64,000 nt of DNA, taken from an uncultured Syntrophaceae bacterium (GTDB taxonomy: Bacteria; Desulfobacterota; Syntrophia; Syntrophales; UBA2192). The stretch covers positions 21,003 to 85,002 of the forward strand of contig CAZJPV010000003.1 in the NCBI GenBank assembly GCA_964547985.1, written 5' to 3'. Position numbers and translations under genes: made by a program. The number at the start of each line of letters is the position of its first letter. The stretch's first letter is position 1. Of this stretch, positions 1 through 64,000 are shown one piece after another. The notes under the pieces are model-generated. The model did not search any database. It was not told the DNA's origin and saw only the letters and a list, made by a program, of their open reading frames with translations.

Positions 1-602
1 ATCGCATGGCAGAGGGCATCGACGCCCGTCGCCGCCGTCGGTTGCGGCGGAAGGGAGAGGGTCAGGGTTGGATCGAGGAGGGCCAGCGTGGGATACAGGT
101 AGGGGCTGTTCATACCCTCCTTCTTGTTCAGGTTTTTGCGGAGAAAAACGGCCGTAAAGGTCACCTCGCTCCCGGTACCCGCCGTGGTCGGAACCATAAT
201 GGTGGGCAGTCCCGGCCCGGGGACCTTGTTGAGCCCGAGAAAATCAGCTGCCCGGCCCTTGTTCGGGAGAAGGGCCGCGATGGCCTTTGCGACGTCCATG
301 GCGCTGCCACCGCCGATCCCGACGACGACATCACATTTGCCCCGGCGGGCGCTCTCCGTCCCTTCATCGGCCAGTTCCAGCAGGGGTTCCGGCTCCACCT
401 TGTCGAAGAAAACGGCCTTGAGAGAATCCTTGGCAAGGACCGCCAGCGCGCGCTCACGGAAGCCGGACTTCGATAGATTCTTGTCGAGAACAATGAGCGG
501 TCTTCGCCCGCCCAGTTCCTTCACGTGATCGGCAAGGCTTTCAAAGGAGGCGCACCCGAAAACGATTTTTTTTGCCCCCGTGAACGAAAAAGTCTTTTTC
601 AT
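1..602 (-). CDS. iron-containing alcohol dehydrogenase, N-terminal part (gene runs off the left edge)
   Basis: Hand translation of the minus strand from ATG at 602..600 gives MKKTFSFTGAKKIVFGCASFESLADHVKELGGRRPLIVLDKNL...VVVGIGGGSAMDVAKAI...PTTAGTGSEVT. GGGSxxD and TTAGTGSE are typical Fe-ADH motifs. The ORF is open to base 1, so it is absent from the ORF track. The + strand ORFs at 6..528 are its shadows. Confidence 0.8.
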   Translation of the reverse strand, partial: MKKTFSFTGAKKIVFGCASFESLADHVKELGGRRPLIVLDKNLSKSGFRERALAVLAKDSLKAVFFDKVEPEPLLELADEGTESARRGKCDVVVGIGGGSAMDVAKAIAALLPNKGRAADFLGLNKVPGPGLPTIMVPTTAGTGSEVTFTAVFLRKNLNKKEGMNSPYLYPTLALLDPTLTLSLPPQPTAATGVDALCHA

Positions 603-736
603 CTGCCTTTTCCCTTGGTCTACCTGGAGGATGAAAGGTTTGTAAGCAACCGATGTATTCACACACACGCGGACCGGTTCATGTCCGTGCACTTTCCGCC
701 GTTTCACGAACTAATAAGTTTTCCACCCCGAGAAAG

Positions 737-1486
737 TCAAGCTTTTTTGTCCTTTACGTACCAGTCGATCTGGCGGCAAAGTCCCCGGATCATCTTCACA
801 TCCCGGGAGCGAAGATCAACCCGCGAGAAAAAGCGCCGGACGTTCTGCATCCAGTACTCGGGGTTCTGGGGGTTGATGAACCCTATTCGAACAAAGAGAT
901 CCTTGATCTGGATGTACATTCCTTCCAGTTCCGCCGACATGGCCAGGCGCGGCTTGAACTGCTCGGGTACGGCCGTCGAGGCAAGCAAGATTTCGTAGCA
1001 GACGATCAGGACGGCGTGCGAGAGGTTCAGGGATCTGAGCTTCTCCGAGGTTGGGATGGCGATGAGGGCGCGACAGTAACGCAGTTCATCGTTCGTGAGG
1101 CCGATGTCCTCGGGGCCGAAGAGAATGGCCACCTTGTTCTTCTGCGAAACGTCCACAAGCGTTCTGGCGACCTCCCGTGGACTTCCGGAGGGCTGGCGCA
1201 TGGAGCCGGTCCTGGAGGTGGTCCCCACAACGCAGTGAAAACCGCCGAGCGCCTTATCGAGGCTATCAACAAACCGGATCCGTTCAACGACATCGAGGGC
1301 CAGATGAGTCGACATCTGCCGGATCTTTTCCATATCGGGAGCCTCACGGGTCACAACGATGACATTCTCCATCCCCATGTTCTTCGCACAGCGGGCAACA
1401 GAACCGATGTTTCCCGCGTGTTTGGGTTTGTTGAGAACAAGGGTGATATTCTTTTTTCTGGCCTTGAGCGGTTCCATGTTTTTCAT
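737..1486 (-). CDS. trmJ: SpoU/TrmH-class RNA 2'-O-methyltransferase, TrmJ-like
   Basis: 249 aa. The N-terminus ITLVLNKPKHAGNIGSVARCAKNMG and the later ILFGPEDIGL / IPT...SLNLSHAV are SPOUT methyltransferase motifs. The C-terminal extension is as in TrmJ. Confidence 0.8.
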   Translation of the reverse strand: MKNMEPLKARKKNITLVLNKPKHAGNIGSVARCAKNMGMENVIVVTREAPDMEKIRQMSTHLALDVVERIRFVDSLDKALGGFHCVVGTTSRTGSMRQPSGSPREVARTLVDVSQKNKVAILFGPEDIGLTNDELRYCRALIAIPTSEKLRSLNLSHAVLIVCYEILLASTAVPEQFKPRLAMSAELEGMYIQIKDLFVRIGFINPQNPEYWMQNVRRFFSRVDLRSRDVKMIRGLCRQIDWYVKDKKA

Positions 1487-1549
1487 TGCCCTCCCGTATC
1501 GCCTCTGCTATTTATCCTCACAATCGTCCGTCGAGGAAATCCAGAATTG

Positions 1550-2257
1550 ATGTCCCCTCCCGCAAAAGTAAAGGGCCTTGCAGAACTCCTTTCAGGCTCC
1601 TCCGGCCTCACCGGCCTCACGCCCGGGGATAAGGAAATTTCACTCCTGGAATCATACAGGAAGGAGATCCTTTTCTGGAACAACAAAATGAACCTGGTCT
1701 CCGTCAAGTCCCCTCTCGATATTCCGGTGAAACACTTCATCGATTCTCTAACGGCTGCTCCCTATCTCCCCCGGAAAGACGTCGCGGTGCTGGACATCGG
1801 CGCCGGTGCGGGATTTCCGGGCATCCCGTTGAAAATCTGCATGGGCGCCCTGAAGCTCTGTCTTCTCGAGTCCCAGCGGAAAAAGGCATCCTTTCTCAAG
1901 CACCTTGTCCGTACGCTCGATCTCCATGACGTCACCGTCGTCCACAAACGGGCGGAGGACCTTATTCGTGAAGGGTCTTACAGGGAATTCTTCGATACAG
2001 TGATCTCCCGGGCCACTTTGAAACTCCCGAAGCTTCTCGGGATGGGCAATCATTTCCTCTCCGCCGGTGGCATCCTTATCGCGATGAAGGGTGCCGACGT
2101 TGAAAAGGAACTGCGTGACGCCCTCACGTTCTGCCCATCGAACCGCATGGTCTTTGTTGACAGCCACGCGCTCTCTCTTCCCGAAACGGCCGACCGGCGA
2201 AAAATTCTTGTCTTTAAAAAAACGTGGCCTCCGGGTCTCTCCGGGACCCCCTTCTAG
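1550..2257 (+). CDS. rsmG: 16S rRNA (guanine527-N7)-methyltransferase RsmG (GidB)
   Basis: This is the C-terminal 235 codons of the 653..2257 ORF, starting at ATG 1550 (MSPPAKV...). The SAM motif is VLDIGAGAGFPGIPLKI. The upstream 299 codons are antisense to trmJ and were rejected. Its position next to parAB is classical. Confidence 0.85.
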   Translation: MSPPAKVKGLAELLSGSSGLTGLTPGDKEISLLESYRKEILFWNNKMNLVSVKSPLDIPVKHFIDSLTAAPYLPRKDVAVLDIGAGAGFPGIPLKICMGALKLCLLESQRKKASFLKHLVRTLDLHDVTVVHKRAEDLIREGSYREFFDTVISRATLKLPKLLGMGNHFLSAGGILIAMKGADVEKELRDALTFCPSNRMVFVDSHALSLPETADRRKILVFKKTWPPGLSGTPF

Positions 2258-2308
2258 TCGGTCGATTTTGCTGTGCTTTACCCCCCCGAGTCCCCGCCCC
2301 GGCAGCCT

Positions 2309-2317
2309 GTGGATAAC
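2309..2317 (-). promoter_or_regulatory. perfect DnaA box (TGTGGATAA = reverse complement of TTATCCACA)
   Basis: Exact 9/9 match read in the rsmG-parA spacer. A very AT-rich stretch (about 2335-2388) follows. Confidence 0.5.
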
Positions 2318-2389
2318 TCGGGGTTGGCCGGATCGAAAAATTTTATTTAAGTATCTGTAATTATTAGATATTATTTTTTAAATTTCCCT

Positions 2390-2417
2390 TTGACAAAACA
2401 CTTTTTTGTGCTAGCAT
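2390..2417 (+). promoter_or_regulatory. sigma70-like promoter candidate for parAB
   Basis: TTGACA (2390-2395), a 16-nt spacer, then TAGCAT (2412-2417). An A/T-rich UP-like tract lies upstream and parA starts about 50 nt downstream. Confidence 0.3.
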
Positions 2418-2466
2418 CGCCGCAAAATTACACCCAGCCACAACCGATTCCCGATCAGAAAAAATA

Positions 2467-3237
2467 ATGAGCAAAATTATTACGATCGCCAACCAGAAAG
2501 GCGGGGTGGGTAAAACCACGACGGCTATCAACCTGTCGGCGTCCCTTGCCACGTCGGAAAAAAAGATCCTTCTCATCGACTGCGATCCTCAGGGAAACAC
2601 GACAAGCGGTATCGGCATCGATAAAGCCGTCACCAAGGAAAAAAATCTGTACCGGGCCCTGATCGGGGAGGTCTCACTGGAAAAAGTCATCACCAAAACG
2701 CTAATCTCGACGCTCGACGTGGTTCCGTCGAACCAGGACCTCATCGGCGTCGAGGTAGAATTTGTCACGATGGAGGACCGGGAAAGAAAGCTGAAAAACG
2801 TCCTGAAAGGTCTGCGAAGCCCATACGATTTTATTATCATCGACTGCCCGCCCTCCCTGGGGTTCTTGACCATCAACTCTCTCGTGGCGGCGGACTTTCT
2901 CATCATCCCTCTTCAGTGCGAATACTTCGCCATGGAGGGGTTGGGGCAGCTCCTGAACACGGTGAGGCTGGTAAAAGCGAGGCTCAACCCGTCGTTGTCG
3001 CTCCAGGGAATTCTTCTCACCATGTTCGACGTGAGAAACCGGCTGTCACACCGGGTAGCCGAAGAGGTGAGGAAGCACTTCGGTGAGAGAGTTTTCAGGA
3101 CGATTATCCCGAGAAACGTGCGTCTTTCGGAAAGTCCGAGCCACGGCATGCCCGTTCTCCTCTACGACGTCAACTCGCGCGGGGCCATATCCTACATGGA
3201 ACTGGCCCACGAAATCCTATCAAACGGGAGGATTTAA
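2467..3237 (+). CDS. parA: chromosome partitioning ATPase ParA/Soj
   Basis: Deviant Walker A IANQKGGVGKTTTAINLSA. 256 aa, immediately followed by parB. Confidence 0.95.
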   Translation: MSKIITIANQKGGVGKTTTAINLSASLATSEKKILLIDCDPQGNTTSGIGIDKAVTKEKNLYRALIGEVSLEKVITKTLISTLDVVPSNQDLIGVEVEFVTMEDRERKLKNVLKGLRSPYDFIIIDCPPSLGFLTINSLVAADFLIIPLQCEYFAMEGLGQLLNTVRLVKARLNPSLSLQGILLTMFDVRNRLSHRVAEEVRKHFGERVFRTIIPRNVRLSESPSHGMPVLLYDVNSRGAISYMELAHEILSNGRI

Positions 3238-4083
3238 ATGCCGGCAAAAGAATCTCTGGGAAAGGGACTGGGGGCCTTACTGCCCGACATTCTCGGCGAG
3301 GTCACAGAACGGGCAAACTACCTCGTCTGCGGGATTGAAGAGCTTGTTCCGAACCGTTACCAGTCCAGAAAGGAATTTGACGGCGAAGAGCAAAGGAATC
3401 TCGTGACCTCCATCCGGAAAAGCGGGATTATTCAGCCTATTGTCGTCCGCAGACTCGAGAATGGCTTCGAGATCATCGCCGGTGAACGCCGATGGCGGGC
3501 AGCCCAGGAAGCGGGGCTGAAGGAAGTTCCCATTATCGTCCGTGAAGCCCAGGACCTGGATATGGCTGAAATCTCTCTCATTGAAAACATCCAGCGATCG
3601 GATCTGAACCCCATCGAGGAGGCCGAGGCCTTCCTGACGCTCATGGAGAAATTCGGCCTGTCCCACGAGGAGATCTCGGCACGGGTGGGAAAGGACCGTA
3701 CGACCGTCACCAACGCCGTCCGGCTGCTGAAACTGACCCCGGAGGTCCGGGAGGCCCTTTCAAAGAAACAACTCACGGCCGGCCATGCCAGGGCGCTCCT
3801 GTCTCTATCCTCCGCGGCGGAACAGGTCCGGCTTCTCCGGGATATCTTGAATAAAGGCCTGAACGTCCGGGAAACGGAACTTCTGGTCCGGGGGCTTAGA
3901 AAAAAGGCCTCTCAGACCCGGAAAGCGATCAAAGATGAGCAACTGGCCTATCTGGAGGGGAAGCTTTCGAGGAGCCTCATGACGAGCGTGCGGATTCGGA
4001 CCGTCAAGAATGGCGGTACCATCGAGATCCGGTTCTCCTCGCCCGACGAGCTCGACAGGCTTCTGCGGTTCCTCCTCCGATGA
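3238..4083 (+). CDS. parB: chromosome partitioning protein ParB/Spo0J
   Basis: ParB-box motifs QPIVVR...IIAGERRWRAA and an HTH region. The start abuts the parA stop. Confidence 0.95.
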   Translation: MPAKESLGKGLGALLPDILGEVTERANYLVCGIEELVPNRYQSRKEFDGEEQRNLVTSIRKSGIIQPIVVRRLENGFEIIAGERRWRAAQEAGLKEVPIIVREAQDLDMAEISLIENIQRSDLNPIEEAEAFLTLMEKFGLSHEEISARVGKDRTTVTNAVRLLKLTPEVREALSKKQLTAGHARALLSLSSAAEQVRLLRDILNKGLNVRETELLVRGLRKKASQTRKAIKDEQLAYLEGKLSRSLMTSVRIRTVKNGGTIEIRFSSPDELDRLLRFLLR

Positions 4084-4245
4084 TCGGGTAATACGAGAGT
4101 TTGTTCTTTTAGAAGTTCTTCTGCCGGGGTTTTAAATGGTTTTTCGCAAACAAATCTTTTGCTTATATGTATTCTGTCTGTAATGGGTACAAGCTGTGCG
4201 ATTTATCAACAAATGTTCACAACCTTGTGTATAAGGTAGGAATCC

Positions 4246-5601
4246 TTGGAACACATCTGGGAAAAAAGCCTTATATTTATTAAGGAAAAAGTTACGCAGC
4301 AAAATTTCGAGACCTGGATCAGCCCCCTCAAGGTCTGCGCTCTTGAAGGCACAACCTGCCAGCTATCGGTGCCCAACAAGTTTTTCAAGGATTGGTTAAC
4401 AGAAAATTATACGGAAATCATCAAGGCTTCCGTATCCAAGGCCAATGGGATGGACATGAAAATTGCTTTTGTTGTGGATAAATCCCCCCCCGAAAAGGGT
4501 GCGGTACCCGAAGAGAGAGAGACGGAAACACAGAGAAAGCCCCCCAAAAAGAGCGATTTGACGAAACTCCGTATTCACCAGTCCCTGAAGCCGAATTACA
4601 GTTTTGACCGTTTCGTCGTGGGACCGAGTAACCAGTTCGCCCATGCGGCGGCACTTGCGGTCGCCGAGCAACCGGCCAGCAACTACAATCCCCTGTTTAT
4701 CTACGGCGGAGTCGGTCTCGGAAAAACCCACCTGTTGAACGCCATCGGCATCCAAACCCTCGCCCTCCACTCGGACAAGAACGTCCTTTACGTATCCGCC
4801 GAGGAGTTCATGAACGAGATGATTAACTCCATCCGATATGACAGGATGCCGAAATTCCGGGAAAAATACCGGAACATTGATTCGCTGCTGATAGACGACA
4901 TCCAGTTCATCGCAGGAAAGGAGAGAACCCAGGAGGAATTTTTTCATACCTTCAACACCCTCCACGATTCTGGCAAGCAGATCGTCGTCACAAGCGACAG
5001 GTTCCCTAAGGATATTCCGAACCTCGAGGGGAGACTGAGATCCCGTTTTGAGTGGGGGCTCATCGCCGACATCCAGCACCCTGACGTGGAAACAAAGATT
5101 GCCATTGTGATGAAAAAGGCCCAGGAAAACAACATCACCATTCACCAGAACGTGGCCTACTACATTGCCTCAAAGTCGGAGTCCAACATACGGGAACTGG
5201 AGGGGTTCCTCATCCGGATTGGAGCCTACGCCTCGCTGACGGGAAGAGAAATCAACATGGATCTCGTGAAGGAGGTTTTGAAAAAGTTCTTCAAACAGGG
5301 TGAAAAACGGGAGACGACCATCGACGAGATCGTCAAGACAGTGGCCGGTAAATTCAACATCAAGATATCAGAACTGAAATCACAGAAGAAAAACAAGAAT
5401 CTCGTCATTCCCAGGCAGATTGCCATGTATCTGTCCCGGAAACTGACCAACCTTTCTTTTCCGGATATTGGTGCCAAGATCGGCGGCAAGGATCACTCCA
5501 CCGTCATATATGCAACAAACAAGGTCAGGGAGCTTTTGGACAGGGATCCGAAGATGATGGCTTCCGTCAGAGAAATCGAAGATATGCTCAACAGGGACTA
5601 A
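4246..5601 (+). CDS. dnaA: chromosomal replication initiator DnaA
   Basis: 451 aa with a TTG start. AAA+ Walker A GGVGLGKTHL, a sensor region, and the C-terminal DNA-binding signature IGGKDHSTVIYA. Confidence 0.97.
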   Translation: MEHIWEKSLIFIKEKVTQQNFETWISPLKVCALEGTTCQLSVPNKFFKDWLTENYTEIIKASVSKANGMDMKIAFVVDKSPPEKGAVPEERETETQRKPPKKSDLTKLRIHQSLKPNYSFDRFVVGPSNQFAHAAALAVAEQPASNYNPLFIYGGVGLGKTHLLNAIGIQTLALHSDKNVLYVSAEEFMNEMINSIRYDRMPKFREKYRNIDSLLIDDIQFIAGKERTQEEFFHTFNTLHDSGKQIVVTSDRFPKDIPNLEGRLRSRFEWGLIADIQHPDVETKIAIVMKKAQENNITIHQNVAYYIASKSESNIRELEGFLIRIGAYASLTGREINMDLVKEVLKKFFKQGEKRETTIDEIVKTVAGKFNIKISELKSQKKNKNLVIPRQIAMYLSRKLTNLSFPDIGAKIGGKDHSTVIYATNKVRELLDRDPKMMASVREIEDMLNRD

Positions 5602-5780
5602 CAACATATTATAACGCTCTATCCACAATTTGTTACTCGTAGAGACGGCAAATTATTAAAAAAAGTTTTTTATGCACAGATTCACAAGCCCTACTACTAA
5701 TCCTAATATTCTTTTAATTAATATATTGTAGTATAAGTATAGCTGTGGACTAAACATTTCAAGAAAAGGAAGGGATCGAG
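5602..5780. other. candidate oriC: DnaA-box cluster plus AT-rich unwinding region in the dnaA-dnaN spacer
   Basis: cTATCCACA at 5619-5627 (8/9). TTATGCACA at 5670-5678 (fits TTATNCACA). agATTCACA at 5678-5686 and TGTGGActa at 5744-5752 are weaker (7/9). A strongly AT-rich tract lies at about 5689-5742. Confidence 0.55.
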
Positions 5781-6899
5781 ATGGAATTCAATCTGAAAAG
5801 AGACGTTTTCCTGGGTGGCGTACAGAGAACACTGGGGGTTGTGGATCGAAGGACGACCATGCCGATCCTCAACAATGTTCTCATTAAGACGGATAGCGAT
5901 AAGATTAAAATTGTGGCGACGGATCGTGAAATCGGTCTTATTGCCGATTACGAGGCCAGGGTTGTCACAGGCGGCGAAATAACGGTAGCGGCGAGAAAAC
6001 TATTTGAAATATTGAGAGAAATGCAGGGGGAACTCGTTCATTTCAAGATGGACGATTCTAACTGGATCCGAATGACCTGTGGAAAGTCGAGTTTCAAAAT
6101 CGCGGGGATGCCTGCGGAGGAGTATCCCAAGGTCCTGGACGATGAGGGGATCCTCTACGTCAAGATGAAAGGGCAGGTGTTTTCCGACATGATCAGCCAG
6201 ACCTTCTTCGCTATGTCGGCGGATGAGACGCGTATCAACCTTAACGGTGTCCTGCTGAAAACAGAGCGCGAAGGGAACAGGATCGATCTGAATATGGTGG
6301 CCACCGACGGGCACCGTCTCGCCATGGTGAGCATACAGCCTGGCATGGAAGCATCGCCGGAGCTGGAACAAGGCATCATCATCCCGAGGAAAGGCATCAA
6401 CGAGATCCGGAAACTCGTGGATGACGGCGAGGAGGAGATCGAGTTCGGTGCGAAGAAGGGCGTCTGCGTCCTCAAGAAAAACAACGTCGTCCTGAAGGTG
6501 AGCCTCATCGACGCGGAGTATCCTGACTACAAACGCGTCATCCCGAAGGACAAGGGGGTAACCCTAGAGCTGGAAAAGGACACCATGATCCATGCGCTTC
6601 GTCGAATGAATGTCATGTCGAGCGAGCGTTACAGTGGCGTAAAAATGAAACTGTTCGAAAACAGGATGGTACTGAATTCTACCAACCCCGATGTGGGAGA
6701 AGCCCAGGACGAGATCGAGGTGGCTTACAAGGAAAAGGAAGCCGAGGTAGGTTTCAATGTCAGGTACCTGCTGGAAGGCATCGAGGCGGTCCACGAAAAG
6801 AAGTTTCTCCTCGAGTTGAGGAATGGCCTGAGGCCTGCCGTTGTGAAACCCCAGGAAGAGCAGCGGTACATGTGCGTCATCATGCCGCTCAAGATATGA
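5781..6899 (+). CDS. dnaN: DNA polymerase III beta sliding clamp
   Basis: 372 aa. Canonical position after dnaA, and the three-domain clamp length fits. The sequence ends with ...MCVIMPLKI. Confidence 0.97.
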   Translation: MEFNLKRDVFLGGVQRTLGVVDRRTTMPILNNVLIKTDSDKIKIVATDREIGLIADYEARVVTGGEITVAARKLFEILREMQGELVHFKMDDSNWIRMTCGKSSFKIAGMPAEEYPKVLDDEGILYVKMKGQVFSDMISQTFFAMSADETRINLNGVLLKTEREGNRIDLNMVATDGHRLAMVSIQPGMEASPELEQGIIIPRKGINEIRKLVDDGEEEIEFGAKKGVCVLKKNNVVLKVSLIDAEYPDYKRVIPKDKGVTLELEKDTMIHALRRMNVMSSERYSGVKMKLFENRMVLNSTNPDVGEAQDEIEVAYKEKEAEVGFNVRYLLEGIEAVHEKKFLLELRNGLRPAVVKPQEEQRYMCVIMPLKI

Positions 6900-9332
<2,433 letters not shown>

Positions 9333-9451
9333 TCTCATGATCCCATCCAGACGCGAGACGCGGTAACGTTCATCCCCCAGCCCCCAGGATCATTGAAGGA
9401 AAGGAAATTTCCAGAGGAACAGACAGATAGAAGAGGAGCACGTGCACAGCT

Positions 9452-11947
9452 ATGGAACAGATGTACCAGAGGAATCTTCCGGTAAACATAGAAGATGAGA
9501 TGAAAAAATCGTACATGGATTACGCCATGAGCGTGATCATGGGCCGGGCCATCCCCGACGCCCGGGATGGGCTTAAGCCCGTACACCGTAGGGTACTCTA
9601 TGCCATGTACGAAATGGGGAACCGGTACAACAGGCCCTACAAAAAATCCGCGCGAATCGTCGGCGACATCATCGGAAAGTACCATCCCCATGGGGACGCC
9701 GCCGCCTACGACACGATCGTTAGGATGGCTCAGGATTTCTCCATGCGCTATGTCCTGATCGACGGCCAGGGCAATTTCGGCTCTGTCGACGGCGATCCGC
9801 CGGCGGCGATGCGTTACACGGAAATCCGGATGTCCCGGATTGCCGACGAGCTTCTCGCCGACCTGGAGAAGGAAACCGTAAATTTCGTGCCCAACTACGA
9901 CGACTCCCTCACGGAGCCGACGGTCCTTCCGGCGAAGGCGCCCTTCCTCCTCCTGAACGGGACGTCCGGCATTGCCGTGGGTGTGACAACAAACATCCCG
10001 CCCCACAATCTGGGCGAGGTCGTGGACGGGACGATCGCCCTTGTTCGAAACCCCGAGATCACCATTCAGCAGCTTCTCAAGCACGTCCAGGGACCGGATT
10101 TCCCGACGGCCGGTTTCATCAACGGCCGCGAAGGCATCATCCAGGCCTACACGACGGGGCGGGGGTCGATTCGGATGAGGGCCAGGGCGCTCATCGAGCG
10201 CAACGCCCGCAGTGACCGGGAGAGTATTATCATCACGGAGATTCCCTACCAGGTCAACAAAGCCAATCTCATTGAAAAGATCTCCGACCTTGTCAGGGAC
10301 AAGAAGGTAACGGGCATAGCCGACCTTCGTGATGAATCGGACCGCGATGGCATCCGCATCGTCGTCGACCTGCGGAAGGACGAGGTGGCGGGTATCGTGC
10401 TGAACCAGCTTTTCAAACACACCCAGATGGAGTCCACCTTCGGGATCATCATGCTGGCTATCGACAACGGCCAGCCCAGGATTTTCAACCTCAAGGAGCT
10501 TCTCCAGCGGTTCATCGACTTCCGGAAGGAGGTCATCACCAAACGCACAATCTTCGAGTTGGGGAAGGCGAGCGAGCGGGCCCACATCCTCGAGGGTCTG
10601 ATCAAGGCGCTCGAGAACATCGACCGGGTGATCGCAGTCATCAAGGCCTCGAAGAACCCCGAGGAGGCTGCGACAGCCCTGATGGCAAAGTTCGGCCTCT
10701 CGGAAGTTCAGGCAAAGGCCATCTTGGACATGAGACTCCAGAGACTCACGGGGCTCGAGAGGGAAAAGATTGTCTCCGAGCACGACGAGCTGGTCAAGCT
10801 GATCAAGAAACTCAAGGAGATCCTCGCCGATCCGCAGAAGGTCCTCGACATCATCGTGGAAGAACTCGAGGACATCAAGAAGCGCTATGGTGATGAGCGC
10901 CGGACCGAGATTGTCGCCTCCACCGAAGACATCGACATCGAGGATCTCATCGTCGAAGAAGACATGGTCGTGACCGTCTCGCATCAAGATTATATTAAGA
11001 GAAACGCCGCCAGCCTCTACCGCATCCAGAGGAGGGGAGGCCGGGGCAAGGTCGGTATGGGGACCAAGGAAGAGGATTTTGTGGAGCATATCTTCATCGC
11101 CTCAACCCACAGCTACATCCTGATCTTCACCGACCAGGGCCGGGTCCACTGGCTGAAGGTGTACCAGGTTCCGCAGGCGGGCCGGGCGGCGAAGGGGAAG
11201 GCCATTGTCAACCTCATCAACATCGGGGAAAAAGAAAAGGTGGCCGCGATTCTTTCGGTAAAGGATTTCGAACCCGGGAAGTACGTCGTCATGGTCACGA
11301 GAAAGGGGATCATCAAGAAGACCGAGTTGGAGGCCTTCTCGAACCCTCGATCCGGCGGCATCATCGCCATCACAATCGACGAGGGAGATGTCCTCATCGA
11401 TGTCAAACAGACTCTCGGTGACCAGGAGATTTTCCTCGGGACCAAAAAGGGGATGGCCATTCGCTTCAAGGAAGACGATGTGAGAGCCATGGGGAGAACG
11501 GCCATGGGGGTCATCGGCATCCGGATGGATGAAGATGACGAACTCGTGGGCATGGAAATCCTCACCGAAGGGAACACCATCCTGACGGCCTCCGAGCGCG
11601 GGTACGGCAAGCGCACCGAGGTGGCCGAGTACAGGCTCCAGTCGAGGGGCGGCAAGGGCATCATCAACATCAGGACGACAGAGAAGATCGGCTTCGTCGC
11701 CGGCATCAAGCAGGTGACCGGCGAGGAGGATATCATGCTGATCAGCAATACCGGCAACATCATCCGGCTGCGGGTTGCTGATCTTCCCGTCCTCCACCGC
11801 AGTACCCAGGGCGTCCGCCTCATCGAGCTGGGATCCGAGGAGAGCCTCGTGGGCATCGCCCGCGTCGAGCGAGAGGCTGAAAGCAAGGAAGAGGAGACCG
11901 CCGAAGACGACACGGCCCCTGAGGAAACGGAAGGTGAAGACAGTTGA
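9452..11947 (+). CDS. gyrA: DNA gyrase subunit A
   Basis: 831 aa. Active-site region AAMRYTE and the QRDR-like [13 protein letters not shown]. It has beta-pinwheel CTD repeats and an acidic tail. Confidence 0.98.
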
Positions 11948-11980
11948 GGCGGACGGATTTCTTTCCGCTCGGTTCAATTC

Positions 11981-12397
11981 ATGAAGACATACAAGCCAAT
12001 CGACCATACCGCTGACCTGCGCATCGAGGTCTTCGGGAAAGACGAAAAAGAGATCTATCAAAACGCGGGGATGGCGGTGCATGACCTGATTGCCGATCTC
12101 CGTCACGTCAAGCCGAAGGAGGTCCGGAAGGTCATCGTTGAAGGGCGGGACCGTGAAGACCTTCTGGTCAATTTTTTGCGGGAAATCCTCTACCTGTACA
12201 ACGGCGAGCACTGGCTCCTGAAAAAGCTCTCCATCGGGAAGATCGGGCGCGGGAAGATCGAAGCGACGCTCAGGGGCGAGGCCTTCGACAGGTCGAGGCA
12301 CAGCCTCAAGCACGAGATCAAGGCGGTGACCTACCACCAGGCCGAGGTGAAAGAAACACCGCGGGGGTGGAAGGCAAGGGTGATATTCGATGTCTGA
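11981..12397 (+). CDS. archease (RtcB activator family)
   Basis: 138 aa. The N-terminal HTADLRIEV motif and the C-terminal KAVTYH are typical of archease. It overlaps the rtcB start by 8 nt. Confidence 0.85.
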   Translation: MKTYKPIDHTADLRIEVFGKDEKEIYQNAGMAVHDLIADLRHVKPKEVRKVIVEGRDREDLLVNFLREILYLYNGEHWLLKKLSIGKIGRGKIEATLRGEAFDRSRHSLKHEIKAVTYHQAEVKETPRGWKARVIFDV

Positions 12398-13832
12398 CAT
12401 CAGACTGAAACGGATGGATGAGTACCGCTGGGAGATCCCGCCCTTTGGGGGTATGAGGGTCCCCGGGATCATCTATTCCAGCGAAAAGCTCATGAAGGGC
12501 CTCGAGAAGGACGAAAGCCCCAAACAGGTGGCGAACGTCGCCCACCTGCCCGGCATCGTCCGGTACTCCCTTGCCATGCCCGATATCCACTGGGGTTACG
12601 GCTTTCCCATCGGGGGCGTGGCTGCCTTCGACCTTCAGAATGGAATTATTTCACCGGGTGGTGTCGGCTATGACATCAACTGCGGGTGCAGGCTTGTCGC
12701 CACGAAACTGAAATACGACGATATCAAGGACAGTTTGGAGAAGCTCGTCACAGCGCTCTTCAGGGATATCCCCACCGGCGTCGGCTCCACGGGCGTGCTC
12801 AAGCTTGCACCCAAGGAGGAAAGAAGGGTTCTTGTCGAAGGCGCCCAGTGGGCCGTGAAAAACGGGTACGGCACGGCGGAGGATCTGGAAGCCACAGAGG
12901 ACGGGGGCCGGATCGAGGGGGCCGATCCCGACAGGATCAGCGCACGGGCGATGGCAAGAGGACGGGATCAGGTCGGCACTCTGGGATCGGGCAATCACTT
13001 TCTGGAAATCGAGATCGTCAGGGATATCTATGACGATAAGGTGGCCGCCGCTTTCGGTCTTGAGAAGGACCAGGTGGCCATCATGATCCACTGCGGTTCC
13101 CGGGGCCTCGGTCATCAGATCTGTGACGATTACCTGGCCCGGATGACGAAGCAGGTCAATAAACTGGGGATTAAGCTTCCGGACAGGCAGTTGGCCTGCG
13201 CCTATGTGCAGTCGGAAGAAGGACAGGATTACCTTGCCGCCATGGCCTGCGCGGCCAATTATGCCTGGGCGAACCGGCAGATGCTCATGCACTGGACGGG
13301 GGAGACCCTTCGGAGAGCCCTTCAGATAAGCCCCCGCGATCTCGGCATGAGACTCGTCTATGACGTCTGCCACAACATTGCCAAGATCGAGGAATTCAGT
13401 GTCGAAGGTGTGAAGAAGAGGCTCTGTGTCCATCGAAAAGGGGCGACGAGGGCCTTTTCGGCGAACCACCCAGCCCTGTCGGAGAAATACAGGCGCGTGG
13501 GGCAGCCGGTCCTCATTCCCGGCGACATGGGGACGGGATCCTATGTCCTGGTGGGGACGCAGAGGGCCATGGAAGAGACCTTTGGGAGCACCTGCCACGG
13601 CGCCGGGAGAGTCCTGAGCCGCGCACAGGCCATCAAAGCAGGCAAAGGGAGGGCTATCAAGAAAGAGATGGCCGAGCGAGGCGTCATCGTCATAGCGACC
13701 GGCAAAGGGACCCTGGCAGAGGAGATGCCCGAGGCCTACAAGGACATCGACGAGGTCGTCGAAGCGGTCCACGGGGCAGGTATCTCGCGTAAAGTGGCTC
13801 GCTTGAAGGCCGTCGGTTGCATAAAAGGGTAA
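12390..13832 (+). CDS. rtcB: RNA 3'-phosphate/5'-OH ligase RtcB
   Basis: 480 aa. Signature PDIHWGYGFPIGGVAA, GSGNHFLE and HCGSRGLGHQ metal/GMP-histidine motifs. Confidence 0.95.
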   Translation: MSDIRLKRMDEYRWEIPPFGGMRVPGIIYSSEKLMKGLEKDESPKQVANVAHLPGIVRYSLAMPDIHWGYGFPIGGVAAFDLQNGIISPGGVGYDINCGCRLVATKLKYDDIKDSLEKLVTALFRDIPTGVGSTGVLKLAPKEERRVLVEGAQWAVKNGYGTAEDLEATEDGGRIEGADPDRISARAMARGRDQVGTLGSGNHFLEIEIVRDIYDDKVAAAFGLEKDQVAIMIHCGSRGLGHQICDDYLARMTKQVNKLGIKLPDRQLACAYVQSEEGQDYLAAMACAANYAWANRQMLMHWTGETLRRALQISPRDLGMRLVYDVCHNIAKIEEFSVEGVKKRLCVHRKGATRAFSANHPALSEKYRRVGQPVLIPGDMGTGSYVLVGTQRAMEETFGSTCHGAGRVLSRAQAIKAGKGRAIKKEMAERGVIVIATGKGTLAEEMPEAYKDIDEVVEAVHGAGISRKVARLKAVGCIKG

Positions 13833-13868
13833 AGGGTATAGTGGTAAGGGTGAAGGGTTAAGGTCTGG
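13827..13868 (+). repeat. degenerate heptameric tandem repeat (GGGTNAA-like, 6 units) spanning the rtcB stop
   Basis: Read directly as GGGTAAA|GGGTATA|GTGGTAA|GGGTGAA|GGGTTAA|GGTCTGG. It has no C for about 35 nt. It contains four G3 runs and in-frame TAA, TAG, TAA, TGA after rtcB. Confidence 0.7.
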
Positions 13869-13947
13869 ATAAATAAACATAACGGTGTCAGGCAGCGACT
13901 TCATCTTTTCAGACCGGTCACCTGCCATTGACCATTCAACCGTCTTT

Positions 13948-13966
13948 GTTCGGCGGACCGCCGAAC
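13948..13966. terminator. palindromic hairpin between the convergent rtcB and grx-like genes (no U-tract)
   Basis: GTTCGGCGG-A-CCGCCGAAC is a perfect 9-nt inverted repeat. No T-run follows on either strand, so it is only terminator-like. Confidence 0.35.
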
Positions 13967-13978
13967 ATGTCAGACCCC

Positions 13979-14185
13979 TCAGGTACCGCCGTAACCGACC
14001 GTCACCTTGTCCCCCTCGACGATCACGGGGACCTGGCGTTTACCGCCGGAGAGCTTCAGCATCTCCTGCAGTTTCGAAGAATGCGCCTTGACGTCATAAT
14101 ATTCAGCCCTGCTGCCATAAGCCGACCTGGCCTCGTCCGTGTAGGGTCAGCCTGCCTTTCCGTAAATAATCACTTTTCCTGCCAT
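13979..14185 (-). CDS. glutaredoxin-like small thioredoxin-fold protein with in-frame TGA (candidate selenocysteine) at the active site
   Basis: Hand translation gives MAGKVIIYGKAG-[TGA 14149..14147]-PYTDEARSAYGSRAEYYDVKAHSSKLQEMLKLSGGKRQVPVIVEGDKVTVGYGGT*. A GGAGGG RBS lies 9 nt upstream of ATG 14185. The TGA sits where the CPYC first Cys lies in Grx/NrdH-like proteins. The cis-Pro (QVPVIV) and GG motifs lie downstream of the TGA. Confidence 0.6.
14104..14129 (-). other. candidate bacterial SECIS-like stem-loop downstream of TGA 14149
   Basis: The mRNA segment CAGGUCGGCUUAUGGCAGCAGGGCUG starts 17 nt after the UGA. By hand it forms about 9 pairs with two 1x1 mismatches and a UAUGGC apical loop. 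It was not computationally folded. Confidence 0.3.
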
Positions 14186-14214
14186 GGCCTCGATCCCTCC
14201 TTGGTGTTCATCTG

Positions 14215-14964
14215 TCAGGGTGTGAAAAAATCTTCCTTTAAAAATTCGTTGATCCGGTAGTCACTGAATAAAGTGATTTCCTGGGTTATCCCATTAATAT
14301 CGTACCTCTCAAAGCGAAGGGGAAGCCAGAACTTTTTTGAGATGGTGATGAGGTATTTCTCCGGTAGCCTGCCCTCGATGTAATCCATCCCCCAGAACCA
14401 AAAGGTGATCTGATCATCGTATTCTCTCCACTCGGGGTTTCCCTGTTTCACGGCGCGAAGATTCTTAAAAAGGAAATCCAAAAAGTGTTCGATGCTTGTC
14501 TGGTCAAGCCGCTGCCCGGACGGGGACTTGAAAAGGGGGTGCGTGATGGAAAAACGAAGGGTGAAGGCCGATACAGCCTGGATCGGTCTCACGGAAAAAT
14601 CGTGATCCCCTCCCCGGTAGAAGATTGTCATACCCTCAAAGGGGTGAACAAAGTCCATCCGGTAGAGGTCCTTCCTCTTGAAATAGTACTTGAGATGGTA
14701 TCGCTTCTCCTCGAAACCCCCGAAGAAGTAAATATTTTCAACATCGCAACTGTAGTTGTCGATTGTCTGGAAGAATGATCGCATCTGGCGGGCAAGCGAT
14801 AACACACGGTTCGAAGATACCTCTGCCCATAACGTAACGGGGAAAGTCGTCAGGCCGAGTAAGATAATAAGGGCCGAAAGAATAATAATCAGGTAGGGCC
14901 CCGGAAAGAGGCCGCCCACCGGATCAGGCGGGTGTTTTTTTCTCAGATTCACGTTAGGCATCAT
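14215..14964 (-). CDS. hypothetical exported or membrane-anchored protein (possible LolA-like lipoprotein-sorting fold)
   Basis: 249 aa with an N-terminal hydrophobic anchor (GPYLIIILSALIILLGL). The beta-rich composition is the only basis for the fold suggestion. It is co-directional with the upstream lipoprotein gene and the downstream grx-like ORF. Confidence 0.55.
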   Translation of the reverse strand: MMPNVNLRKKHPPDPVGGLFPGPYLIIILSALIILLGLTTFPVTLWAEVSSNRVLSLARQMRSFFQTIDNYSCDVENIYFFGGFEEKRYHLKYYFKRKDLYRMDFVHPFEGMTIFYRGGDHDFSVRPIQAVSAFTLRFSITHPLFKSPSGQRLDQTSIEHFLDFLFKNLRAVKQGNPEWREYDDQITFWFWGMDYIEGRLPEKYLITISKKFWLPLRFERYDINGITQEITLFSDYRINEFLKEDFFTP

Positions 14965-14976
14965 GGCTGGCAGGTT

Positions 14977-16473
14977 TTACTTGAAAGTGAAATTGCTGTT
15001 GAACAGATCTGGGTCGTCAAAGTGGGCCCGTCCGCTCAGTAGGATTGCATGATGGCCTCGCTGCCTCATGCTTCCGATGGACGGGATCCCCATGGGAAAG
15101 AATATATAAGGTTCGATCCGATCCGTTTCCTGCCCGATGCCGCTCATATCAAAGAGGCTCACCCGTTCATGTTCTTCCCGGGGCAGGGATTCCAGCTCGC
15201 CGTATGGGGTGAGGTCGTAGAGGGTGAAGTCGCCGGGAATAGCCGCGGCAAGAAGTCCCTCGACCTGATGCCAGCCGGTCATGACCCGCATCACGGGCCT
15301 CTCGCCCTCTTTGATGTCGGGCATCCACGTGGGAACGAAGGGGTCAACGGCGAAGGCCCTCGGGATGATATGATCGATGCGATCCCTTTTCGGGGCGAAG
15401 AGGTGGTAACATCCGCAATTGTGCATGACGTCCCACATGAAGGGCTTTCCCTCCGGATCGAGAGATATTCTGAGGGTCAGCCCGTCCAAGCGGCCGTGCT
15501 CGATCCGGGGAGCCCTGTCGCCAGCCCGTTCAGGATACCAGAATACGTAGTTGATCTGGAGGATAGGATCCTTCTTGAGGAAGGCGTGGCTGATATAATA
15601 GTAGACGCCCGGTTTTGATATATCGACGTCAGGGAGTTTTCCTTTCCAGGCGACGCTGCCTATTTCGTCATAAGATGCTGCCACATCCTGTATGATAACC
15701 GGTGCAAAGGCGACAGCAAGCATCCTCTCCCCCTCAGGTTCCGGCCTCGGAATGTTCAGCGGGTTTTTTCTGGATACGTCAAGGATGGCCCTCACTTCTT
15801 TCTCGCTTATGAAACCCCGGATAGCCGGCGCGTAGGTTTTAAGCCGCCCCCGAACGGGGAGCTTCTCCGGCGGCGTCTCAAACCAGCTTCTGATGGTCTC
15901 CCTGACGTTATGGGTGATGATATTTTCCGGGATGTATGCCAGGGGGTAGAGCCCGAACACCCTCATGGCCGTCGAGTATTCGTCGGGCACGCCCACAAGC
16001 GGGATTAGCCTTTCATGGAAATCCTTCCGTGAAAGATCAGAGGTAAAAAGCGCACGGGAGCATGTCCCCATGCGGGACAGGAGGAGTCCGCGGTCCACCT
16101 TTTCCTCCGGCATGAGTGCCCGAACGGAAGCGTCGGGCAGGTTGAGGATCTCCTTTCTTCTCGCTATTGAGTCCATTTCCCTCATCCATTCAACCCACGC
16201 CTTTCTTTGGGCATCATTTCTGAGGTCGGTTTTCAGGGCGGCAAGGAAACGGTTGGTCCTGAGGTAGGGAAAACCGGGGACGGGGATACAAGATGCGTCT
16301 GATGTGCCGGCCTTGCGGACCACCTCGTCCACACCATCGAGAAATTTTTGGCATTCCGGGGGCCTGCCGAACTCCTCTGCTATTCTGTAAGATGCAGGCA
16401 CACATCCCGAAATAGCAGAAATCACGATCATGATTGGCAAAAACAGTCTTGTCAGCTTCAGAAGGCTTTGCAT
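14977..16473 (-). CDS. conserved hypothetical lipoprotein
   Basis: I prefer the internal start MQSLLKLTRLFLPIMIVISAISGC (lipobox ISGC) at 16473 over the track start 16575. There are about 498 codons of normal composition. No family was recognised. Confidence 0.65.
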   Translation of the reverse strand: MQSLLKLTRLFLPIMIVISAISGCVPASYRIAEEFGRPPECQKFLDGVDEVVRKAGTSDASCIPVPGFPYLRTNRFLAALKTDLRNDAQRKAWVEWMREMDSIARRKEILNLPDASVRALMPEEKVDRGLLLSRMGTCSRALFTSDLSRKDFHERLIPLVGVPDEYSTAMRVFGLYPLAYIPENIITHNVRETIRSWFETPPEKLPVRGRLKTYAPAIRGFISEKEVRAILDVSRKNPLNIPRPEPEGERMLAVAFAPVIIQDVAASYDEIGSVAWKGKLPDVDISKPGVYYYISHAFLKKDPILQINYVFWYPERAGDRAPRIEHGRLDGLTLRISLDPEGKPFMWDVMHNCGCYHLFAPKRDRIDHIIPRAFAVDPFVPTWMPDIKEGERPVMRVMTGWHQVEGLLAAAIPGDFTLYDLTPYGELESLPREEHERVSLFDMSGIGQETDRIEPYIFFPMGIPSIGSMRQRGHHAILLSGRAHFDDPDLFNSNFTFK

Positions 16474-16806
16474 TCTTGCAACACATGTTGTTTTTTTATT
16501 AATGTTAACAGAAAAAAGGTGGATTTGGAATGCGCAATCCTCTCCTTCGTTTTTTGGAGATCCGGTTTCGTCCACCCCGCCCGGGCTCCGGGAATTTATA
16601 AAGACGTTAAAAAATTTCTTTCAATGAATTGAACGTTTCTTTAAAAAATGAGTCATTACGGGAAATGGTCAAAAATCGCGATGGCGTAATAATCTGTTGA
16701 AATTCGTTAGGTTATAAAAATTTTTTGATTCAGATCAGTCTGGCATGCTTTTCTCAATAACAAGATGGCAAATAGGAAATAAAAAACTCTCAGGAGGATT
16801 AAGGAT

Positions 16807-17082
16807 ATGAAGAAGACACTTTCAATGGTAGGTTTGGTGGCATTCATGGTTCTTGTAACGGGAACCTTCTGCTTTGCTGAATACGCCGCAGCGGGCGTGG
16901 ATAACTTCCCCTACTTCCATCTCGGTGCTCTCATCATCGGCGGGCTCACGATCATCTCCCTGAAGCAAAGATACGGCAAGATCTATCTGAGCGAGGCAAT
17001 CGGCTCTTTCGCGATGTACACCCTGCTCGTGGCCCTCTTCACCGCCCCGGTCGTGGATGCCGTCAGAAACCTCATCGGCTAA
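16807..17082 (+). CDS. small membrane protein, unknown function
   Basis: 91 aa with a GGAGGA RBS upstream, three hydrophobic segments, and a strong terminator after it. Confidence 0.6.
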   Translation: MKKTLSMVGLVAFMVLVTGTFCFAEYAAAGVDNFPYFHLGALIIGGLTIISLKQRYGKIYLSEAIGSFAMYTLLVALFTAPVVDAVRNLIG

Positions 17083-17101
17083 CCAGGATCAGATAAACAA
17101 G

Positions 17102-17135
17102 AAAAACCCCCTGTCCACTGTGGCGGGGGGTTTTT
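17102..17135. terminator. bidirectional rho-independent terminator
   Basis: AAAAACCCCC-tgtccactgtggc-GGGGGGTTTTT. A GC stem is flanked by an A-run and a T-run. It sits between the convergent 16807..17082 (+) gene and the minus-strand EamA operon. Confidence 0.8.
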
Positions 17136-17264
17136 ATATGCTTAATCCTCTAGATGACTATCCTTTAATTTTAACCTCTCTGATTCTCCTAAAATCCCAC
17201 TTCAAACAGAGATCTCTGAACCGGCGATAATGTGTGGGGGATGGTTTTCCCCGGGCGTGAGAGA

Positions 17265-17393
17265 TTAGCGTTCCTTACAGGAATCGTCAGTCTTTTTGGC
17301 CAGTCACGTTCCGTCGCCGAACCTTGGCAGGATATAGCGGTTAAGGATGAACCACAGGGCGATGAAAACGGCGAAAACCCCCCACTCGTTCAT
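17265..17393 (-). CDS. translationally coupled mini-ORF encoding a single-TM peptide. It is 29 aa if TGA 17306..17304 is a stop and 42 aa if that TGA is recoded
   Basis: ATG 17393 overlaps the upstream stop (gtATGAac). Translation gives MNEWGVFAVFIALWFILNRYILPRFGDGT-[TGA]-LAKKTDDSCKER*. A hairpin CGAUUCC-UGUA-GGAACG lies 17 nt after the TGA. Confidence 0.3.
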
Positions 17394-18097
17394 ACGGTAT
17401 AACCCATTCTGTTGAGATAGGCCCTGGTCCGGGGGCAAACGGGAATACAGATTCCGCATATCGTCGCAGCGATCCCCGCCTTCGCGGATAGTTCGGTTGC
17501 CATGTTACAGCAGGCGTGGGCCTTGAAAAAAGAATCGCGGTCCTTCCCGGCAGACCAGATATCGCCCGACGGCGCCCTCCCCGGGCACGAATCAACACAG
17601 GTAAAACATTGCTCACACCTCGAGACGGTCACCGGCCGGGCTGTCTCGAATGCCGCGTCCGTGAGGACTGACGTAAGCCTCAGTGCCGAACCGAAGGTCT
17701 CGGTAATGAGAAGGGCATTTTTCCCGATCCAGCCGAGCCCCGCCTTCGTGGCCACCGTCTTGTGCGGAAGGGCCGTCCGGAGGGTTTCCCGGTCAAAGTT
17801 CTCTGTCGTCGTCTGCAGTGCGAGACCGCTGAAGCCCTCTTTGTTGAGAATGTCGAGGGCATGTTGCCCGAGCTGGTCCAGGAGGGCGTTTACGCGTGCG
17901 TATTCCTTAAAGTATTCCTTTGTGGGGCCCCAGGTGATTTTCGATATGATCGCCGGGTTCATTGCCACGGCTATCGATATGCCGACGGGGAAGGACCGCC
18001 GTGCCTCCGCGGGAAGGTCCCGCAGGTCCGCAAAACCCACAAGGGATGCACCCCCGTCCTTGAGATGTTGTTTGATCTTTCTCTGAAGAGCCTTCAT
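17390..18097 (-). CDS. 4Fe-4S dicluster protein, epoxyqueuosine reductase (QueG)/reductive-dehalogenase-related family
   Basis: 235 aa. Cys motifs CEQCFTCVDSCP and CGICIPVCP. The N-terminal LVGFADL... region resembles QueG-like proteins. Confidence 0.7.
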   Translation of the reverse strand: MKALQRKIKQHLKDGGASLVGFADLRDLPAEARRSFPVGISIAVAMNPAIISKITWGPTKEYFKEYARVNALLDQLGQHALDILNKEGFSGLALQTTTENFDRETLRTALPHKTVATKAGLGWIGKNALLITETFGSALRLTSVLTDAAFETARPVTVSRCEQCFTCVDSCPGRAPSGDIWSAGKDRDSFFKAHACCNMATELSAKAGIAATICGICIPVCPRTRAYLNRMGYTV

Positions 18098-18987
18098 GAT
18101 TTCACCTGGGGGCTGCCCGCAAACTGCTGGATGACTACCCCGCTTATGATTAAGATAAGCCCGACCACCGTGGATAGCAAGATCTCCTCCCCCACGATGA
18201 AATGGATGAAAAAAAGCGACAGAAAGGGCGCGGCATAGACGAGGTTACTCACCTGGGCCGTCGTTCTCGAAAGCTTCAGGGCCTTTAACCACAGGACGAA
18301 GGTAATCCCCATCTCGAAAAGACCCACATAGGCAACACCCAGAAGACCGGGGAGGGGCGGCCAGTAAAACTGCCCGAAGGCGGCGACGATGGCAAGCGTA
18401 TAAAGGAAGCCGAAAGAGAAGTTCAAAAAGAGCTTAAGCACCTCGTCCCTCTTATCCTTGATATTGTAAATCCAGAAAAGGGCCCAGATGATTGAGCTCG
18501 AAAGTGCCAGGAGCGCGCCCGTCAGGTTTGTGAACTGAAAGGAAAAGACGTCGCCGCGAGTCGATATGACAAAGACGCCGGAAAAGCTGATCAGGATGGC
18601 AATGACGCTCATGAGGCCGCTGGGCTGTTTCAGAATCACGATGGAGAGAAGCACGAGCATGATCGGCCAGGTCCAGTTGAGGGGCTGTGCCTCCTGGGCC
18701 GGCAGGAGCGAATAGGCCTTGAAGAGGATGATGTAATAAAAAAAGGGGTTCAAAAAACCGAGAAGGGCGGAGTAGAGATATTCGCGATTTGAGAAGTTTG
18801 CAAGTTCGCGGAGCTTGCCCTGGTACAGGAGGATCAGAAACAGGGCTGCCATGGAGACGAATGACGCGTAGAAGAGAAGCTGGATGAAATTGAGATGGCG
18901 GAGGGTGATCTTGAAGGCCGAGGCGACGGTGGACCACAGCAGAACGGTCAATATCGCGTAGAAGTAAGCTTTTTTCTGCCTGTCCAT
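18094..18987 (-). CDS. DMT superfamily (EamA/RhaT-like) transporter
   Basis: 297 aa with about 10 hydrophobic helices and a duplicated EamA-type architecture (ILTVLLWSTVASAFK...). There is a 4-nt overlap with the downstream gene. Confidence 0.88.
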   Translation of the reverse strand: MDRQKKAYFYAILTVLLWSTVASAFKITLRHLNFIQLLFYASFVSMAALFLILLYQGKLRELANFSNREYLYSALLGFLNPFFYYIILFKAYSLLPAQEAQPLNWTWPIMLVLLSIVILKQPSGLMSVIAILISFSGVFVISTRGDVFSFQFTNLTGALLALSSSIIWALFWIYNIKDKRDEVLKLFLNFSFGFLYTLAIVAAFGQFYWPPLPGLLGVAYVGLFEMGITFVLWLKALKLSRTTAQVSNLVYAAPFLSLFFIHFIVGEEILLSTVVGLILIISGVVIQQFAGSPQVKS

Positions 18988-19162
18988 GGAGATCCTTCGG
19001 CTGCGGAGCCCTGGGGTGAAATCTATAACTTATGCGGGTGAACGTGACAAGGGCTAATTGAAAGTGGTCCCCCGGCCGGATGCATTTTCGTTGATCTCAA
19101 AGCCCCGGAAATGCATAATGGACGGGCATTTTTGATGTGAAAAGGAGAGAAAGGGAAATTTC

Positions 19163-19831
19163 ATGAAGCTGACAGACGACGTTTACGCTTACGAGTGGAA
19201 GAATTTCTTCGAAAATAACTGCAACAGCTTTTACATCGGCGGGAGCGTGCAGGCCCTCATCGACCCGGGACTGAAGGCGCACCTTTCGGGGCTCCTGGGA
19301 CAGATGGACAAGGACGGTATCAAGCGGGAGGACATCCGCTACATCATCAACACTCATTCCCATCCCGATCACTACGAGGCCTCCGAAATCTTCAGCGGAT
19401 CCGAAGTGAAGATCGCCCTCTCAGCGGCGGAATTGGATTTCATGACGAAGGGACGGGGCGCCTACCTCTATGAGCTATTCGGACTGGAAGCGCCGAAGGT
19501 CCAGGTGAACCTTGTCCTCAATGACGGAGAAATCAAACTGGGAGAGGAAACCTTCCGGGTTGTCCACACCCCCGGCCATTCGCCGGGGTCGGTCAGTCTA
19601 TACTGGCAGGCCAAGAAAGTCCTCTTCTCGGGGGATGTGATCTTCAGCCAGAACGTGGGAAGAACAGACTTCCCTGGGGGTGACAGCAGCCTGCTCAAGG
19701 AAAGCATCCGGTCCCTCTCAACGCTCGGGGCCGAGTACCTTCTGGCGGGTCACCTGGGGATCGTGAGGGGAGGGCGGAACGTGGCCCGGAACTTCGAATT
19801 CGTGATCGAAAGAATCTTCTCCTACCTGTAG
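19163..19831 (+). CDS. MBL-fold metallo-hydrolase
   Basis: 222 aa with the HxHxDH motif (NTHSHPDH) and a later HTPGHSPGS. Confidence 0.9.
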   Translation: MKLTDDVYAYEWKNFFENNCNSFYIGGSVQALIDPGLKAHLSGLLGQMDKDGIKREDIRYIINTHSHPDHYEASEIFSGSEVKIALSAAELDFMTKGRGAYLYELFGLEAPKVQVNLVLNDGEIKLGEETFRVVHTPGHSPGSVSLYWQAKKVLFSGDVIFSQNVGRTDFPGGDSSLLKESIRSLSTLGAEYLLAGHLGIVRGGRNVARNFEFVIERIFSYL

Positions 19832-19867
19832 TCTCTTCCGGTTCGTCCGGGACTCAGACGAAGCGAG

Positions 19868-20431
19868 ATGACCGACCATTTCCGTTACGTAGCCAGGGTC
19901 TACGACCGCGTCATAAGGCCGCCTGACCCCGAAAGGTTGATGAGGATCCTGAAACTACCCGTCGCCGGTCCGATCCTGGATTTGGGGGGTGGAACGGGAA
20001 GGGTCTCCTCGCAGCTCAGATCCCTCGTCGGTAAGGCGGTCGTAACCGATTTTTCCATACTCATGTTGAGGCAGACCACGGGGAAGGGAGATTTATGGCC
20101 TGTCCGTGCCATGGGGGAAGCTCTCCCTTTTCCCGACGGGGTTTTTGATCGGGTGCTCATTGTGGATGCCCTCCATCACTTTCGAAACCAGAGGGATGCC
20201 ATCGGGGAGAGCCTGAGGGTCCTGAGGCCGGGGGGCAGACTGGCCATCGAGGAGCCGGACATAAGACGCTTCGTCGTCCGTGCCGTTGCCTTCCTGGAGA
20301 ACCTGTTCCTCATGGGGAGCCATTTTCACGAGCCACGGCAGATCATGGATATGATTGATGGTCAGGGGCTTACTGCGCGCATCGAGGGTTATTATTTTTT
20401 CCGGGTCTGGATTGTGGCGGACAAACCATGA
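19868..20431 (+). CDS. class I SAM-dependent methyltransferase
   Basis: 187 aa with motif I ILDLGGGTGR and post-I/II motifs (VDALHHF, LRPGGRL). Confidence 0.85.
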   Translation: MTDHFRYVARVYDRVIRPPDPERLMRILKLPVAGPILDLGGGTGRVSSQLRSLVGKAVVTDFSILMLRQTTGKGDLWPVRAMGEALPFPDGVFDRVLIVDALHHFRNQRDAIGESLRVLRPGGRLAIEEPDIRRFVVRAVAFLENLFLMGSHFHEPRQIMDMIDGQGLTARIEGYYFFRVWIVADKP

Positions 20432-20518
20432 CCGGGGACAAATCCTTTTTTACCCCCTTTCATTGCATCTGTCCGGATGATCGGCCGGGGTGCTTAAAGA
20501 AGGGTCGTGTATTGGATC

Positions 20519-22006
20519 ATGAAGAAAGAAGCGGTTCTTGTATTTCCCAATCAGCTCTTCGAGAGCCATCCCTTCGTATCGAAAGAGAGGCCGGTCATCC
20601 TTGTCGAGGAACCGCGATTCTTCTTCGAGCCCTCCGCGGGGATCCGGTTTCACAAAAAGAAGCTCCTCCTTCACCGGGCCTCCATGCGCTTCTATCTCGA
20701 TGAGCTCAGGTCCCGTGGCCTGCGGGTATCCTATGTGGATTACAGGGAATCGGGAAAGGGCGGCACACTCCTGAACCGGCTCGGTAAAGAAGGCGTTAAG
20801 AAAATCTTCCTGGCAGACCTCGCTGACTATGAACTTGAAAAGCGCATCCTCAAGGAGGCGAAGGAATCGGACCTTGAAGTGGAAGTCTCCGATACACCGA
20901 ACTTTCTCACGTCGCAGGTGTGGATTCGAAAATATTTCACGGGGAAATCCCATTTTGCCATGACGCCCTTTTACATCGAGCAGAGAAAGCGCCTGGATAT
21001 CATGGTGAAGGATGGAAAACCTCAAGGGGGCAGATGGAGCTTCGACCCGGAGAACCGAAGAAGGCTCCCGAAGGGGACGAAAATCCCGAAACTGAAACTC
21101 CCGACTTCGAACCGGTATGTCACAGAAGCCCGGGAATATGTTGATGGCCTCTTCCCGGATCATCCTGGAGAAACGGAAGAATTCTTCTACCCCGTGACAA
21201 GGAAGGATGCCCTTTCTTGGCTTCACAGCTTCCTCGAAGAAAGACTTCGTTATTTCGGCGATTACGAGGATGCCATGAGCCGGGAAGAGACGTTCCTTTT
21301 TCATTCGGTCCTCACACCGGCTCTGAACATCGGGCTTCTGACGCCCGCGCAGGTGGCAATGGAGACGCTGCATTATGCACGGGAGATAAGAAATGGTATC
21401 CCGCTCAATTCTCTGGAGGGGTTCATTCGCCAAATCATCGGCTGGCGGGAGTTCATGAGGGCGGTCTATCTCCTTGCGGGAGAAAAGGAGCGCAAATCAA
21501 ACTTCTGGGACCACAAACGAAAAATCCCCAAATCCTTCTATATGGGAACAACGGGGATCCAACCCCTGGACCATGTGATCCGGCACGTAACCGGCACAGC
21601 TTACTGCCATCACATCGAGCGGCTCATGGTCCTGGGAAATTTCATGCTTCTTTGCGAGATCGATCCCGGAGGGGTCTACCGCTGGTTCATGGAGATGTTC
21701 ATCGACGCCTACGACTGGGTCATGGTCCCGAACGTTTACGGCATGAGCCAGTACGCCGACGGTGGTCTCATAACGACGAAACCCTACATCAGCTCATCGA
21801 ATTATATCCTTAAAATGAGCGACTTTCCGAGGGCTGACTGGTGTGATGTGTGGGATGCCCTCTACTGGCGGTTCATTCACAAACACCGGGATTTGTTCGC
21901 GGGAAACCCCAGGATGCGGGTCATGACGTTTCAGTTCGACCGGATGGGTAAGAAACAGCGGGAAGGATATCTGGAAACAGCAGACGGTTTTCTTAAATCT
22001 CTTTGA
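20519..22006 (+). CDS. cryptochrome/photolyase-related protein (COG3046 / FeS-BCP, CryB/PhrB-like)
   Basis: About 495 aa from ATG 20519 (the track uses GTG 20507). N-terminus VLVFPNQLFE. It has the GWREFMR and AYCHHIERLMVLGNFMLL signatures of this family. Confidence 0.82.
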   Translation: MKKEAVLVFPNQLFESHPFVSKERPVILVEEPRFFFEPSAGIRFHKKKLLLHRASMRFYLDELRSRGLRVSYVDYRESGKGGTLLNRLGKEGVKKIFLADLADYELEKRILKEAKESDLEVEVSDTPNFLTSQVWIRKYFTGKSHFAMTPFYIEQRKRLDIMVKDGKPQGGRWSFDPENRRRLPKGTKIPKLKLPTSNRYVTEAREYVDGLFPDHPGETEEFFYPVTRKDALSWLHSFLEERLRYFGDYEDAMSREETFLFHSVLTPALNIGLLTPAQVAMETLHYAREIRNGIPLNSLEGFIRQIIGWREFMRAVYLLAGEKERKSNFWDHKRKIPKSFYMGTTGIQPLDHVIRHVTGTAYCHHIERLMVLGNFMLLCEIDPGGVYRWFMEMFIDAYDWVMVPNVYGMSQYADGGLITTKPYISSSNYILKMSDFPRADWCDVWDALYWRFIHKHRDLFAGNPRMRVMTFQFDRMGKKQREGYLETADGFLKSL

Positions 22007-22009
22007 GGT

Positions 22010-22044
22010 TTGCCGACAACTCACCACTGACAACTCATAACTTC
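22010..22044. repeat. 7/14-nt periodic repeat (TTGCCGA|CAACTCA|CCACTGA|CAACTCA|TAACTTC)
   Basis: Read directly in the spacer between convergent genes. CAACTCA recurs at a 14-nt distance. The opposite strand reads TGAGTTG..TGAGTTG and is G/T-rich. Confidence 0.5.
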
Positions 22045-22058
22045 GCCTCGCGAGCTTA

Positions 22059-22478
22059 TCACTCCCAGCCCAGGGGCGAATAGCCCTTTTCTCTAAGGCA
22101 CCGATCCACGAACTGTTTGTAAACGGGGCTGGGCTCTGCGGCCTTGAAGATACCGTATGTCGCACCTGCCGCCGCCCCGCCTGCCGCGCCCTCAGCGAGT
22201 ACCTGGCCAAAATCACCTCTGACAGCGCCAACAGCGGCACCGGTTGCCGCACCGATGGCCCCGCCCTTCAAGGCTCCCTCGGCGACTTTCGAATCCTGGT
22301 GCTTCTTGACGTAGGCCTCGGCCATCTGCATGCACTGATCGATGTCCCGCTGGGCCTGTTCCTGCCCGACCCTCTGCAGCTGTGCGTTGGGGTAGAGGAC
22401 GGGCCTCTGATGGGCCGCGCAGCCGAGAAGAACGAAAATGGAAATAAAAGCTAAAAGCTTCTTCAATTCACCCTCCAT
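22059..22478 (-). CDS. glycine-zipper lipoprotein
   Basis: 139 aa. Lipobox VLLGC after a signal peptide and a Gly/Ala zipper (GGAIGAATGAAVGAV...GAAGGAAAGA). Confidence 0.7.
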   Translation of the reverse strand: MEGELKKLLAFISIFVLLGCAAHQRPVLYPNAQLQRVGQEQAQRDIDQCMQMAEAYVKKHQDSKVAEGALKGGAIGAATGAAVGAVRGDFGQVLAEGAAGGAAAGATYGIFKAAEPSPVYKQFVDRCLREKGYSPLGWE

Positions 22479-22565
22479 ATTCCCATTCTGATGTATTGAA
22501 CGATCAAGATCCCTTTCGGATGACCTTAAACGGCAGTGTAATCTATCAGATCGAATGATTTTGCT

Positions 22566-22940
22566 TCAACCCTTTTCGATCCGGATCTTTGGGGCACCCT
22601 TTTCCTTTTTTAGGACCGTTGCGTCACCGGTGATCATCCCGACGACATTCACCTGGCTCGCCGGGACGGGGTCGGAACTGTCGCTCATGGGCGTTCGCCC
22701 GAAGAAGATGGCAAGCGCCGTCCCCGGGGGCCAGTAGCCGATGTGGCCGACCCTGACCTTCGTCGTCGCCGTCTCATCCGGCGGCATCTTAAGGCCGATG
22801 GAGAAATAAAACTCATCCCCCCATTCGTTCGGTTTTGCCTCGATGGGGAGCTTTTTGTAGATGGCCTTCGCGCAGGGGGTGTCGGATAACTCCGCGTTCA
22901 GGCTGCACGCCCCGACAATGATCTTTATCTTCTGCGGCAT
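22566..22940 (-). CDS. cyclophilin-like fold protein (uncharacterised family)
   Basis: 124 aa. The pattern KIKIIVG...LNAELSD...A..I...LP, later G.IGYWPPG.ALAIFFG, is remembered from cyclophilin-like (PF04126-type) proteins. This was not verified. Confidence 0.6.
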   Translation of the reverse strand: MPQKIKIIVGACSLNAELSDTPCAKAIYKKLPIEAKPNEWGDEFYFSIGLKMPPDETATTKVRVGHIGYWPPGTALAIFFGRTPMSDSSDPVPASQVNVVGMITGDATVLKKEKGAPKIRIEKG

Positions 22941-23040
22941 GGACGTGTCCCTTCCGTTAAAGTCCCGTTTTCTTTTCAGAAAGGAATCTTACCACATAAT
23001 AATGATATTTGATTCTCTTTTCAACAGGTTCCATGTCGGA

Positions 23041-23289
23041 TCAAAGCTTCTTCATGGCGAAGAAGGTCCCTAGGCTGTTCCCGCTTGCGAAGGCCGTGAT
23101 ATTCATCAGGCCATTCGTTGCGGAGTCCTTCAGAATCACCGTGATAAGAACAAAATTGGCTACTGTGATCATCCCGGAGAGCACCGTCGCCCGGAAGATT
23201 TTCCTCTGGGCGACGTCGCTCGTGTACTTGGTGATCAAAAGATCCACGACGAATCCAGCGATGAAGATGAGGATGATTTTGAGGATCAT
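23041..23289 (-). CDS. small membrane protein (resembles the N-terminal membrane domain of the UPF0316 family)
   Basis: 82 aa with three hydrophobic segments. A GGGAGG RBS lies upstream of ATG 23289. Confidence 0.55.
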   Translation of the reverse strand: MILKIILIFIAGFVVDLLITKYTSDVAQRKIFRATVLSGMITVANFVLITVILKDSATNGLMNITAFASGNSLGTFFAMKKL

Positions 23290-23734
23290 GGCACACCTCC
23301 CTGTATGTATTTTGAAAAGATTTCAGACGATTAGACAGGAAAACCCATCGGGGTGGATGCCTTCGGAATCGAAAGACAGAAAAAGCGTCCTTATTCGGCT
23401 GACACATTAAGCCGCATCTGCATGCTTTATTCGATTTTTAAAGGAGGTTACGGGCAGGAAGGACCCGTGATGTGGTGAGAAGGACAGGAATCTTTCACGG
23501 ATCTTTTGTTACCCATAACCCGGGGGTTGTTCGGCTGATTCCAAGGCATCCTCCTGTTCAAGATGGCAGGCCGTGTCTGCCTGCTGGCTGAAAACATTAT
23601 TATAATACCGGAAAAGACGGCAAAAGACAATTATCAAAATGTAACATAAATTCAAGTTGTTATACATGATTTGACGGCTGAAAACCCGCGGGGAGGGGTT
23701 TCAGCCCCCAAGGTAGGTCTTCTGACTGCCCGGT

Positions 23735-24046
23735 TCAGATCTGAAGAGTCTTCTTTCTGAAAAGGGGACAGATCTCCGAAGAGCCGGGCTCGAAGTCTCG
23801 ACAGACCTTTGGCCTTGTTTCATAGATGGCGCATGCGGCCCGGTCCTCTTCCCAGACCAGGTAGGGACAGGCGTGAAGGTGGTGCCCGTCTTCGAGTGCG
23901 ACAAGGCGGTCCCCCGCCCAGGCCGTCCAGCGGTACTTCTCCAGGATATCGTCACGCCCCTCCTGCCTCCATCGCGCGAGGTCCTCCTCGCAGGCCTGGG
24001 CGATCATATTGGCGAGGCAGCAGATCCCGCAGCGGTTGCATTCCAT
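23735..24046 (-). CDS. YkgJ-family cysteine-cluster protein (UPF0153)
   Basis: 103 aa. CNRCGICC at the N-terminus, and later CPYL and C..Y..RP..CR motifs. Confidence 0.8.
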   Translation of the reverse strand: MECNRCGICCLANMIAQACEEDLARWRQEGRDDILEKYRWTAWAGDRLVALEDGHHLHACPYLVWEEDRAACAIYETRPKVCRDFEPGSSEICPLFRKKTLQI

Positions 24047-24139
24047 CGGAATTTACGTGATATCGCGCCTTGACGGGCGGATATCAAAGTTGATAAGGCA
24101 CTATAACTCAGGACGCCCTTTTTATAAAAGGAAAAAGGG

Positions 24140-24174
24140 TGAAGGATGAGTTATGAAATTTGAGTTTTGAAATG
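24140..24174 (+). repeat. heptameric tandem repeat with TGA phased every 7 nt (5 units)
   Basis: TGAAGGA|TGAGTTA|TGAAATT|TGAGTTT|TGAAATG, with TGA at 24140, 24147, 24154, 24161 and 24168. It lies inside a C-free stretch of about 50 nt in the divergent ykgJ / methyltransferase spacer. Confidence 0.7.
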
Positions 24175-24212
24175 AATGCAAAATTCATGATTCAATACCA
24201 AATATAACGGTT

Positions 24213-25118
24213 ATGTCACCGATTAACGATACAAGACATTATCACAGGCGCGGCCGGATCGATCTCATGACGGAGTTCACGATCTCCGAGTCCCTGCGCT
24301 CCGCCGACTCCCCCTATTCAAAGGCCCTGGAGCTTTCGTCCTACGGGGAGATGGTTGGGAGGCGGCTAGCGGAGATGAAGCTTATGAGACCCGGATGCCG
24401 GATCTGTGAGGTCGGCGGAGGGTACGGGAGCCTGATGCGGGGGCTTCTCGAGAACTGCTCGTCATTGATCGGCCAGGTGCTCATGGTAGATTTATCTGCG
24501 AACCTCCTAAAGAGACAGCGGGAATGTCTGAAGTCGTGGGGATCGAAAGTCGCCTTCATCCACGGCGACATCTCGGAACTGATGCCTTCCCTTCGGAGCC
24601 TCGACCTCATGATTCTCAACGAGGTGATCGGCGATCTCGACACCTGGACGGACCTTTCTGCCGGAAAACTCCCCGGGGAGGTCGCTGGGTACGTGCGTGA
24701 ATATGGTCTTGCCATCCCGGAAAAGGGGACGTTTCACTTCAATATCGGAGCCCTTCGTCTCCTGGAAGCGATCTGCCGCCAGGGAATTCCTGCTTTCATC
24801 AGTGAGCACTCGAGCGATCCCATCATCCCGCCCGGCATGGATTACCTCGCCAGGGGGCTCACACCCGACGGGTTCCCGAGGGAGATAAAGCTCAAGGATC
24901 ACTCAGAGTACACCATCCGGTTTTCCCACCTTGTGCGTGTCGCGGAGACCCTCGGGAAGAAAACACGGACGGGTTCCCTTATCGAACTCCTCGGGATGAG
25001 GGATACGCCGGGACTTCGATTCATCTTCACGGCACAGGCGAGCGCGAAGGACGAGCAGGCGCTTGTGCTCGAATTTCTCGATCATGTACGGGAATACCGA
25101 TGGCTTACGATACAGTAG
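24213..25118 (+). CDS. SAM-dependent methyltransferase-like protein
   Basis: 301 aa with motif I ICEVGGGYGSLM. An alternative start is MTEF at 24267. Confidence 0.72.
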   Translation: MSPINDTRHYHRRGRIDLMTEFTISESLRSADSPYSKALELSSYGEMVGRRLAEMKLMRPGCRICEVGGGYGSLMRGLLENCSSLIGQVLMVDLSANLLKRQRECLKSWGSKVAFIHGDISELMPSLRSLDLMILNEVIGDLDTWTDLSAGKLPGEVAGYVREYGLAIPEKGTFHFNIGALRLLEAICRQGIPAFISEHSSDPIIPPGMDYLARGLTPDGFPREIKLKDHSEYTIRFSHLVRVAETLGKKTRTGSLIELLGMRDTPGLRFIFTAQASAKDEQALVLEFLDHVREYRWLTIQ

Positions 25119-25134
25119 GGTGGTGAATAACCAC

Positions 25135-25176
25135 AGTGACTAGTGATGAGTGGCGAGCGGTGAGTGGACAGATTGA
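25135..25176 (+). repeat. heptameric tandem repeat (AGTGNNN-like, 6 units) just 3' of the methyltransferase stop
   Basis: AGTGACT|AGTGATG|AGTGGCG|AGCGGTG|AGTGGAC|AGATTGA. The region is dense in TGA/TAA/TAG in all three frames. Confidence 0.65.
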
Positions 25177-25403
25177 TACAATGACTGAGCGGGATTCTTT
25201 CTGCGAATAGACGGTTTTTGACCGCACCGTCGCTCGCTCCACTGCAGACGCAAAAACTCGCCCTTCGGACTCAGACAGTTTGCGCTGCGGGCGTTCCGCT
25301 TCGCGAAGAGCGGTTAACAAAAACACGTCTAATTTCGCTGTTCAGAATCCACGCTCATCCGCTTTCGGCGAATAGAAATGAGTGTGCAGTGAAAAGTGGG
25401 GAG

Positions 25404-25718
25404 ATGAAGAAGAGAAAAGAAGAGGCGGTCAGGGCGCTCTTTGATTGTTACAAAAAAATTGAAGCACTGAAGGAAAAACCCTCCTATTCACCGGAATTCC
25501 TCCTGTGGCGACAGGAAACGGAGGCCATGATCGAAAGGCTCTTCGGGAAGGAGAGTAATGAGGCCCAGAATTTCAAAGCCATCCACTACAACCCCTTTTT
25601 TCTCTCCTGCCGGACGAGTGAGACCGATATCGAGGATGCCTACCAGGAAGGTATGGAAGAGGCAAGAAAGATGATCGTCTCCTGGATGGAGTCGCTAGGC
25701 CGTAAACCGGGGGAATAA
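25404..25718 (+). CDS. hypothetical protein
   Basis: I prefer ATG 25404 (MKKRKEEAVRALFDCYKK...), which has GGGGAG upstream. The track ORF starts at 25218 inside the repeat/hairpin spacer. There are 104 codons of helical, charged composition. Confidence 0.5.
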   Translation: MKKRKEEAVRALFDCYKKIEALKEKPSYSPEFLLWRQETEAMIERLFGKESNEAQNFKAIHYNPFFLSCRTSETDIEDAYQEGMEEARKMIVSWMESLGRKPGE

Positions 25719-25737
25719 ACATACCTGATGAAAGGAA

Positions 25738-26673
25738 TTAACCCTTCTTTTTCCGAAACTCAACCCAGAGGGTGAGGAGCCGGGTTGCTAAAATGGCCAT
25801 GATGAACCGCGGCACCCAGAGCCAGAAGGGGCTCAGCCCGAAGGACAGAAAGAGGGTCGGGTCCTCGATCATGGAATGGTTGATCCCGATGGACAGGTGC
25901 AGTTCCTGGAGTTCCTCCCGCGTCAGGTGTCCCGCCTTTGCCTCCTCCACGATCACCGCGCCGCCGTAAGCAAGCCCGAAGACCACCGCCGTCATCCAGA
26001 GCATCCCGACCTGCCGGCTGAGGCCCATCAGCCGCAGAAGCGGCGACAGGGCCCGGACAACGGGATGGATCCAGCCCATCTTTTTCATGACTTCGAGAAA
26101 TGTCAGGATGGACATGATGATCAGGAAGATCTTCAGGGAAAGGCCGAACATCGAATAGACCCAGCTCTTCATCATCCCGGCAAGGGGCAGGGGAACCGAC
26201 TGAAGGCCTCCGGGAGAGGCATCAAGCGGGTTTTTCGTGTCAAGGAAAAACGAGCACGCCCAGACAGTAATGATGGCGGTCGTCAGCCGAAAGAGGGTTG
26301 CCTTGAGGGGGTGAATCCCGGAGTTGGCCTGGACAACGCCCTCCTGGACGAGATTGTGGCAGATGAGGAGAAAGACGGCAATGAGAGTCATCTGTTCGAT
26401 CGTGAAGGGGAGAACGGCCATGGCTGCAATGCCCCCATAGATGTTCGCCAGCATCCCGATAATGAGGGGTAATGCGGCCGCGGCCAGAAGGCCGATCAGG
26501 TTCATCAGTGGTTGGAGCAGAAAGTCCATTTTCGAAAGAAGGCCGCTCCAGTCCAGGAGCGCCGTCAGGAAGGAGATGGGCAGGATGATTTTTATCATCC
26601 AGATGAATCCGTCGAAGCCTTTTTTGATCCCGTCTCTCAAGCCTTCGAGAAGTCGATGACGGGCCTCGATCAC
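25738..26673 (-). CDS. nucleoside-recognition (Gate) domain membrane protein
   Basis: 311 aa, polytopic. Its pattern resembles the FeoB-gate/SpmA-like nucleoside recognition domain. There is a 4-nt overlap with trxC. Confidence 0.7.
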   Translation of the reverse strand: MIEARHRLLEGLRDGIKKGFDGFIWMIKIILPISFLTALLDWSGLLSKMDFLLQPLMNLIGLLAAAALPLIIGMLANIYGGIAAMAVLPFTIEQMTLIAVFLLICHNLVQEGVVQANSGIHPLKATLFRLTTAIITVWACSFFLDTKNPLDASPGGLQSVPLPLAGMMKSWVYSMFGLSLKIFLIIMSILTFLEVMKKMGWIHPVVRALSPLLRLMGLSRQVGMLWMTAVVFGLAYGGAVIVEEAKAGHLTREELQELHLSIGINHSMIEDPTLFLSFGLSPFWLWVPRFIMAILATRLLTLWVEFRKKKG

Positions 26674-27128
26674 GACAACCTCAAAAGGGCCTTGAGATGC
26701 CTCTCGATATCTTCCTTCGAGAGAACGCCCACCATCCGGTCCATCAGCTTTCCTTCCCTGAAGAGAAGCATGGTGGGGATCCCCTGGACGGTGTACTGTG
26801 CGGGGACGGCTCTGTTCTCGTCAACGTTCATTTTGGCAACTTTCACCCGGCCTTCAAAATCGATAGCGATCTTTTCGGTGATGGGCGCAAGCATCCGACA
26901 GTAGGCGCACCAGGGCGCCCACAGGACGACAAGGACGGGCTCCGGCGAGGCGAGGACCTCCCGGGTGAAGGTGCCGTCGGTCACCGGCACGGTCAGGGCC
27001 TCTTTCCCGTGGACGGAAAGTAGCGCGTGGCATTTGCCGCATAGAGGCTGGTCATGCAGTTTCGCCGTCGGAACGCGATTTTTTGCGCCGCATTTGCTGC
27101 AGGTGATGACAATGGTTTCCTGGTCCAT
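26670..27128 (-). CDS. trxC: thioredoxin 2-type protein (N-terminal Zn-finger plus Trx domain) with a non-canonical WCAYC active site
   Basis: 152 aa. CSKCGAKNRV...CGKCH zinc ribbon, then VLVVLWAPWCAYCRMLAP and the cis-Pro GIPT. Confidence 0.88.
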   Translation of the reverse strand: MDQETIVITCSKCGAKNRVPTAKLHDQPLCGKCHALLSVHGKEALTVPVTDGTFTREVLASPEPVLVVLWAPWCAYCRMLAPITEKIAIDFEGRVKVAKMNVDENRAVPAQYTVQGIPTMLLFREGKLMDRMVGVLSKEDIERHLKALLRLS

Positions 27129-27139
27129 GCTTTTCTGTT

Positions 27140-27622
27140 CTACCTTGCCACGGTCACGGGTCGGGGGGAGAGAATCCTGACGAGATCCTTCGTGGCCATG
27201 TCTGCCAGCAGCCCCTTTCGTCCGGCATTGATAAGAATCCGGGGAATGCCGAGAATCGTCTCCTCGATGTAGACCGGAAGATTTTTCCGCGTGCCGAAGG
27301 GTGACGTACCTCCGACGACGTAGCCCGTGTGTTTGCCGGCCGCGGCCGGGTCGCAGGGCTGGACGGTCTTGACGCCGAGTGTCCTGGCCAGGTCCTTGGT
27401 GGAAACCTGCCTGTTCCCATGCATGAGAATGATGAAGGGTCTTTTCAGATCGTCCTCCATGACGAGCGTCTTGATGACCCGGTATTCGTCCACGCGCAGT
27501 TCCCTCGCGGCCACCTCGGTTCCACCCCTTTCCTCATACTTGTAGGCGTGGAGCGTGAAATCCGCCCCGTTGTCCCGTAGGGCCCGGATGGCTGGTGTGG
27601 CCGGAAAATGCTCCTTTGTCAT
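27140..27622 (-). CDS. ybaK: Cys-tRNA(Pro)/Cys-tRNA(Cys) deacylase YbaK
   Basis: 160 aa. TPAIRAL......H.Y...... then KTLV and GGTSPFG motifs. Confidence 0.88.
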   Translation of the reverse strand: MTKEHFPATPAIRALRDNGADFTLHAYKYEERGGTEVAARELRVDEYRVIKTLVMEDDLKRPFIILMHGNRQVSTKDLARTLGVKTVQPCDPAAAGKHTGYVVGGTSPFGTRKNLPVYIEETILGIPRILINAGRKGLLADMATKDLVRILSPRPVTVAR

Positions 27623-28755
27623 GAGTGGCCTCTCTTGTGCCCGTGGCGTCCTTGATTATCTTTTCGGAAGGTTTTACTATGCATCGATGCAGTAACGCCC
27701 CGGACAATCTCGCGATCGGCCTTCGAGAAAGCCAGGTTCTTGAGTTCGTCGACGGGTACCCACGACCACGCGGCGCACTCCAGGGCCTTTGGTCTGCCTT
27801 TCAAATGTCTGCAGGAATAGGCATAAAGGGTCATGAGGAAATGGGTGAAGCCGTGCTCCGCGGCAAGAAGTTTCCGGCCCACGGCAACATTGATACCCAG
27901 TTCGCCGAGAATGCTCTGCCGGAGGGCCTGCTGAAGGGACAGCCCGTCCTCCCGCCTTCCGCCCGGGAATTTCCAGAGACCCCCGAGCAGGCCTTTATCG
28001 GGCCGCCTGACAACGAGGACCCGGCCGTTTTTCCGTATAATCCCCGCCGTCACATCCCGGTGGGGAAGTGCCGTTCTTTTCGGCACGGGCGGGATGTCAT
28101 TCTGAAGGCCCCTGATGCGGGCGAGGCAAATATCGACGAGGGGACACCTTTCGCAGGCCGGATTCCGGGGCAGGCAGACCGTGGCGCCGAGATCCATCAT
28201 GGCCTGGTTGAATGGACCGGGCCGGTCTTGCGGCACCAGCGCCCGCAGGGTCTTTTCGATTTTCTTCTGAACCGATGGTTCCCGCGGGGGCTTGCGAAGG
28301 GCCATCAGACGACTCATGACGCGACGGGCATTCCCGTCAATAGCGGGCACCGGCTTTTCGAAGGCGATGCTCAGGACAGCGCCGGCCGTGTATGCGCCGA
28401 TGCCGGGGAGGGCAAGGAGGTCCTCGAATGTTGCGGGAAGTATTCCGCCGTGAACCTCTACCAGTTGCCCGGCCGCTTCGTGGAGGTGTCGTGCGCGGGC
28501 ATAGTAACCCATATTCTCCCAGGCCTTGAGGACGTCATCCCGTGACGCCCGGGCCAGGCTCCGGATGGTGGGAAACCGTTTCAGGAACCGGTTGAAGTAG
28601 GGGATCACCGTGTCGACCTGGGTCTGTTGCAGCATGATCTCGGAGACCCAGATCGCATAAGGGTCGCGTGTTCTTCGCCAGGGAAGTTCCCGGCGGTTTT
28701 TTTCGTACCAGGCGAGGAGGCGGTGCGTGATGTTTCTCGTGTCAGGTCCGGTCAT
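27619..28755 (-). CDS. mutY: A/G-specific adenine DNA glycosylase MutY
   Basis: 378 aa. WY......LPWR...DPY.IWVSEIMLQQTQV, HhH-GPD (LPGIGAYTAGA), an FeS loop C..C..CPL...C, and a NUDIX-like C-terminal domain. Confidence 0.93.
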   Translation of the reverse strand: MTGPDTRNITHRLLAWYEKNRRELPWRRTRDPYAIWVSEIMLQQTQVDTVIPYFNRFLKRFPTIRSLARASRDDVLKAWENMGYYARARHLHEAAGQLVEVHGGILPATFEDLLALPGIGAYTAGAVLSIAFEKPVPAIDGNARRVMSRLMALRKPPREPSVQKKIEKTLRALVPQDRPGPFNQAMMDLGATVCLPRNPACERCPLVDICLARIRGLQNDIPPVPKRTALPHRDVTAGIIRKNGRVLVVRRPDKGLLGGLWKFPGGRREDGLSLQQALRQSILGELGINVAVGRKLLAAEHGFTHFLMTLYAYSCRHLKGRPKALECAAWSWVPVDELKNLAFSKADREIVRGVTASMHSKTFRKDNQGRHGHKRGHS

Positions 28756-28823
28756 GATTCTATGGTATCGACACGTCGTTCGGAAGTCAAATGGAAGGAA
28801 ACGGCAATAGCGAACCTGGTGTA

Positions 28824-29786
28824 TTACACGTGATTGCGAAGCTGCAGCTCCATCGGGTGGGGGTTGAGATAGGTCTGCGTCTTCAAGTACGCCTGGTTGT
28901 ACTTCCTCACGAAGTGGTTCAGAAGGGTGACGGGCACGATGAGGGGTATGAGCCCCCTGCGGTACTCTTCGATGACCTCCAGGACTTCCCGCTTTTCATC
29001 CGCCGTCAGTTCCTTCTTGAAGTAGCCCATCATGTGATGGAGGACGTTGGTGTGCTTCGCTGCTGACGGCTTCAGTGCCATGGCCTCCATGAGAAGAGTC
29101 TCGTACTCATCGACGATGTCCCGGACGGGCCGTTCCTTGGCATGGGCCACAAGGCTTCCCATCTGCTTGAGGTGTTTGGGGCTGTGGGCCATGAGAAGTA
29201 GTTTGTTCTTTGAGTGGAAGTCCACGAGGCTTCCGAGGCGGCTCTTCCCCTCCATGATGTCGCAGTAACGCTTGTACGTGAAAATACGCTCGATGAAATT
29301 CTCCCGAAGCACCGGGTCGTGAAGGCGGCCTTCCTCTTCGACAGGGGTCATAGGGAAATGCTCCATGAAAGCCCTGGCAAAGAGGCCGACGCCTTTCTTC
29401 TGCGGCATGCCCTTTTCGTCATAGACCTTGACGCGCTCCATGCCGCTGGAGGGGGAATCGCTCTTGAAGATAAAGCCGAGAAGGTCCTCCCCTTCGAGCT
29501 CGGCAACGCGCTTGCGGGCCCACGTCAGCATCCGGTCCGTGTAATCGATCTTCGTACGGGTCGTGATGAACCGGGGGTTCGCCGCGTCGCCGACCAGCCG
29601 GAAGGTCTCCCGCGGGATTCCGAAACCGCATTCCACCTCGGGGCACACCGGGACATACTCCACCCACTTGCCCAGGGTGTCCTTCAGGAAGCGATCGAGG
29701 GCGTGACCGCCGTTGTAACGGACGTTTTCCCCCAGAAGACATGTGCTGATCCCGATACGGATCTTGTCCTGCCTGTCGGTCGTCAT
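28824..29786 (-). CDS. ybgA: DUF523 (TudS-like)-DUF1722 fusion protein, YbgA family
   Basis: 320 aa. N-terminus IGISTCLLGENVRYNGGH (DUF523). The C-terminal half has the YbgA-type helical region (KNKLLLMAHSP..Y..LG). Confidence 0.82.
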   Translation of the reverse strand: MTTDRQDKIRIGISTCLLGENVRYNGGHALDRFLKDTLGKWVEYVPVCPEVECGFGIPRETFRLVGDAANPRFITTRTKIDYTDRMLTWARKRVAELEGEDLLGFIFKSDSPSSGMERVKVYDEKGMPQKKGVGLFARAFMEHFPMTPVEEEGRLHDPVLRENFIERIFTYKRYCDIMEGKSRLGSLVDFHSKNKLLLMAHSPKHLKQMGSLVAHAKERPVRDIVDEYETLLMEAMALKPSAAKHTNVLHHMMGYFKKELTADEKREVLEVIEEYRRGLIPLIVPVTLLNHFVRKYNQAYLKTQTYLNPHPMELQLRNHV

Positions 29787-29980
29787 ATCAACCCCCCTCT
29801 TTTCGGATTGGATTCGAAGATAGTGGAAAATTTGTAATAGAATGACGGAAAAAAATCAAAGAAAACTTGGACACCCCTCCGGAAGCTTTTCTTGCCAAGG
29901 GCGGCGCAAAGGTGCTAGAGTCCCCACAGAAGGTGAAAGCCTTCGGGTGTTTCGAAATCCGGACGGGGAGGTCAAAGAAG

Positions 29981-30412
29981 ATGCTTGAGAAGATGAAAGC
30001 CCTGGCGAAGGAAAAGGACACCTGCGTACTGGCAACGGTTTCGGGTGTCGAGCCCCATTGCTCGCTCATGTCCTACGCCACCGACGATGACTGCCGCGAA
30101 ATATACATGATGACTCACAAGCAGACCAAGAAGTATCGCAACCTCCTCCAGAACGAAAAGGTTAGCCTTTTGATTGATACCCGCGAGGAGGCCGGTGGGC
30201 GGGAGGTAACGAAGGCCCTTACCATAAACGGCGTTTTTCACAGGATCCAGGGGGAAGCCAAAAGGAAAGAGGCCTTTGCCCGAATCCTGCAGAAACATCC
30301 CCACCTTAAAAAGTTCGCGGACAGCCCGGATGCGGAAGTCTTCGCTGTGAGGATCAAGTCTTTTCAGCTTCTGGAGGGAATCAGCGACTCTTCATTTATT
30401 GCGATGGATTAG
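29981..30412 (+). CDS. pyridoxamine 5'-phosphate oxidase-family (FMN-binding split-barrel) protein
   Basis: I prefer ATG 29981 (MLEKMKALAKEKDTCVLATV...), which has a GGGGAGG RBS. 143 aa. The CVLATV...P....M pattern is typical of the family. Confidence 0.7.
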   Translation: MLEKMKALAKEKDTCVLATVSGVEPHCSLMSYATDDDCREIYMMTHKQTKKYRNLLQNEKVSLLIDTREEAGGREVTKALTINGVFHRIQGEAKRKEAFARILQKHPHLKKFADSPDAEVFAVRIKSFQLLEGISDSSFIAMD

Positions 30413-30424
30413 GACGGCCTGCCT

Positions 30425-30922
30425 TCAGGGGAGGTTCATCCGCCAGATATAGAAATTGAGAACTCCGGCATAGGCCACCCAGACGAGCGTCGGGAGCATG
30501 AGAAGTCCGGACAGACGGTTGACCTGCCAGAAGGCGATCGTCGTGGCCAGGATCGCGAGCCAAAGGACGACGATCTCCACAAAGGCGAACATGGGCGCGC
30601 GAAGGCCGAAGAAGAGGTAGGACCACAGCACGTTCAGCAGGAGCTGGACGACAAAGAAGGTGATCGGAAGCTTCGTCCGGAAAAGCCCCCCCTGCCGCCA
30701 TACGAGCCAGACGGCAACCCCCATCAACGTGTAGAGAACAAACCACACAGGGCCGAACACCCAGTTCGGTGGCGTCCATTCGGGCTTCAGAAGATTCGCG
30801 TACCAGACAGGAAGCCCCGGGTGGGTAAAGTAGGAACCGGCCAGCATGGCCGCAAAGCAAAGTCCCATCCAAACGGTCAGGTCGATATAGGGTCTGAAGA
30901 GGGTTATCAGTCGCTCGAACAA
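30425..30922 (-). CDS. tspO: TspO/MBR tryptophan-rich sensory protein
   Basis: 165 aa with five TM segments. KP.W.PP..VFGPVW..LY..MG.A.W motif. Confidence 0.9.
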   Translation of the reverse strand: MFERLITLFRPYIDLTVWMGLCFAAMLAGSYFTHPGLPVWYANLLKPEWTPPNWVFGPVWFVLYTLMGVAVWLVWRQGGLFRTKLPITFFVVQLLLNVLWSYLFFGLRAPMFAFVEIVVLWLAILATTIAFWQVNRLSGLLMLPTLVWVAYAGVLNFYIWRMNLP

Positions 30923-30937
30923 ATTTGCACCTCAATA

Positions 30938-31678
30938 TCAAAGGGATGATCTCAGCCTGGCGAGGGAGTGTTCGCCTTCCTTCCTGATGTGGTCGGGCAG
31001 GTCGCTCGAGAGGACCTTTTCCAGGAGACCCTCGCTCCAGGGCGCGCGCAGAGAACCCGCGGTCCGGATGGCGAGAGCCTCTTTGAGGGGTTTTGGGGGA
31101 TAAACCCTCGCGACCGCTTTGCTCTCCGGGTAAAAGAACTGGATGTAACCCTTCCGGATGCTGCGGCCATAGACGTTGATGGTGACGGCCACGTCATTAC
31201 TTTCGTTTTCCATGCGGTGGATCCCTTTGTTCAGGGGAAGAACGCTGGTAAACTCTCCCGGCTGAAGGACGGTCGAGGATGTTTCCTCCAGTTCGGCATA
31301 ACCCTCCCTTTTACCGTCGTCCAGGCGCTTGTATTTCCTTTCCCGGATAAGCCTTGTGAAACTCCCTATAATTCCCCAGGAGCCGTGATCATGGACGGTG
31401 TCGGCAAGATAAGGCCCCCAGATATAGCAGATGACCTGGAAAGACCTGTCGGGGCTTCTGTGGAGGGTGATCTCGTTGGGCCATATGCCGGCCTTCTGGC
31501 TTTCGCTGAACGCCCGGTCGAAGAGGACCTTCTGCAGGATGTCGCCGAACCAGTCCTTTTGGTGCATCAATTCTCTCAGCATCGAGCCTCCGGAATCGAT
31601 CAGCCGGGCCATGTCGGGCTTCTCCCCGAGGAAGGCATGGAATTGCTGACAGAACTGATCGAGATTTGATATCGCCAT
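30938..31678 (-). CDS. cupin-fold metalloprotein, cysteine-dioxygenase-like
   Basis: 246 aa. IWGPYLADTVHDHGSWGIIG ... GIHRMEN resembles the CDO-type cupin His motifs. The assignment is tentative. Confidence 0.55.
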   Translation of the reverse strand: MAISNLDQFCQQFHAFLGEKPDMARLIDSGGSMLRELMHQKDWFGDILQKVLFDRAFSESQKAGIWPNEITLHRSPDRSFQVICYIWGPYLADTVHDHGSWGIIGSFTRLIRERKYKRLDDGKREGYAELEETSSTVLQPGEFTSVLPLNKGIHRMENESNDVAVTINVYGRSIRKGYIQFFYPESKAVARVYPPKPLKEALAIRTAGSLRAPWSEGLLEKVLSSDLPDHIRKEGEHSLARLRSSL

Positions 31679-31681
31679 GCT

Positions 31682-32590
31682 CTATGCCTCCTTCTTCTTA
31701 ACAGAATCCCTGTCGCTTTCGGAGCCGGAAACACCGTACTTCCGGATGTGGCTCCAGGCTTTGTAATCGGGGTCTTCCGGGTTTGCGGCCAGTGCCTCCG
31801 CTTCCCGGAGGTATTTCTTGCGAAGCCCCTTGCTTTTGTAGAGTGACCGATCCTTTCCGATGGGGCAAACCTTGGTGCATATCCCGCATGGGTAGCACCG
31901 TCGCCGGGTCAGTTCCTCGGCCATCTCCAGGCAGGCCATCTTGTCGTAGTCCCCGATCACGTGATCCTCTTTCATCGTGAGGGCCTTCTTCGGGCAGCAC
32001 AGGGCGCAGAGTTCGCACTTGATACAGAGGTCTTTCTCAACCAGCGGATCCGGCGGGATGACGACGGAGGTGAAAACGGAGACAAAACGGACCCGGGGCC
32101 CGAATTCCGGTGTCAGCAGGCAGTGGCTCACACCGATGGTCCCGAGGCCGGCGTATTTCGCGGCCATGACGTGGCTGAACGCGGCCATGGGTTTTTCCCT
32201 CAGGGCCTTGAGGTTGGCGTAGACGTCACGGCCGAAAAAAAAGGAGGCGAACCCCATCCGGTTGAGATGCCGGGTCAGATCATAGGCCAGCGTATCCAGC
32301 TTCCGGTTGGCCGTCCGGTAGAGTTCCTTGTGAAGAACGGAGGGTGTCGTCTCGACGATTGGAAGCGGCATTTCGATTCCGATGACGATGACCGTCCGGG
32401 CCGGCGGCCAGAGCGCCCGGGGCCAGAAATCCGGGGGGACTTCCCCGGCCTCATCCCAGCGCTCCACGGGGGCGAAACCGACGAGGTCCGCCCCGTGTTC
32501 CTTGCAGAACGAGATGACATGGTCTTTGAGCTTCTGGCCTATCAGGGCTCTGCCGGCCGTTGATCCCATAGGGCCCTTTTTATAACCCAT
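31682..32590 (-). CDS. 4Fe-4S dicluster protein, QueG/reductive-dehalogenase-related (second paralog in the window)
   Basis: 302 aa. CIKCELCALCCP and CGICTKVCP. The N-terminal ADLVGFAPVERW is similar in style to 17390..18097. Confidence 0.7.
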   Translation of the reverse strand: MGYKKGPMGSTAGRALIGQKLKDHVISFCKEHGADLVGFAPVERWDEAGEVPPDFWPRALWPPARTVIVIGIEMPLPIVETTPSVLHKELYRTANRKLDTLAYDLTRHLNRMGFASFFFGRDVYANLKALREKPMAAFSHVMAAKYAGLGTIGVSHCLLTPEFGPRVRFVSVFTSVVIPPDPLVEKDLCIKCELCALCCPKKALTMKEDHVIGDYDKMACLEMAEELTRRRCYPCGICTKVCPIGKDRSLYKSKGLRKKYLREAEALAANPEDPDYKAWSHIRKYGVSGSESDRDSVKKKEA

Positions 32591-32818
32591 TTTAAAATGA
32601 ATGTAAAACCCTATGGACCTGTATTTGCAGGGGACGATATCTCACGGCAGCGCAGCTCGATCGCGGAGGTTTTTTATCGTGCAACCAATTGACGATAACC
32701 ATCTGATATTATTCAAATAATAAAATTATGCTTGATTTTCACTGCAGAGTCATAATAAAGTCGAAGCGATTTTCGTCCGATGATACCCTAAGGATTCCCA
32801 GAACAGGAGGAGGGGCTG

Positions 32819-33448
32819 ATGAATTCTTATATGAACTATCTTGATCTTCTCCGGATGGAAATAAGCCGCCGTTCCTTCATGAAGTTCGGGGCTGCTGCGG
32901 CTGTTCTCATGATGACCCCCCGCCTTGTCTCTGCCAGCATCTCTCCGGATGCCCCCCAGGCGGCGCCGGCGGATGCCGAGCCGGACTCCATCCCTGACTC
33001 CGCCCCCGAGAGGATACTTTCGTTCTATAATACCCGCACGGGCGAGGAGTGGAGCAGGGTCTACTGGTGCCAGGGAGATTATGTGCCCGAGGCGCTGGAG
33101 GAGATCAATTACCTCCTTCGGGATCACCGCACGAATGAGGTCAGGGAGGTCGACCCGCGACTCCTGGACCTTCTTTACGATCTCAACGAAAAACTCAACT
33201 CGCGCGGGCCCTTCCACGTCGTTTCGGCCTACCGTTCCCCGGAGACAAATGCCCTTCTTCGCAGGCGGAGCCGAAGGGTCGCCCGGAACAGTCTTCACAT
33301 GGAGGGTATGGCTGTTGACATCAGGCTGCCGGATCGAAGCATGCGGCAGCTTGCAAGGGCGGCGCTCTCCCTGCAGTCCGGCGGCGTCGGGTATTACCCC
33401 AGGAGGCATTTTGTCCACGTCGATACCGGCAAGGTTCGCCGGTGGTAG
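32819..33448 (+). CDS. Tat-exported DUF882 / peptidase M15A protein (YcbK/MepK-like)
   Basis: 209 aa. Twin-arginine motif SRRSFMKFG. SAYRSPE.N and H..G.A.D zinc-ligand motifs. It is divergent from the LdtD-like gene, as in E. coli ycbB-ycbK. Confidence 0.85.
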   Translation: MNSYMNYLDLLRMEISRRSFMKFGAAAAVLMMTPRLVSASISPDAPQAAPADAEPDSIPDSAPERILSFYNTRTGEEWSRVYWCQGDYVPEALEEINYLLRDHRTNEVREVDPRLLDLLYDLNEKLNSRGPFHVVSAYRSPETNALLRRRSRRVARNSLHMEGMAVDIRLPDRSMRQLARAALSLQSGGVGYYPRRHFVHVDTGKVRRW

Positions 33449-33452
33449 TGCT

Positions 33453-35129
33453 TCAAGGGGTCAGCGTCACCGTCTTCAAAGCTTTCGTCAGGTCTTCATC
33501 CCTTTCGTAGATGTCATCCCGGAAGTTTACGGTTCCATCCTCATCCGCCCAGGCCGTCCAGTAGAGAATGTGCACGGCAATGGGTTCGGGCAGCATGACG
33601 ACCCTGTTTTTTTTCAATGCGATTGCTGCCTCGATGCCATCCCTTGTCCACTCCGGATCATCCCGGAGGACGTACTCGGCAAACTCGAGAGGTTTTTCGA
33701 TCCGGATGCAGCCGTGGCTGAACTCCCGACGCGTTCGTTCGAAGAGGGCCGGTTCGGATGTGTCATGCAGGTAGACACCGTATTTGTTCGGAAACATGAA
33801 CTTGATCCGGCCGAGAGGATTCTTGGGGCCCGGTTCCTGCCGCAGGCGGTAGGGGAAGTTGTCCTCCGAGAGCTCATGCCAGCTGATCTCCCCGGGATTG
33901 ACGAACTCGTAACGCTTTGTGTCAATATCCCGTAAAACCTTCATCTGCTCCTTTTTCAGGTAACCGACATTCTTCTGAATTTTCGGCAGGAGCTCCTCCG
34001 TTGCGATGCTTGCCGGGACATTCCAGTATGGGTTTATCTCCACGTAGGTCATCTTTCCGCTGAAGACGGGGGTTCGCTTATAGTTCTTCCCCACGACGAC
34101 CTTCATCGGCAGGACGATCTTGTCATTTTCGACAACCTCGAGGCCGAAGCTAGCGATATTGACCAGAATGTGCCTCTGGCCGAGTTCGGCAGGAAGCCAT
34201 CGCCATCGTTCCAAATTGAGTTCGATCTGACGGATTCGTGTTTCTATGGGCGTGTTCAGCGTCCGCCTCGTTTGGCGGCCCACGGCGCCATCCGGTTCGA
34301 TCCCGTGGCGCCCTTGGAATTTTTTCACCCCCTCCTCCAGGGCGTCGTCAAAGCGTTCGTTTCCCGTGTTCTGTGAAGCGGCAAGATCACCGGTGAGCAA
34401 AAGCCTTTTCCGAAGGGTGATGACTCCCTCGGAGGGGTTGTCTTTTCTCAGGTTCTCCCCTTTGGGTAGAATCGGCCAGGTCTCTCCGGCGGCCATTCGA
34501 CGGTAATCGAGAAGGGCCTTTTTCAGCCTTTCGTATCCCGGATGTTTGGGAATGAGGCTTCTGAGGGTCTCCTCGACGCTGTTCGTTTCCAGGGCGACCT
34601 GCAGGACACTCGCGAGGTCCTCGTAACGTCTCCTGGCAAACCAGTCCTCGTGTATTTTTCCCGGGTCCACACGGCCGGAGACGATGTGGGATCCGCAAAG
34701 CAAAAAGGCATCGGTCATGAGCAGGTCGAAGTCGACCCGCAGGGAGGCCGGCGGCTTCTCGGCTTTGGCTTTTGCCTTGGCCATCTCCGACTGGAGGTAT
34801 TCGAGGATGTCGAGGTGATAATCTAGGGGGTTCAGGGCTTCCTTGTCCACTTCGCGGATGAATTTTATAAGGGCGCCTGCCTGGGGAAGAAGGGTCTCCT
34901 CGCTGGACCAGGCGAGCCTGTATTCCCGGCTGGCGTAGAATTTGGGAAGGATCCTTGATGAGCAAATGACCCGCCCCGCGCATGAAATCCTGGCGGCAGA
35001 AGACCTCTCAAGATGTTTCCGCAGCAGTGCGGAGGCAATATCGGAGCGATATTCCGTGCCCTGTGCTTCCGGCAGGATCGAGAGGACCATGAGGAGAGAG
35101 AGCGTGACCGTCAGCAGGATTTTTTTCAT
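33453..35129 (-). CDS. L,D-transpeptidase, YcbB/LdtD family
   Basis: 558 aa with a signal peptide, a PG-binding repeat (VKKFQGRHGIEPDGAVG) and the YkuD catalytic motif SHGCIRI. Confidence 0.9.
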   Translation of the reverse strand: MKKILLTVTLSLLMVLSILPEAQGTEYRSDIASALLRKHLERSSAARISCAGRVICSSRILPKFYASREYRLAWSSEETLLPQAGALIKFIREVDKEALNPLDYHLDILEYLQSEMAKAKAKAEKPPASLRVDFDLLMTDAFLLCGSHIVSGRVDPGKIHEDWFARRRYEDLASVLQVALETNSVEETLRSLIPKHPGYERLKKALLDYRRMAAGETWPILPKGENLRKDNPSEGVITLRKRLLLTGDLAASQNTGNERFDDALEEGVKKFQGRHGIEPDGAVGRQTRRTLNTPIETRIRQIELNLERWRWLPAELGQRHILVNIASFGLEVVENDKIVLPMKVVVGKNYKRTPVFSGKMTYVEINPYWNVPASIATEELLPKIQKNVGYLKKEQMKVLRDIDTKRYEFVNPGEISWHELSEDNFPYRLRQEPGPKNPLGRIKFMFPNKYGVYLHDTSEPALFERTRREFSHGCIRIEKPLEFAEYVLRDDPEWTRDGIEAAIALKKNRVVMLPEPIAVHILYWTAWADEDGTVNFRDDIYERDEDLTKALKTVTLTP

Positions 35130-35152
35130 CGTCTATTCCGGATAATCGGGTA

Positions 35153-36562
35153 TCAGGGTTTCTTGGCGACAGGGGTTTCCGATGTCTTCAGGGCGTTTAC
35201 CTTCCTGACGTAGGCCCTGATATCGAATTTCCGCTCCAGGCCGGCGGCGTTCATGTAGCGGACCTTGCCGAATATTTTTCTTTCCGTCCAGGGCCTGTCG
35301 TGCTTGCCGAAACACCAGGCCACGCCGGCAAAGCCGTTGGGGTCCCTCCCGTCGAGCTCGTAGCGGTTGTTCAGGTAAAGGGCGACGCGAAAGGCCTCTT
35401 CGGGCGTGGTCGTCCACTCCAGGATTTTCTTTCCCCAGTACATGCGCATGTAGTTGTGCATCTTGCCGGTCAAAACCATCTCTTCCTGGGCGGCGTTCCA
35501 GTAAGGGTCGTGCGTCCGGGCCTTCTCCAGGTCGGAACGGCTGTAGGTATATTCCCGCCGGTCTTTGCCGTGCTCCTTCAGGGTCCTTCGGGCCCAGTCG
35601 GGGAGAGCATCCGTGGAGTCATAGCGGGGGTTGAAGTGAACGAAGTTCATGCTGAGTTCACGCCTCACAACAAGTTCCTCGAGGTAAGCGCTTTTGATTT
35701 CCTCGGAGACCCCCTTCTTCTCCCGGACCTTCAGTGCAACATAGAGCGGGGATACCTGGCCGAAGTGGAGATAAGGGCTCATGTGCGATGAAAAGTCAAG
35801 TGCCGGATCGTTTCGCCTGTCCCTGTAGTATTTTAGTTTCTGCTCGATGAAATCGCCCAGGATCGTCTTTGCTCTGGCCGTGCCTCCCCGAAAGGTTCTT
35901 ACAGGCGGGACCGTCTTCTCTATGGGAAAGCTTTGCAGAATCTCTCCGGGGTCATCTATCGGCAACCCACCAAGGCGCATGGAAAGCGAGTCCTTCCCGA
36001 CGGGGGATTCCCTGACGGGTAGAAGATATGAATCGAGGAGCCTCTGGATCTTCGGACGCAGGGTCGCGGCGGCATATTCTTCTTTCGCGGAGGCAACCTC
36101 CACCGGGACGATGACATCGGATTCCACTTGGATGACGGGACAGGGGGCGCAACTTGCCACGTGCTCTCTCCAGGCCTTCTGGATGCGGAGGTAGCCCCGG
36201 TCCGTCACGACCAGGGCCGCTTCCTTTGCCATGTCGCAGGCGGCCTTCTCCGGCGACTGGCGGCGAAGGACGAGCTGGATCCCCCTTTTTTTCAGCGAGG
36301 CCTCGACGTCTTTCAACCCCTCCAGCATGAAGGTGTAGTGCCCCAGGTTCGCCTCGGGGAAGGCGTCGGTGATCCCGAAGAGAACGACTGGGGGAAGGCG
36401 GTGTTCATTTGCCAGGGAGACGGCATACTCCAGGGCATGGTTGTATTCCGCCCGCTGGGAAGCCTGCATCCAGTAAAGGACAAAACGGCCCTTCTGTGGC
36501 AATCGGTCGTTCAGCTGTCTTATGCGATCCGGCTGGATCAAGATGGTTACCCTGCGTGGCAT
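35153..36562 (-). CDS. phr: deoxyribodipyrimidine photolyase, class II type
   Basis: 469 aa. N-terminus FVLYWMQASQRAEYNHALEYA. The FAD-binding C-terminal half has GKMHNYMRMYWGKKILEW. Confidence 0.9.
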   Translation of the reverse strand: MPRRVTILIQPDRIRQLNDRLPQKGRFVLYWMQASQRAEYNHALEYAVSLANEHRLPPVVLFGITDAFPEANLGHYTFMLEGLKDVEASLKKRGIQLVLRRQSPEKAACDMAKEAALVVTDRGYLRIQKAWREHVASCAPCPVIQVESDVIVPVEVASAKEEYAAATLRPKIQRLLDSYLLPVRESPVGKDSLSMRLGGLPIDDPGEILQSFPIEKTVPPVRTFRGGTARAKTILGDFIEQKLKYYRDRRNDPALDFSSHMSPYLHFGQVSPLYVALKVREKKGVSEEIKSAYLEELVVRRELSMNFVHFNPRYDSTDALPDWARRTLKEHGKDRREYTYSRSDLEKARTHDPYWNAAQEEMVLTGKMHNYMRMYWGKKILEWTTTPEEAFRVALYLNNRYELDGRDPNGFAGVAWCFGKHDRPWTERKIFGKVRYMNAAGLERKFDIRAYVRKVNALKTSETPVAKKP

Positions 36563-36565
36563 GAA

Positions 36566-37141
36566 TCAATCCATGTAAACAGTCTTTTCCTTGAAGTCCT
36601 TCCGCTTTGCGGGGGTCGGGCCGCCGGCAGCCTTCCCGATACAGACGAGGCCCACGGGATCCTTCCCTGGATCGAGCCCTAGGATTTTTCCGAGCCACCC
36701 CCCCTCGAAGAGGGTGAACCAGAGACTTCCCAACCCGAGGGCATGGGCCGCGAGCATCATGTTCTGGACAACGGCGGAGCAGGCTTCCAGATAACCCCGG
36801 CCGGTTCCCTCGTCGAGGAACATGTCGGCACCGCTTTTTTGGGGGTCGCCGATGACGGCGATGATGACGGGAGCCTCTTTGACGAAATCGATACGGTAGC
36901 TGTCCAGCCATTTCCAGCCGCTTCGCTCGAGTAGTTTCCGCTTCAACGGCTCAGCTTCCTTGATGATTTTATCCTTGACGGCCGCATTTCTGATCACAAT
37001 GAATTCCCAGGGCTGCTGATTGGCAGGTGAGGGCGCCCAGTTGCCGGCATCGAGGATCTGCTCGATAAGCCTTTCGTCGACCGCTTCCGGCAGGAATCTC
37101 CGGCAGCTTCTTCTTTCCTTCATCGCCGTGAAAACGTCCAT
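36566..37141 (-). CDS. nitroreductase family protein
   Basis: 191 aa. RRSCRRF, APSPANQQPW and ML.A.ALGLGS motifs. Confidence 0.85.
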   Translation of the reverse strand: MDVFTAMKERRSCRRFLPEAVDERLIEQILDAGNWAPSPANQQPWEFIVIRNAAVKDKIIKEAEPLKRKLLERSGWKWLDSYRIDFVKEAPVIIAVIGDPQKSGADMFLDEGTGRGYLEACSAVVQNMMLAAHALGLGSLWFTLFEGGWLGKILGLDPGKDPVGLVCIGKAAGGPTPAKRKDFKEKTVYMD

Positions 37142-37187
37142 GGTACCTCCTTGATGATTTTATTCAATTGTACGCGGCAGGATTCCT

Positions 37188-37583
37188 TCATTTCGTGAAA
37201 GACGCGCCCTTCATGAGGCTCTCCGCCACGGGGACATCAGCTCCGGCAAGATCATAGCATCCCAGCTCGGAGGGTGACACCCACCGGATCTCGTCGTGGT
37301 CGTTCAGCTTGAAATCCCCCGTGATGTATGTCGCCCTGTAGGCAAGAAGCTCAATCTTCAGATGAGGGTATTCATAGGGGCTCGAGAGGAGGAAATCCCC
37401 GATTTCAGCCTCGATGCCGAATTCCTCGTGAAGTTCTCTGCTCAGGCATTCCTCGGGGCTTTCATTTCCTTCCAGCTTGCCGCCGGGGAATTCCCAAAGC
37501 CCCTCCATGCGATCGCCTTTTTTCCTCCGGGCGATCAGAATTTTGCCGTCCCGCTCGATGACGGCGGCCGTCACGATCCGCAT
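37188..37583 (-). CDS. mutT: NUDIX hydrolase, MutT-like (8-oxo-dGTP diphosphatase type)
   Basis: 131 aa. NUDIX box GLWEFPGGKLEGNESPEECLSRELHEEFGI. Confidence 0.85.
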   Translation of the reverse strand: MRIVTAAVIERDGKILIARRKKGDRMEGLWEFPGGKLEGNESPEECLSRELHEEFGIEAEIGDFLLSSPYEYPHLKIELLAYRATYITGDFKLNDHDEIRWVSPSELGCYDLAGADVPVAESLMKGASFTK

Positions 37584-37747
37584 TTTGTCTACCCCTATGG
37601 AGGACTTGCATCAAAACGCCTCGAGCCTACCAATCTCCGCAGGGGTCGTCAAGTGCTTCGACGGCAGGATGAAAAGCCGGCTTGAATCCCCTCCCTCAAA
37701 TATGAAATAAGATCGTCCGTCCAGGATGAGTCAAAGGAGAGGCACCT

Positions 37748-38095
37748 TTGAATCGATCTGTGGACCGGGCCGTTAAAAAATGGCTCTGGGCGTTGCTCTA
37801 TCTTCTGAGCATCCTTCTCGGGAATGCTTTTGTCATCTGGTTCGGAATCATCACCATCGGGGGACTTTCCTTTCCAGCCGGCGTTTTCTGGATCGGCCTC
37901 ACCTTCTCATTTCGTGATGTCGTGCAGAGATACTGGGGCGACTGGGCCACATGGGTATGGATGATCGCGGCATCGATCATCACCTGCTTCCTCAACTGGC
38001 AGGTCACCCTCGCATCGGTATCGGCCTTCCTGGTGTCGGAAAGTGTGGACTGGTATGCCTACAGAGTCCTTCTTCTGGCATCCTTTTTTATGTAG
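37748..38095 (+). CDS. VUT-family (YhhQ/DUF165-like, queuosine-precursor transporter type) membrane protein, N-terminal half only; possibly truncated
   Basis: 115 aa with a TTG start. It aligns by eye to about the first 135 residues of E. coli YhhQ (..FP.G.F..GLTF..RDV...YG......ASV.AF.VSE..D...Y). The ORF ends at TAG and an AT-rich spacer follows. Confidence 0.5.
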   Translation: MNRSVDRAVKKWLWALLYLLSILLGNAFVIWFGIITIGGLSFPAGVFWIGLTFSFRDVVQRYWGDWATWVWMIAASIITCFLNWQVTLASVSAFLVSESVDWYAYRVLLLASFFM

Positions 38096-38104
38096 CCTTT
38101 TTCG

Positions 38105-38133
38105 TTGACTTTCTGCGGGCTTAATCTTATCAA
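38105..38133 (+). promoter_or_regulatory. sigma70-like promoter candidate
   Basis: TTGACT (38105-38110), a 17-nt spacer, then TATCAA (38128-38133). It lies about 60 nt upstream of small ORF 38193. Confidence 0.25.
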
Positions 38134-38192
38134 AGAAAAGGTTTTTTTAGAGTTTTCGACCGAATATTTTTCCTACCGGGCAGGTGATCTCC

Positions 38193-38363
38193 ATGGGCCT
38201 TTTCGATAGACTTGAGAGAGCACTCATCAAAAAGATGATGAAGAGTTCGGCAAAACAGCCCCTGATTGTTGTCCTGCTGGTCCTGTTCATATCAAGGAAA
38301 AAACCAAAGAAGAAAGAGCGAATCAGGAACGAGGCTTACTGGCGGCACACCGGCGGTCTATGA
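38193..38363 (+). CDS. small hypothetical membrane-anchored peptide (56 aa)
   Basis: MGLFDRLERALIKKMMKSSAKQPLIVVLLVLFISRKKPKKKERIRNEAYWRHTGGL*. It falls below the track cutoff and has no clear RBS. Confidence 0.25.
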   Translation: MGLFDRLERALIKKMMKSSAKQPLIVVLLVLFISRKKPKKKERIRNEAYWRHTGGL

Positions 38364-38407
38364 TCCGCTGAAATTGCCGTTTTATACCGGACAGACCACC
38401 CGGTGTG

Positions 38408-39361
38408 TCAGTGGATCGCCCCTCCACAGGTGAAGCCCTGGCCGGCCGTGCAGCCGAAGCAGTGATCGCCGATACGGATTTCCCTTCCCGAAAGCGCATC
38501 CGGGTCGAAATCCCGGATGTGCTGGGGGTAGCCTTCGTGGAGATGGAGTCTCAGGGCCTGGTTGAAGTCGCAATCAAATAGCCTCCCGTCCCACCGGACG
38601 TTGATCAGGTGCCGGCACATGATGCCCTGCACCGTCTCCGGCCTGAAGGCCTTCCTGAGTGTCCCCATGTATTTTTCGAGATGACCTGTCCGGATCAGGT
38701 GGTCACGGAATCGACCGACAGGCATGTTGGAAAAGGTAAAGAGCCTGTTGAAGATGATATCGTATCTTTCTTTCAGTGCCTTTTTATAGGTCTCCTCGAG
38801 GGTAGATTCTGCCGCGGGGAGGAATGCGCCCTCCGGGTTGTAGACGAGGTTCAGCCTCAGGTTCGTGGAATCCCGGCCGAAGCCCATGGCGTTGAGCTGC
38901 TGGAGGGCCCTAATCGACTTCTGAAAGGTTCCCCGGCCCCGTATCGTGTCGACGGTCTCTTCCGTATAACAGGGAAGTGAGGCTGTGATCTCCACGGCCT
39001 GATCCCGGTAAAAATCCGGCAGTTCCTGCCCGATGTCTTCAAAGAATATGGTCAGATTGCTCCGGCATACCACGTGACGGCCGAGCCTTCTTGCCTCGCG
39101 GACGAGGTATTTAAAATGGGGGTTGAGCTCTGGAGACCCCCCGGTGAGATCGAGAACCATAGAGGGGTGTTTTTTGAGAACCTTCAGGACCCATTCGATG
39201 TTCTCCCTGTCCATCAGTTCCACCCGGTCGGGGCCCGCTTGGACGTGGCAGTGCCGGCAGGCCATGAGGCAGCGATAACCGAGGTTGACCTGCATGACCT
39301 CAACCCTGAGCGCCCTGAGCGGGACCATACTGATTTCTGAAAGCTTATCTTTGAATGTCAC
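38408..39361 (-). CDS. radical SAM / Cys-rich C-terminal domain protein, ArsS-like
   Basis: 317 aa. CLMACRHC radical-SAM cluster motif, and a C-terminal CFGCTAGQGFTCGG Cys-rich tail as I recall for the ArsS (TIGR04167-type) family. Confidence 0.8.
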   Translation of the reverse strand: MTFKDKLSEISMVPLRALRVEVMQVNLGYRCLMACRHCHVQAGPDRVELMDRENIEWVLKVLKKHPSMVLDLTGGSPELNPHFKYLVREARRLGRHVVCRSNLTIFFEDIGQELPDFYRDQAVEITASLPCYTEETVDTIRGRGTFQKSIRALQQLNAMGFGRDSTNLRLNLVYNPEGAFLPAAESTLEETYKKALKERYDIIFNRLFTFSNMPVGRFRDHLIRTGHLEKYMGTLRKAFRPETVQGIMCRHLINVRWDGRLFDCDFNQALRLHLHEGYPQHIRDFDPDALSGREIRIGDHCFGCTAGQGFTCGGAIH

Positions 39362-39394
39362 AAACAGTTTCCCTGTGGGCGAGACGTGCGTTTA

Positions 39395-40156
39395 TTAAAG
39401 ACTGACCTTGAGCCCCCGGTCCCTGAGGTATTCTTTCACGGCCTTGATCGTCAGGATGCGGTAATGAAACACCGAGGCAGCAAGCAGGATACCGGCGCCC
39501 CCCCTGATGACGGCCTCGTAGAAATCCTCGAGTTTTCTGGCACCGCCCGACGCGACGACGGGGAGTTTCACAGCGCCTGAAACGGCCTTTGTGAACTCGA
39601 TGTCATATCCGGCCTGCGTACCATCACCATCCATGCTTGTTGGAAGCAGGACACCCGCCCCGAGCTTTTCGCATTCCCGGGCCCAGGCGACGGCATCCTT
39701 CCCGACCGGTCTGGTACCGCCTGCCACAACGAGCTCAAATCCCGAAGGCATTTCCTTGTTTCTTTTCGCATCTATCGCCACGGTTATCTTGTCTTTTCCG
39801 AAGGCCTTTGAAGCCACGGCCACCAGTTTCGGGTCTTTCACGGCCGCGCTGTTCATCGAGACCTTGTCGGCCCCTGCGGTAAGAACCATCTCGATATCCT
39901 CGAGACTCGAAATCCCCCCACCGACGGTCAGGGGGACGTCAATGACCGAAGAGACCTTTTTCACCCACTCCAGCCGTGTTTTTCTGTTTTCCAGGGTTGC
40001 CGCGATGTCCAGCATGGCCAGTTCATCGGCCCCTTCTTTCTGATAGAAGGCCGCGTTCGCAACGGGGTCTCCCGCATCCTTCAGATCGACGAAATGGATG
40101 CCTTTGACTACCCGTCCCTCTTTCATGTCCAGGCACGGCATGACCTTGATCGTCAT
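39395..40156 (-). CDS. hisF: imidazole glycerol phosphate synthase cyclase subunit HisF (or HisF-like)
   Basis: 253 aa. IPCLD-type start (VMPCLDMKEGRVVKG), PLTVGGGI, SGGAG-like motifs and a (beta/alpha)8 length. No hisH or hisA is adjacent. Confidence 0.88.
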   Translation of the reverse strand: MTIKVMPCLDMKEGRVVKGIHFVDLKDAGDPVANAAFYQKEGADELAMLDIAATLENRKTRLEWVKKVSSVIDVPLTVGGGISSLEDIEMVLTAGADKVSMNSAAVKDPKLVAVASKAFGKDKITVAIDAKRNKEMPSGFELVVAGGTRPVGKDAVAWARECEKLGAGVLLPTSMDGDGTQAGYDIEFTKAVSGAVKLPVVASGGARKLEDFYEAVIRGGAGILLAASVFHYRILTIKAVKEYLRDRGLKVSL

Positions 40157-40250
40157 AGGAACACCTCATAAGGAATTTTTTATCGCTCTAATTTACAGGA
40201 TCTCTCGGCATATTTCGAGCGGCTTTTACAGCATCCAGAACAATATTCCA

Positions 40251-41081
40251 TCACCTCATCATCACGCATTTTGTGCAGACCATCTGCTCGACGGCCTCCT
40301 TCGTGATAGACTTTCCGAAGAGGGTTTTGAGTTCACGGCTTCTGGCCGAATCATCCCGGAAGAGAACGCCGATCGGGATTTTGGTATCCCAGGCGTCTGC
40401 AAGCTTGAGGGCTTCGTACCGGTTTTTCGCCGGTTTATCCAGTGTATAGACCCGCTCCCTGTACCAACCGTAGGTGTTGATCCTGTTGAAAGTGACACAG
40501 GGCTGGAGGACGTCCACGAGGGCGGTACCCTTGAAGAGGATGGCTTCCCTGATCACGGATTTCAGATGGTCTTTTTCCCCGGCAAATCCCCGGGCCACAA
40601 AAGGCGCGCCCATCGTGATGGCGAGCGACACGGGGTTGAGCGGGATGTTTTCGCTCCCCTGGGGATCGAGAAGGTTTTTGACCCCCCGGTCGGTTGTGGG
40701 TGAACTCTGGCCCTTCGTCAATCCGTAGACCTGGTTGTTGGAGGTGAGAATCGTGATGTCGAGTCTCCTCCGGATCGTGTGGATGAAGTGGTTTCCCCCC
40801 TCGCCGTAGTTGCAGCCGTCACCGGAGTAGGCGATGACCGTCAGGTCCGGTCGGGCCAGCTTGATGCCCACGGCAAGCGGAAGCGCCCGTCCATGAAGCC
40901 CATTGAAATAATTGACCTCCAGGTAGTGGGGCATCTTGGCCGCCTGGCCGATCCCCGAGGTCAACACGACCTTGTTAGCCGGGCCGGGCAATTCCTGCAG
41001 GACGCTTTCCAGTACGTCTCGAATCGGGAAATTTCCGCACCCCGGACACCAGGCGCTCTCTTTTCTGGCAATCATCTTCAA
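40251..41081 (-). CDS. 2-oxoacid:ferredoxin oxidoreductase, beta (TPP-binding) subunit
   Basis: 276 aa. WCPGCGNF, SGIGQA and GDG....GGNH TPP motifs. Confidence 0.88.
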   Translation of the reverse strand: MKMIARKESAWCPGCGNFPIRDVLESVLQELPGPANKVVLTSGIGQAAKMPHYLEVNYFNGLHGRALPLAVGIKLARPDLTVIAYSGDGCNYGEGGNHFIHTIRRRLDITILTSNNQVYGLTKGQSSPTTDRGVKNLLDPQGSENIPLNPVSLAITMGAPFVARGFAGEKDHLKSVIREAILFKGTALVDVLQPCVTFNRINTYGWYRERVYTLDKPAKNRYEALKLADAWDTKIPIGVLFRDDSARSRELKTLFGKSITKEAVEQMVCTKCVMMR

Positions 41082-41088
41082 GCCTCCG

Positions 41089-42717
41089 TCAAGATAGATA
41101 CTTTTTGAGGGTCTGGAAGAGTTCTTTTACCGTGAAGCACTCGCCATTGTACTTGAGGATCTGATGATCCACGCTGATCCCCAGCTCCCGCTTCAGGAGT
41201 CCGGCGAATTGCCCCGTGGCGTTGTTTTCGACTGAAATGATCCTTTTGTTCTTCAGGTTGAAGGGTTTCACCATGTCCTGCGTTAGGGGGTAGACCTGGC
41301 TGAAGTGAAGGGCCCCTGTCCGTACCCCGCCCCCGGTGATCCTCCGGACGGCCTCCTCGACGATCAGTTTGTTTGAACCCCAGTTGATCACGATCACATC
41401 GGACCCCGGATCCCCGGTGAAGGTGGGCAGGACCGTCTCTTTCTTGAGGAAGTCAGATTTCTTCAGCCGCTTCTCGACCATCCGGGTCCGGAGGCCGAGA
41501 TCTTCCGTGATTTTCCCTTCTTCATCGTGCTCGTCGGAGTCGACCCTGACGAGGGCATCGCCTGCGCCCGGGCAGGCCAGAGGAGACAGCCCCGAGGCTG
41601 TCAGCCTGTAGCGATTGTACGACGAGTCGAAAGAGCCGTATTCGCGCCGGATGATTTCAGAGGTGATTTCTTCGATCATCATCTGGACGGAATCAGCGAG
41701 GTATTGATCGGTCAAGATGAAGACCGGTGTCTGGCAACCATCGGCCACATGAAAGCTTTTTCGGGCCAGGATCATGGCCTCGTGGAGGGAACCAGGCGCG
41801 TAGATCGCCCGGGGAAACTCGCCGTGCCCGGCGTGAAGAACGAAGTTCAGGTCCCCCTGCTCGGTCCGGGTCGGGAGGCCCGTTGCCGGGCCGGGACGCT
41901 GCGCCACGATGACGACAAGCGGTGTCTCCGTCATGCCGGCAAGGGAGATGCCTTCCTGCATCAGGGCAAACCCCCCGCCGGATGTCGCCACAAGTGAGCG
42001 AAGCCCCGCGTAGGATGCCCCGAGGGCCATGTTGATGGCTGAAATCTCGTCCTCTGCCTGTTCGAAATGAACGGGGTGATTTAGGGCAACAGTGGATATA
42101 TAGTGCATGATCGAGGTGGCGGGGGTCATGGGGTAACCGGCCATGAACTGGCAGCCGCCGAGAAGGGCCCCGAGCGCCAGGGCCTGGTTGCCGTCAAACT
42201 TGCAGTGGGCCGGCGCCTTCGGTGCAATGGGGTAACGGCCGGCAACCCCCCAGCGGCGGGCAAATTCGAATCCTGCCGACAGGTGATCGGGATTTGAAGA
42301 AATACCGACGATGCCTGAAAATTTATCCTGCGGGCATCCAATGGCCGCAAGGATCAGCCCGACGAGCATGGTGTTTGTTGCGGTGACCCCCCCGAAGCGT
42401 TCACGGGCCACCTGCTCCATTTCCTTCACCTGACCCGGCGAAAGAAAGACCCCCGACACTGACAAATCCGTTTTGTGGTATTGCTCGGTTTCTGAATCGA
42501 GGGCGATGATCATGTCCCAGGGATCACCGGAGAGGGCGTGGACAGGGTCCCCGGCGATGCGGACCATGTGAAAATTGTGGCCACCCCGTATCCTGGACAT
42601 GTAGTTCTTGGTGGCAAAGAAATGATAATGAAGCCTGGAAAGAAGCTCGGACAGTTCCATTTCTACCGAGAACATGCCCTGCCCCGCCTCTCCTCCGACC
42701 AGGACGTTAAATTCCAT
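41089..42717 (-). CDS. 2-oxoacid:ferredoxin oxidoreductase, fused gamma-alpha subunit
   Basis: I prefer ATG 42717 (MEFNVLVGGEAGQG...) with a GGAGG RBS. The track start at 42996 adds an implausible Arg/Pro-rich leader. The gamma-type N-domain is followed by the alpha domain (GYPMTPAT...). Confidence 0.88.
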   Translation of the reverse strand: MEFNVLVGGEAGQGMFSVEMELSELLSRLHYHFFATKNYMSRIRGGHNFHMVRIAGDPVHALSGDPWDMIIALDSETEQYHKTDLSVSGVFLSPGQVKEMEQVARERFGGVTATNTMLVGLILAAIGCPQDKFSGIVGISSNPDHLSAGFEFARRWGVAGRYPIAPKAPAHCKFDGNQALALGALLGGCQFMAGYPMTPATSIMHYISTVALNHPVHFEQAEDEISAINMALGASYAGLRSLVATSGGGFALMQEGISLAGMTETPLVVIVAQRPGPATGLPTRTEQGDLNFVLHAGHGEFPRAIYAPGSLHEAMILARKSFHVADGCQTPVFILTDQYLADSVQMMIEEITSEIIRREYGSFDSSYNRYRLTASGLSPLACPGAGDALVRVDSDEHDEEGKITEDLGLRTRMVEKRLKKSDFLKKETVLPTFTGDPGSDVIVINWGSNKLIVEEAVRRITGGGVRTGALHFSQVYPLTQDMVKPFNLKNKRIISVENNATGQFAGLLKRELGISVDHQILKYNGECFTVKELFQTLKKYLS

Positions 42718-42896
42718 TCTGACCTCCTTTTTTTCGACTGTGCTCGGTTTTTTGTGACGAGGCCTCTTCACGACATCTGGGTCGGTCAAAAGAGATACGG
42801 CCAGGGCGGGGTTTCGAGTTTGAATAACCGGGATGTCACAACGCCGAAATGACGCAGGCCCGAGGGATTCATGGTCCGGCCTGAGGCGTGAAGGGA

Positions 42897-43127
42897 TTAC
42901 AGCAACCCCCCCTTTTCCATCAGGCCCATAAGCTTTTTGTACACACCCTGCAGGAGGGATTCGATTGTCTCGTTTTTTTTCCGAAGCGGCAGCCATTCGA
43001 GGAAGTGTTCGTTGTCGGCGATGACTTTTCCTTTCAACTCGTCGAACTGACTCTGAATTTCAGCGGCCTTTTCCAGACCGTATTTTTTTTCATAACCCTT
43101 CAGGGCCCTTTCGAAGGCATCTTTCAT
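42897..43127 (-). CDS. small hypothetical helical protein
   Basis: I prefer ATG 43127 (MKDAFERALKGYEKK...) with GGGGGAGG 6 nt upstream. The track uses TTG 43151. 76 aa. Confidence 0.45.
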   Translation of the reverse strand: MKDAFERALKGYEKKYGLEKAAEIQSQFDELKGKVIADNEHFLEWLPLRKKNETIESLLQGVYKKLMGLMEKGGLL

Positions 43128-43206
43128 TTCAGCCTCCCCCAGCTTCTTCAAAGAAAGCCCGGAGAAACATGGACCTCCGGGCTCTCGAAATGTGTTTGTT
43201 TAACGT

Positions 43207-43518
43207 TTATTTTACCAACTCCGGCTGACCTGAAGGCGGGAACCCGTCGTCGGTCAGCACTTTGACGATCGTCTCGAGATTCGTTTTTTCGTCGTCAAAG
43301 GTTACGACGGCCGTATGCGTAAACTGGTTTACCTGATATTCCTTCACGCCAGGAATCTTTCCCAGGATATAACTTACCCTGCTTGCCGTGGCGGGTCACC
43401 CGCAGTCCGGAATCAGGAGCTTGACCGTTCTGTCAGCCGCGAAAAGGGGCTGGGCCGACATAAACAGGAACATCACGCTCACAAAACCGCTCACCCATAG
43501 GAGTCGTCTTCGCCTCAT
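43207..43518 (-). CDS. exported heavy-metal-associated (HMA/MerP-like) domain protein with in-frame TGA (candidate selenocysteine) in the metal-binding loop
   Basis: Hand translation gives MRRRRLLWVSGFVSVMFLFMSAQPLFAADRTVKLLIPDCG-[TGA 43398..43396]-PATASRVSYILGKIPGVKEYQVNQFTHTAVVTFDDEKTNLETIVKVLTDDGFPPSGQPELVK*. A GGAGG RBS lies 8 nt upstream. The signal peptide ends LFA/AD. The beta-alpha-beta-beta-alpha-beta HMA pattern continues for 62 codons after the TGA. The TGA aligns with the second Cys of the MerP CxxC-P loop. Confidence 0.6.
43363..43381 (-). other. short stem-loop downstream of TGA 43398 (weak SECIS candidate)
   Basis: CAGGG-UAAGUUAUA-UCCUG starts 14 nt after the UGA. An alternative longer pairing is CACG..CAGG / CCUG.CGUG. 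Hand folding only. Confidence 0.25.
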
Positions 43519-43731
43519 AAACAACCTCCTTATTTTTCATTATGATAAACACTGGCTGAGGTAAAATCCAGAGAAATTCGTCTTGAAACGAAAGAAAAAG
43601 CACTCCACCAAAAAATCTTGGCATTTATTCACCCGACCTGATAATTTACCGATGTGATCACCATCCTTTTGTCGGCCTGTATGGGTTGGTATTCAAGGCG
43701 TAAGACTCCGGGATGAAAGAGGGCTTGTGAT

Positions 43732-44634
43732 ATGAATCGCCGTGGATTTCTCAAGAATACCGCCGTGGTCGGAGCGGGGCTCACCCTGCCCGGCGCCTGC
43801 GGGCTTGTCTTCCGCGTGCTCGAGGCCTCGGAAAGAGTGGACCTGGCTGTGGCCCAGGGGGCGGCGCCTTCGCAGATCACGAGGGCGGCCATCGATGTCC
43901 TGGGCGGCATGAAGCGGTTTGTGACCAAGGGGGATGTCGTTGTCGTGAAGCCCAACATCGGGTGGGACCGCACGCCGGAATACGCTGCAACCACCAATCC
44001 CGAGGTTGTCGGGACGATCGTCAAGATGTGCTACGAGGCCGGTGCAAAAAAGGTCAGGGTTTTTGATCGGACGGTGAGCGATTCCCGAAGATGTTACAAG
44101 CAGAGCGGGATCGCCGATGCGGCGGGTGCTGCCGGCGCCGAGGTGAGTCATATCGACGACAGGAAGTACAGGGACGTAAAGATGAACGGGCTGGCTCTGA
44201 AGTCGTGGCCCCTCTATGCGGATGTTCTGGAGGCCGACAAGGTCATCAATGTCCCCATCGCTAAAGACCATGGCCTGTCGAAACTCACCCTGGCCATGAA
44301 GAACTGGATGGGCGTAATGGGTGGATGGCGGAGCCGGATCCACCAGAATATCGATGAAAGTCTCGTCGATATCGCCAGAGCCGTCAAGCCGACACTCACG
44401 GTCCTCGATGCGGTCAGGATCCTCACGGCGAACGGTCCCACGGGTGGAAGCCTCAGCGATGTCAAACGGCTCAACCTCGTTGCCGTCGGCACCGATCAGG
44501 TGGCCATCGACTCCTTCGGTGCGACCCTCTTCGGCTTCAAGGGCAGTGATCTCGGTTATGTCCGGCTGGGAGCGAAGGCCGGCCTCGGCGTGATGGATCT
44601 TGCGAAACTCAAGATCAAAAAGATTCAGGTATGA
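43732..44634 (+). CDS. Tat-exported DUF362 domain protein
   Basis: 300 aa. Twin-arginine signal MNRRGFLKNTAVVGAG. The DUF362-type core (VVVKPNI.W......TNPEVV..IV) is shared with 47885 and 51547. Confidence 0.85.
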   Translation: MNRRGFLKNTAVVGAGLTLPGACGLVFRVLEASERVDLAVAQGAAPSQITRAAIDVLGGMKRFVTKGDVVVVKPNIGWDRTPEYAATTNPEVVGTIVKMCYEAGAKKVRVFDRTVSDSRRCYKQSGIADAAGAAGAEVSHIDDRKYRDVKMNGLALKSWPLYADVLEADKVINVPIAKDHGLSKLTLAMKNWMGVMGGWRSRIHQNIDESLVDIARAVKPTLTVLDAVRILTANGPTGGSLSDVKRLNLVAVGTDQVAIDSFGATLFGFKGSDLGYVRLGAKAGLGVMDLAKLKIKKIQV

Positions 44635-44667
44635 GGACCCGTTGCCAATCCCAAGTGATTTTAATTC

Positions 44668-46224
44668 ATGATCAAGAACATACGTAGAGCCTCCCAGGCG
44701 ATCTTTCTCTTCCTTTTCCTGTTCCTCTTCAGACAGACCGAATCAAAGGGGTATGACGATCTCGGCTATCCCGTCCGGCTCTTTCTCGACTTCGACCCTC
44801 TCGTTTTCATCACGACCGTGCTGGCATCCCACACCGTTCCCCTCGCCTTTTACCTCTCGGTTATCCTGATCGTGTTCACCATTTTTCTGGGCAGGGTCTT
44901 CTGCGGGTGGGTCTGCCCGCTGGGGACGCTGAACAACATGATGGGTACCTTACGGAAGGCGCGCCCCATCGGCGACCGGAGGCGTCTCTACCGCTGGAAA
45001 TATTATATTCTCCTTTTTATTCTCGCAGCCTCCCTTTTCAGGCTACATCTCACGGGTATTCTCGACCCGTTGTCGCTTCTCATCCGGTCTCTGTCGGCCA
45101 GTATTTACCCCCTGTTCAATTATGCAGTGAGGTCCTTCTTCGACACGATTTTCCACTGGAATCCCCCGATCATTGTTCAGGGGTCGGAATTCCTCTATGA
45201 CCTTTTGAAAAGAAGTGTTCTTGCCTTCGAACAGCCCCTCTTTGTCCAGAGTGCCTTCATCGGCCTTCTCTTTCTGGCCGTTCTGGGTTTGAATCTCATC
45301 GAGAGGAGGTTCTGGTGCAAGTTTCTCTGTCCGCTCGGCGCACTCCTCGGGATCCTGTCCCGCTACGCCCTCCTTCGCAGGTCGCTCGGCGAGGGCTGTG
45401 ACGCCTGCGGGGCCTGTGAGACGATCTGCCAGGGTGGCGCGATCCATGATGGAGACCGGTGGGAGTCGGGCGAATGCCTCTACTGCATGAACTGTGACGA
45501 TCTCTGCCCGAGGAACGCCGTCTCCTTCGGATTCTCCACCAGGGGGACGCCGGCGGCGCTCAATCTGGGAAGGCGCAACGTCCTGATCGCCTTCGCCTCC
45601 GGCATTGTGTCCGTGCCGCTCATCAGGACGACGGCCCATTCAAAACCCGGCTATGTGAACCCCAGGCTCATCCGCCCCCCGGGCGCGCTGGAAGAGCGGG
45701 AATTTTTGAGGGCCTGCATCAAGTGCGGGGAATGTATGAAGGTTTGCATCACCAACGGCCTTCAGCCCACCCTTTTAGAGGCGGGTCTGGAGGGGATCTG
45801 GTCACCAATCCTGATCCCGCGGATCGGCTACTGCGAATACCGCTGCACGCTCTGTGGGCAGGTCTGTCCGACGGGCGCCATCGCGAGGCTCAAACTGGAG
45901 GCAAAACAGCAAGTCAAAGTCGGTCTTGCCATGATCGACGAAGGGCGTTGCCTTCCCTACGCACATGCAACGCCCTGTATAGTCTGCCAGGAGGCCTGTC
46001 CCACCTCCCCGAAAGCCATATGGCTCGAGGAGACCAACGTGAGAAACCGGGAGGGACGGGTCATCCGTGTGAAGCGGCCGCGTGTGGACCTCGAGCTTTG
46101 CATCGGCTGCGGGATCTGTGAAACCCTCTGCCCCGTGATGGGCCAGCCGGCGATTTACGTCACCAACGTGGGCGAATCAAGGTCCAAAACAAACCAGCTT
46201 CTCCTCCCGGGGGCGGCGAAGTGA
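44668..46224 (+). CDS. membrane-bound polyferredoxin, NapH/MauN-like N-terminal domain plus multiple 4Fe-4S motifs
   Basis: 518 aa. TM helices with repeated FCGWVCPLGTL / WCKFLCPLGAL motifs. The C-terminal part has CxxCxxCxxxC(P) clusters (CDACGACETIC, CMNCDDLCP, CIKCGECMKVC, CTLCGQVCP, CIVCQEACP, CIGCGICETLCP). Confidence 0.85.
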   Translation: MIKNIRRASQAIFLFLFLFLFRQTESKGYDDLGYPVRLFLDFDPLVFITTVLASHTVPLAFYLSVILIVFTIFLGRVFCGWVCPLGTLNNMMGTLRKARPIGDRRRLYRWKYYILLFILAASLFRLHLTGILDPLSLLIRSLSASIYPLFNYAVRSFFDTIFHWNPPIIVQGSEFLYDLLKRSVLAFEQPLFVQSAFIGLLFLAVLGLNLIERRFWCKFLCPLGALLGILSRYALLRRSLGEGCDACGACETICQGGAIHDGDRWESGECLYCMNCDDLCPRNAVSFGFSTRGTPAALNLGRRNVLIAFASGIVSVPLIRTTAHSKPGYVNPRLIRPPGALEEREFLRACIKCGECMKVCITNGLQPTLLEAGLEGIWSPILIPRIGYCEYRCTLCGQVCPTGAIARLKLEAKQQVKVGLAMIDEGRCLPYAHATPCIVCQEACPTSPKAIWLEETNVRNREGRVIRVKRPRVDLELCIGCGICETLCPVMGQPAIYVTNVGESRSKTNQLLLPGAAK

Positions 46225-46255
46225 TTGTCTTTTGGCCTTCCGGGGTGATATCAAA

Positions 46256-46289
46256 AAGCCCTTTCCGATTGTAGAATCGGGAAGGGCTT
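46256..46289. terminator. bidirectional rho-independent terminator
   Basis: AAGCCCTTTCCGATT-gtag-AATCGGGAAGGGCTT (14/15 complementary). An A-run precedes and TTTC follows. It lies between convergent genes. Confidence 0.8.
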
Positions 46290-46327
46290 TCAAATGTTGG
46301 AAATGATCCTCGCAGGCGCCTAGAGGC

Positions 46328-46786
46328 CTATATCTTGTCTTTCCGGTCCTTCTCCAGCTCACCGTACTTTTTGGTGATGATGTAGACGCCCTGGTCGAAG
46401 AGGCGGATCGTCCGGTTGATGCTCTCGACGGCCTTATACTGATCGAGGGCTGTCAGGAAGATCGCCTGGAAATCTGCGTAGAGCCACATGTGCCTTCTCA
46501 GCAAGACGAGAGCGTAAATCGCCTCGTGAAGAGGCAATCCCTCCCGGAACCTGTCCTCGGCATATTTCTCGAAATATCTTTCGACCTGCCTGTAAGGGGG
46601 CTCGTCGAAATAAATCCGTCTTAAATTTCCATAGAATTCGATGGCAAACTCCGTGCACTTGTCCATGGTTATCACCTGCAGCGCCGGCGTTCTGGGATTC
46701 GACTTGACGGCCTTGCACCACTGATCCGAGATGTCCTTAGCGTGTTGTTCCGTCACGTGCAACAGTTTGTCGGCAAAGGCTAACAT
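46328..46786 (-). CDS. hypothetical protein (possibly an RsbR-N/globin-like sensor-type helical domain)
   Basis: 152 aa with normal composition. The domain idea is only an impression. Confidence 0.55.
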   Translation of the reverse strand: MLAFADKLLHVTEQHAKDISDQWCKAVKSNPRTPALQVITMDKCTEFAIEFYGNLRRIYFDEPPYRQVERYFEKYAEDRFREGLPLHEAIYALVLLRRHMWLYADFQAIFLTALDQYKAVESINRTIRLFDQGVYIITKKYGELEKDRKDKI

Positions 46787-47037
46787 GTGATTTCATCCCC
46801 CTGTTATTTTATACCAATACGGAAGAGCCCTTCGGTATTGACCTGCTGATTTGCAGCGTGGGCCATTTTCTATTATTTGATTCTTCCACGGGGGTCAAGT
46901 GCTTGTTTACACGGCTGCGGCGTCGCGATCATTTTCTTTGGAGGGCTTTCAGTAGGCGGGATAAGGTCCCTTCGGCCATGGAGAAAAGGCATGTTGCCTG
47001 TTGCGGGTTTGTGATTTTCGGAGGAAGGGGCTTTAGA

Positions 47038-47346
47038 TCAGGCCCAGGTGTCGATGTTCATGCCTTTGATCCGGGCCCTGTTGAGGATGATCGATCCGTC
47101 ACGGGTCTTTCCATAAAAGGACAGGATCCCGCCGAGGAATACGGCATCCTGCCGTTCGTCGTTTCGATCAGGTTTGTCATCCGGCCGGGTGAGCCGATGA
47201 GGGGGGCTTGATGTCCGAGGGTGGGCAATTTCCGGGGCCCTGAAAGACTCCAGTTTCACCGGGAGCCAGGAACCCTGGAAGCTCCTGCCGGGAGTGTTAA
47301 GTGCGGTATCGACGACCTCTGCTGCTGCGAGTGTATGGACCTTCAT
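47038..47346 (-). CDS. hypothetical protein
   Basis: 102 aa ORF co-directional with its neighbours. No motif was recognised and the central Pro/Arg/Asp-rich part is low complexity. Confidence 0.35.
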   Translation of the reverse strand: MKVHTLAAAEVVDTALNTPGRSFQGSWLPVKLESFRAPEIAHPRTSSPPHRLTRPDDKPDRNDERQDAVFLGGILSFYGKTRDGSIILNRARIKGMNIDTWA

Positions 47347-47439
47347 TATGGTATACCGGATTGATTGAAATTTTTTCCTCCTTCACGGTGACCCCTTGGG
47401 CGGTTATGCGTGAAGGCATGGCGGAAGCATTCCCCGTCA

Positions 47440-47619
47440 TCAGAGTTTCTTGGTCAAGAAATTGTAGAGGAAATCCGTTTGTTGGGGCGAGAGATCAAAC
47501 TTCAGGGCTGCTTCTTCCACCAGCTTGCTCAGCTTTCGGTCGGGCTGGGTCTCGCGCATTTCCGATATCCACTTGATTGCTCTGCGGATTTCTTCCCCTT
47601 CGGGCAGCGACGAAGCCAT
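47440..47619 (-). CDS. small hypothetical protein (59 aa), not in the track
   Basis: MASSLPEGEEIRRAIKWISEMRETQPDRKLSKLVEEAALKFDLSPQQTDFLYNFLTKKL*. A GGAGGG RBS lies 7 nt upstream of ATG 47619. Confidence 0.45.
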   Translation of the reverse strand: MASSLPEGEEIRRAIKWISEMRETQPDRKLSKLVEEAALKFDLSPQQTDFLYNFLTKKL

Positions 47620-47634
47620 TTCTCACCCTCCTTG

Positions 47635-47661
47635 TTATAGAATCTACAGGAATTTCTATAA
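47635..47661. promoter_or_regulatory. perfect 8-bp inverted repeat (TTATAGAA-N11-TTCTATAA), possible operator
   Basis: Read directly. It lies 16 nt upstream of the 47619 start, in an AT-rich divergent spacer. Confidence 0.25.
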
Positions 47662-47884
47662 CATAAAATGAAATTAAATTCCTCAGAAAAAACAGGCTTT
47701 CCTGCTTCTATATATAACGATGGCCCCTCGATTTGTAAAGGTCCTTTGGCCGATATCAGAAAAGGTGCGGTTGTCCTGACGCGACGGGAGCGGGCGACAA
47801 TCAGCTTGGCAAAAAGAGCGATTTTAGGTATGGGAAAAAACGCGAGCGTGATTTTGTTATTCGAAGAGGGAGGAAGGAAAAAGC

Positions 47885-48928
47885 ATGGCGCCAAAAGTCT
47901 ATTATTCCAAACGGATCGATTCAGAGACGATCCGGACCGTTTTTGAAAGTGCCCTCGCCGATGCCAAGAGGAAGATTACAAAAGGTGATGAGGTGGCTAT
48001 CAAGGTCCATTTCGGGGAGAAGGGCAATACGTGCTATGTCTCCCCCGGGCACATCCGGCCGGTCGTCGAGGCGCTCAAGCCTCTCGAGGGAGAAGTTTTT
48101 CTGACCGATGCGAACACCCTTTACAGGGGAATGAGGCTCAACGCCACGGACCACCTGAACATTGCGAAGGAGCACGGGTTTGAAGCCCTGAAAACGAAGA
48201 TCGTCATCGCCGATGGCCAGTCCGGCGAAGAGGAGGAGGAAGTGGGGATCCCGGGCAGGATCTTCTCGAAGGTGAAGGTTGCGAAGCGCATTGCGCGGGC
48301 GAACGCCATCATCGTCATATCCCACTTCAAGGGACATATCCTCTTCGGTTTCGGCGGTGCCATCAAGAACCTCGGCATGGGTTGCGGCTCCCGGGCCGGC
48401 AAACTGGAGATGCACTCCAAGATAAAGCCCACTGTGAACGCGGACTGCATCTCCTGCGGCCAGTGCGTCGAAAATTGCCCGGCCGATGCGATTTCCATGC
48501 GGGATGATGAAAAGGCGATCATCGAGCCCGATCGCTGCATCGGCTGCGCGGAGTGCATTGCCATCTGTTGCAATGAAGCCATTGAGATTCCGTGGCACGG
48601 CGCAACCAGTCTTGAAGCGATGGAGCGATGCGCGGAATATGCCCTCGGGGCGGCAAAGGGCAAGACCTGTGTCTGTGTCAATTTCGTCAATCACATCACG
48701 AAAGACTGCGATTGTATGCCCGATTCGGAGGTCATCGGTAAGGATGTGGGTCTGGTCGCATCGGCAGACCCGGTGGCCTGTGACCAGGCCTCATTCGAGC
48801 TCGTTTTGAAAAACGAACGAAACGTAGATATTTTCAAGAAAGCGACTCACGTCGACGGAACGCATATTACAAGATACGGGACGACCATCGGCCTGGGGGA
48901 GATTCATTATACGCTTGTGGAGCTGTAA
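47885..48928 (+). CDS. DUF362 domain protein with an inserted 2x[4Fe-4S] ferredoxin domain (cytoplasmic)
   Basis: 347 aa. CISCGQCVENCP and CIGCAECIAICC motifs. The DUF362 core is related to 43732 and 51547. Confidence 0.85.
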   Translation: MAPKVYYSKRIDSETIRTVFESALADAKRKITKGDEVAIKVHFGEKGNTCYVSPGHIRPVVEALKPLEGEVFLTDANTLYRGMRLNATDHLNIAKEHGFEALKTKIVIADGQSGEEEEEVGIPGRIFSKVKVAKRIARANAIIVISHFKGHILFGFGGAIKNLGMGCGSRAGKLEMHSKIKPTVNADCISCGQCVENCPADAISMRDDEKAIIEPDRCIGCAECIAICCNEAIEIPWHGATSLEAMERCAEYALGAAKGKTCVCVNFVNHITKDCDCMPDSEVIGKDVGLVASADPVACDQASFELVLKNERNVDIFKKATHVDGTHITRYGTTIGLGEIHYTLVEL

Positions 48929-49011
48929 GCCGGGTGGTTTGTGAAGGCAGGGTCCTCGTGAAAAACCCTGATGGTGTGAGCCCGGATTACCCGGGCCGTC
49001 GGTCCTGACGC

Positions 49012-49281
49012 CTAAAAGTCCACACTGCCGAGGTCGATATCGTGCATTTTCTCTGCACACCTCCGGAGGAACCCGCAGAGTTTGTCAAAGGGCCAGGCCA
49101 GAATGACGATGATGTGCAGGGCAATTCTCTCTGCCAGGGTGTGACGTGGATGGACGATCGAATACATGGATGATCCTTTCTCGAAGTTTTCGGTCACTCC
49201 ATTATCAATATCAATACACATTTGATGCCATGGCCCCCCCGAGGGGAACACGCCCTTCATTTCTCCGGGAAAATATTTCAT
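49012..49281 (-). CDS. hypothetical protein
   Basis: I prefer ATG 49281 (MKYFPGEMKGVFPSGGPWHQMC...) with a GGAGGG RBS. 89 aa with one hydrophobic helix. Confidence 0.4.
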   Translation of the reverse strand: MKYFPGEMKGVFPSGGPWHQMCIDIDNGVTENFEKGSSMYSIVHPRHTLAERIALHIIVILAWPFDKLCGFLRRCAEKMHDIDLGSVDF

Positions 49282-49708
49282 TTCATACCCTCCTGTCACG
49301 CAATGGGCCTTTTTTCTTATCCCCGACCTGAAAAAATCAGTCTCTCCCCTTTCGATTCCGGGCCGTCTGGGGGCTTGCAGCAACTCTGACGGTTTGCATC
49401 GATTCGACACTGTCAATAATCAAAGCAAAAAAAACGTTGGTCTTTTGACACATGCCGGAATTCCGAACAAATTCTCCCAAAGACACGGAACTTGATGCAA
49501 CGATAAATGGCTATATGGCTGATTATACAGGTAAATATTTTGGCAGCATCAAAGATTAGAGGCACAAGAAATGCATCCACTTATAGAAACAAATAGGCTC
49601 TATTTCGGGCGGCCGTTAAGGCCTGAAAAAAAGCATTTCTGGTTCGGTTTAGGAGAAAGGATCGCTTTAGGACAGCGCATCTCGAAAAAAACATAGAAGG
49701 GGGGAAAA

Positions 49709-50077
49709 ATGAAAAGGAAAGAGTTCGAAACAATTCGGAAGATGCTCGTTGCGATGATCCACGAATTAACCTCTAAGGCCCTGTCCCTTTCAGAAATCAG
49801 GGGTATTCACCTGAACCTTCCCGATCCGAGCGATGTAGCCTCCCTGACCTCTCACCGGGACTTCAGCCTGATTGTAAAGGAACGGGAGCGGGAGCTTCTC
49901 GAAAGGCTGAGAGAAGCCCTCGAGCAGATCGACAGCGGATCCTACGGCATCTGTGAGGACTGCGGAGAAACCATTGCCCTGAAGAGACTGATGGCACGCC
50001 CGACCACGAATCTTTGCGTTGAATGTCAGTCCCACAAGGAAGTCCATGAAAGGCGCCTGCGTGCTGCGTCTTATTAA
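49709..50077 (+). CDS. DksA/TraR-family C4 zinc-finger protein
   Basis: 122 aa. A coiled-coil N-terminus, then CEDCGETI....R......LCVECQ. Confidence 0.85.
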   Translation: MKRKEFETIRKMLVAMIHELTSKALSLSEIRGIHLNLPDPSDVASLTSHRDFSLIVKERERELLERLREALEQIDSGSYGICEDCGETIALKRLMARPTTNLCVECQSHKEVHERRLRAASY

Positions 50078-50184
50078 AAGAGAAAGGAGGGCGATCACAA
50101 GGAGGAAAGGCACGACCCGTTAACCTGGAACACCGGGTAGACCTCGGACAGAAGTTAAGAAAATCATGAGAAAAGGAGGGTGAG

Positions 50185-50454
50185 ATGAATAAAGCTGATT
50201 TGGTAAGCGAAGTCGCAAAGGTTGTAGAAACAAAGAAAGCAGCTGCTGAAACGGTCGATTGTGTCTTCGAGACCATCACGAAGGCATTGAAAAAGAAAGC
50301 GAGGGTAACCCTCGTGGGTTTCGGAACTTTTGCCGTGACCAAGAGGGCAGCCAGAAAGGGGAGAAATCCCCGGACGGGCAGAGAGATCAAGATTCCCGCC
50401 AAGAATGTTCCGAAGTTCATCCCTGGAAGAGAACTCAAGAATGCCGTAAAGTAG
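50185..50454 (+). CDS. hup: HU-family nucleoid-associated DNA-binding protein
   Basis: 89 aa. MNKADLV...GFGTF.V..RAAR.GRNP.TG..I.I.A...P.F..G..LK signature. Confidence 0.95.
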   Translation: MNKADLVSEVAKVVETKKAAAETVDCVFETITKALKKKARVTLVGFGTFAVTKRAARKGRNPRTGREIKIPAKNVPKFIPGRELKNAVK

Positions 50455-50466
50455 TCATGTGGAGAA

Positions 50467-50504
50467 AAAAGCCCCCGGGAGTCAGCACGCCGGGGGCTTT
50501 TTTT
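50467..50504 (+). terminator. rho-independent terminator after hup
   Basis: AAAAGCCCCCGG-gagtcagcacg-CCGGGGGCTTTTTTT. Confidence 0.9.
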
Positions 50505-50553
50505 GCCCGCCCGTCCGGCGAGGGCATTGTTGCGCCTTTTTAACGAGAAACCT

Positions 50554-50967
50554 TCAGCTTTCGTCCTTTGGGCTTCGAAAAAAATCCCTCATCTCTGTGA
50601 GGAAAAGGTCCGCATCCTCCGTTGCCATGGCTCGCTGTTCCATGGGGCAGATCGAGGCCCCGTCACGGCCTATGATGTGGGGAACGGTCAGGAGCGATTC
50701 CAAAGAAATATGGTTTTTCTGCAGAAATTCTGCGGCGGGTTGTGAAGAGACCCCGGCAAAGACCGATACGATCATCCTCGAAGCCACGACGAGCTTTGCG
50801 GCGGCAAGGCCGATGATCCTGTCGTGGAGGCGGCAGTTTTGATACCGTGAAGAGCAGGCCTCGATACATTCCACCAGGGGTACTAACCCCTGGTTCTTCG
50901 AGGTGTAAACAACGTTCCCCTCATGGATGAGCGCCAGGGCATATTTCGAGAAATCGGGCTGGATCAT
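50554..50967 (-). CDS. DUF1893 (TM1506-like) protein
   Basis: I prefer ATG 50967 (MIQPDFSKYALALIHEGNVVYTSKNQGLVPLVECIE...DRIIGLAAAKL...CPME), which overlaps the upstream stop as ATGA. The track's 226-aa version runs antisense-like through the neighbouring gene. Confidence 0.7.
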   Translation of the reverse strand: MIQPDFSKYALALIHEGNVVYTSKNQGLVPLVECIEACSSRYQNCRLHDRIIGLAAAKLVVASRMIVSVFAGVSSQPAAEFLQKNHISLESLLTVPHIIGRDGASICPMEQRAMATEDADLFLTEMRDFFRSPKDES

Positions 50968-51458
50968 TCCAGATGTCTCTTCAGGGGGCCGGTGCTCATG
51001 CCGGCCAGCACCGCCCAGAGGACATTGGTAAGGGTGAGCGCAACAAGAAGTCCCCCGATAAATGAGGCAGGCAGGTTCATCATGTAGTAGTCCGTGACCA
51101 CAAGCCAGGGGATCTGGATGCCGAAACCCAGAAGGGCTGAACGGAGGTAGGAATGGCCGCTCCTGAAAAAGTATCCCGTAGAAAGACCGAGAAGGGCGTT
51201 TCCGATGAGGATATAGGGGTTGGTCGTCAAACAAGCCGCATAGAGAGAACCGGCCAATCCCGACAATACTCCCCCGATCGGGCCGAAGACGAAGGCCGCG
51301 AGAAAGATGGCATACTGGAAGAAGTGGATCTTGAAACCCCAGGGGGTTGAAAGATGAAGCACCCCAAGGAGATTGGGAAGAAGCATCAGGATAACGAGGG
51401 CGGTGATGCTTTTTTCGTTTATCTTCACACCGAGGGTCAGAGCCCGTTCATCGGACAT
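50964..51458 (-). CDS. polytopic membrane protein, ECF-transporter S-component-like
   Basis: 164 aa with about 5 TM helices. Its composition is like vitamin-type S components. The substrate is unknown. Confidence 0.6.
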   Translation of the reverse strand: MSDERALTLGVKINEKSITALVILMLLPNLLGVLHLSTPWGFKIHFFQYAIFLAAFVFGPIGGVLSGLAGSLYAACLTTNPYILIGNALLGLSTGYFFRSGHSYLRSALLGFGIQIPWLVVTDYYMMNLPASFIGGLLVALTLTNVLWAVLAGMSTGPLKRHLE

Positions 51459-51546
51459 AACAAAAAACCTCCCGTGAAAAATAGCGTCGTCTGTTTTATT
51501 TTTATCATAGAATGCCTTTTCTGTGAATCTTTTTTCCCTGCGCGTT

Positions 51547-52677
51547 TCATGCCGGCCGCCCGGAGGAATCCTTCTTCTGAATCACTTTCCTGAAGAGCTT
51601 TGCGGGAAGACTCTCCGTCGTCCGCAGGGCGCCCTTGGGGCAGACCTCGATGCAACAATAGCAGCGGATGCATTTGTCGTAGTCGAAGCGGAGCTTCGTC
51701 CCCTCTTCCTCGATGGCCTGGGCAGGGCAGAACGTCCAGCAATCCCCGCAGAGATCACAGAGGTTTTCATCCGCCACGGGCCTCCTCGTCAGGTGCCGCC
51801 TGACAAATCCCTGAACGGGTTTCGGGCCGTAGACGAGGGAGGTTACACCGGGCATTTTGAAATTCTCGATCCTCGGCAGAACCCCCTCGACATCTATAGG
51901 TCCGGGCATCAGGCCCATCTGCCGGGCCATCCTGTTGGTCAGCAGATCATCCGGTTCGATGCCGAGCATTCGGCAGACCGTGACATCGATGGCCAAAGCA
52001 CTGTCGCTGGCCAGGAGAACGCCGAGATGCCGGGGAACCCCCCCACGGCCCGGGCCCTGGCCCTCCAGGGCGATGATGCCGTCAAGAATGGTCAGGCAAG
52101 GATTGACGACCTGGTGGATCTGAACGAGGAGCCTTGCGAACATCTCGTGGTTCACCCCCGTCCGCATGTGCCACTCAGCCTTTCGGAACCCCACGATGCA
52201 GCCGAAACAATTTTTAACTGCAAGCGTCAACAGCATCTGGCTGTGCGTCTTGAGCTTGGGAAGGTTGATCACCTTGTCGGCCCCCAGGACCTCCTCGGCC
52301 ATGTCGATCCTGCCGAAGGGATCCCCAATGTCCACCTTGACGGAGGTCCTGAATTCTGCGAGCTCCACATCGAGACCGGCGAGGGCATCGCGTACACCGT
52401 TATCTTGCAGAATTTTTTCAAAAGATCCCAGGGCGGAACTGTCCGATATCGTGACCCTGGCCCTTTTTTGAAGCAGATATTCACAGACGGCCTTGATGAC
52501 GGCGGGGTGGGTGAGCACACCTTCATCGGGCGAGGCGGGGGAGAGGAAATTCGGTTTGACCAGGACCCGGGTTCCTGCCTTGATATTTTCTCCGCCGAGG
52601 GAAGCCATCATTTCGAAGATATGGGATCTCAGCTTGACGTCATGGTAAGAAGATCTTTTGATGATGACCCGGGGCAT
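51547..52677 (-). CDS. DUF362 domain protein with a C-terminal 2x[4Fe-4S] ferredoxin domain
   Basis: 376 aa. VLVKPNFLSPA... DUF362 core. CDLCGDCWTFCP and CIRCYCCIEVCP. The 402-aa + strand ORF over it is a shadow. Confidence 0.85.
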   Translation of the reverse strand: MPRVIIKRSSYHDVKLRSHIFEMMASLGGENIKAGTRVLVKPNFLSPASPDEGVLTHPAVIKAVCEYLLQKRARVTISDSSALGSFEKILQDNGVRDALAGLDVELAEFRTSVKVDIGDPFGRIDMAEEVLGADKVINLPKLKTHSQMLLTLAVKNCFGCIVGFRKAEWHMRTGVNHEMFARLLVQIHQVVNPCLTILDGIIALEGQGPGRGGVPRHLGVLLASDSALAIDVTVCRMLGIEPDDLLTNRMARQMGLMPGPIDVEGVLPRIENFKMPGVTSLVYGPKPVQGFVRRHLTRRPVADENLCDLCGDCWTFCPAQAIEEEGTKLRFDYDKCIRCYCCIEVCPKGALRTTESLPAKLFRKVIQKKDSSGRPA

Positions 52678-52695
52678 GGCTTGCGGAACCTGAGA

Positions 52696-52719
52696 CCGGG
52701 CATCCTGCCCGGCTTTTTT
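52696..52719 (+). terminator. terminator-shaped hairpin on the + strand with no + strand gene upstream
   Basis: CCGGGC-atcct-GCCCGG followed by CTTTTTT. It lies 19 nt beyond the start codon of the minus-strand gene 51547..52677 and 100 nt before the + strand gene 52819. Confidence 0.35.
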
Positions 52720-52818
52720 CAGGCATTATAGCAGAGGGTGGTACGATTCAGAACGAAAAATCGCCCGGCGCTTGTTTCATGCCTCCGGCTGTGCTAAAAG
52801 CACGGGTCTGGAGAGGTT

Positions 52819-53925
52819 ATGAAGGTTCCAACAAATCTTTTTTCCATGGCCCGCCTCACGCTTCACGGGGTCCTGCCCTGCGTGCACCGCTATCTCAACG
52901 GCTGGAGGGAAAAGGCGAGGAAGATCCCCGATCCGGAACTGCGAAGTCAGGCCCTCGCGAGTATCGAGACGAAGACCTTCCACTGCGAGGGAGGGGCCGT
53001 CCTCGCGCTGCTCGCGGGCGACCGGCGGGATGAAGCGATCCGTTTCATCGTTGCCTATCAGACGATCAGCGACTATCTCGACAACCTCTGCGATCGCAGC
53101 ACATCCCTGAACCCCGAGGACTTCCGCGCGCTGCACGAATCCATGCGCCACGCCCTGACGCCCGGCGTCCCACTCGAGAACTATTATCGCTTGCGTGATG
53201 AACAAGATGACGGCGGGTATCTGACCGCCCTGGTCAAAACCTGCCAGTTTGCCCTGGAGAGGCACCCGGCTTACGGCATGATAGCGCCGGCCCTTCACGA
53301 ACTTGCCGGTTATTACTGCGATCTGCAGGTCCACAAGCATGTCAGGAAGAAAGAGCGCCTGCCCCGGTTGAAGGCCTGGTTTGAATCTCACCGAAATGAT
53401 CTTCCGGAAATGAGCTGGTACGAGTTTGCGGCCTGCACCGGATCGACGCTCGGGATCTTCTGCCTCTTCTCACACGCCTTTCAGGAACGTTTCTCCGAGG
53501 ACCTCGCCCGCAGGGTCCAGGAGGCCTATTTCCCCTGGGTCCAGGGCCTTCACATCCTGATGGATTATTTCGTGGATCAGGAAGAGGACCGCCTGGGGGG
53601 CGATCTGAACTTCTGTTCCTATTACGATGACGAAAAGCAGATGGAATCGCGCTTCGCCCACTTCTTCGAGCAGGCCGACAGGGGCATCGCCCAGCTGCCA
53701 TCCCCGGAATTTCACCGGATGGTCATCCGGGGACTGCTGGCCGTTTATCTCTCCGACAGGAAAGTGGATGCCCAGGAAAGGGTCCGGAAACTGGCGAGGA
53801 GGATGATCCGACGCAGGGGTGGCATCACGCTCTTCTTTTTTCTACACGCCTGGTTCTATCGGCGGATCTTTGAAGGGACGCGCCGGCTCGACACCGGTAG
53901 AAAGGCGCCGGTGCCATCGGGTTAG
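52819..53925 (+). CDS. DUF2600 / tetraprenyl-beta-curcumene synthase (YtpB)-family protein
   Basis: 368 aa. The helical terpene-synthase-like pattern with ISDYLDNLCDR and LMDYFVDQEEDRLGGDLNF matches my memory of the YtpB family. The 3' end overlaps convergent nrdJ by 4 nt. Confidence 0.7.
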   Translation: MKVPTNLFSMARLTLHGVLPCVHRYLNGWREKARKIPDPELRSQALASIETKTFHCEGGAVLALLAGDRRDEAIRFIVAYQTISDYLDNLCDRSTSLNPEDFRALHESMRHALTPGVPLENYYRLRDEQDDGGYLTALVKTCQFALERHPAYGMIAPALHELAGYYCDLQVHKHVRKKERLPRLKAWFESHRNDLPEMSWYEFAACTGSTLGIFCLFSHAFQERFSEDLARRVQEAYFPWVQGLHILMDYFVDQEEDRLGGDLNFCSYYDDEKQMESRFAHFFEQADRGIAQLPSPEFHRMVIRGLLAVYLSDRKVDAQERVRKLARRMIRRRGGITLFFFLHAWFYRRIFEGTRRLDTGRKAPVPSG

Positions 53926-56051
53926 AAAGTACAGATCCCTGCCGCACATCCGCCGGAGTAGTCCGATCCGGCTGATACAAACTCTATTTCCGCAGATGCC
54001 CGTCCTTCTTTACTGCTGTAAAAGGACAGCACCTGCTCCTCACGGCTGCCGTACCGGTAAACCGTAATCCCCTTGCATTTCAAGTGATGGGCCCTCAGGT
54101 AGATGCTTCGGACATCTTCGACCGTCGAATCGGCCGGCAGGTTGATCGTCTTTGAGACGGAATTGTCCGTGAAGGTCTGGAAGGCACTCTGGATGCTCAG
54201 GTGCTCTTCGGGCGATACATCGAAGGCCGTTACAAAAAGTCTTTTCAGGTCGGCCGGGACGGCCCGGACCGTCTTCAGGCTTCCAACCCTTGCAATCTCG
54301 GCGATGACCTTCCGGCTGTAAATGCCCCTGCTCCGGGCCATCTCCTCGAAAATGGGATTGGTCTCGAAGAGTCTCGTCCCCGAAAGCACATTCCTTACGA
54401 AGCTCACAGCGAAGATGGGTTCGATACCGCTCGAACAGCCGGCAATGATGCTGATCGTGCCCGTGGGGGCGATGGTGTTGACGGTGGCGTTGCGCAGGCG
54501 AATGTTCTTCTGAGCATAAACGGACTGATCAAAGTTGGGGAAAACGCTCCGCTCCTCCGCCAGTTCCGCCGAGGCCCTCAGGGACTCACCGCGGATGAAG
54601 CGCATGAGCTTTCGGGCAAAATGGACGGCCTCGCCGCTGTTGTAAGGGATGCCGAGCCGGATCAGCATGTCCGCAAACCCCATGACCCCCAGACCGATTT
54701 TCCGGTTTCCGAAGGTCATCTCCCGGATCTGGGGTAAGGGGAAACGATTCACCTCGATGACGTTGTCGAGGAACCGGATGCCCCACCGGATGCGGTCCCG
54801 GAGACTCTGCCAGTCAATTTTCTTTCCCGCGACCATTTTATCCAGATTGATGGACCCCAGGTTACAGCTCTCAAAGGGCAGGAGGGGAAGCTCTCCGCAG
54901 GGATTCGTCGCCTCGATCCTGCCGATGCCGGGGGTGGGGTTCCTCCGGTTGATCTCGTCCAGAAAGATCAGCCCCGGGTCCCCCGTGCGCCAGGCCGCGT
55001 TGACGATGAGATCGAAGATCGCCCTGGCCTTGAGGGTCCGGACCTTCTCCTTCGTCCTCGGATTGACGAGGTCAAAGGGGCTGTTTTTCAGAACGGCCTT
55101 CATGAACCGGTCGGTGACACCGACGGAGAGATTGAAGTTCGTAAAGCGTCCCCGTTCCATTTTCGCTTCAATGAAGTCAATAACATCGGGATGATCGCAG
55201 CGCAGGATGCCCATGTTGGCTCCGCGCCTTCTTCCCCCTTGGACGATGACCCCCGTGGCCTGATCGAAGATGCTCATGAAGGAGACGGGCCCGGAGGCCT
55301 CTCCCTTCGTTGTGGAAACGAGATCCCCTTTCGGTCTTAACCTGGTAAAGCTGAATCCCGTACCGCCGCCCGTCTGATGGATTTTGGCCATGTTTTTCAA
55401 GGCATCGAATATACCGTCTATGGAATCTTCCACGGGGATGACGAAGCAGGCCGAGAGCTGGCCGAGGGCGGTCCCCGCATTCATCAGCGTCGGCGAGTTG
55501 GGGATGAATTCCAGGCTTTTCATCATGGAGAAAAATTTTTCCTCCGTCTCCTCGACGGACCGTGATCCCCGGAATGCTTTCTCTGCCTGTGCGATGTGAC
55601 GGGCCACACGCCTGAAGAGTGCCCCCGGCGTCTCCACGACGTTCTGGGCATCATCCTTGAGGAGATATCGTTTCTTCAGGATCTCCATGGCGTTGATGGA
55701 AAGCTTGAGGTCATCCCGGAGCCCCAGGGCTGCCTTGGCCGTGCGGATCTCAGCCCTCCGTTCCCGGTAGAGGATGTAGCTCCTGGCGATTTCGGTGTAG
55801 CCGGCCTTCATGAGGCCCCGCTCGACGATGTCCTGGATGGATTCGACATCGAGCGGCCTGCCGGCATATTGAGTGGAAATCTCCCTGAGGACGATTTCCG
55901 TGACGATTCCGGAGACAAAAGCGGCCCTGCTCTTTTCCTGGAGAACCTCCAGGGCGGCCCTGAAGATGGCGTTTTCGATTTTTCCCCTGTCGAACCTAAC
56001 GATCGATCCATCCCTCTTCTTCACCTTTTGCGGCAGGATGATTTTTTTCAT
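53922..56051 (-). CDS. nrdJ: adenosylcobalamin-dependent (class II) ribonucleotide reductase with an N-terminal ATP-cone
   Basis: 709 aa. ATP-cone (VKKRDGSIVRFDRGKI), catalytic NPCGE and SCNLGSINL motifs, and a C-terminal Cys pair tail (GGCAAGICTF). Confidence 0.92.
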   Translation of the reverse strand: MKKIILPQKVKKRDGSIVRFDRGKIENAIFRAALEVLQEKSRAAFVSGIVTEIVLREISTQYAGRPLDVESIQDIVERGLMKAGYTEIARSYILYRERRAEIRTAKAALGLRDDLKLSINAMEILKKRYLLKDDAQNVVETPGALFRRVARHIAQAEKAFRGSRSVEETEEKFFSMMKSLEFIPNSPTLMNAGTALGQLSACFVIPVEDSIDGIFDALKNMAKIHQTGGGTGFSFTRLRPKGDLVSTTKGEASGPVSFMSIFDQATGVIVQGGRRRGANMGILRCDHPDVIDFIEAKMERGRFTNFNLSVGVTDRFMKAVLKNSPFDLVNPRTKEKVRTLKARAIFDLIVNAAWRTGDPGLIFLDEINRRNPTPGIGRIEATNPCGELPLLPFESCNLGSINLDKMVAGKKIDWQSLRDRIRWGIRFLDNVIEVNRFPLPQIREMTFGNRKIGLGVMGFADMLIRLGIPYNSGEAVHFARKLMRFIRGESLRASAELAEERSVFPNFDQSVYAQKNIRLRNATVNTIAPTGTISIIAGCSSGIEPIFAVSFVRNVLSGTRLFETNPIFEEMARSRGIYSRKVIAEIARVGSLKTVRAVPADLKRLFVTAFDVSPEEHLSIQSAFQTFTDNSVSKTINLPADSTVEDVRSIYLRAHHLKCKGITVYRYGSREEQVLSFYSSKEGRASAEIEFVSAGSDYSGGCAAGICTF

Positions 56052-56086
56052 CGGGGCCTCCGTGGATGGCGCCTGAGTCCGGGTGA

Positions 56087-57106
<1,020 letters not shown>

Positions 57107-57130
57107 TCACTGGATGCCAGAAAAACCCTT

Positions 57131-57172
57131 CATGCCGAAACCCTATACCCTGAACCCGGAACCCGGGCCCCT
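57131..57172 (-). repeat. heptameric G3-tract repeat (GGGTTNN-like) in the GAF-gap spacer; G-quadruplex-type motif on the sense strand
   Basis: The minus strand reads CAGGGGCCCGGGTTCCGGGTTCAGGGTATAGGGTTTCGGCATG. That is five G3+ runs separated by 3-4 nt, with phased units GGGTTCC|GGGTTCA|GGGTATA|GGGTTTC. Confidence 0.7.
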
Positions 57173-57173
57173 G

Positions 57174-57737
57174 TCAATTGTCATCGAGTCGATATTTATG
57201 CTCCGTCAGAAGATCGTAACTGGTCCTTAGTGACTGATGCATCTGCGCGTTTTCGAGCGCGATGGCACTCAGGTTGGCCACCGCTTCCAGGAAACGGATC
57301 TCCTGCTTGCTGAAGGGGCGGATCTCCTTCGTGTAGACCCGCATGACGCCGATCACTTTTTTCCCGAACTGGAGGGGGACCACAAAAACCGATTTGATGC
57401 CTTCTTTCCTGGCCTCCTCGGTATACTGAAAGTCCCTGTCTTTCTGTGCATCCCTGACCCAGGTCATTTTCCCCTGCAGGGCCTTGCGGTCCAGGCCGCT
57501 TTCACCGATGAGAACGGGTCCTTTCCTGATGTACTTCCTGGACAGTCCCGCGGCGGCACTCATGAGGAGTCTCTTCCTGCGCTCGTCGAGGAGCCGGATC
57601 GAGCAGGCTTTGACCTTCATCGAGTCCTGGACGCACCGCACGATCTTCTCCAGGACTCTGGCCGGATCCAGCGAGGCATTGATGACCCTCGCCACTTCGT
57701 AGAGGGCCTCGAAGTACTCGAATTCTTTTTTCTTCAT
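57174..57737 (-). CDS. GAF domain protein
   Basis: 187 aa. A stand-alone GAF-type pattern (..CSIRLLDE....L...AA.GLS..Y..........G......VPL....VIGVMRVYT). Confidence 0.82.
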   Translation of the reverse strand: MKKKEFEYFEALYEVARVINASLDPARVLEKIVRCVQDSMKVKACSIRLLDERRKRLLMSAAAGLSRKYIRKGPVLIGESGLDRKALQGKMTWVRDAQKDRDFQYTEEARKEGIKSVFVVPLQFGKKVIGVMRVYTKEIRPFSKQEIRFLEAVANLSAIALENAQMHQSLRTSYDLLTEHKYRLDDN

Positions 57738-57788
57738 GGGTCCTTCCTTTTTTCGATGGAGTTCAGACCGCCCGCGGCGGGAGAAGGC

Positions 57789-57817
57789 CCCGCCGGTCGC
57801 TAAGGGTCGGCTTTTTT
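57789..57817 (+). terminator. terminator-shaped hairpin plus T6 on the + strand, in a spacer flanked only by minus-strand genes
   Basis: Read as cCGCCGGTCGC-taa-GGGTCGGC followed by TTTTTT. About 8 pairs including G-U pairs and one bulge, folded by hand. Confidence 0.3.
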
Positions 57818-57931
57818 CTTTGCTTGAAATTACTGAGGCAGAGCAAATGCCTTTTGTTCATTATGGCACAGGCCCGTATGTAAAAGAAGTGAAAAGAGAA
57901 CGGCGTGATCTGTATCCCCGTCATGGGCGGT

Positions 57932-58427
57932 TCACGACCTTCTCCCCCCTTCCATGACGGCGGCGATGGCCAGGGCTTCGGACAGTGCAATGATCGCCCA
58001 GAAGAGGAGCTCGAGGCTGACCAGGGGGAGGGGTTCGCCGAACTGATTCAAGGGTGTGAAAAACTCCTAGAAAAGCTATGAGAGAAAGAACAGGAGTAAG
58101 GCCATCCGCCACGTCCTTGCCAAGATGCCGGCCGGCGATGCGCGGGAAAGCCAGCGGTACACGAAGGCATGACCGATGCCGAAAAGGATCAGCCCGGTGA
58201 TGATGATCGGCGGATTGGATACCACAAGAGGAAGCGGTTCAAGCCGGGTCCAGACATCGATGAGCTTCGGGTTCTGCTGTGCCGGGTCCAGGAGGATGCC
58301 GCCGCCCTCCCATTCAAACCCGAGGAGGCGGAAGGTCAGAAGCATGGCGAAGTTCATGGCCAACCCGCCGGCGACACCGGCCAGGACGGTCTTGCGGAGT
58401 GTCTGACTTTTCGCAGAACCTCCAAGG
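57932..58427 (-). pseudogene. membrane-protein gene interrupted by two in-frame TAG codons and lacking a canonical start at its apparent N-terminus
   Basis: The frame is open from just after the glgP stop: ...TLRKTVLAGVAGGLAMNFAMLLTFRLLGF...RMALLLFFLS-TAG(58078)-LF-TAG(58069)-EFFTPLNQFGEPLPLVSLELLFWAIIALSEALAIAAVMEGGRRS*. Both halves look like real TM protein sequence. Confidence 0.4.
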
Positions 58428-60557
58428 TCAGATATTTTTCAGGGCGGCCGCGTAGTAATGATCGAGGTATTCCCGCACCATCCTGCGTGCTGAAAACCTG
58501 GGGGCGTTGCTTATGATCGTCTCTTTCATCATCCCGACCCAGCCGTGAGGCACACCATCCTCTGATACCCCGTAATAGAGGGGGATGATTTCATCCTCGA
58601 GGAGATGGTAGATCGATTCGGCATCGGCCCGGTCCCTTTTCTCCGTGGGGTTTCCATCGCCGAAGGCCCAGCCATTTTTGCGGTTGTATCCTTCCATCCA
58701 CCACCCGTCGAGGATGCTCAGGCTCGGGACACCGTTCAGGGCGGCCTTCATCCCGCTCGTCCCGCAGGCCTCCAGAGGGGGTATGGGGTTGTTGAGCCAG
58801 ACATCGACGCCGTGGACCATGTACTGCGCGAACTGCTCGCCGTAGTCCTCGATAAAGGCGATGCGTCCCCCCATCGCCGGGTCACAGGCGGCGCGAAAGA
58901 TCTTCTGGATGATGAGCTTTCCCGTATCATCGGCCGGATGGGCCTTTCCGGCAAAGATGATCTGTATGGGCCTCCAACGGGTGTTGAGCATTGTCTTCAG
59001 CCGTTCCACATCCTGGAAGATGAGGTCCGCCCGCTTGTAGGTGACGAATCGCCGGGCAAAGCCGATGGTCAGTACCGAGGGATCCAGCAGGGCTCCCCCT
59101 GCCAGGATGGTTGTGGGATTGCCGTGGCGGATCGTCCATTTCTTTCGTCCCAGGTCACGGACGGCGTCGATCAGTTTGATTTTGAGCCAGTAATGCGTCT
59201 TCCATAGTTCTTCATCGGGGATATCATCGATGCGATCCCAGATGGGCAGTTCGTCATGCCTTGAAATCCAGTCCGATCCCAGATAGCGGTTGAAGAGCAG
59301 TTCCATCTTTGGCTCTATCCATGTGGGGATGTGGATGCCGTTAGTGACGTATTCGATGGGGGCTTTTTCCTCCGGTATGGAAGGCCATAGACTCTGCCAC
59401 ATCTTCCGTGCGATCTCGCCGTGCTTGAGGCTGACGGCATTGCGGTAGCGACACATTCTCAGGGCGAAGGCGGTCATGTTGAAACCTGCCTGGGGCTCTT
59501 TTGGATGAACCCCGAGCTGAAGGAACTCATCGCGGGAAAGTCCCAGGGATGGCCAGTAGGATTTGAAGTACTTCTCCATCAGATGAAAAGGGAAGACATC
59601 ATGACCGGCCGGGACAGGTGTGTGGGTTGTGAAAATGGAAGTGCTCCTGACATCCTCCACGGCTTCCTGAAAGGTCACATCCGATGAGATCCTGTTTCTG
59701 ATCCTTTCCAGGAGCGCGAATGCCGGGTGACCTTCGTTGAGATGGAGGATAGAATGCCGAATCCCAAGGGCGTCCAGGACCTCAGAGCCGCCGATACCGA
59801 GAACAATCTCCTGGCGTAAGCGCTGCTCGACATCGCCGATGTAAAGGTGTGCCAAGACCTTCCTGTTCCAGGGGTCGTTTATCTCGACGTCGGTGTCCAG
59901 GAGGTAAAGAGGAATCCGTCCCACCGAAACCTTCCAGACGGCCACGTAGATCGGTGGGTCGATCATGGGGACCCTGACCAAAACCGGATTGCCCTCATCG
60001 TCCAACACCCGTGTGATGGAAGCCTCTTCCCGGTCGAGGAATTCGTCCTTGCTTTCCTGCCAGCCATCGTCGCGTATTTCCTGGTGCACGTATCCCTCGG
60101 GGTACATGAAGCCCATGGCCACCAGAGGAACCCTCAAGTCGCTGCATTCCTTGAGGTGGTCCCCGGCGAGGAATCCCAGGCCGCCGGCATAGAAGGGGAT
60201 CGAATGATGCAGGCCGTATTCGGCGGAAAAGTAGGCCACGGTGTAGTTTTCAGGAACGGGGATCTTCTGCGCGCACCAGCAGTCCTCCTCTGCTAGTTCT
60301 TTGCGGAACTGATCCAGGAGGAAATCATATGCCTTGAGATACTCAGGGTCTGAGAGGACTCTTTTGAAAAAATCCCTCGGCACTTCCCTGAGCATCTTTG
60401 CTGGGTTATGAATGCTTTCCTTCCAGATCTGCCTGTCAATCGTTTTATAGAGCATCCTTACGGCCGGGTGCCAGCTCCACCAGAGATTGCCGGCGAGCTC
60501 TCCAAGCCCGGCCAATCTTTTCGGGATATTGGGGAATTCTGGGCGCTTTTCTTTCAC
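58428..60557 (-). CDS. glgP: alpha-glucan phosphorylase (GT35, GlgP family)
   Basis: About 709 aa from GTG 60557 (GGAGGT RBS 9 nt upstream). The track start is GTG 60593. LAGNLWWSWHP, FSAEYG..........GGLG.LAGDHLK, and the PLP-Lys region EACGTSGMKAALNG. Confidence 0.92.
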   Translation of the reverse strand: MKEKRPEFPNIPKRLAGLGELAGNLWWSWHPAVRMLYKTIDRQIWKESIHNPAKMLREVPRDFFKRVLSDPEYLKAYDFLLDQFRKELAEEDCWCAQKIPVPENYTVAYFSAEYGLHHSIPFYAGGLGFLAGDHLKECSDLRVPLVAMGFMYPEGYVHQEIRDDGWQESKDEFLDREEASITRVLDDEGNPVLVRVPMIDPPIYVAVWKVSVGRIPLYLLDTDVEINDPWNRKVLAHLYIGDVEQRLRQEIVLGIGGSEVLDALGIRHSILHLNEGHPAFALLERIRNRISSDVTFQEAVEDVRSTSIFTTHTPVPAGHDVFPFHLMEKYFKSYWPSLGLSRDEFLQLGVHPKEPQAGFNMTAFALRMCRYRNAVSLKHGEIARKMWQSLWPSIPEEKAPIEYVTNGIHIPTWIEPKMELLFNRYLGSDWISRHDELPIWDRIDDIPDEELWKTHYWLKIKLIDAVRDLGRKKWTIRHGNPTTILAGGALLDPSVLTIGFARRFVTYKRADLIFQDVERLKTMLNTRWRPIQIIFAGKAHPADDTGKLIIQKIFRAACDPAMGGRIAFIEDYGEQFAQYMVHGVDVWLNNPIPPLEACGTSGMKAALNGVPSLSILDGWWMEGYNRKNGWAFGDGNPTEKRDRADAESIYHLLEDEIIPLYYGVSEDGVPHGWVGMMKETIISNAPRFSARRMVREYLDHYYAAALKNI

Positions 60558-60940
60558 TATGGTTCTACCTCCAGAAAGGAAAGAGGTCCTCACCCGACGC
60601 GGATGATGAAAGCGTGTGTTTTGAGGAGCGATGTCCCCTTCGACGAAGGAAGGTTGATGAAATAGTGTAAGCCCAGAACTTCAGCGATGGCAAGAAGATA
60701 AAACGAAGGGCATTTTGCCTTCAAAAGACATGAGATATTGAAGACCTCAATCGGATAATGATTGAAAACGGGTGGGTCACCGAATTCACTCACGCAACCT
60801 ATCTGGGCAAGGAACTCGAAAAGGCCGAGCTTTCGATAAAACTTGGATTCAAATACGTCCAGGACGGTGCATAGAAAAGATTTCTTGCTTATCAGGGGAA
60901 ACCGGGTTGCCTCGGCCCGCTATGAGATTTTTCCATGAAA

Positions 60941-63463
60941 TCAAAATTGAACCCGCCTGTAGAAGACTCTTTTTGCAACCTCCGCAGAGATAACGTAGAG
61001 CAGTAGAACAAGCCCAATACCGATGATAAACCGGTTATCCAGGGAAACGAAGCCGAAGATGTTTCCTAGGGGGCTGAGGGGTAAAAGAATTGTTGCGACG
61101 ACGACGAGAATGGTTGTGATCAAAAGATACTTTCCGGGCCGGCTGGTGAAGAAAGGTTTACGGCTTCGAATGACCAGGACAATCATGGAGGCGGAAAGGA
61201 CGGATTCGATATACCAGCCCGTTCTAAACTCATCGACGGTGGCTTGAAGAACAAAGACGAGAAGGGCGAAGGTCAGGTAATCGAAAACGGAGCTCAGAAG
61301 CCCGAAGGTGAGCATGAATTGCTTGATGAATTGTATATCCCATCGCCGTGGCTTCTGGGTCAATTCCGCGTCCACACTGTCCGTGGCGATGGTCATTTCG
61401 GGAAAATCGGTCAGCAGATTCGTGAGCAGGATCTGCTTGGGCAGAAGGGGCAGGAATGGGAGGATCAGTGACACACCCGCCATGCTGAACATATTGCCGA
61501 AGTTTGCGCTTGTGGCCATAAAAACATACTTGAGCGTGTTGGCAAAGGTCTTTCTCCCCTCCCCGACACCCTGCAACAGGACGTTCAGGTCTTTTTCGAG
61601 AAGGACGATATCCGCAGCTTCCTTCGCCACGTCCACGGCACTGTCGACCGAGATGCCGACATCGGCTGCGTGGAGGGCAGAGGCATCGTTGATGCCGTCT
61701 CCCATGTAGCCCACAACATTTCCGGACTTTCTCAAGGCCGTGATAATGCGCTCCTTCTGGTTGGGTTCCACATCGGCAAAGACATCGAAGTCGTTGACCT
61801 GTTTTCGCAGGGCTTCGTCGCTCGTCTGCCGGAGCTCTGCGCCCGTAAGGATTTTCGATCCCGATAATCCAACTTGATCAGCGACCGTGGCCACGACGAG
61901 TGGATTATCACCGCTTAAGACCTTGAGCGAAATACCAAGTTTTTGGAGTTCACCTATGGTTTCGTGGACGCCGGGCTTGGGGGGGTCATGGAAGACAGCA
62001 AATCCCAGGAAAATCATGTCCTTTTCATAATCTTTCTTTATGACGGTTTCAGATGCCATATCTCGATAGGCAATCCCCAGCATGCGGAAACCGGCGCGGC
62101 TCGTTTCTGCGTACTGTTGATTGATATGATCACGGATGTTCGAAATACTTTTAATGGTGCCATCTGAGTCCAGGGCCTTCGAACACACCTCAAGGACATT
62201 TCTGAATGCCCCTTTGGTGATCAGGGTGTTTATACCCGTCCCCGATACGAGGATGCTCAGGCGCTTGCGGATGAAATCATAGGGGACCTCGTCAAGCTTC
62301 TGATAATCTGAAATATCCGGTGATACGGCGGCTACGATCGCTTCGTCAATGGGGTTGGTGAAGCCTGTCTGGTAAAGGGCATTCAGGTAGGCGTAGAGAA
62401 AAACCTTGTCGCTTTCGCGACCCCCGGCGTCGATGCATGAGCGAAGCCGAACAATACCCTCCGTGAGGGTCCCCGTTTTATCGCAGCAGAGAATGTTCAT
62501 GCTGCCGAAGTTTTCGATGGAGGAAAGACGTTTGACGATGACTTTTCGATCGGCCATCTTCCGGGCGCCGTGCGCGAGGTTGATGCTGATGATGGCCGGC
62601 AGGAGCTGTGGTGTGAGCCCCACGGCAAGAGCCAGGGCAAAGAGAAATGATTCCATGACAGGCCGATGAAGGTAGACGTTTATGGCGAAGATGGCGATCA
62701 CAAGCAAAAGCGTCACTTCCATGAGGAAGTAACCAAAGTGCCTGACACCATGTTCAAACTCCGTTTCAGGGGGCCTGAGTTTAAGACTCTCGGCGATCTT
62801 GCCGAATTCCGTCTCTTTTCCGGTTTTTACCATCAAGGCCTGAGCTGTGCCGCTGATCACATGGGTTCCCATAAAGAGGGTGTTTACCCTCTGGCTGAGC
62901 GGTGTATCGGAGGAAAGAATCTTTACGTCCTTTTCCACCGGGTAGGTTTCGCCTGTGAGCGTCGCTTCATCCACGAAAAGATCCTTCGATTCGAGAATCA
63001 GGCTATCTCCCGGAATGACATCTCCCGCATTCAGTATAACGATGTCGCCGGGGACCAGTTCTTCAATGGGAACATCCGCCGGCTGGCCGTCCCTCAAGGC
63101 CTTGGATTGGATCCGGACCATGGCGAGCAACTTTTCGACGGCGTGAACAGCGGTCCTTTCCTGCCAAAAACCTAAGAGTCCACTGACCACGACGATTGCC
63201 AATATGATCAGGGTATCCACGGGATCATGAAGGAAAAAAGATAAAAGCGCAGCGAAAATAAGGATGAGGATAATCGGGCTTTTGAACTGGGCAAGAAATA
63301 GCGTCAGGTCGTCGGTACGTTTTTTCGGTGATATCCGGTTCGGACCGAAATGGATCAGGCGCTCCTTGGCTGTCTGGGACGAAAGTCCGTGGCGGGTCGC
63401 TCCAAGACGATCAAGGAGTGCCTCGGGGGGAATGCTCCAGAAATTTAGGGAATTTTTATCCAT
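60941..63463 (-). CDS. mgtA: magnesium-translocating P-type ATPase (MgtA type)
   Basis: 840 aa. TGE, DKTGTLT, MLGDGINDA-like (YMGDGINDASAL) motifs and 10 TM segments. The N-terminal GLSSQTAKERLIHFGPN is typical of MgtA/B. Confidence 0.93.
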   Translation of the reverse strand: MDKNSLNFWSIPPEALLDRLGATRHGLSSQTAKERLIHFGPNRISPKKRTDDLTLFLAQFKSPIILILIFAALLSFFLHDPVDTLIILAIVVVSGLLGFWQERTAVHAVEKLLAMVRIQSKALRDGQPADVPIEELVPGDIVILNAGDVIPGDSLILESKDLFVDEATLTGETYPVEKDVKILSSDTPLSQRVNTLFMGTHVISGTAQALMVKTGKETEFGKIAESLKLRPPETEFEHGVRHFGYFLMEVTLLLVIAIFAINVYLHRPVMESFLFALALAVGLTPQLLPAIISINLAHGARKMADRKVIVKRLSSIENFGSMNILCCDKTGTLTEGIVRLRSCIDAGGRESDKVFLYAYLNALYQTGFTNPIDEAIVAAVSPDISDYQKLDEVPYDFIRKRLSILVSGTGINTLITKGAFRNVLEVCSKALDSDGTIKSISNIRDHINQQYAETSRAGFRMLGIAYRDMASETVIKKDYEKDMIFLGFAVFHDPPKPGVHETIGELQKLGISLKVLSGDNPLVVATVADQVGLSGSKILTGAELRQTSDEALRKQVNDFDVFADVEPNQKERIITALRKSGNVVGYMGDGINDASALHAADVGISVDSAVDVAKEAADIVLLEKDLNVLLQGVGEGRKTFANTLKYVFMATSANFGNMFSMAGVSLILPFLPLLPKQILLTNLLTDFPEMTIATDSVDAELTQKPRRWDIQFIKQFMLTFGLLSSVFDYLTFALLVFVLQATVDEFRTGWYIESVLSASMIVLVIRSRKPFFTSRPGKYLLITTILVVVATILLPLSPLGNIFGFVSLDNRFIIGIGLVLLLYVISAEVAKRVFYRRVQF

Positions 63464-63540
63464 ATCGACATACGGTCTTCAGGGCAAGAGGATGGCGGGC
63501 AGGGTTTTTCCACGCAAACAATTTAAAATACCCTGTATCC

Positions 63541-64000
63541 TCATTTCCCGATATCTTTTGCAGCCCCGTAAATATCAGATACCATCTGTCTGGATAACTG
63601 TTCCATGGCCCGCCCCATTCCCCGGGCGAAGGAGCCCGGCGACGCGGCCTCAAGCGGCTCGAGGGCGCGATATCCCTTCTGAAAGACCACGGCCTTGGCG
63701 GAATCCCGCTGTGACCGATCCAGGAGCGTAATATCGAGGGCGAGGCATGCCTTTCGGCTTCCTTTTTCCTCGATTTCCAGAAATTCCTCGACGCGGCCCT
63801 GCAGGGCAAACCGCGCATCGGCCTCATCGTATTCAGAAAAGACGGCCTTGAACAGACCGCCTCTTTTGAGATCGCGCAGTATCAGGTCGGTGACGATGTC
63901 CGGAGGGGTTGCCTTCCAGCGATGATAGGCATAGGCGTTGAGCACGGATGGGCCGGACCGGTAGAGCATGGCCGTCGAGTTAAAAGCCTGGGCTGCGGAG
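63541..64000 (-). CDS. ABC-type transport auxiliary lipoprotein component (DUF330, PqiC/YmbA-like), C-terminal part; gene continues beyond the right edge
   Basis: The reading frame is open to base 64000 (..AAQAFNSTAMLYRSGPSVLNAYAYHRWKATPPDIVTDLILRDL...). The Y.YHRW...P pattern is characteristic. Confidence 0.65.
   Translation of the reverse strand, partial: SAAQAFNSTAMLYRSGPSVLNAYAYHRWKATPPDIVTDLILRDLKRGGLFKAVFSEYDEADARFALQGRVEEFLEIEEKGSRKACLALDITLLDRSQRDSAKAVVFQKGYRALEPLEAASPGSFARGMGRAMEQLSRQMVSDIYGAAKDIGK

Follow-up and report, generated by a model that had tools for sequence, protein, structure and literature searches.

A probable two-selenocysteine gene of UXX-star family 1, with a hairpin for each UGA, missing from the annotation of an uncultured Syntrophaceae bacterium

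The window analysed here, a stretch of 64 kb of DNA from an uncultured Syntrophaceae bacterium, very probably encodes a member of UXX-star selenoprotein family 1 that carries two selenocysteines (Sec), each specified by an in-frame UGA with a hairpin of its own. The locus is a real gene absent from the gene calls of its source population: the ENA calls leave the interval empty and those of JGI hold only a 27-aa fragment, which bears out the prediction of an earlier, sequence-only reading that standard gene calling would miss it. Both the family and its possession of two Sec have been catalogued before, and the locus is an annotation fix rather than a discovery. The corrected model, with two Sec codons and two hairpins, nevertheless makes a clear-cut example of how two Sec codons would be decoded in one gene.

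On the minus strand, the frame from 14185 to 13970 translates as MAGKVIIYGKAG-TGA-PYTDEARSAYGSRAEYYDVKAHSSKLQEMLKLSGGKRQVPVIVEGDKVTVGYGGT-TGA-GGG-GTC-TGA. Its sequence opens with an ATG (14185..14183), 9 nt 5' of which lies a Shine-Dalgarno-like GGAGGG (14195..14200, minus strand). The first TGA (UGA-1, 14147..14149) occupies the nucleophile position of glutaredoxins (Grx) in the active-site motif U-P-Y-T, and the second (UGA-2, 13979..13981) sits in a G-G-T-U-G-V tail, followed by GGG GTC and the true stop TGA (13970..13972), 9 nt 3' of UGA-2. The sequence-only reading had placed the ORF, the GGAGGG and the in-frame TGA at 14149..14147 correctly, but its 68-codon gene, closing at the TGA at 13981..13979, stops short of the gene end. 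GGG GTC TGA follows, giving the C-terminal layout U-x-x-stop (TGA GGG GTC TGA at 13981..13970), and the corrected CDS (13970..14185, minus strand) comprises 71 codons plus a stop, encoding a 71-aa product, MAGKVIIYGKAG-U-PYTDEARSAYGSRAEYYDVKAHSSKLQEMLKLSGGKRQVPVIVEGDKVTVGYGGT-U-GV-stop, with Sec at U13 and U69. The upstream neighbour is a 249-aa ORF (14215..14964) whose stop lies 29 nt from the start of the UXX-star ORF; the label "LolA-like" previously given to it finds no backing in Pfam or NCBIfam.

Family membership was assessed by searching with the window protein after replacement of U by C. The best NCBIfam match is the equivalog NF041114, "UXX-star selenoprotein family 1", whose curated cut-off is 72 bits. 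Without the tail, the protein scores 104.9 bits over profile positions 1-67 of 70; with C-G-V appended it scores 113.7 bits over positions 1-70 of 70, a gain of 8.8 bits. The three NF041114 positions otherwise left unfilled match the codons past the supposed stop, which argues that the second TGA is a Sec codon. The Pfam Glutaredoxin model (PF00462) covers residues 5-60, on both sides of UGA-1, at E 1.3e-7 and 32.2 bits against a cut-off of 22.9. By contrast, the more specific glutaredoxin and NrdH equivalogs fall far under their cut-offs (TIGR02181, 30.8 versus 90; TIGR02196, 28.5 versus 88.55; TIGR02194, 12.9 versus 85.75). The classical UxxC Sec-glutaredoxins are a different group: the window protein has a U-P-Y-T motif and falls in the NF041114 family, which is curated separately. 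In a 2026 review of the prokaryotic selenoproteome (PMC13188914) the family appears under the name "Distant Grx-like protein 1", with two Sec and UxxT as its motif; the review gives Zhang & Gladyshev 2008 as the reference for UXX-star family 1 and Haft & Tolstoy 2025 (mSystems) for UXX-star family 2 and the HUGP/GUXX-star fusion. The passages of Zhang & Gladyshev 2008 returned by a term search hold only a generic 'Grx-like' UxxC entry, with no second Sec among them, and BSepDB does not mention UXX-star family 1 by name.

How have relatives of this gene fared in public data? A search of ~5.8 billion proteins gave 104 clusters. At the first Sec site, 40 of these read G-W-P-Y-T, the full-length ones among them also reading GG[TS]-W-G-V at the second; 39 have Cys at site 1 and end just ahead of the second TGA; and 24 are N-terminally truncated fragments. 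The Trp entries are best explained as TGA mistranslated by gene callers, that is, as artefacts on short metagenome contigs. Trp at the first site in 40 of the 104 clusters, and at both sites in the full-length ones, could instead be read as a sign that UGA has been reassigned genome-wide (to Trp or Gly, as in codes 4 or 25), an explanation to which we attach almost no probability. Of the 38 long ORFs in the window, 22 end in TGA, more than in any other stop codon, so that the code is standard and reassignment is refuted for the window; gyrA and other long genes of the window are intact under code 11; and the residue that homologues carry at site 1 is Cys, not Trp or Gly. As they stand in public protein sets, homologues carry Trp at the Sec sites or are ~40-aa fragments.

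Searches at the DNA level separate the Cys and Sec forms more directly. A genome scan whose pattern required Cys at site 1 found the gene in 31 species-representative genomes, among them Syntrophales, Smithella, Pelotomaculum, Desulfotomaculaceae, Nitrospirae and Acidobacteriota/Vicinamibacterales. Site 1 in these 31 loci and in database proteins reads GK-x-G-C-P-Y-T, and every one of the 31 loci ends in TGA, two sense codons and a stop. A metagenome scan with a degenerate DNA pattern demanding TGA at site 1 returned at least 120 loci, where by rough estimate a handful of chance matches would be expected. The frame is kept to GG[TS]-U-x-x-stop in 116 of the 120 metagenome matches listed; of the other four, two are frameshifted, one is cut off by the end of its contig and one (L107) has TAA where the second Sec codon would stand. 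The closest relatives are 96% (L112) and 87% (P0001) identical to the window protein, and the closest UXX-star proteins from genomes, at 77% identity, belong to Syntrophales and Syntrophus. The window itself derives from a Deltaproteobacteria-type population that turns up repeatedly among ENA and JGI metagenome assemblies (ERZ27245614 and ERZ27247973; 3300025145), and one member of its 90% RtcB cluster carries the annotation of a Deltaproteobacteria bacterium MAG. Members of the family occur widely in lineages of anaerobic sediment and groundwater.

Homologues span both flanks of the first TGA and form a Sec/Cys pair at site 1: the position holds Cys in the 31 genome loci and TGA, with an intact frame, in 116 of the 120 metagenome loci listed. 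This agrees with the earlier proposal that the TGA stands in for the nucleophilic Cys. The same genome and metagenome loci remove two objections that the proposal had raised against itself, namely that homologues might not cover both sides of the TGA and that orthologues might lack the downstream frame. Together these comparisons support Sec recoding of the UGA that lies where glutaredoxins have their active-site Cys.

A conserved hairpin inside the coding region accompanies this codon. The core of SECIS-1 (14119..14133, minus strand) consists of AGGCC, the loop AGGUC and GGCUU, and spans nt 17-31 counted after the U of UGA-1; it has a 5-bp stem, a 5-nt loop (A-G-G-U-C) and a UGA-to-loop distance of 18 nt. 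Nucleotides 17-21 pair with nt 27-31 across 112 different Sec-forms, of which 111 have the loop G23 and 111 an Arg20 codon of AGG, CGG or CGU. Pair 21-27, which links the wobble base of Ala19 to that of residue 21, is formed in 110 of the 112 Sec-forms (C:G 76, U:A 28, U:G 5) as against 13 of 31 Cys-forms, and at pair 18-30 all four Watson-Crick types are seen. Compensatory changes recur by codon context, with Ser UCG/UCA, Glu GAG/GAA and Ala GCG/GCA each matched to GCC/GCU, and because they recur in separate contexts the covariation does not reflect a single inherited event. Over 111 Sec-forms, 91.7% of cells are paired, with 52 double-change cells compared with 14.0±2.9 in shuffled data (0 of 500 shuffles as high), whereas the 31 Cys-forms give 67.1% paired cells and 7 double-change cells compared with 3.8±1.6 (27 of 500 as high). 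Slid registers of the hairpin are at most 57% paired.

SECIS-1 is energetically weak, its core reaching -5.8 kcal/mol in the window (family median -6.0) and -10.9 kcal/mol only when a 50-nt context is folded, whose outer pairs are not conserved. RNAalifold, run on the 111 Sec-form sequences, found no consensus pairs for SECIS-1; this null result is due to the hairpin being too weak for the energy model, and pair counts with controls were used instead. The sequence-only reading had nominated a different stem-loop, at 14129..14104, as its candidate SECIS. Folding of that region is not superior to that of shuffled sequences (z +0.88), and the proposed structure, which we rejected, has no overlap with the conserved 14133..14119 hairpin beyond its loop and 3' arm.

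The conservation of SECIS-1 also bears on the idea that the locus is a pseudogene, a glutaredoxin-like gene with a nonsense mutation at its active-site codon. Under the standard code translation does stop after 12 codons, and gene callers skip the locus, but the same TGA occurs with an intact frame in more than 116 diverged homologues, and the hairpin is kept far better in TGA forms than in Cys forms, through compensatory changes. We regard decay of the gene as having a vanishingly small chance of being the right explanation.

Translation past the second UGA can be judged from the codons that follow it in 145 distinct sequences. The first of these encodes mostly Gly (GGG 54, GGC 36, GGA 15, GGT 10) and the next mostly Val (GTC 43, GTG 38, GTA 29, GTT 21); Gly-Val occurs together in 106 of the 145, with all four synonymous codons in use for each residue. 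Such synonymous variation of the Gly and Val codons, as expected under protein-level selection, reads as a coding signature and not as 3' UTR. The triplet that closes UGA-x-x is TGA in 81 sequences, TAG in 32 and TAA in 32, and since TAA or TAG stands there in 64 of the 145 relatives, the final TGA of the window gene is a true stop. From these codon patterns, UGA-2 is evidently translated through, placing a predicted second Sec three residues from the C-terminus. The same triplet would serve as a Sec codon and, 9 nt later, as a stop, making the gene a test case for selenoprotein gene finders.

The alternative is that UGA-1 alone is recoded, the TGA at 13981..13979 being a real stop and G-V-stop with the hairpin beyond it belonging to the 3' UTR or a terminator. 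Site 2 lacks the Sec/Cys pair that marks site 1, no homologue with Cys at the C-terminal Sec position (69) being seen among the homologues, and a hairpin placed directly 3' of a gene might act as a terminator. A single Sec is at odds with the TGA-x-x-stop arrangement in 31 of 31 genome loci and in 116 of the 120 metagenome loci listed, the synonymously varying Gly-Val in 106 of 145 sequences, the extension of the NF041114 profile over U-x-x with its 8.8 additional bits, and the hairpin itself, which has no T-run and holds its loop at a fixed distance of ~23 nt from the UGA. We consider termination at UGA-2 very improbable.

That hairpin, SECIS-2 (13947..13967, minus strand), lies in the 3' UTR and consists of UGUUCGGCG, the loop GUC and CGCCGAACA, its loop occupying nt 24-26 counted after the U of UGA-2. 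It has a stem of 8-9 bp, a 3-nt loop and a UGA-to-loop distance of 20 nt, and the 42-nt stretch containing it has a minimum free energy (MFE) of -16.8 kcal/mol (z -2.63), SECIS-2 values ranging from -11.6 to -16.8. In 142 of the 145 relatives this place is taken by a continuous hairpin of 5 bp or more, and in 125 by one of 6 bp or more, whereas shuffles average 46 and never exceed 66. Loop centres keep a fixed distance from the UGA (median 23.25 nt, IQR 23-25), and the loops are mostly GUC, GGU, GUU or GGUC across the family. The stems covary, and their sequences are unrelated between lineages. A terminator scan at SECIS-2 found none, and no T-run follows the hairpin on its 3' side.

Both window hairpins carry G-G-U-C at nt 23-26 after their respective UGA. 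The bacterial SECIS (bSECIS) consensus has a loop of 3-9 nt, an upper stem of 4-16 bp, a UGA-to-loop distance of 16-37 nt, a G at loop position 1 or 2, most often with G or U next to it on the 3' side, and an MFE of -7.5 kcal/mol or lower (PMC13188914). SECIS-2 agrees with this description on every point, MFE included; SECIS-1 agrees in loop, stem, early G and spacing, while its core lies at -5.8 against the -7.5 kcal/mol of the consensus. Rfam gives nothing at the gathering threshold anywhere in the window, and near the locus only a chance lncRNA match at E <=10.

We infer that SelB and tRNA-Sec decode each UGA as Sec in the source organism, recruited in each case by the codon's own hairpin. 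The final TGA is ~11 nt from the SECIS-2 loop, outside the bSECIS spacing range; standing 9 nt after UGA-2, this third TGA would be too near that loop to be recoded and would terminate translation. Within the 64-kb window, ARAGORN finds no tRNA, tRNA-Sec included, and SelA, SelB and SelD were not found among the 10 largest candidate ORFs, which prove to be different enzymes, among them 2-oxoacid oxidoreductase, photolyase, NrdJ and Mg-ATPase. A redox-motif scan of the window for further read-through selenoprotein ORFs gave 311 noisy candidates, of which the four inspected were unconvincing.

The fold expected of the protein is that of a small glutaredoxin. An AF2 model of an 87%-identical homologue, with W at the Sec sites, has a mean pLDDT of 80.8 and shows, in the order of glutaredoxins, beta1 at 5-9, alpha1 at 14-26, beta2 at 27-31, alpha2 at 36-46, beta3 at 54-57 and beta4 at 60-63, followed by a low-confidence tail at residues 64-71; a helix after beta4 is absent. 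In the sequence, U-P-Y-T occupies positions 13-16 and the cis-Pro lies at V52-P53. The best Foldseek matches are 3ic4 (TMq 0.70) and E. coli Grx3 (3grx, TMq 0.71), and Foldseek together with sequence searches of the PDB returns glutaredoxins and NrdH-like proteins, a profile search of the PDB giving glutaredoxins only. The Grx/NrdH thioredoxin-fold layout proposed earlier is borne out by the PF00462 match, the homologue model and the Foldseek glutaredoxin matches alike, and the window protein is, as modelled, a minimal glutaredoxin fold, beta1-alpha1-beta2-alpha2-beta3-beta4, with a flexible C-terminal tail.

What might two selenocysteines do in so short a chain? By analogy with the GCUG tail of thioredoxin reductase, we give roughly even prospects to a two-centre redox relay in which the active-site Sec and the C-terminal Sec would work as a pair, the mobile Sec tail handing reducing equivalents to a substrate or capturing it. 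The active site of glutaredoxins is flanked by the Gly-Gly segment that follows beta4, and because Sec69 lies only two residues past G66-G67, it could plausibly reach Sec13. The two would then form an intramolecular diselenide in the window protein, and a selenenylsulfide in forms with Cys13. More tentatively, and here we lean towards doubt, a natural intramolecular diselenide between the Grx site and a swinging tail would make the protein a self-contained, 71-residue relay of very low potential. Should this be true, the gene could also provide a compact natural model for two SelB-dependent decodings on one short mRNA, one with a coding-region SECIS and the other with a SECIS in the 3' UTR, and with a stop UGA placed a mere 9 nt past a UGA read as Sec.

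The gene neighbourhood bears on a different use of the same two residues. The two Sec would be as modelled, but their selenols would bind soft metals or metalloids (Hg, As, Cd, Cu, selenium), making the protein a chaperone or carrier rather than an oxidoreductase; a metal, metalloid or chalcogen-carrier role is also suggested in the review (PMC13188914). Consistent with such a role, U-x-x-T lacks the second thiol of the classical redox CxxC site, and a related 81-aa subgroup is encoded beside genes for an ArsP_1-type permease, a rhodanese and two thioredoxin-fold proteins. On the other hand, a recurrent metal-resistance neighbour is absent from the window and from 147 related loci, and the fold, the cis-Pro and the GG motifs are of the thiol-disulfide oxidoreductase type. 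We hold a carrier function to be unlikely, if still deserving of consideration. No conserved operon partner of any kind emerges across the 147 related loci, in which the best neighbour cluster covers 17; RtcB/archease synteny is confined to one clade, and the upstream genes of 249 and 532 aa are missing in the nearest relative, L112. The 81-aa subgroup is instructive for the relay as well, having a full CPFC site yet ending in a C-terminal U-S-V-stop with a correctly spaced hairpin. With a C-terminal Sec retained beside CPFC, U69 is not simply a substitute resolving residue.

Among known systems, the window protein shares with UXX-star family 1 a length of ~70 aa, the Grx fold, the [U/C]-x-x-T site, the C-terminal U-x-x-stop and two Sec; we find no substantive difference, and the gene is an unannotated instance of the family in an uncultured population. 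The UXX-star Grx-like module and its C-terminal Sec are common to this protein, UXX-star families 2 and 3 and the HUGP/GUXX-star fusion (NF045501). Unlike these, the window protein is a stand-alone domain, and it falls under the respective cut-offs (54.9 versus 325 for NF045501, 53.7 versus 100 for NF041211 and 56.3 versus 97 for NF047338). With classical Sec-glutaredoxins (PF00462, UxxC; Clostridium oremlandii Grx1, Geobacter) it has in common the fold, a Sec in place of the N-terminal nucleophilic Cys and a SECIS inside the coding region shortly after the UGA. It differs in its U-P-Y-T motif, which has no resolving Cys and in which T16 is nearly invariant across the family, in the absence, past beta4, of the C-terminal helix that completes the GSH site, and in the second Sec of its C-terminal tail.

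Two further comparisons concern the proposed pairing of the Sec residues. SelL-type selenoproteins have a UxxU motif with a diselenide. Both they and the window protein are small, with a thioredoxin fold and two Sec that could form a diselenide, but in SelL these belong to a single UxxU motif, whereas in the window protein 56 residues separate them and each comes with a SECIS of its own. Mammalian thioredoxin reductase carries a flexible Gly-Cys-Sec-Gly (GCUG) tail that exchanges with an internal redox centre, and for recombinant production of the enzyme in E. coli a SECIS has been placed after the stop codon. The window gene resembles this arrangement in having a Sec near the C-terminus on a flexible Gly-rich tail and a SECIS that, of necessity, sits in the 3' UTR directly after the stop. 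The window protein differs in having neither a flavin/NADPH domain nor an adjacent Cys in the tail; its internal centre would be a Grx-type site within the same 71-aa chain, and the arrangement here is natural and bacterial, not engineered.

Within window positions 13970..13981, TGA serves as the second Sec codon of the selenoprotein gene and then, 9 nt on, as the stop of the same gene, and among the matches listed this double use recurs in 81 of the 145 relatives compared. What separates the two readings? Only how far each lies from the hairpin loop seems to tell the Sec TGA from the stop TGA. A metagenome homologue, L107 (~1359..1590), carries TAA at the position expected for the second Sec codon, with GGG GTG TGA and the hairpin remaining downstream, so that either the C-terminal Sec has been lost recently or the TAA is a sequencing error. 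At site 1, several Cys-forms (L001, L004, L005, L008, L009, L011 and L017) keep the GCC-[A/C]GG-xCx-GCY hairpin of SECIS-1, apparently a fossil SECIS that has remained after recent changes from Sec to Cys.

The gene is also exposed to errors of annotation. A 110-aa ORF runs antisense to it on the plus strand (13928..14260), of the type that a gene caller could choose in its place; because the minus-strand frame is strongly conserved, we judge this ORF almost certainly spurious. Trp stands at Sec positions in 40 of the 104 homologous database protein clusters, a consequence of TGA being read as Trp on short contigs, and another form of error is seen in 24 of the 104, which are truncated fragments whose starts were placed at internal GTG, TTG or ATG codons. 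UXX-star family 1 is systematically misrepresented in public protein sets.

Upstream on the same minus strand lie a 249-aa ORF (14215..14964) and a 532-aa ORF (14977..16575), neither of which has any match in Pfam or NCBIfam; the "LolA-like" label that the sequence-only reading gave the former finds no backing in these databases. The pair adjoins the UXX-star gene again in at least seven related metagenome loci; L112, the closest relative among the matches listed, lacks it, and its selenoprotein gene sits between rtcB and a 91-aa ORF. Convergent with the gene in the window are gyrA, archease and rtcB in tandem (9452..13832), a synteny common only to about ten closely related metagenome loci among the matches listed. 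Genes elsewhere in the window include those for a photolyase (35153..36562), for a B12-dependent ribonucleotide reductase (53922..56051) and for a P-ATPase of the Mg type (60941..63463).

A CPFC subgroup of 81 aa, found in L157 (1501..1780) and again in L158, ends in ...LFGGT TGA TCC GTA TGA, with the hairpin GUCUCU-CGUGA-AGAGAC (loop at nt 22-26) lying 3' of the gene. The gene belongs to an apparent operon that also contains Thioredoxin_4, Thioredoxin_3, an ArsP_1 permease and a rhodanese, and the subgroup, too, scores above the cut-off of NF041114, the NCBIfam model for UXX-star selenoprotein family 1.

Follow-up and report, generated by a model that had tools for sequence, protein, structure and literature searches.

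A small, probably exported MerP-like protein with a probable selenocysteine in its metal-binding loop, from a widespread and apparently uncatalogued family in syntrophic deltaproteobacteria

Analysis of a 64-kb stretch of DNA from an uncultured Syntrophaceae bacterium (the whole of which is called the window here) pointed to a small selenoprotein gene on its minus strand. We read this gene, with a probability of roughly 85%, as an intact monocistronic unit encoding an exported HMA-fold selenoprotein that is nearest to periplasmic MerP, has selenocysteine (Sec) at UGA41, and likely binds a thiophilic metal. A candidate periplasmic selenoprotein had been proposed at this locus by a first-pass annotation, and the proposal is now supported by conservation of the TGA, by pairs of Sec and Cys homologs, and by a covarying hairpin. 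In all probability the gene specifies an exported MerP-like protein with Sec in the metal-binding loop, and it belongs to a widespread and apparently uncatalogued family in syntrophic deltaproteobacteria.

The open reading frame (43518..43207, minus strand) comprises 103 sense codons, of which codon 41 is the only in-frame TGA (43398..43396), and ends at a TAA stop codon (43209..43207). It is a complete coding sequence (43207..43518) containing one UGA codon, and the frame and the TGA are kept in 56 other loci. A strong ribosome-binding site, AAGGAGG (43525..43531), is separated by a 6-nt spacer from the ATG at 43518. The read-through translation, MRRRRLLWVSGFVSVMFLFMSAQPLFAADRTVKLLIPDCG up to the UGA and PATASRVSYILGK...ELVK beyond it, was identical to the one reported in the first pass, and the 103-codon frame, ribosome-binding site, signal peptide, and single TGA described there were all recovered. 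The earlier statement that the open reading frame track misses the gene is true because the public gene calls at the same locus are fragments of 40 aa and 46 aa; the mechanical list of open reading frames likewise held only pieces of 42 aa and 46 aa. A word-indexed protein search with the read-through sequence gave no match, the family being absent there as full-length proteins, and an Rfam scan of the window found no family. Downstream, 21 nt past the stop codon, lies a terminator-like hairpin (43153..43186, minus strand) with a 13-bp GC-rich stem, an 8-nt loop, and a U-rich 3' side. This hairpin was not listed by a consensus terminator scan but was clear on folding (-25 kcal/mol; z = -4.6), and none of 200 shuffled sequences was equally stable. 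The gene looks monocistronic.

Residues 1 to 27 (43438..43518) form a predicted signal peptide, in which MRRRR is followed by a hydrophobic core and PLFA/AD; as read from the translation, it is of the general secretory type, without a lipobox. The N terminus reads as a typical n-h-c region ending in LFA/A. In the family alignment, all members have an n-h-c region that ends in A-x-A before [AK][ED][RK]-[TIV]-V, which agrees with the N-terminal signal peptide noted previously.

A TGA was found in the same alignment column in 56 other loci, drawn from four species-representative metagenome-assembled genomes (MAGs) and many metagenomes. These loci encode 53 distinct proteins with pairwise identities of 25 to 99% (median, 39%), and both the frame and the protein sequence are still conserved past the TGA, as the claim that translation continues beyond it had implied. 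The nearest relatives came from Syntrophales and Smithellaceae MAGs. At the level of sequence comparison, the recurrence of the TGA in 56 independent loci is far beyond chance. A search for Cys homologs spanning the TGA had been recommended earlier; such homologs were found, and they are matched by clade to the TGA forms. Thus, CxC proteins match CxU forms (ACDCP in P0016, ECEC in P0008 and P0088, GCGCP in P0055/L074, and SCLCQ in L033 to L036 and L060), and the CxxC protein L044 (GCRPCG) matches CxxU forms. One clade (L048, L068, L076, and L084) has Sec as its sole Cys-like residue. Conservation of the TGA, the Cys homologs, and the loop position in a structural model of P0016 together predict that the UGA (43396..43398) encodes Sec41 in the beta1-alpha1 loop. 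Its partner ligand in the C-G-U motif is Cys39 (TGC, 43402..43404), whose column is kept in all clades but the GxU clade.

Folding and covariation revealed a bacterial SECIS-like hairpin at 43363..43381 (minus strand), with a 7-bp stem, CAGGGUA/UAUCCUG (43381-43375 and 43369-43363), and the loop AGUUA (43374-43370). It follows the UGA after a 14-nt spacer, which places the loop 21 nt from the UGA, and has a folding energy of -7.7 kcal/mol. Bacterial SECIS (bSECIS) elements are recognized by a loop of 3 to 9 nt, a stem of 4 to 16 bp, a G in loop position 1 or 2, a distance of 16 to 37 nt from the UGA, and a minimum free energy of -7.5 kcal/mol or lower (PMC13188914); the window hairpin agrees with all four bSECIS constraints. 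In an anchored alignment, all 51 distinct sequences were within the limits for loop, stem, G position, and spacing, and 39 of the 51 were also within the energy cutoff. In every TGA copy, the hairpin sits at one fixed codon position 3' of the TGA and has a stem of 6 to 8 bp and a G-containing apical loop. Across the 51 sequences, 95% of the cells were paired, compared with 28 to 43% when the partners were slid. Compensatory double changes were present in six of the seven stem pairs, the loop G was the sole invariant column, and RNAalifold recovered the core helix. The equivalent region in the Cys homologs folded more weakly (median, -5.1 versus -9.1 kcal/mol). A conserved, covarying stem-loop downstream of the TGA, which the first pass had suggested looking for among orthologs, is therefore present. 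Taken as a whole, the region 3' of the TGA in the window copy folded no better than shuffled sequences (z = -0.9), and the hairpin is therefore argued for from where it lies, how it covaries, and its agreement with the SECIS criteria, energy not serving as the primary evidence. Some of its conservation at the sequence level is a protein constraint, because it holds the codons for the conserved R-[VI]-x-x-[IT]-L helix.

With U written as C, residues 36 to 90 (43249..43413) matched the Pfam HMA domain PF00403 at 34.6 bits (cutoff, 24.8; E = 2.5e-8). The structure was examined with the AlphaFold2 model of a database Cys analogue, P0016, which shares 50% identity with the window protein downstream of the TGA. 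This model (pLDDT 85) has strands at residues 28-35, 57-63, 68-74, and 94-99 and helices at residues 43-53 and 80-89, with C38 and C40 in the loop at 36-42. The fold is beta-alpha-beta-beta-alpha-beta, and beta4 is formed by a family-specific C-terminal tail, G-x-P-x-[WYF]-[VLI]-K. When the model was submitted to Foldseek, the top match was MerP 1osd_A (target-normalised TM, 0.95; rmsd, 1.1 Å), and the TM values to HMA structures ranged from 0.84 to 0.95. The MerP entries 1osd and 1afi were also the best PDB sequence matches. An HMA/MerP-like fold, as first assigned, is thus backed by the Pfam score above threshold, by the P0016 model, and by the Foldseek match.

The position of Sec within this fold had to be revised. 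The TGA had been placed at the second Cys of GMxCxxC-P, but the alignments obtained with HMMER against PDB MerP and with MAFFT on the family were ungapped and put the Sec column over the first Cys of MerP (Cys14 of GMTC14xxC17). In these sequence alignments, the Cys preceding Sec aligns with the MerP Met, and the second Cys of MerP has no counterpart. No canonical GMxCxxC occurs at the beta1-alpha1 junction of the window protein, where the motif is P-D-C-G-U-P. Since Sec lies over the first Cys of MerP, the motif is a C-x-U shifted two residues toward the N terminus.

The comparative evidence suggests that the UGA at codon 41 is decoded as selenocysteine and that the intragenic hairpin 14 nt past it acts as the SECIS, which would recruit SelB with Sec-tRNA(Sec). 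With the predicted 27-residue signal peptide, the chain would leave the cytoplasm unfolded by the general secretory pathway. About 76 residues long once mature, it would fold in the periplasm, with Cys39 and Sec41 adjacent in the beta1-alpha1 loop, as modelled on the Cys analogue. A thiophilic metal ion may then be bound by the thiolate-selenolate pair, most likely with the protein acting as a periplasmic chaperone or scavenger. We infer that periplasmic binding of a thiophilic metal is the likely role, although the motif is noncanonical and there is no mer or cop context.

ARAGORN and NCBIfam models, the latter run on 20 large open reading frames, picked up neither tRNA-Sec (selC) nor selA, selB, or selD in the 64-kb window; ARAGORN detected no tRNA of any kind within it. 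Single-TGA read-throughs in the window were listed, and the subset outside larger open reading frames was inspected; no other selenoprotein gene was convincing among them. In a TIGR04167-type radical SAM gene of the window, the position that is Sec in its selenoprotein relatives is Cys (GFTCGG). As no further selenoprotein gene could be recognised in the window, the argument for Sec decoding in the source genome is drawn wholly from lineage and comparative evidence. The Syntrophales lineage uses Sec, and Syntrophus aciditrophicus has 19 selenoproteins, including SelD (PMC1794560). The genetic code is the standard one, because TGA is the ordinary stop codon of 12 of the 20 window genes.

Gene callers treat the TGA as a stop, and the window shows no sign of the Sec machinery, so the TGA might be taken for a real stop in a pseudogene, in a gene for a 40-residue peptide, or at a sequencing error. 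The chance of this is close to nil: the downstream protein is conserved down to 25% identity among independent loci with the same TGA, the downstream part has no start codon or ribosome-binding site of its own, and the covarying SECIS-type hairpin occurs only where the TGA is present. As far as sequences can be compared, a real stop is already contradicted. It is also extremely unlikely that an alternative code, or read-through that needs no SECIS, makes the UGA an ordinary codon for Trp, Gly, or Cys. Public full-length versions with W at the UGA position do exist (P0013, P0014, P0027, and P0097). However, the only sources of P0013, P0027, and P0097 (the last with its 98-aa cluster mates) are ENA contigs of 504 to 943 nt, and P0014 was called by JGI/IMG on a contig of 1,720 nt. 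The P0097 cluster also appears as 45-aa fragments on contigs of up to 111 kb. Occurrence of the W forms on short contigs, with the same cluster fragmented on long ones, fits code-4 gene calling and not biology. Moreover, TGA terminates normal genes in the window, Cys is the sole alternative in the UGA column, and every TGA comes with a hairpin of the SECIS type.

If the protein were a true MerP orthologue of a mercury-resistance system, with one Cys that happens to be Sec, this would account for MerP being its top NCBIfam, PDB-sequence, and structural match. The two share a single mature HMA domain of about 72 to 76 residues and a TFDDxKT core (MerP: TIGR02052; 1osd and 1afi), and a signal peptide, which MerP has, is predicted for the window protein. 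Orthology is nevertheless very unlikely. The score against TIGR02052 was 56.9 bits, well below the cutoff of 92.55, and no merT, merA, or merR turned up around the gene in the window or at any of the related loci examined. In contrast to MerP, the window protein has Sec, its C-x-U ligand pair lies two residues N-terminal of GMTCxxC (CxU or CxxU in the family), the helix alpha1 side of the motif is two residues longer, and the family-specific tail is one that MerP lacks. No mer or cop operon was present near the window gene or in any clade examined, and the protein is outside any mercury-resistance operon. A different role for a genuine selenoprotein deserves more weight, although we still consider it improbable: the C-x-U could be a redox centre (selenenylsulfide/selenol) and not a metal site, in a periplasmic carrier of electrons or chalcogen that might be linked to a DUF362 protein and a NapH-like polyferredoxin. 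Both of these are encoded next to the gene, the DUF362 protein being Tat-exported, and the other window neighbours are a POR-like oxidoreductase and hisF. Although only about 40% identical to each other, two clades keep the divergent DUF362(Tat)/polyferredoxin pair in synteny, and in other clades a multihaem cytochrome and cytochrome c' are among the neighbours. A metal-resistance operon is lacking, and many selenoprotein families have CxU or CxxU as a typical redox motif (table in PMC13188914). However, the pair is divergent from the gene, not operonic with it, and is missing from other clades, and the fold is HMA/MerP, not thioredoxin-like. The clade with Sec as its sole Cys-like residue also argues against redox chemistry of this kind, since an intramolecular Se-S couple therefore cannot be universal in the family; a CDF cation-efflux gene (Pfam, in L047) adjoins the gene in that clade.

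Considered as a metal-binding selenoprotein, the window protein can be compared with several catalogued groups. The UxxU metal-binding (seleno)protein NF041115 is also small and of the HMA type, with Sec in the metal-binding motif, but its 74-position model has two Sec residues (UxxU) and no signal peptide, whereas the window protein combines a single Sec and a single Cys with a predicted signal peptide and scored only 21.1 bits against a cutoff of 95. The NF045683 MerT/CopZ fusion-like and MerT-family (PF02411) selenoproteins similarly belong to mercury/heavy-metal trafficking. They are membrane proteins with a MerT domain, whereas the window protein is predicted to be a soluble, exported single domain; of NF045683, only the C-terminal HMA part aligned, and weakly (window residues 27-96 to model positions 159-228), the 103-aa protein scoring 38.1 against a cutoff of 375. 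A Cys-to-Sec swap in the HMA metal-binding loop is also found in E1-E2 P-type ATPase selenoproteins (PMC13188914, PMC2398784), but in these the HMA domain lies at the N terminus of a large pump, on the cytoplasmic side, and carries UxxC with Sec first, unlike the predicted free periplasmic CxU protein of the window. HMA-domain selenoproteins are thus already known (NF041115, NF045683, and the E1-E2 ATPase family [PMC13188914]). A Sec-containing metallochaperone-like protein is therefore less unprecedented than the first-pass annotation supposed. Small exported selenoproteins are rare. The catalytic subunits of formate dehydrogenase and [NiFeSe] hydrogenase are Sec proteins located outside the cytoplasmic membrane; they are large, bear cofactors, and are exported in a folded state by the Tat pathway. 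In contrast, the window protein is 8 kDa, with a predicted signal peptide of the general secretion type.

The window family matched no NCBIfam selenoprotein model and was absent from a 2026 catalogue, and public databases held it only as fragments or as artefacts with TGA read as Trp. A GOS selenoprotein named 'Mercuric transport protein MerP' (PMC2398784) was considered as prior art and rejected, its sequences being unrelated to the HMA fold. Two identical reads of 33 residues, HHARTSAPAGTUCQSGVQAVPATDQAHGDVNEC, make up that entry, which the 2026 catalogue does not include.

A broader interpretation can be offered tentatively, at somewhat less than even odds: the protein may be the first recognised member of a widespread, uncatalogued periplasmic selenoprotein family of syntrophic Desulfobacterota, with a new HMA site and a role in metal capture or hand-over or in redox chemistry. 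The new site would be a C-x-U or C-x-x-U out of the GMxCxxC register, reduced in one clade to a lone selenolate without cysteine. If this is true, the function would not be mercury detoxification; it would be to capture trace thiophilic metals with high affinity, or to hand them over, in habitats that are sulfidic and starved of metals or, alternatively, to serve periplasmic selenol-based redox chemistry tied to the adjacent Tat-exported DUF362/polyferredoxin module. The family is systematically misannotated, its pieces being called 'hypothetical protein' or 'copper chaperone CopZ' or the TGA being read as Trp. In genomes and metagenomes of Syntrophales and Smithellaceae, a dedicated model would put right gene calls numbering from dozens to hundreds. 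The 51 SECIS hairpins vary naturally while keeping a fixed codon position and would be a useful set for work on SelB recognition outside E. coli. A periplasmic HMA domain with a thiolate-selenolate pair or a lone selenolate would also offer a simple system for the contribution of selenium to extracytoplasmic metal binding, with relevance to trace-metal acquisition and to mercury and copper handling in methanogenic syntrophic communities.

The HMA gene (43518..43207, minus strand) was re-derived as 103 sense codons in one frame, from an ATG at 43518 to a TAA stop at 43209..43207; AAGGAGG stands 6 nt ahead of the ATG. Its sole in-frame TGA (43398..43396) is codon 41. The read-through translation given in the first-pass annotation matched our sequence exactly, and its remark that the ORF track misses the gene was correct: mechanical ORF finding gave pieces of 42 and 46 aa and nothing longer, and public assemblies with the same locus carry the gene as a 40-aa fragment, to which JGI calls add a 46-aa fragment. 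Folding placed a hairpin 21 nt past the stop, with a GC-rich stem of 13 bp and a 3' side rich in U (-25 kcal/mol; z = -4.6). Because it has its own RBS and this 3' hairpin, the gene looks monocistronic.

The conservation of the TGA was examined in relatives. When one genome of each GTDB species was scanned and matches were confirmed by tblastn, four MAGs showed the same in-frame TGA. Two carry DCG-TGA-P, a deltaproteobacterium from Lac Pavin (90% identical) and a Syntrophales MAG (78%). The other two, a Syntrophaceae MAG and a further deltaproteobacterium, are both ~35% identical, with GCSA-TGA-G and GCSS-TGA-G. When 87 related loci, whose metagenome share was the best 80 of 386 confirmed relatives, were considered together with the window gene, the site was occupied by TGA in 57 genes, the window's included, and by Cys in 31. 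The TGA-bearing proteins comprised 53 distinct sequences with pairwise identities of 25-99% (median, 39%), and in all of them frame and sequence conservation continued past the TGA to a common tail, P-x-[WYFML]-[VLI]-K, as expected from the earlier proposal that translation continues there. They fell into three motif classes (U, predicted Sec): C-x-U, which includes the window protein, C-x-x-U and G-x-U. In one clade (loci L047, L048, L068, L076 and L084, with the gene at ~5001-5320 in each), Gly replaces the Cys partner (NLPSGG-U-GEPQ). The mature proteins of its G-x-U members L048, L068, L076 and L084 have zero cysteines, with Sec as the sole Cys-like residue, unlike L047, which has RGD-U-C at the motif.

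Family members with Cys at the TGA column aligned across the site, another expectation of the first-pass annotation. Counterparts of the C-x-U type were SCLCQ (L033-36 and L060) and GCGCP (L074, identical to public protein P0055), and GCRPCG (L044) was the counterpart of the C-x-x-U forms. Two further Cys motifs, ACDCP (P0016) and ECEC (P0008 and P0088), emerged when the window's post-TGA segment was run exhaustively with HMMER against 1.84 billion representative proteins. In the same collection, Sec forms were stored as C-terminal fragments of 43-62 aa starting right after the TGA (P0003, P0004, P0010, P0028, P0038 and P0041); in cluster 7, fragments of 46 aa are named "copper chaperone CopZ." Full-length versions with W at the Sec position were also found (P0013, GCVWPG; P0014; P0027, CSSWP; P0097, CFSWG), as if UGA were read as Trp. 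However, the ENA contigs that are the sole source of P0013, P0027 and P0097 (the last with its 98-aa cluster mates) are 504-943 nt long, and the contig on which JGI/IMG called P0014 measures 1,720 nt. On long contigs, the P0097 cluster was represented by fragments of 45 aa, labelled either "hypothetical protein [Smithella sp.]" or "exonuclease VII small subunit"; at NCBI its Smithellaceae and Smithella copies existed only as 45-aa "hypothetical protein" fragments. TGA is moreover an ordinary stop in 12 of the 20 window genes. Decoding as Trp is therefore very unlikely, and the W forms are most likely a gene-calling artefact of code-4 translation (TGA = Trp) on short contigs.

Every TGA-bearing sequence has a hairpin at one shared position, namely, the R-[VI]-x-x-[IT]-L codons that open helix alpha1. 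In the window, its stem CAGGGUA/UAUCCUG (43381-43375 and 43369-43363, minus strand) lies 14 nt from the UGA and encloses the apical loop AGUUA (43374-43370, minus strand). An anchored, gap-free MAFFT alignment of 51 distinct sequences confirmed the conserved downstream stem-loop anticipated in the first-pass annotation, and the stem covaried. Standard pairs occupied 95.0% of the cells of the 7-bp helix, compared with 27.7-43.4% when the 3' partners were slid by 1-3 columns; two-sided changes affected six of the seven pairs (51 cells), and no shuffle matched the observed covariation score. The central five pairs were recovered independently by RNAalifold, and the sole invariant column was a G in the apical loop. 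Published bSECIS constraints are a loop of 3-9 nt, a stem of 4-16 bp, a G in the first two loop positions, a UGA-to-loop distance of 16-37 nt and an MFE of -7.5 kcal/mol or lower (PMC13188914). All 51 sequences fell within the loop, stem, G-position and spacing limits, and 39 also reached the energy cutoff with a minimal 24-nt hairpin; the window hairpin lies within all of them (7 bp, AGUUA, 21 nt, -7.7 kcal/mol). The equivalent stretch of Cys homologs folds more weakly (median, -5.1 versus -9.1 kcal/mol for TGA-bearing sequences; Mann-Whitney p = 2e-9, which is only indicative because the compared sequences are related). The whole region downstream of the window TGA was no more stable than shuffles (z = -0.9). 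The hairpin overlaps conserved codons. Several compensatory changes alter a third position synonymously on one arm and replace an encoded amino acid on the other, as an RNA constraint predicts, for example, GUA..UAU in the window versus GUC..UGG in the NCE-U-P clade, a related clade ~40% identical to that of the window. Between the C-x-U and C-x-x-U classes, the UGA shifts by one codon while the codon position of the hairpin stays fixed (alignment A2, columns 4-9). The loop lies 21-22 nt from the UGA in the former and 18-19 nt from it in the latter, which makes the family a natural experiment in how much SECIS spacing can vary.

When Cys was substituted for Sec, the window protein matched Pfam HMA at residues 36-90 (34.6 bits; threshold, 24.8), and its best NCBIfam match was MerP (56.9 bits, under the 92.55 cutoff). 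P0016, the closest Cys analogue (C-D-C-P versus C-G-U-P), was used as a stand-in for structural analysis. Its AlphaFold2 model (mean pLDDT, 85; core, >90) displays a beta-alpha-beta-beta-alpha-beta fold with both motif residues in the beta1-alpha1 loop (residues 36-42), directly before helix 43-53. The best Foldseek match in the PDB was MerP 1osd_A (target-normalised TM, 0.95; rmsd, 1.1 A), followed by 1afi and then HMA domains of copper ATPases. The Sec had been assigned to the second Cys of the MerP motif GMxCxxC. This register did not hold: the motif aligned without gaps both in HMMER against PDB MerP and in the family alignment, with the family Cys over the MerP Met, the C-x-U-class Sec over the first MerP Cys and a Thr at the second. 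The predicted C-x-U site is thus in the right loop in another register. The N terminus (MRRRR, a hydrophobic core and PLFA|AD) looks like a typical signal peptide for general secretion, and all family members have an equivalent one ending in A-x-A before [AK][ED][RK]-[TIV]-V; we infer that the window protein is exported.

Comparison of sequences shows three features at this locus: the UGA is conserved and pairs with Cys in homologs, a SECIS-type hairpin covaries, and the predicted Sec falls in the metal-binding loop of an HMA/MerP fold. We consider it a genuine selenoprotein gene with a probability of about 0.9, and the first-pass annotation was right in the main. From established bacterial Sec decoding, SelB with Sec-tRNA(Sec) would bind the hairpin and insert Sec at codon 41; the Sec translocon would then export the chain, with cleavage after Ala27. 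No selA, selB or selD was found among the window ORFs scanned, and no selC (tRNA-Sec) in the 64-kb window. The source genome is probably competent for Sec, since the closest relatives of the gene are from Syntrophales and Smithellaceae and Syntrophus aciditrophicus uses Sec, with 19 selenoproteins, SelD among them (PMC1794560).

Other window genes were also inspected. A TIGR04167-type radical SAM and DUF3641 gene (38408-39361, minus strand), from a family with known selenoprotein members (GxxU), ends in ...GFTCGGAIH-TGA, with Cys where relatives have Sec. The consecutive genes dnaA, dnaN and gyrB (4246-9332, plus strand) place the chromosomal replication-origin region within the window; the last two share a frame, separated by TGA and 24 nt, which was rejected as a recoding site and is an ordinary gene boundary. 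A 534-aa ORF (653-2257, plus strand) matches RsmG (16S rRNA m7G527 methyltransferase) at residues 333-495 only; it may have a wrong start or be a fusion, because its first ~330 residues have no NCBIfam match.

As judged from fold and chemistry, the thiolate-selenolate pair would bind a thiophilic metal in the periplasm, and we lean toward metal binding or chaperoning as the predicted role; a redox role is rather unlikely. Upstream of the gene and divergent from it lie genes for a DUF362 protein whose Tat signal is of textbook form (MNRRGFLK; MNRRGFLKNTAVVGAGLTLPGA; 43732-44634, plus strand) and a 518-aa NapH-like polyferredoxin with two Fer4_5 domains (44668-46224, plus strand), which look like a putative periplasm-facing redox module; a second DUF362 and Fer4 gene lies at 47885-48928. 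On the 3' side, the same strand carries a conserved 76-aa ORF, POR-type 2-oxoacid:ferredoxin oxidoreductase genes, hisF and a radical SAM gene. The 76-aa ORF (MKDAFERALKGYEKKYGLEKAAEIQ...; 42897-43127, minus strand; RBS, GGGGGAGG), between the HMA and POR-like genes, has no Pfam match; it has homologs in loci L001, L019 and L031, and public assemblies call it as a gene. The upstream ATG (42996) of a 635-aa POR ORF falls inside it; since public calls make the POR gene 542 aa long, the mechanical ORF list probably places the POR start too far 5'. This gene block is common to the window clade and the NCE-U-P clade (L019, L021 and L031). Other clades adjoin unrelated genes (Maf, YggS-like, Lgt, TRAP DctM, multihaem cytochrome and cytochrome c'). 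In L047, a convergent CDF cation-efflux transporter (Cation_efflux and ZT_dimer) adjoins, and the Cys-less L048 has a 304-aa ORF at the same position. No mer or cop operon was found in the window neighbourhood or in the related loci examined.

HMA-related selenoproteins are already known, namely, NF041115 (UxxU), NF045683 (a MerT/CopZ fusion), MerT-family proteins and the E1-E2 ATPase family (PMC13188914), but the window protein scores under the cutoffs of all these models and of MerP. A PF00403/MerP-like exported entry is absent from the 2026 prokaryotic selenoprotein catalogue (PMC13188914); a very recent description (Haft & Tolstoy 2025) is possible. In Haft's 2022 survey, MerP appears only as a normal protein. 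The "MerP" selenoprotein of the 2008 GOS study (PMC2398784, Dataset S1) was rejected as prior art: it consists of two identical 33-residue reads that bear no relation to the HMA fold, and its assignment looks doubtful. This HMA-fold variant is apparently new and uncatalogued. It is notable as a predicted exported protein with a shifted C-x-U site that is widespread and mis-annotated, and is no conceptual surprise. The W-form entries could mislead homology-based annotation. At neutral pH a selenolate is in the deprotonated state, and its affinity for soft metals exceeds that of a thiolate. Such binding would help in sulfidic habitats, because free metal is scarce there.
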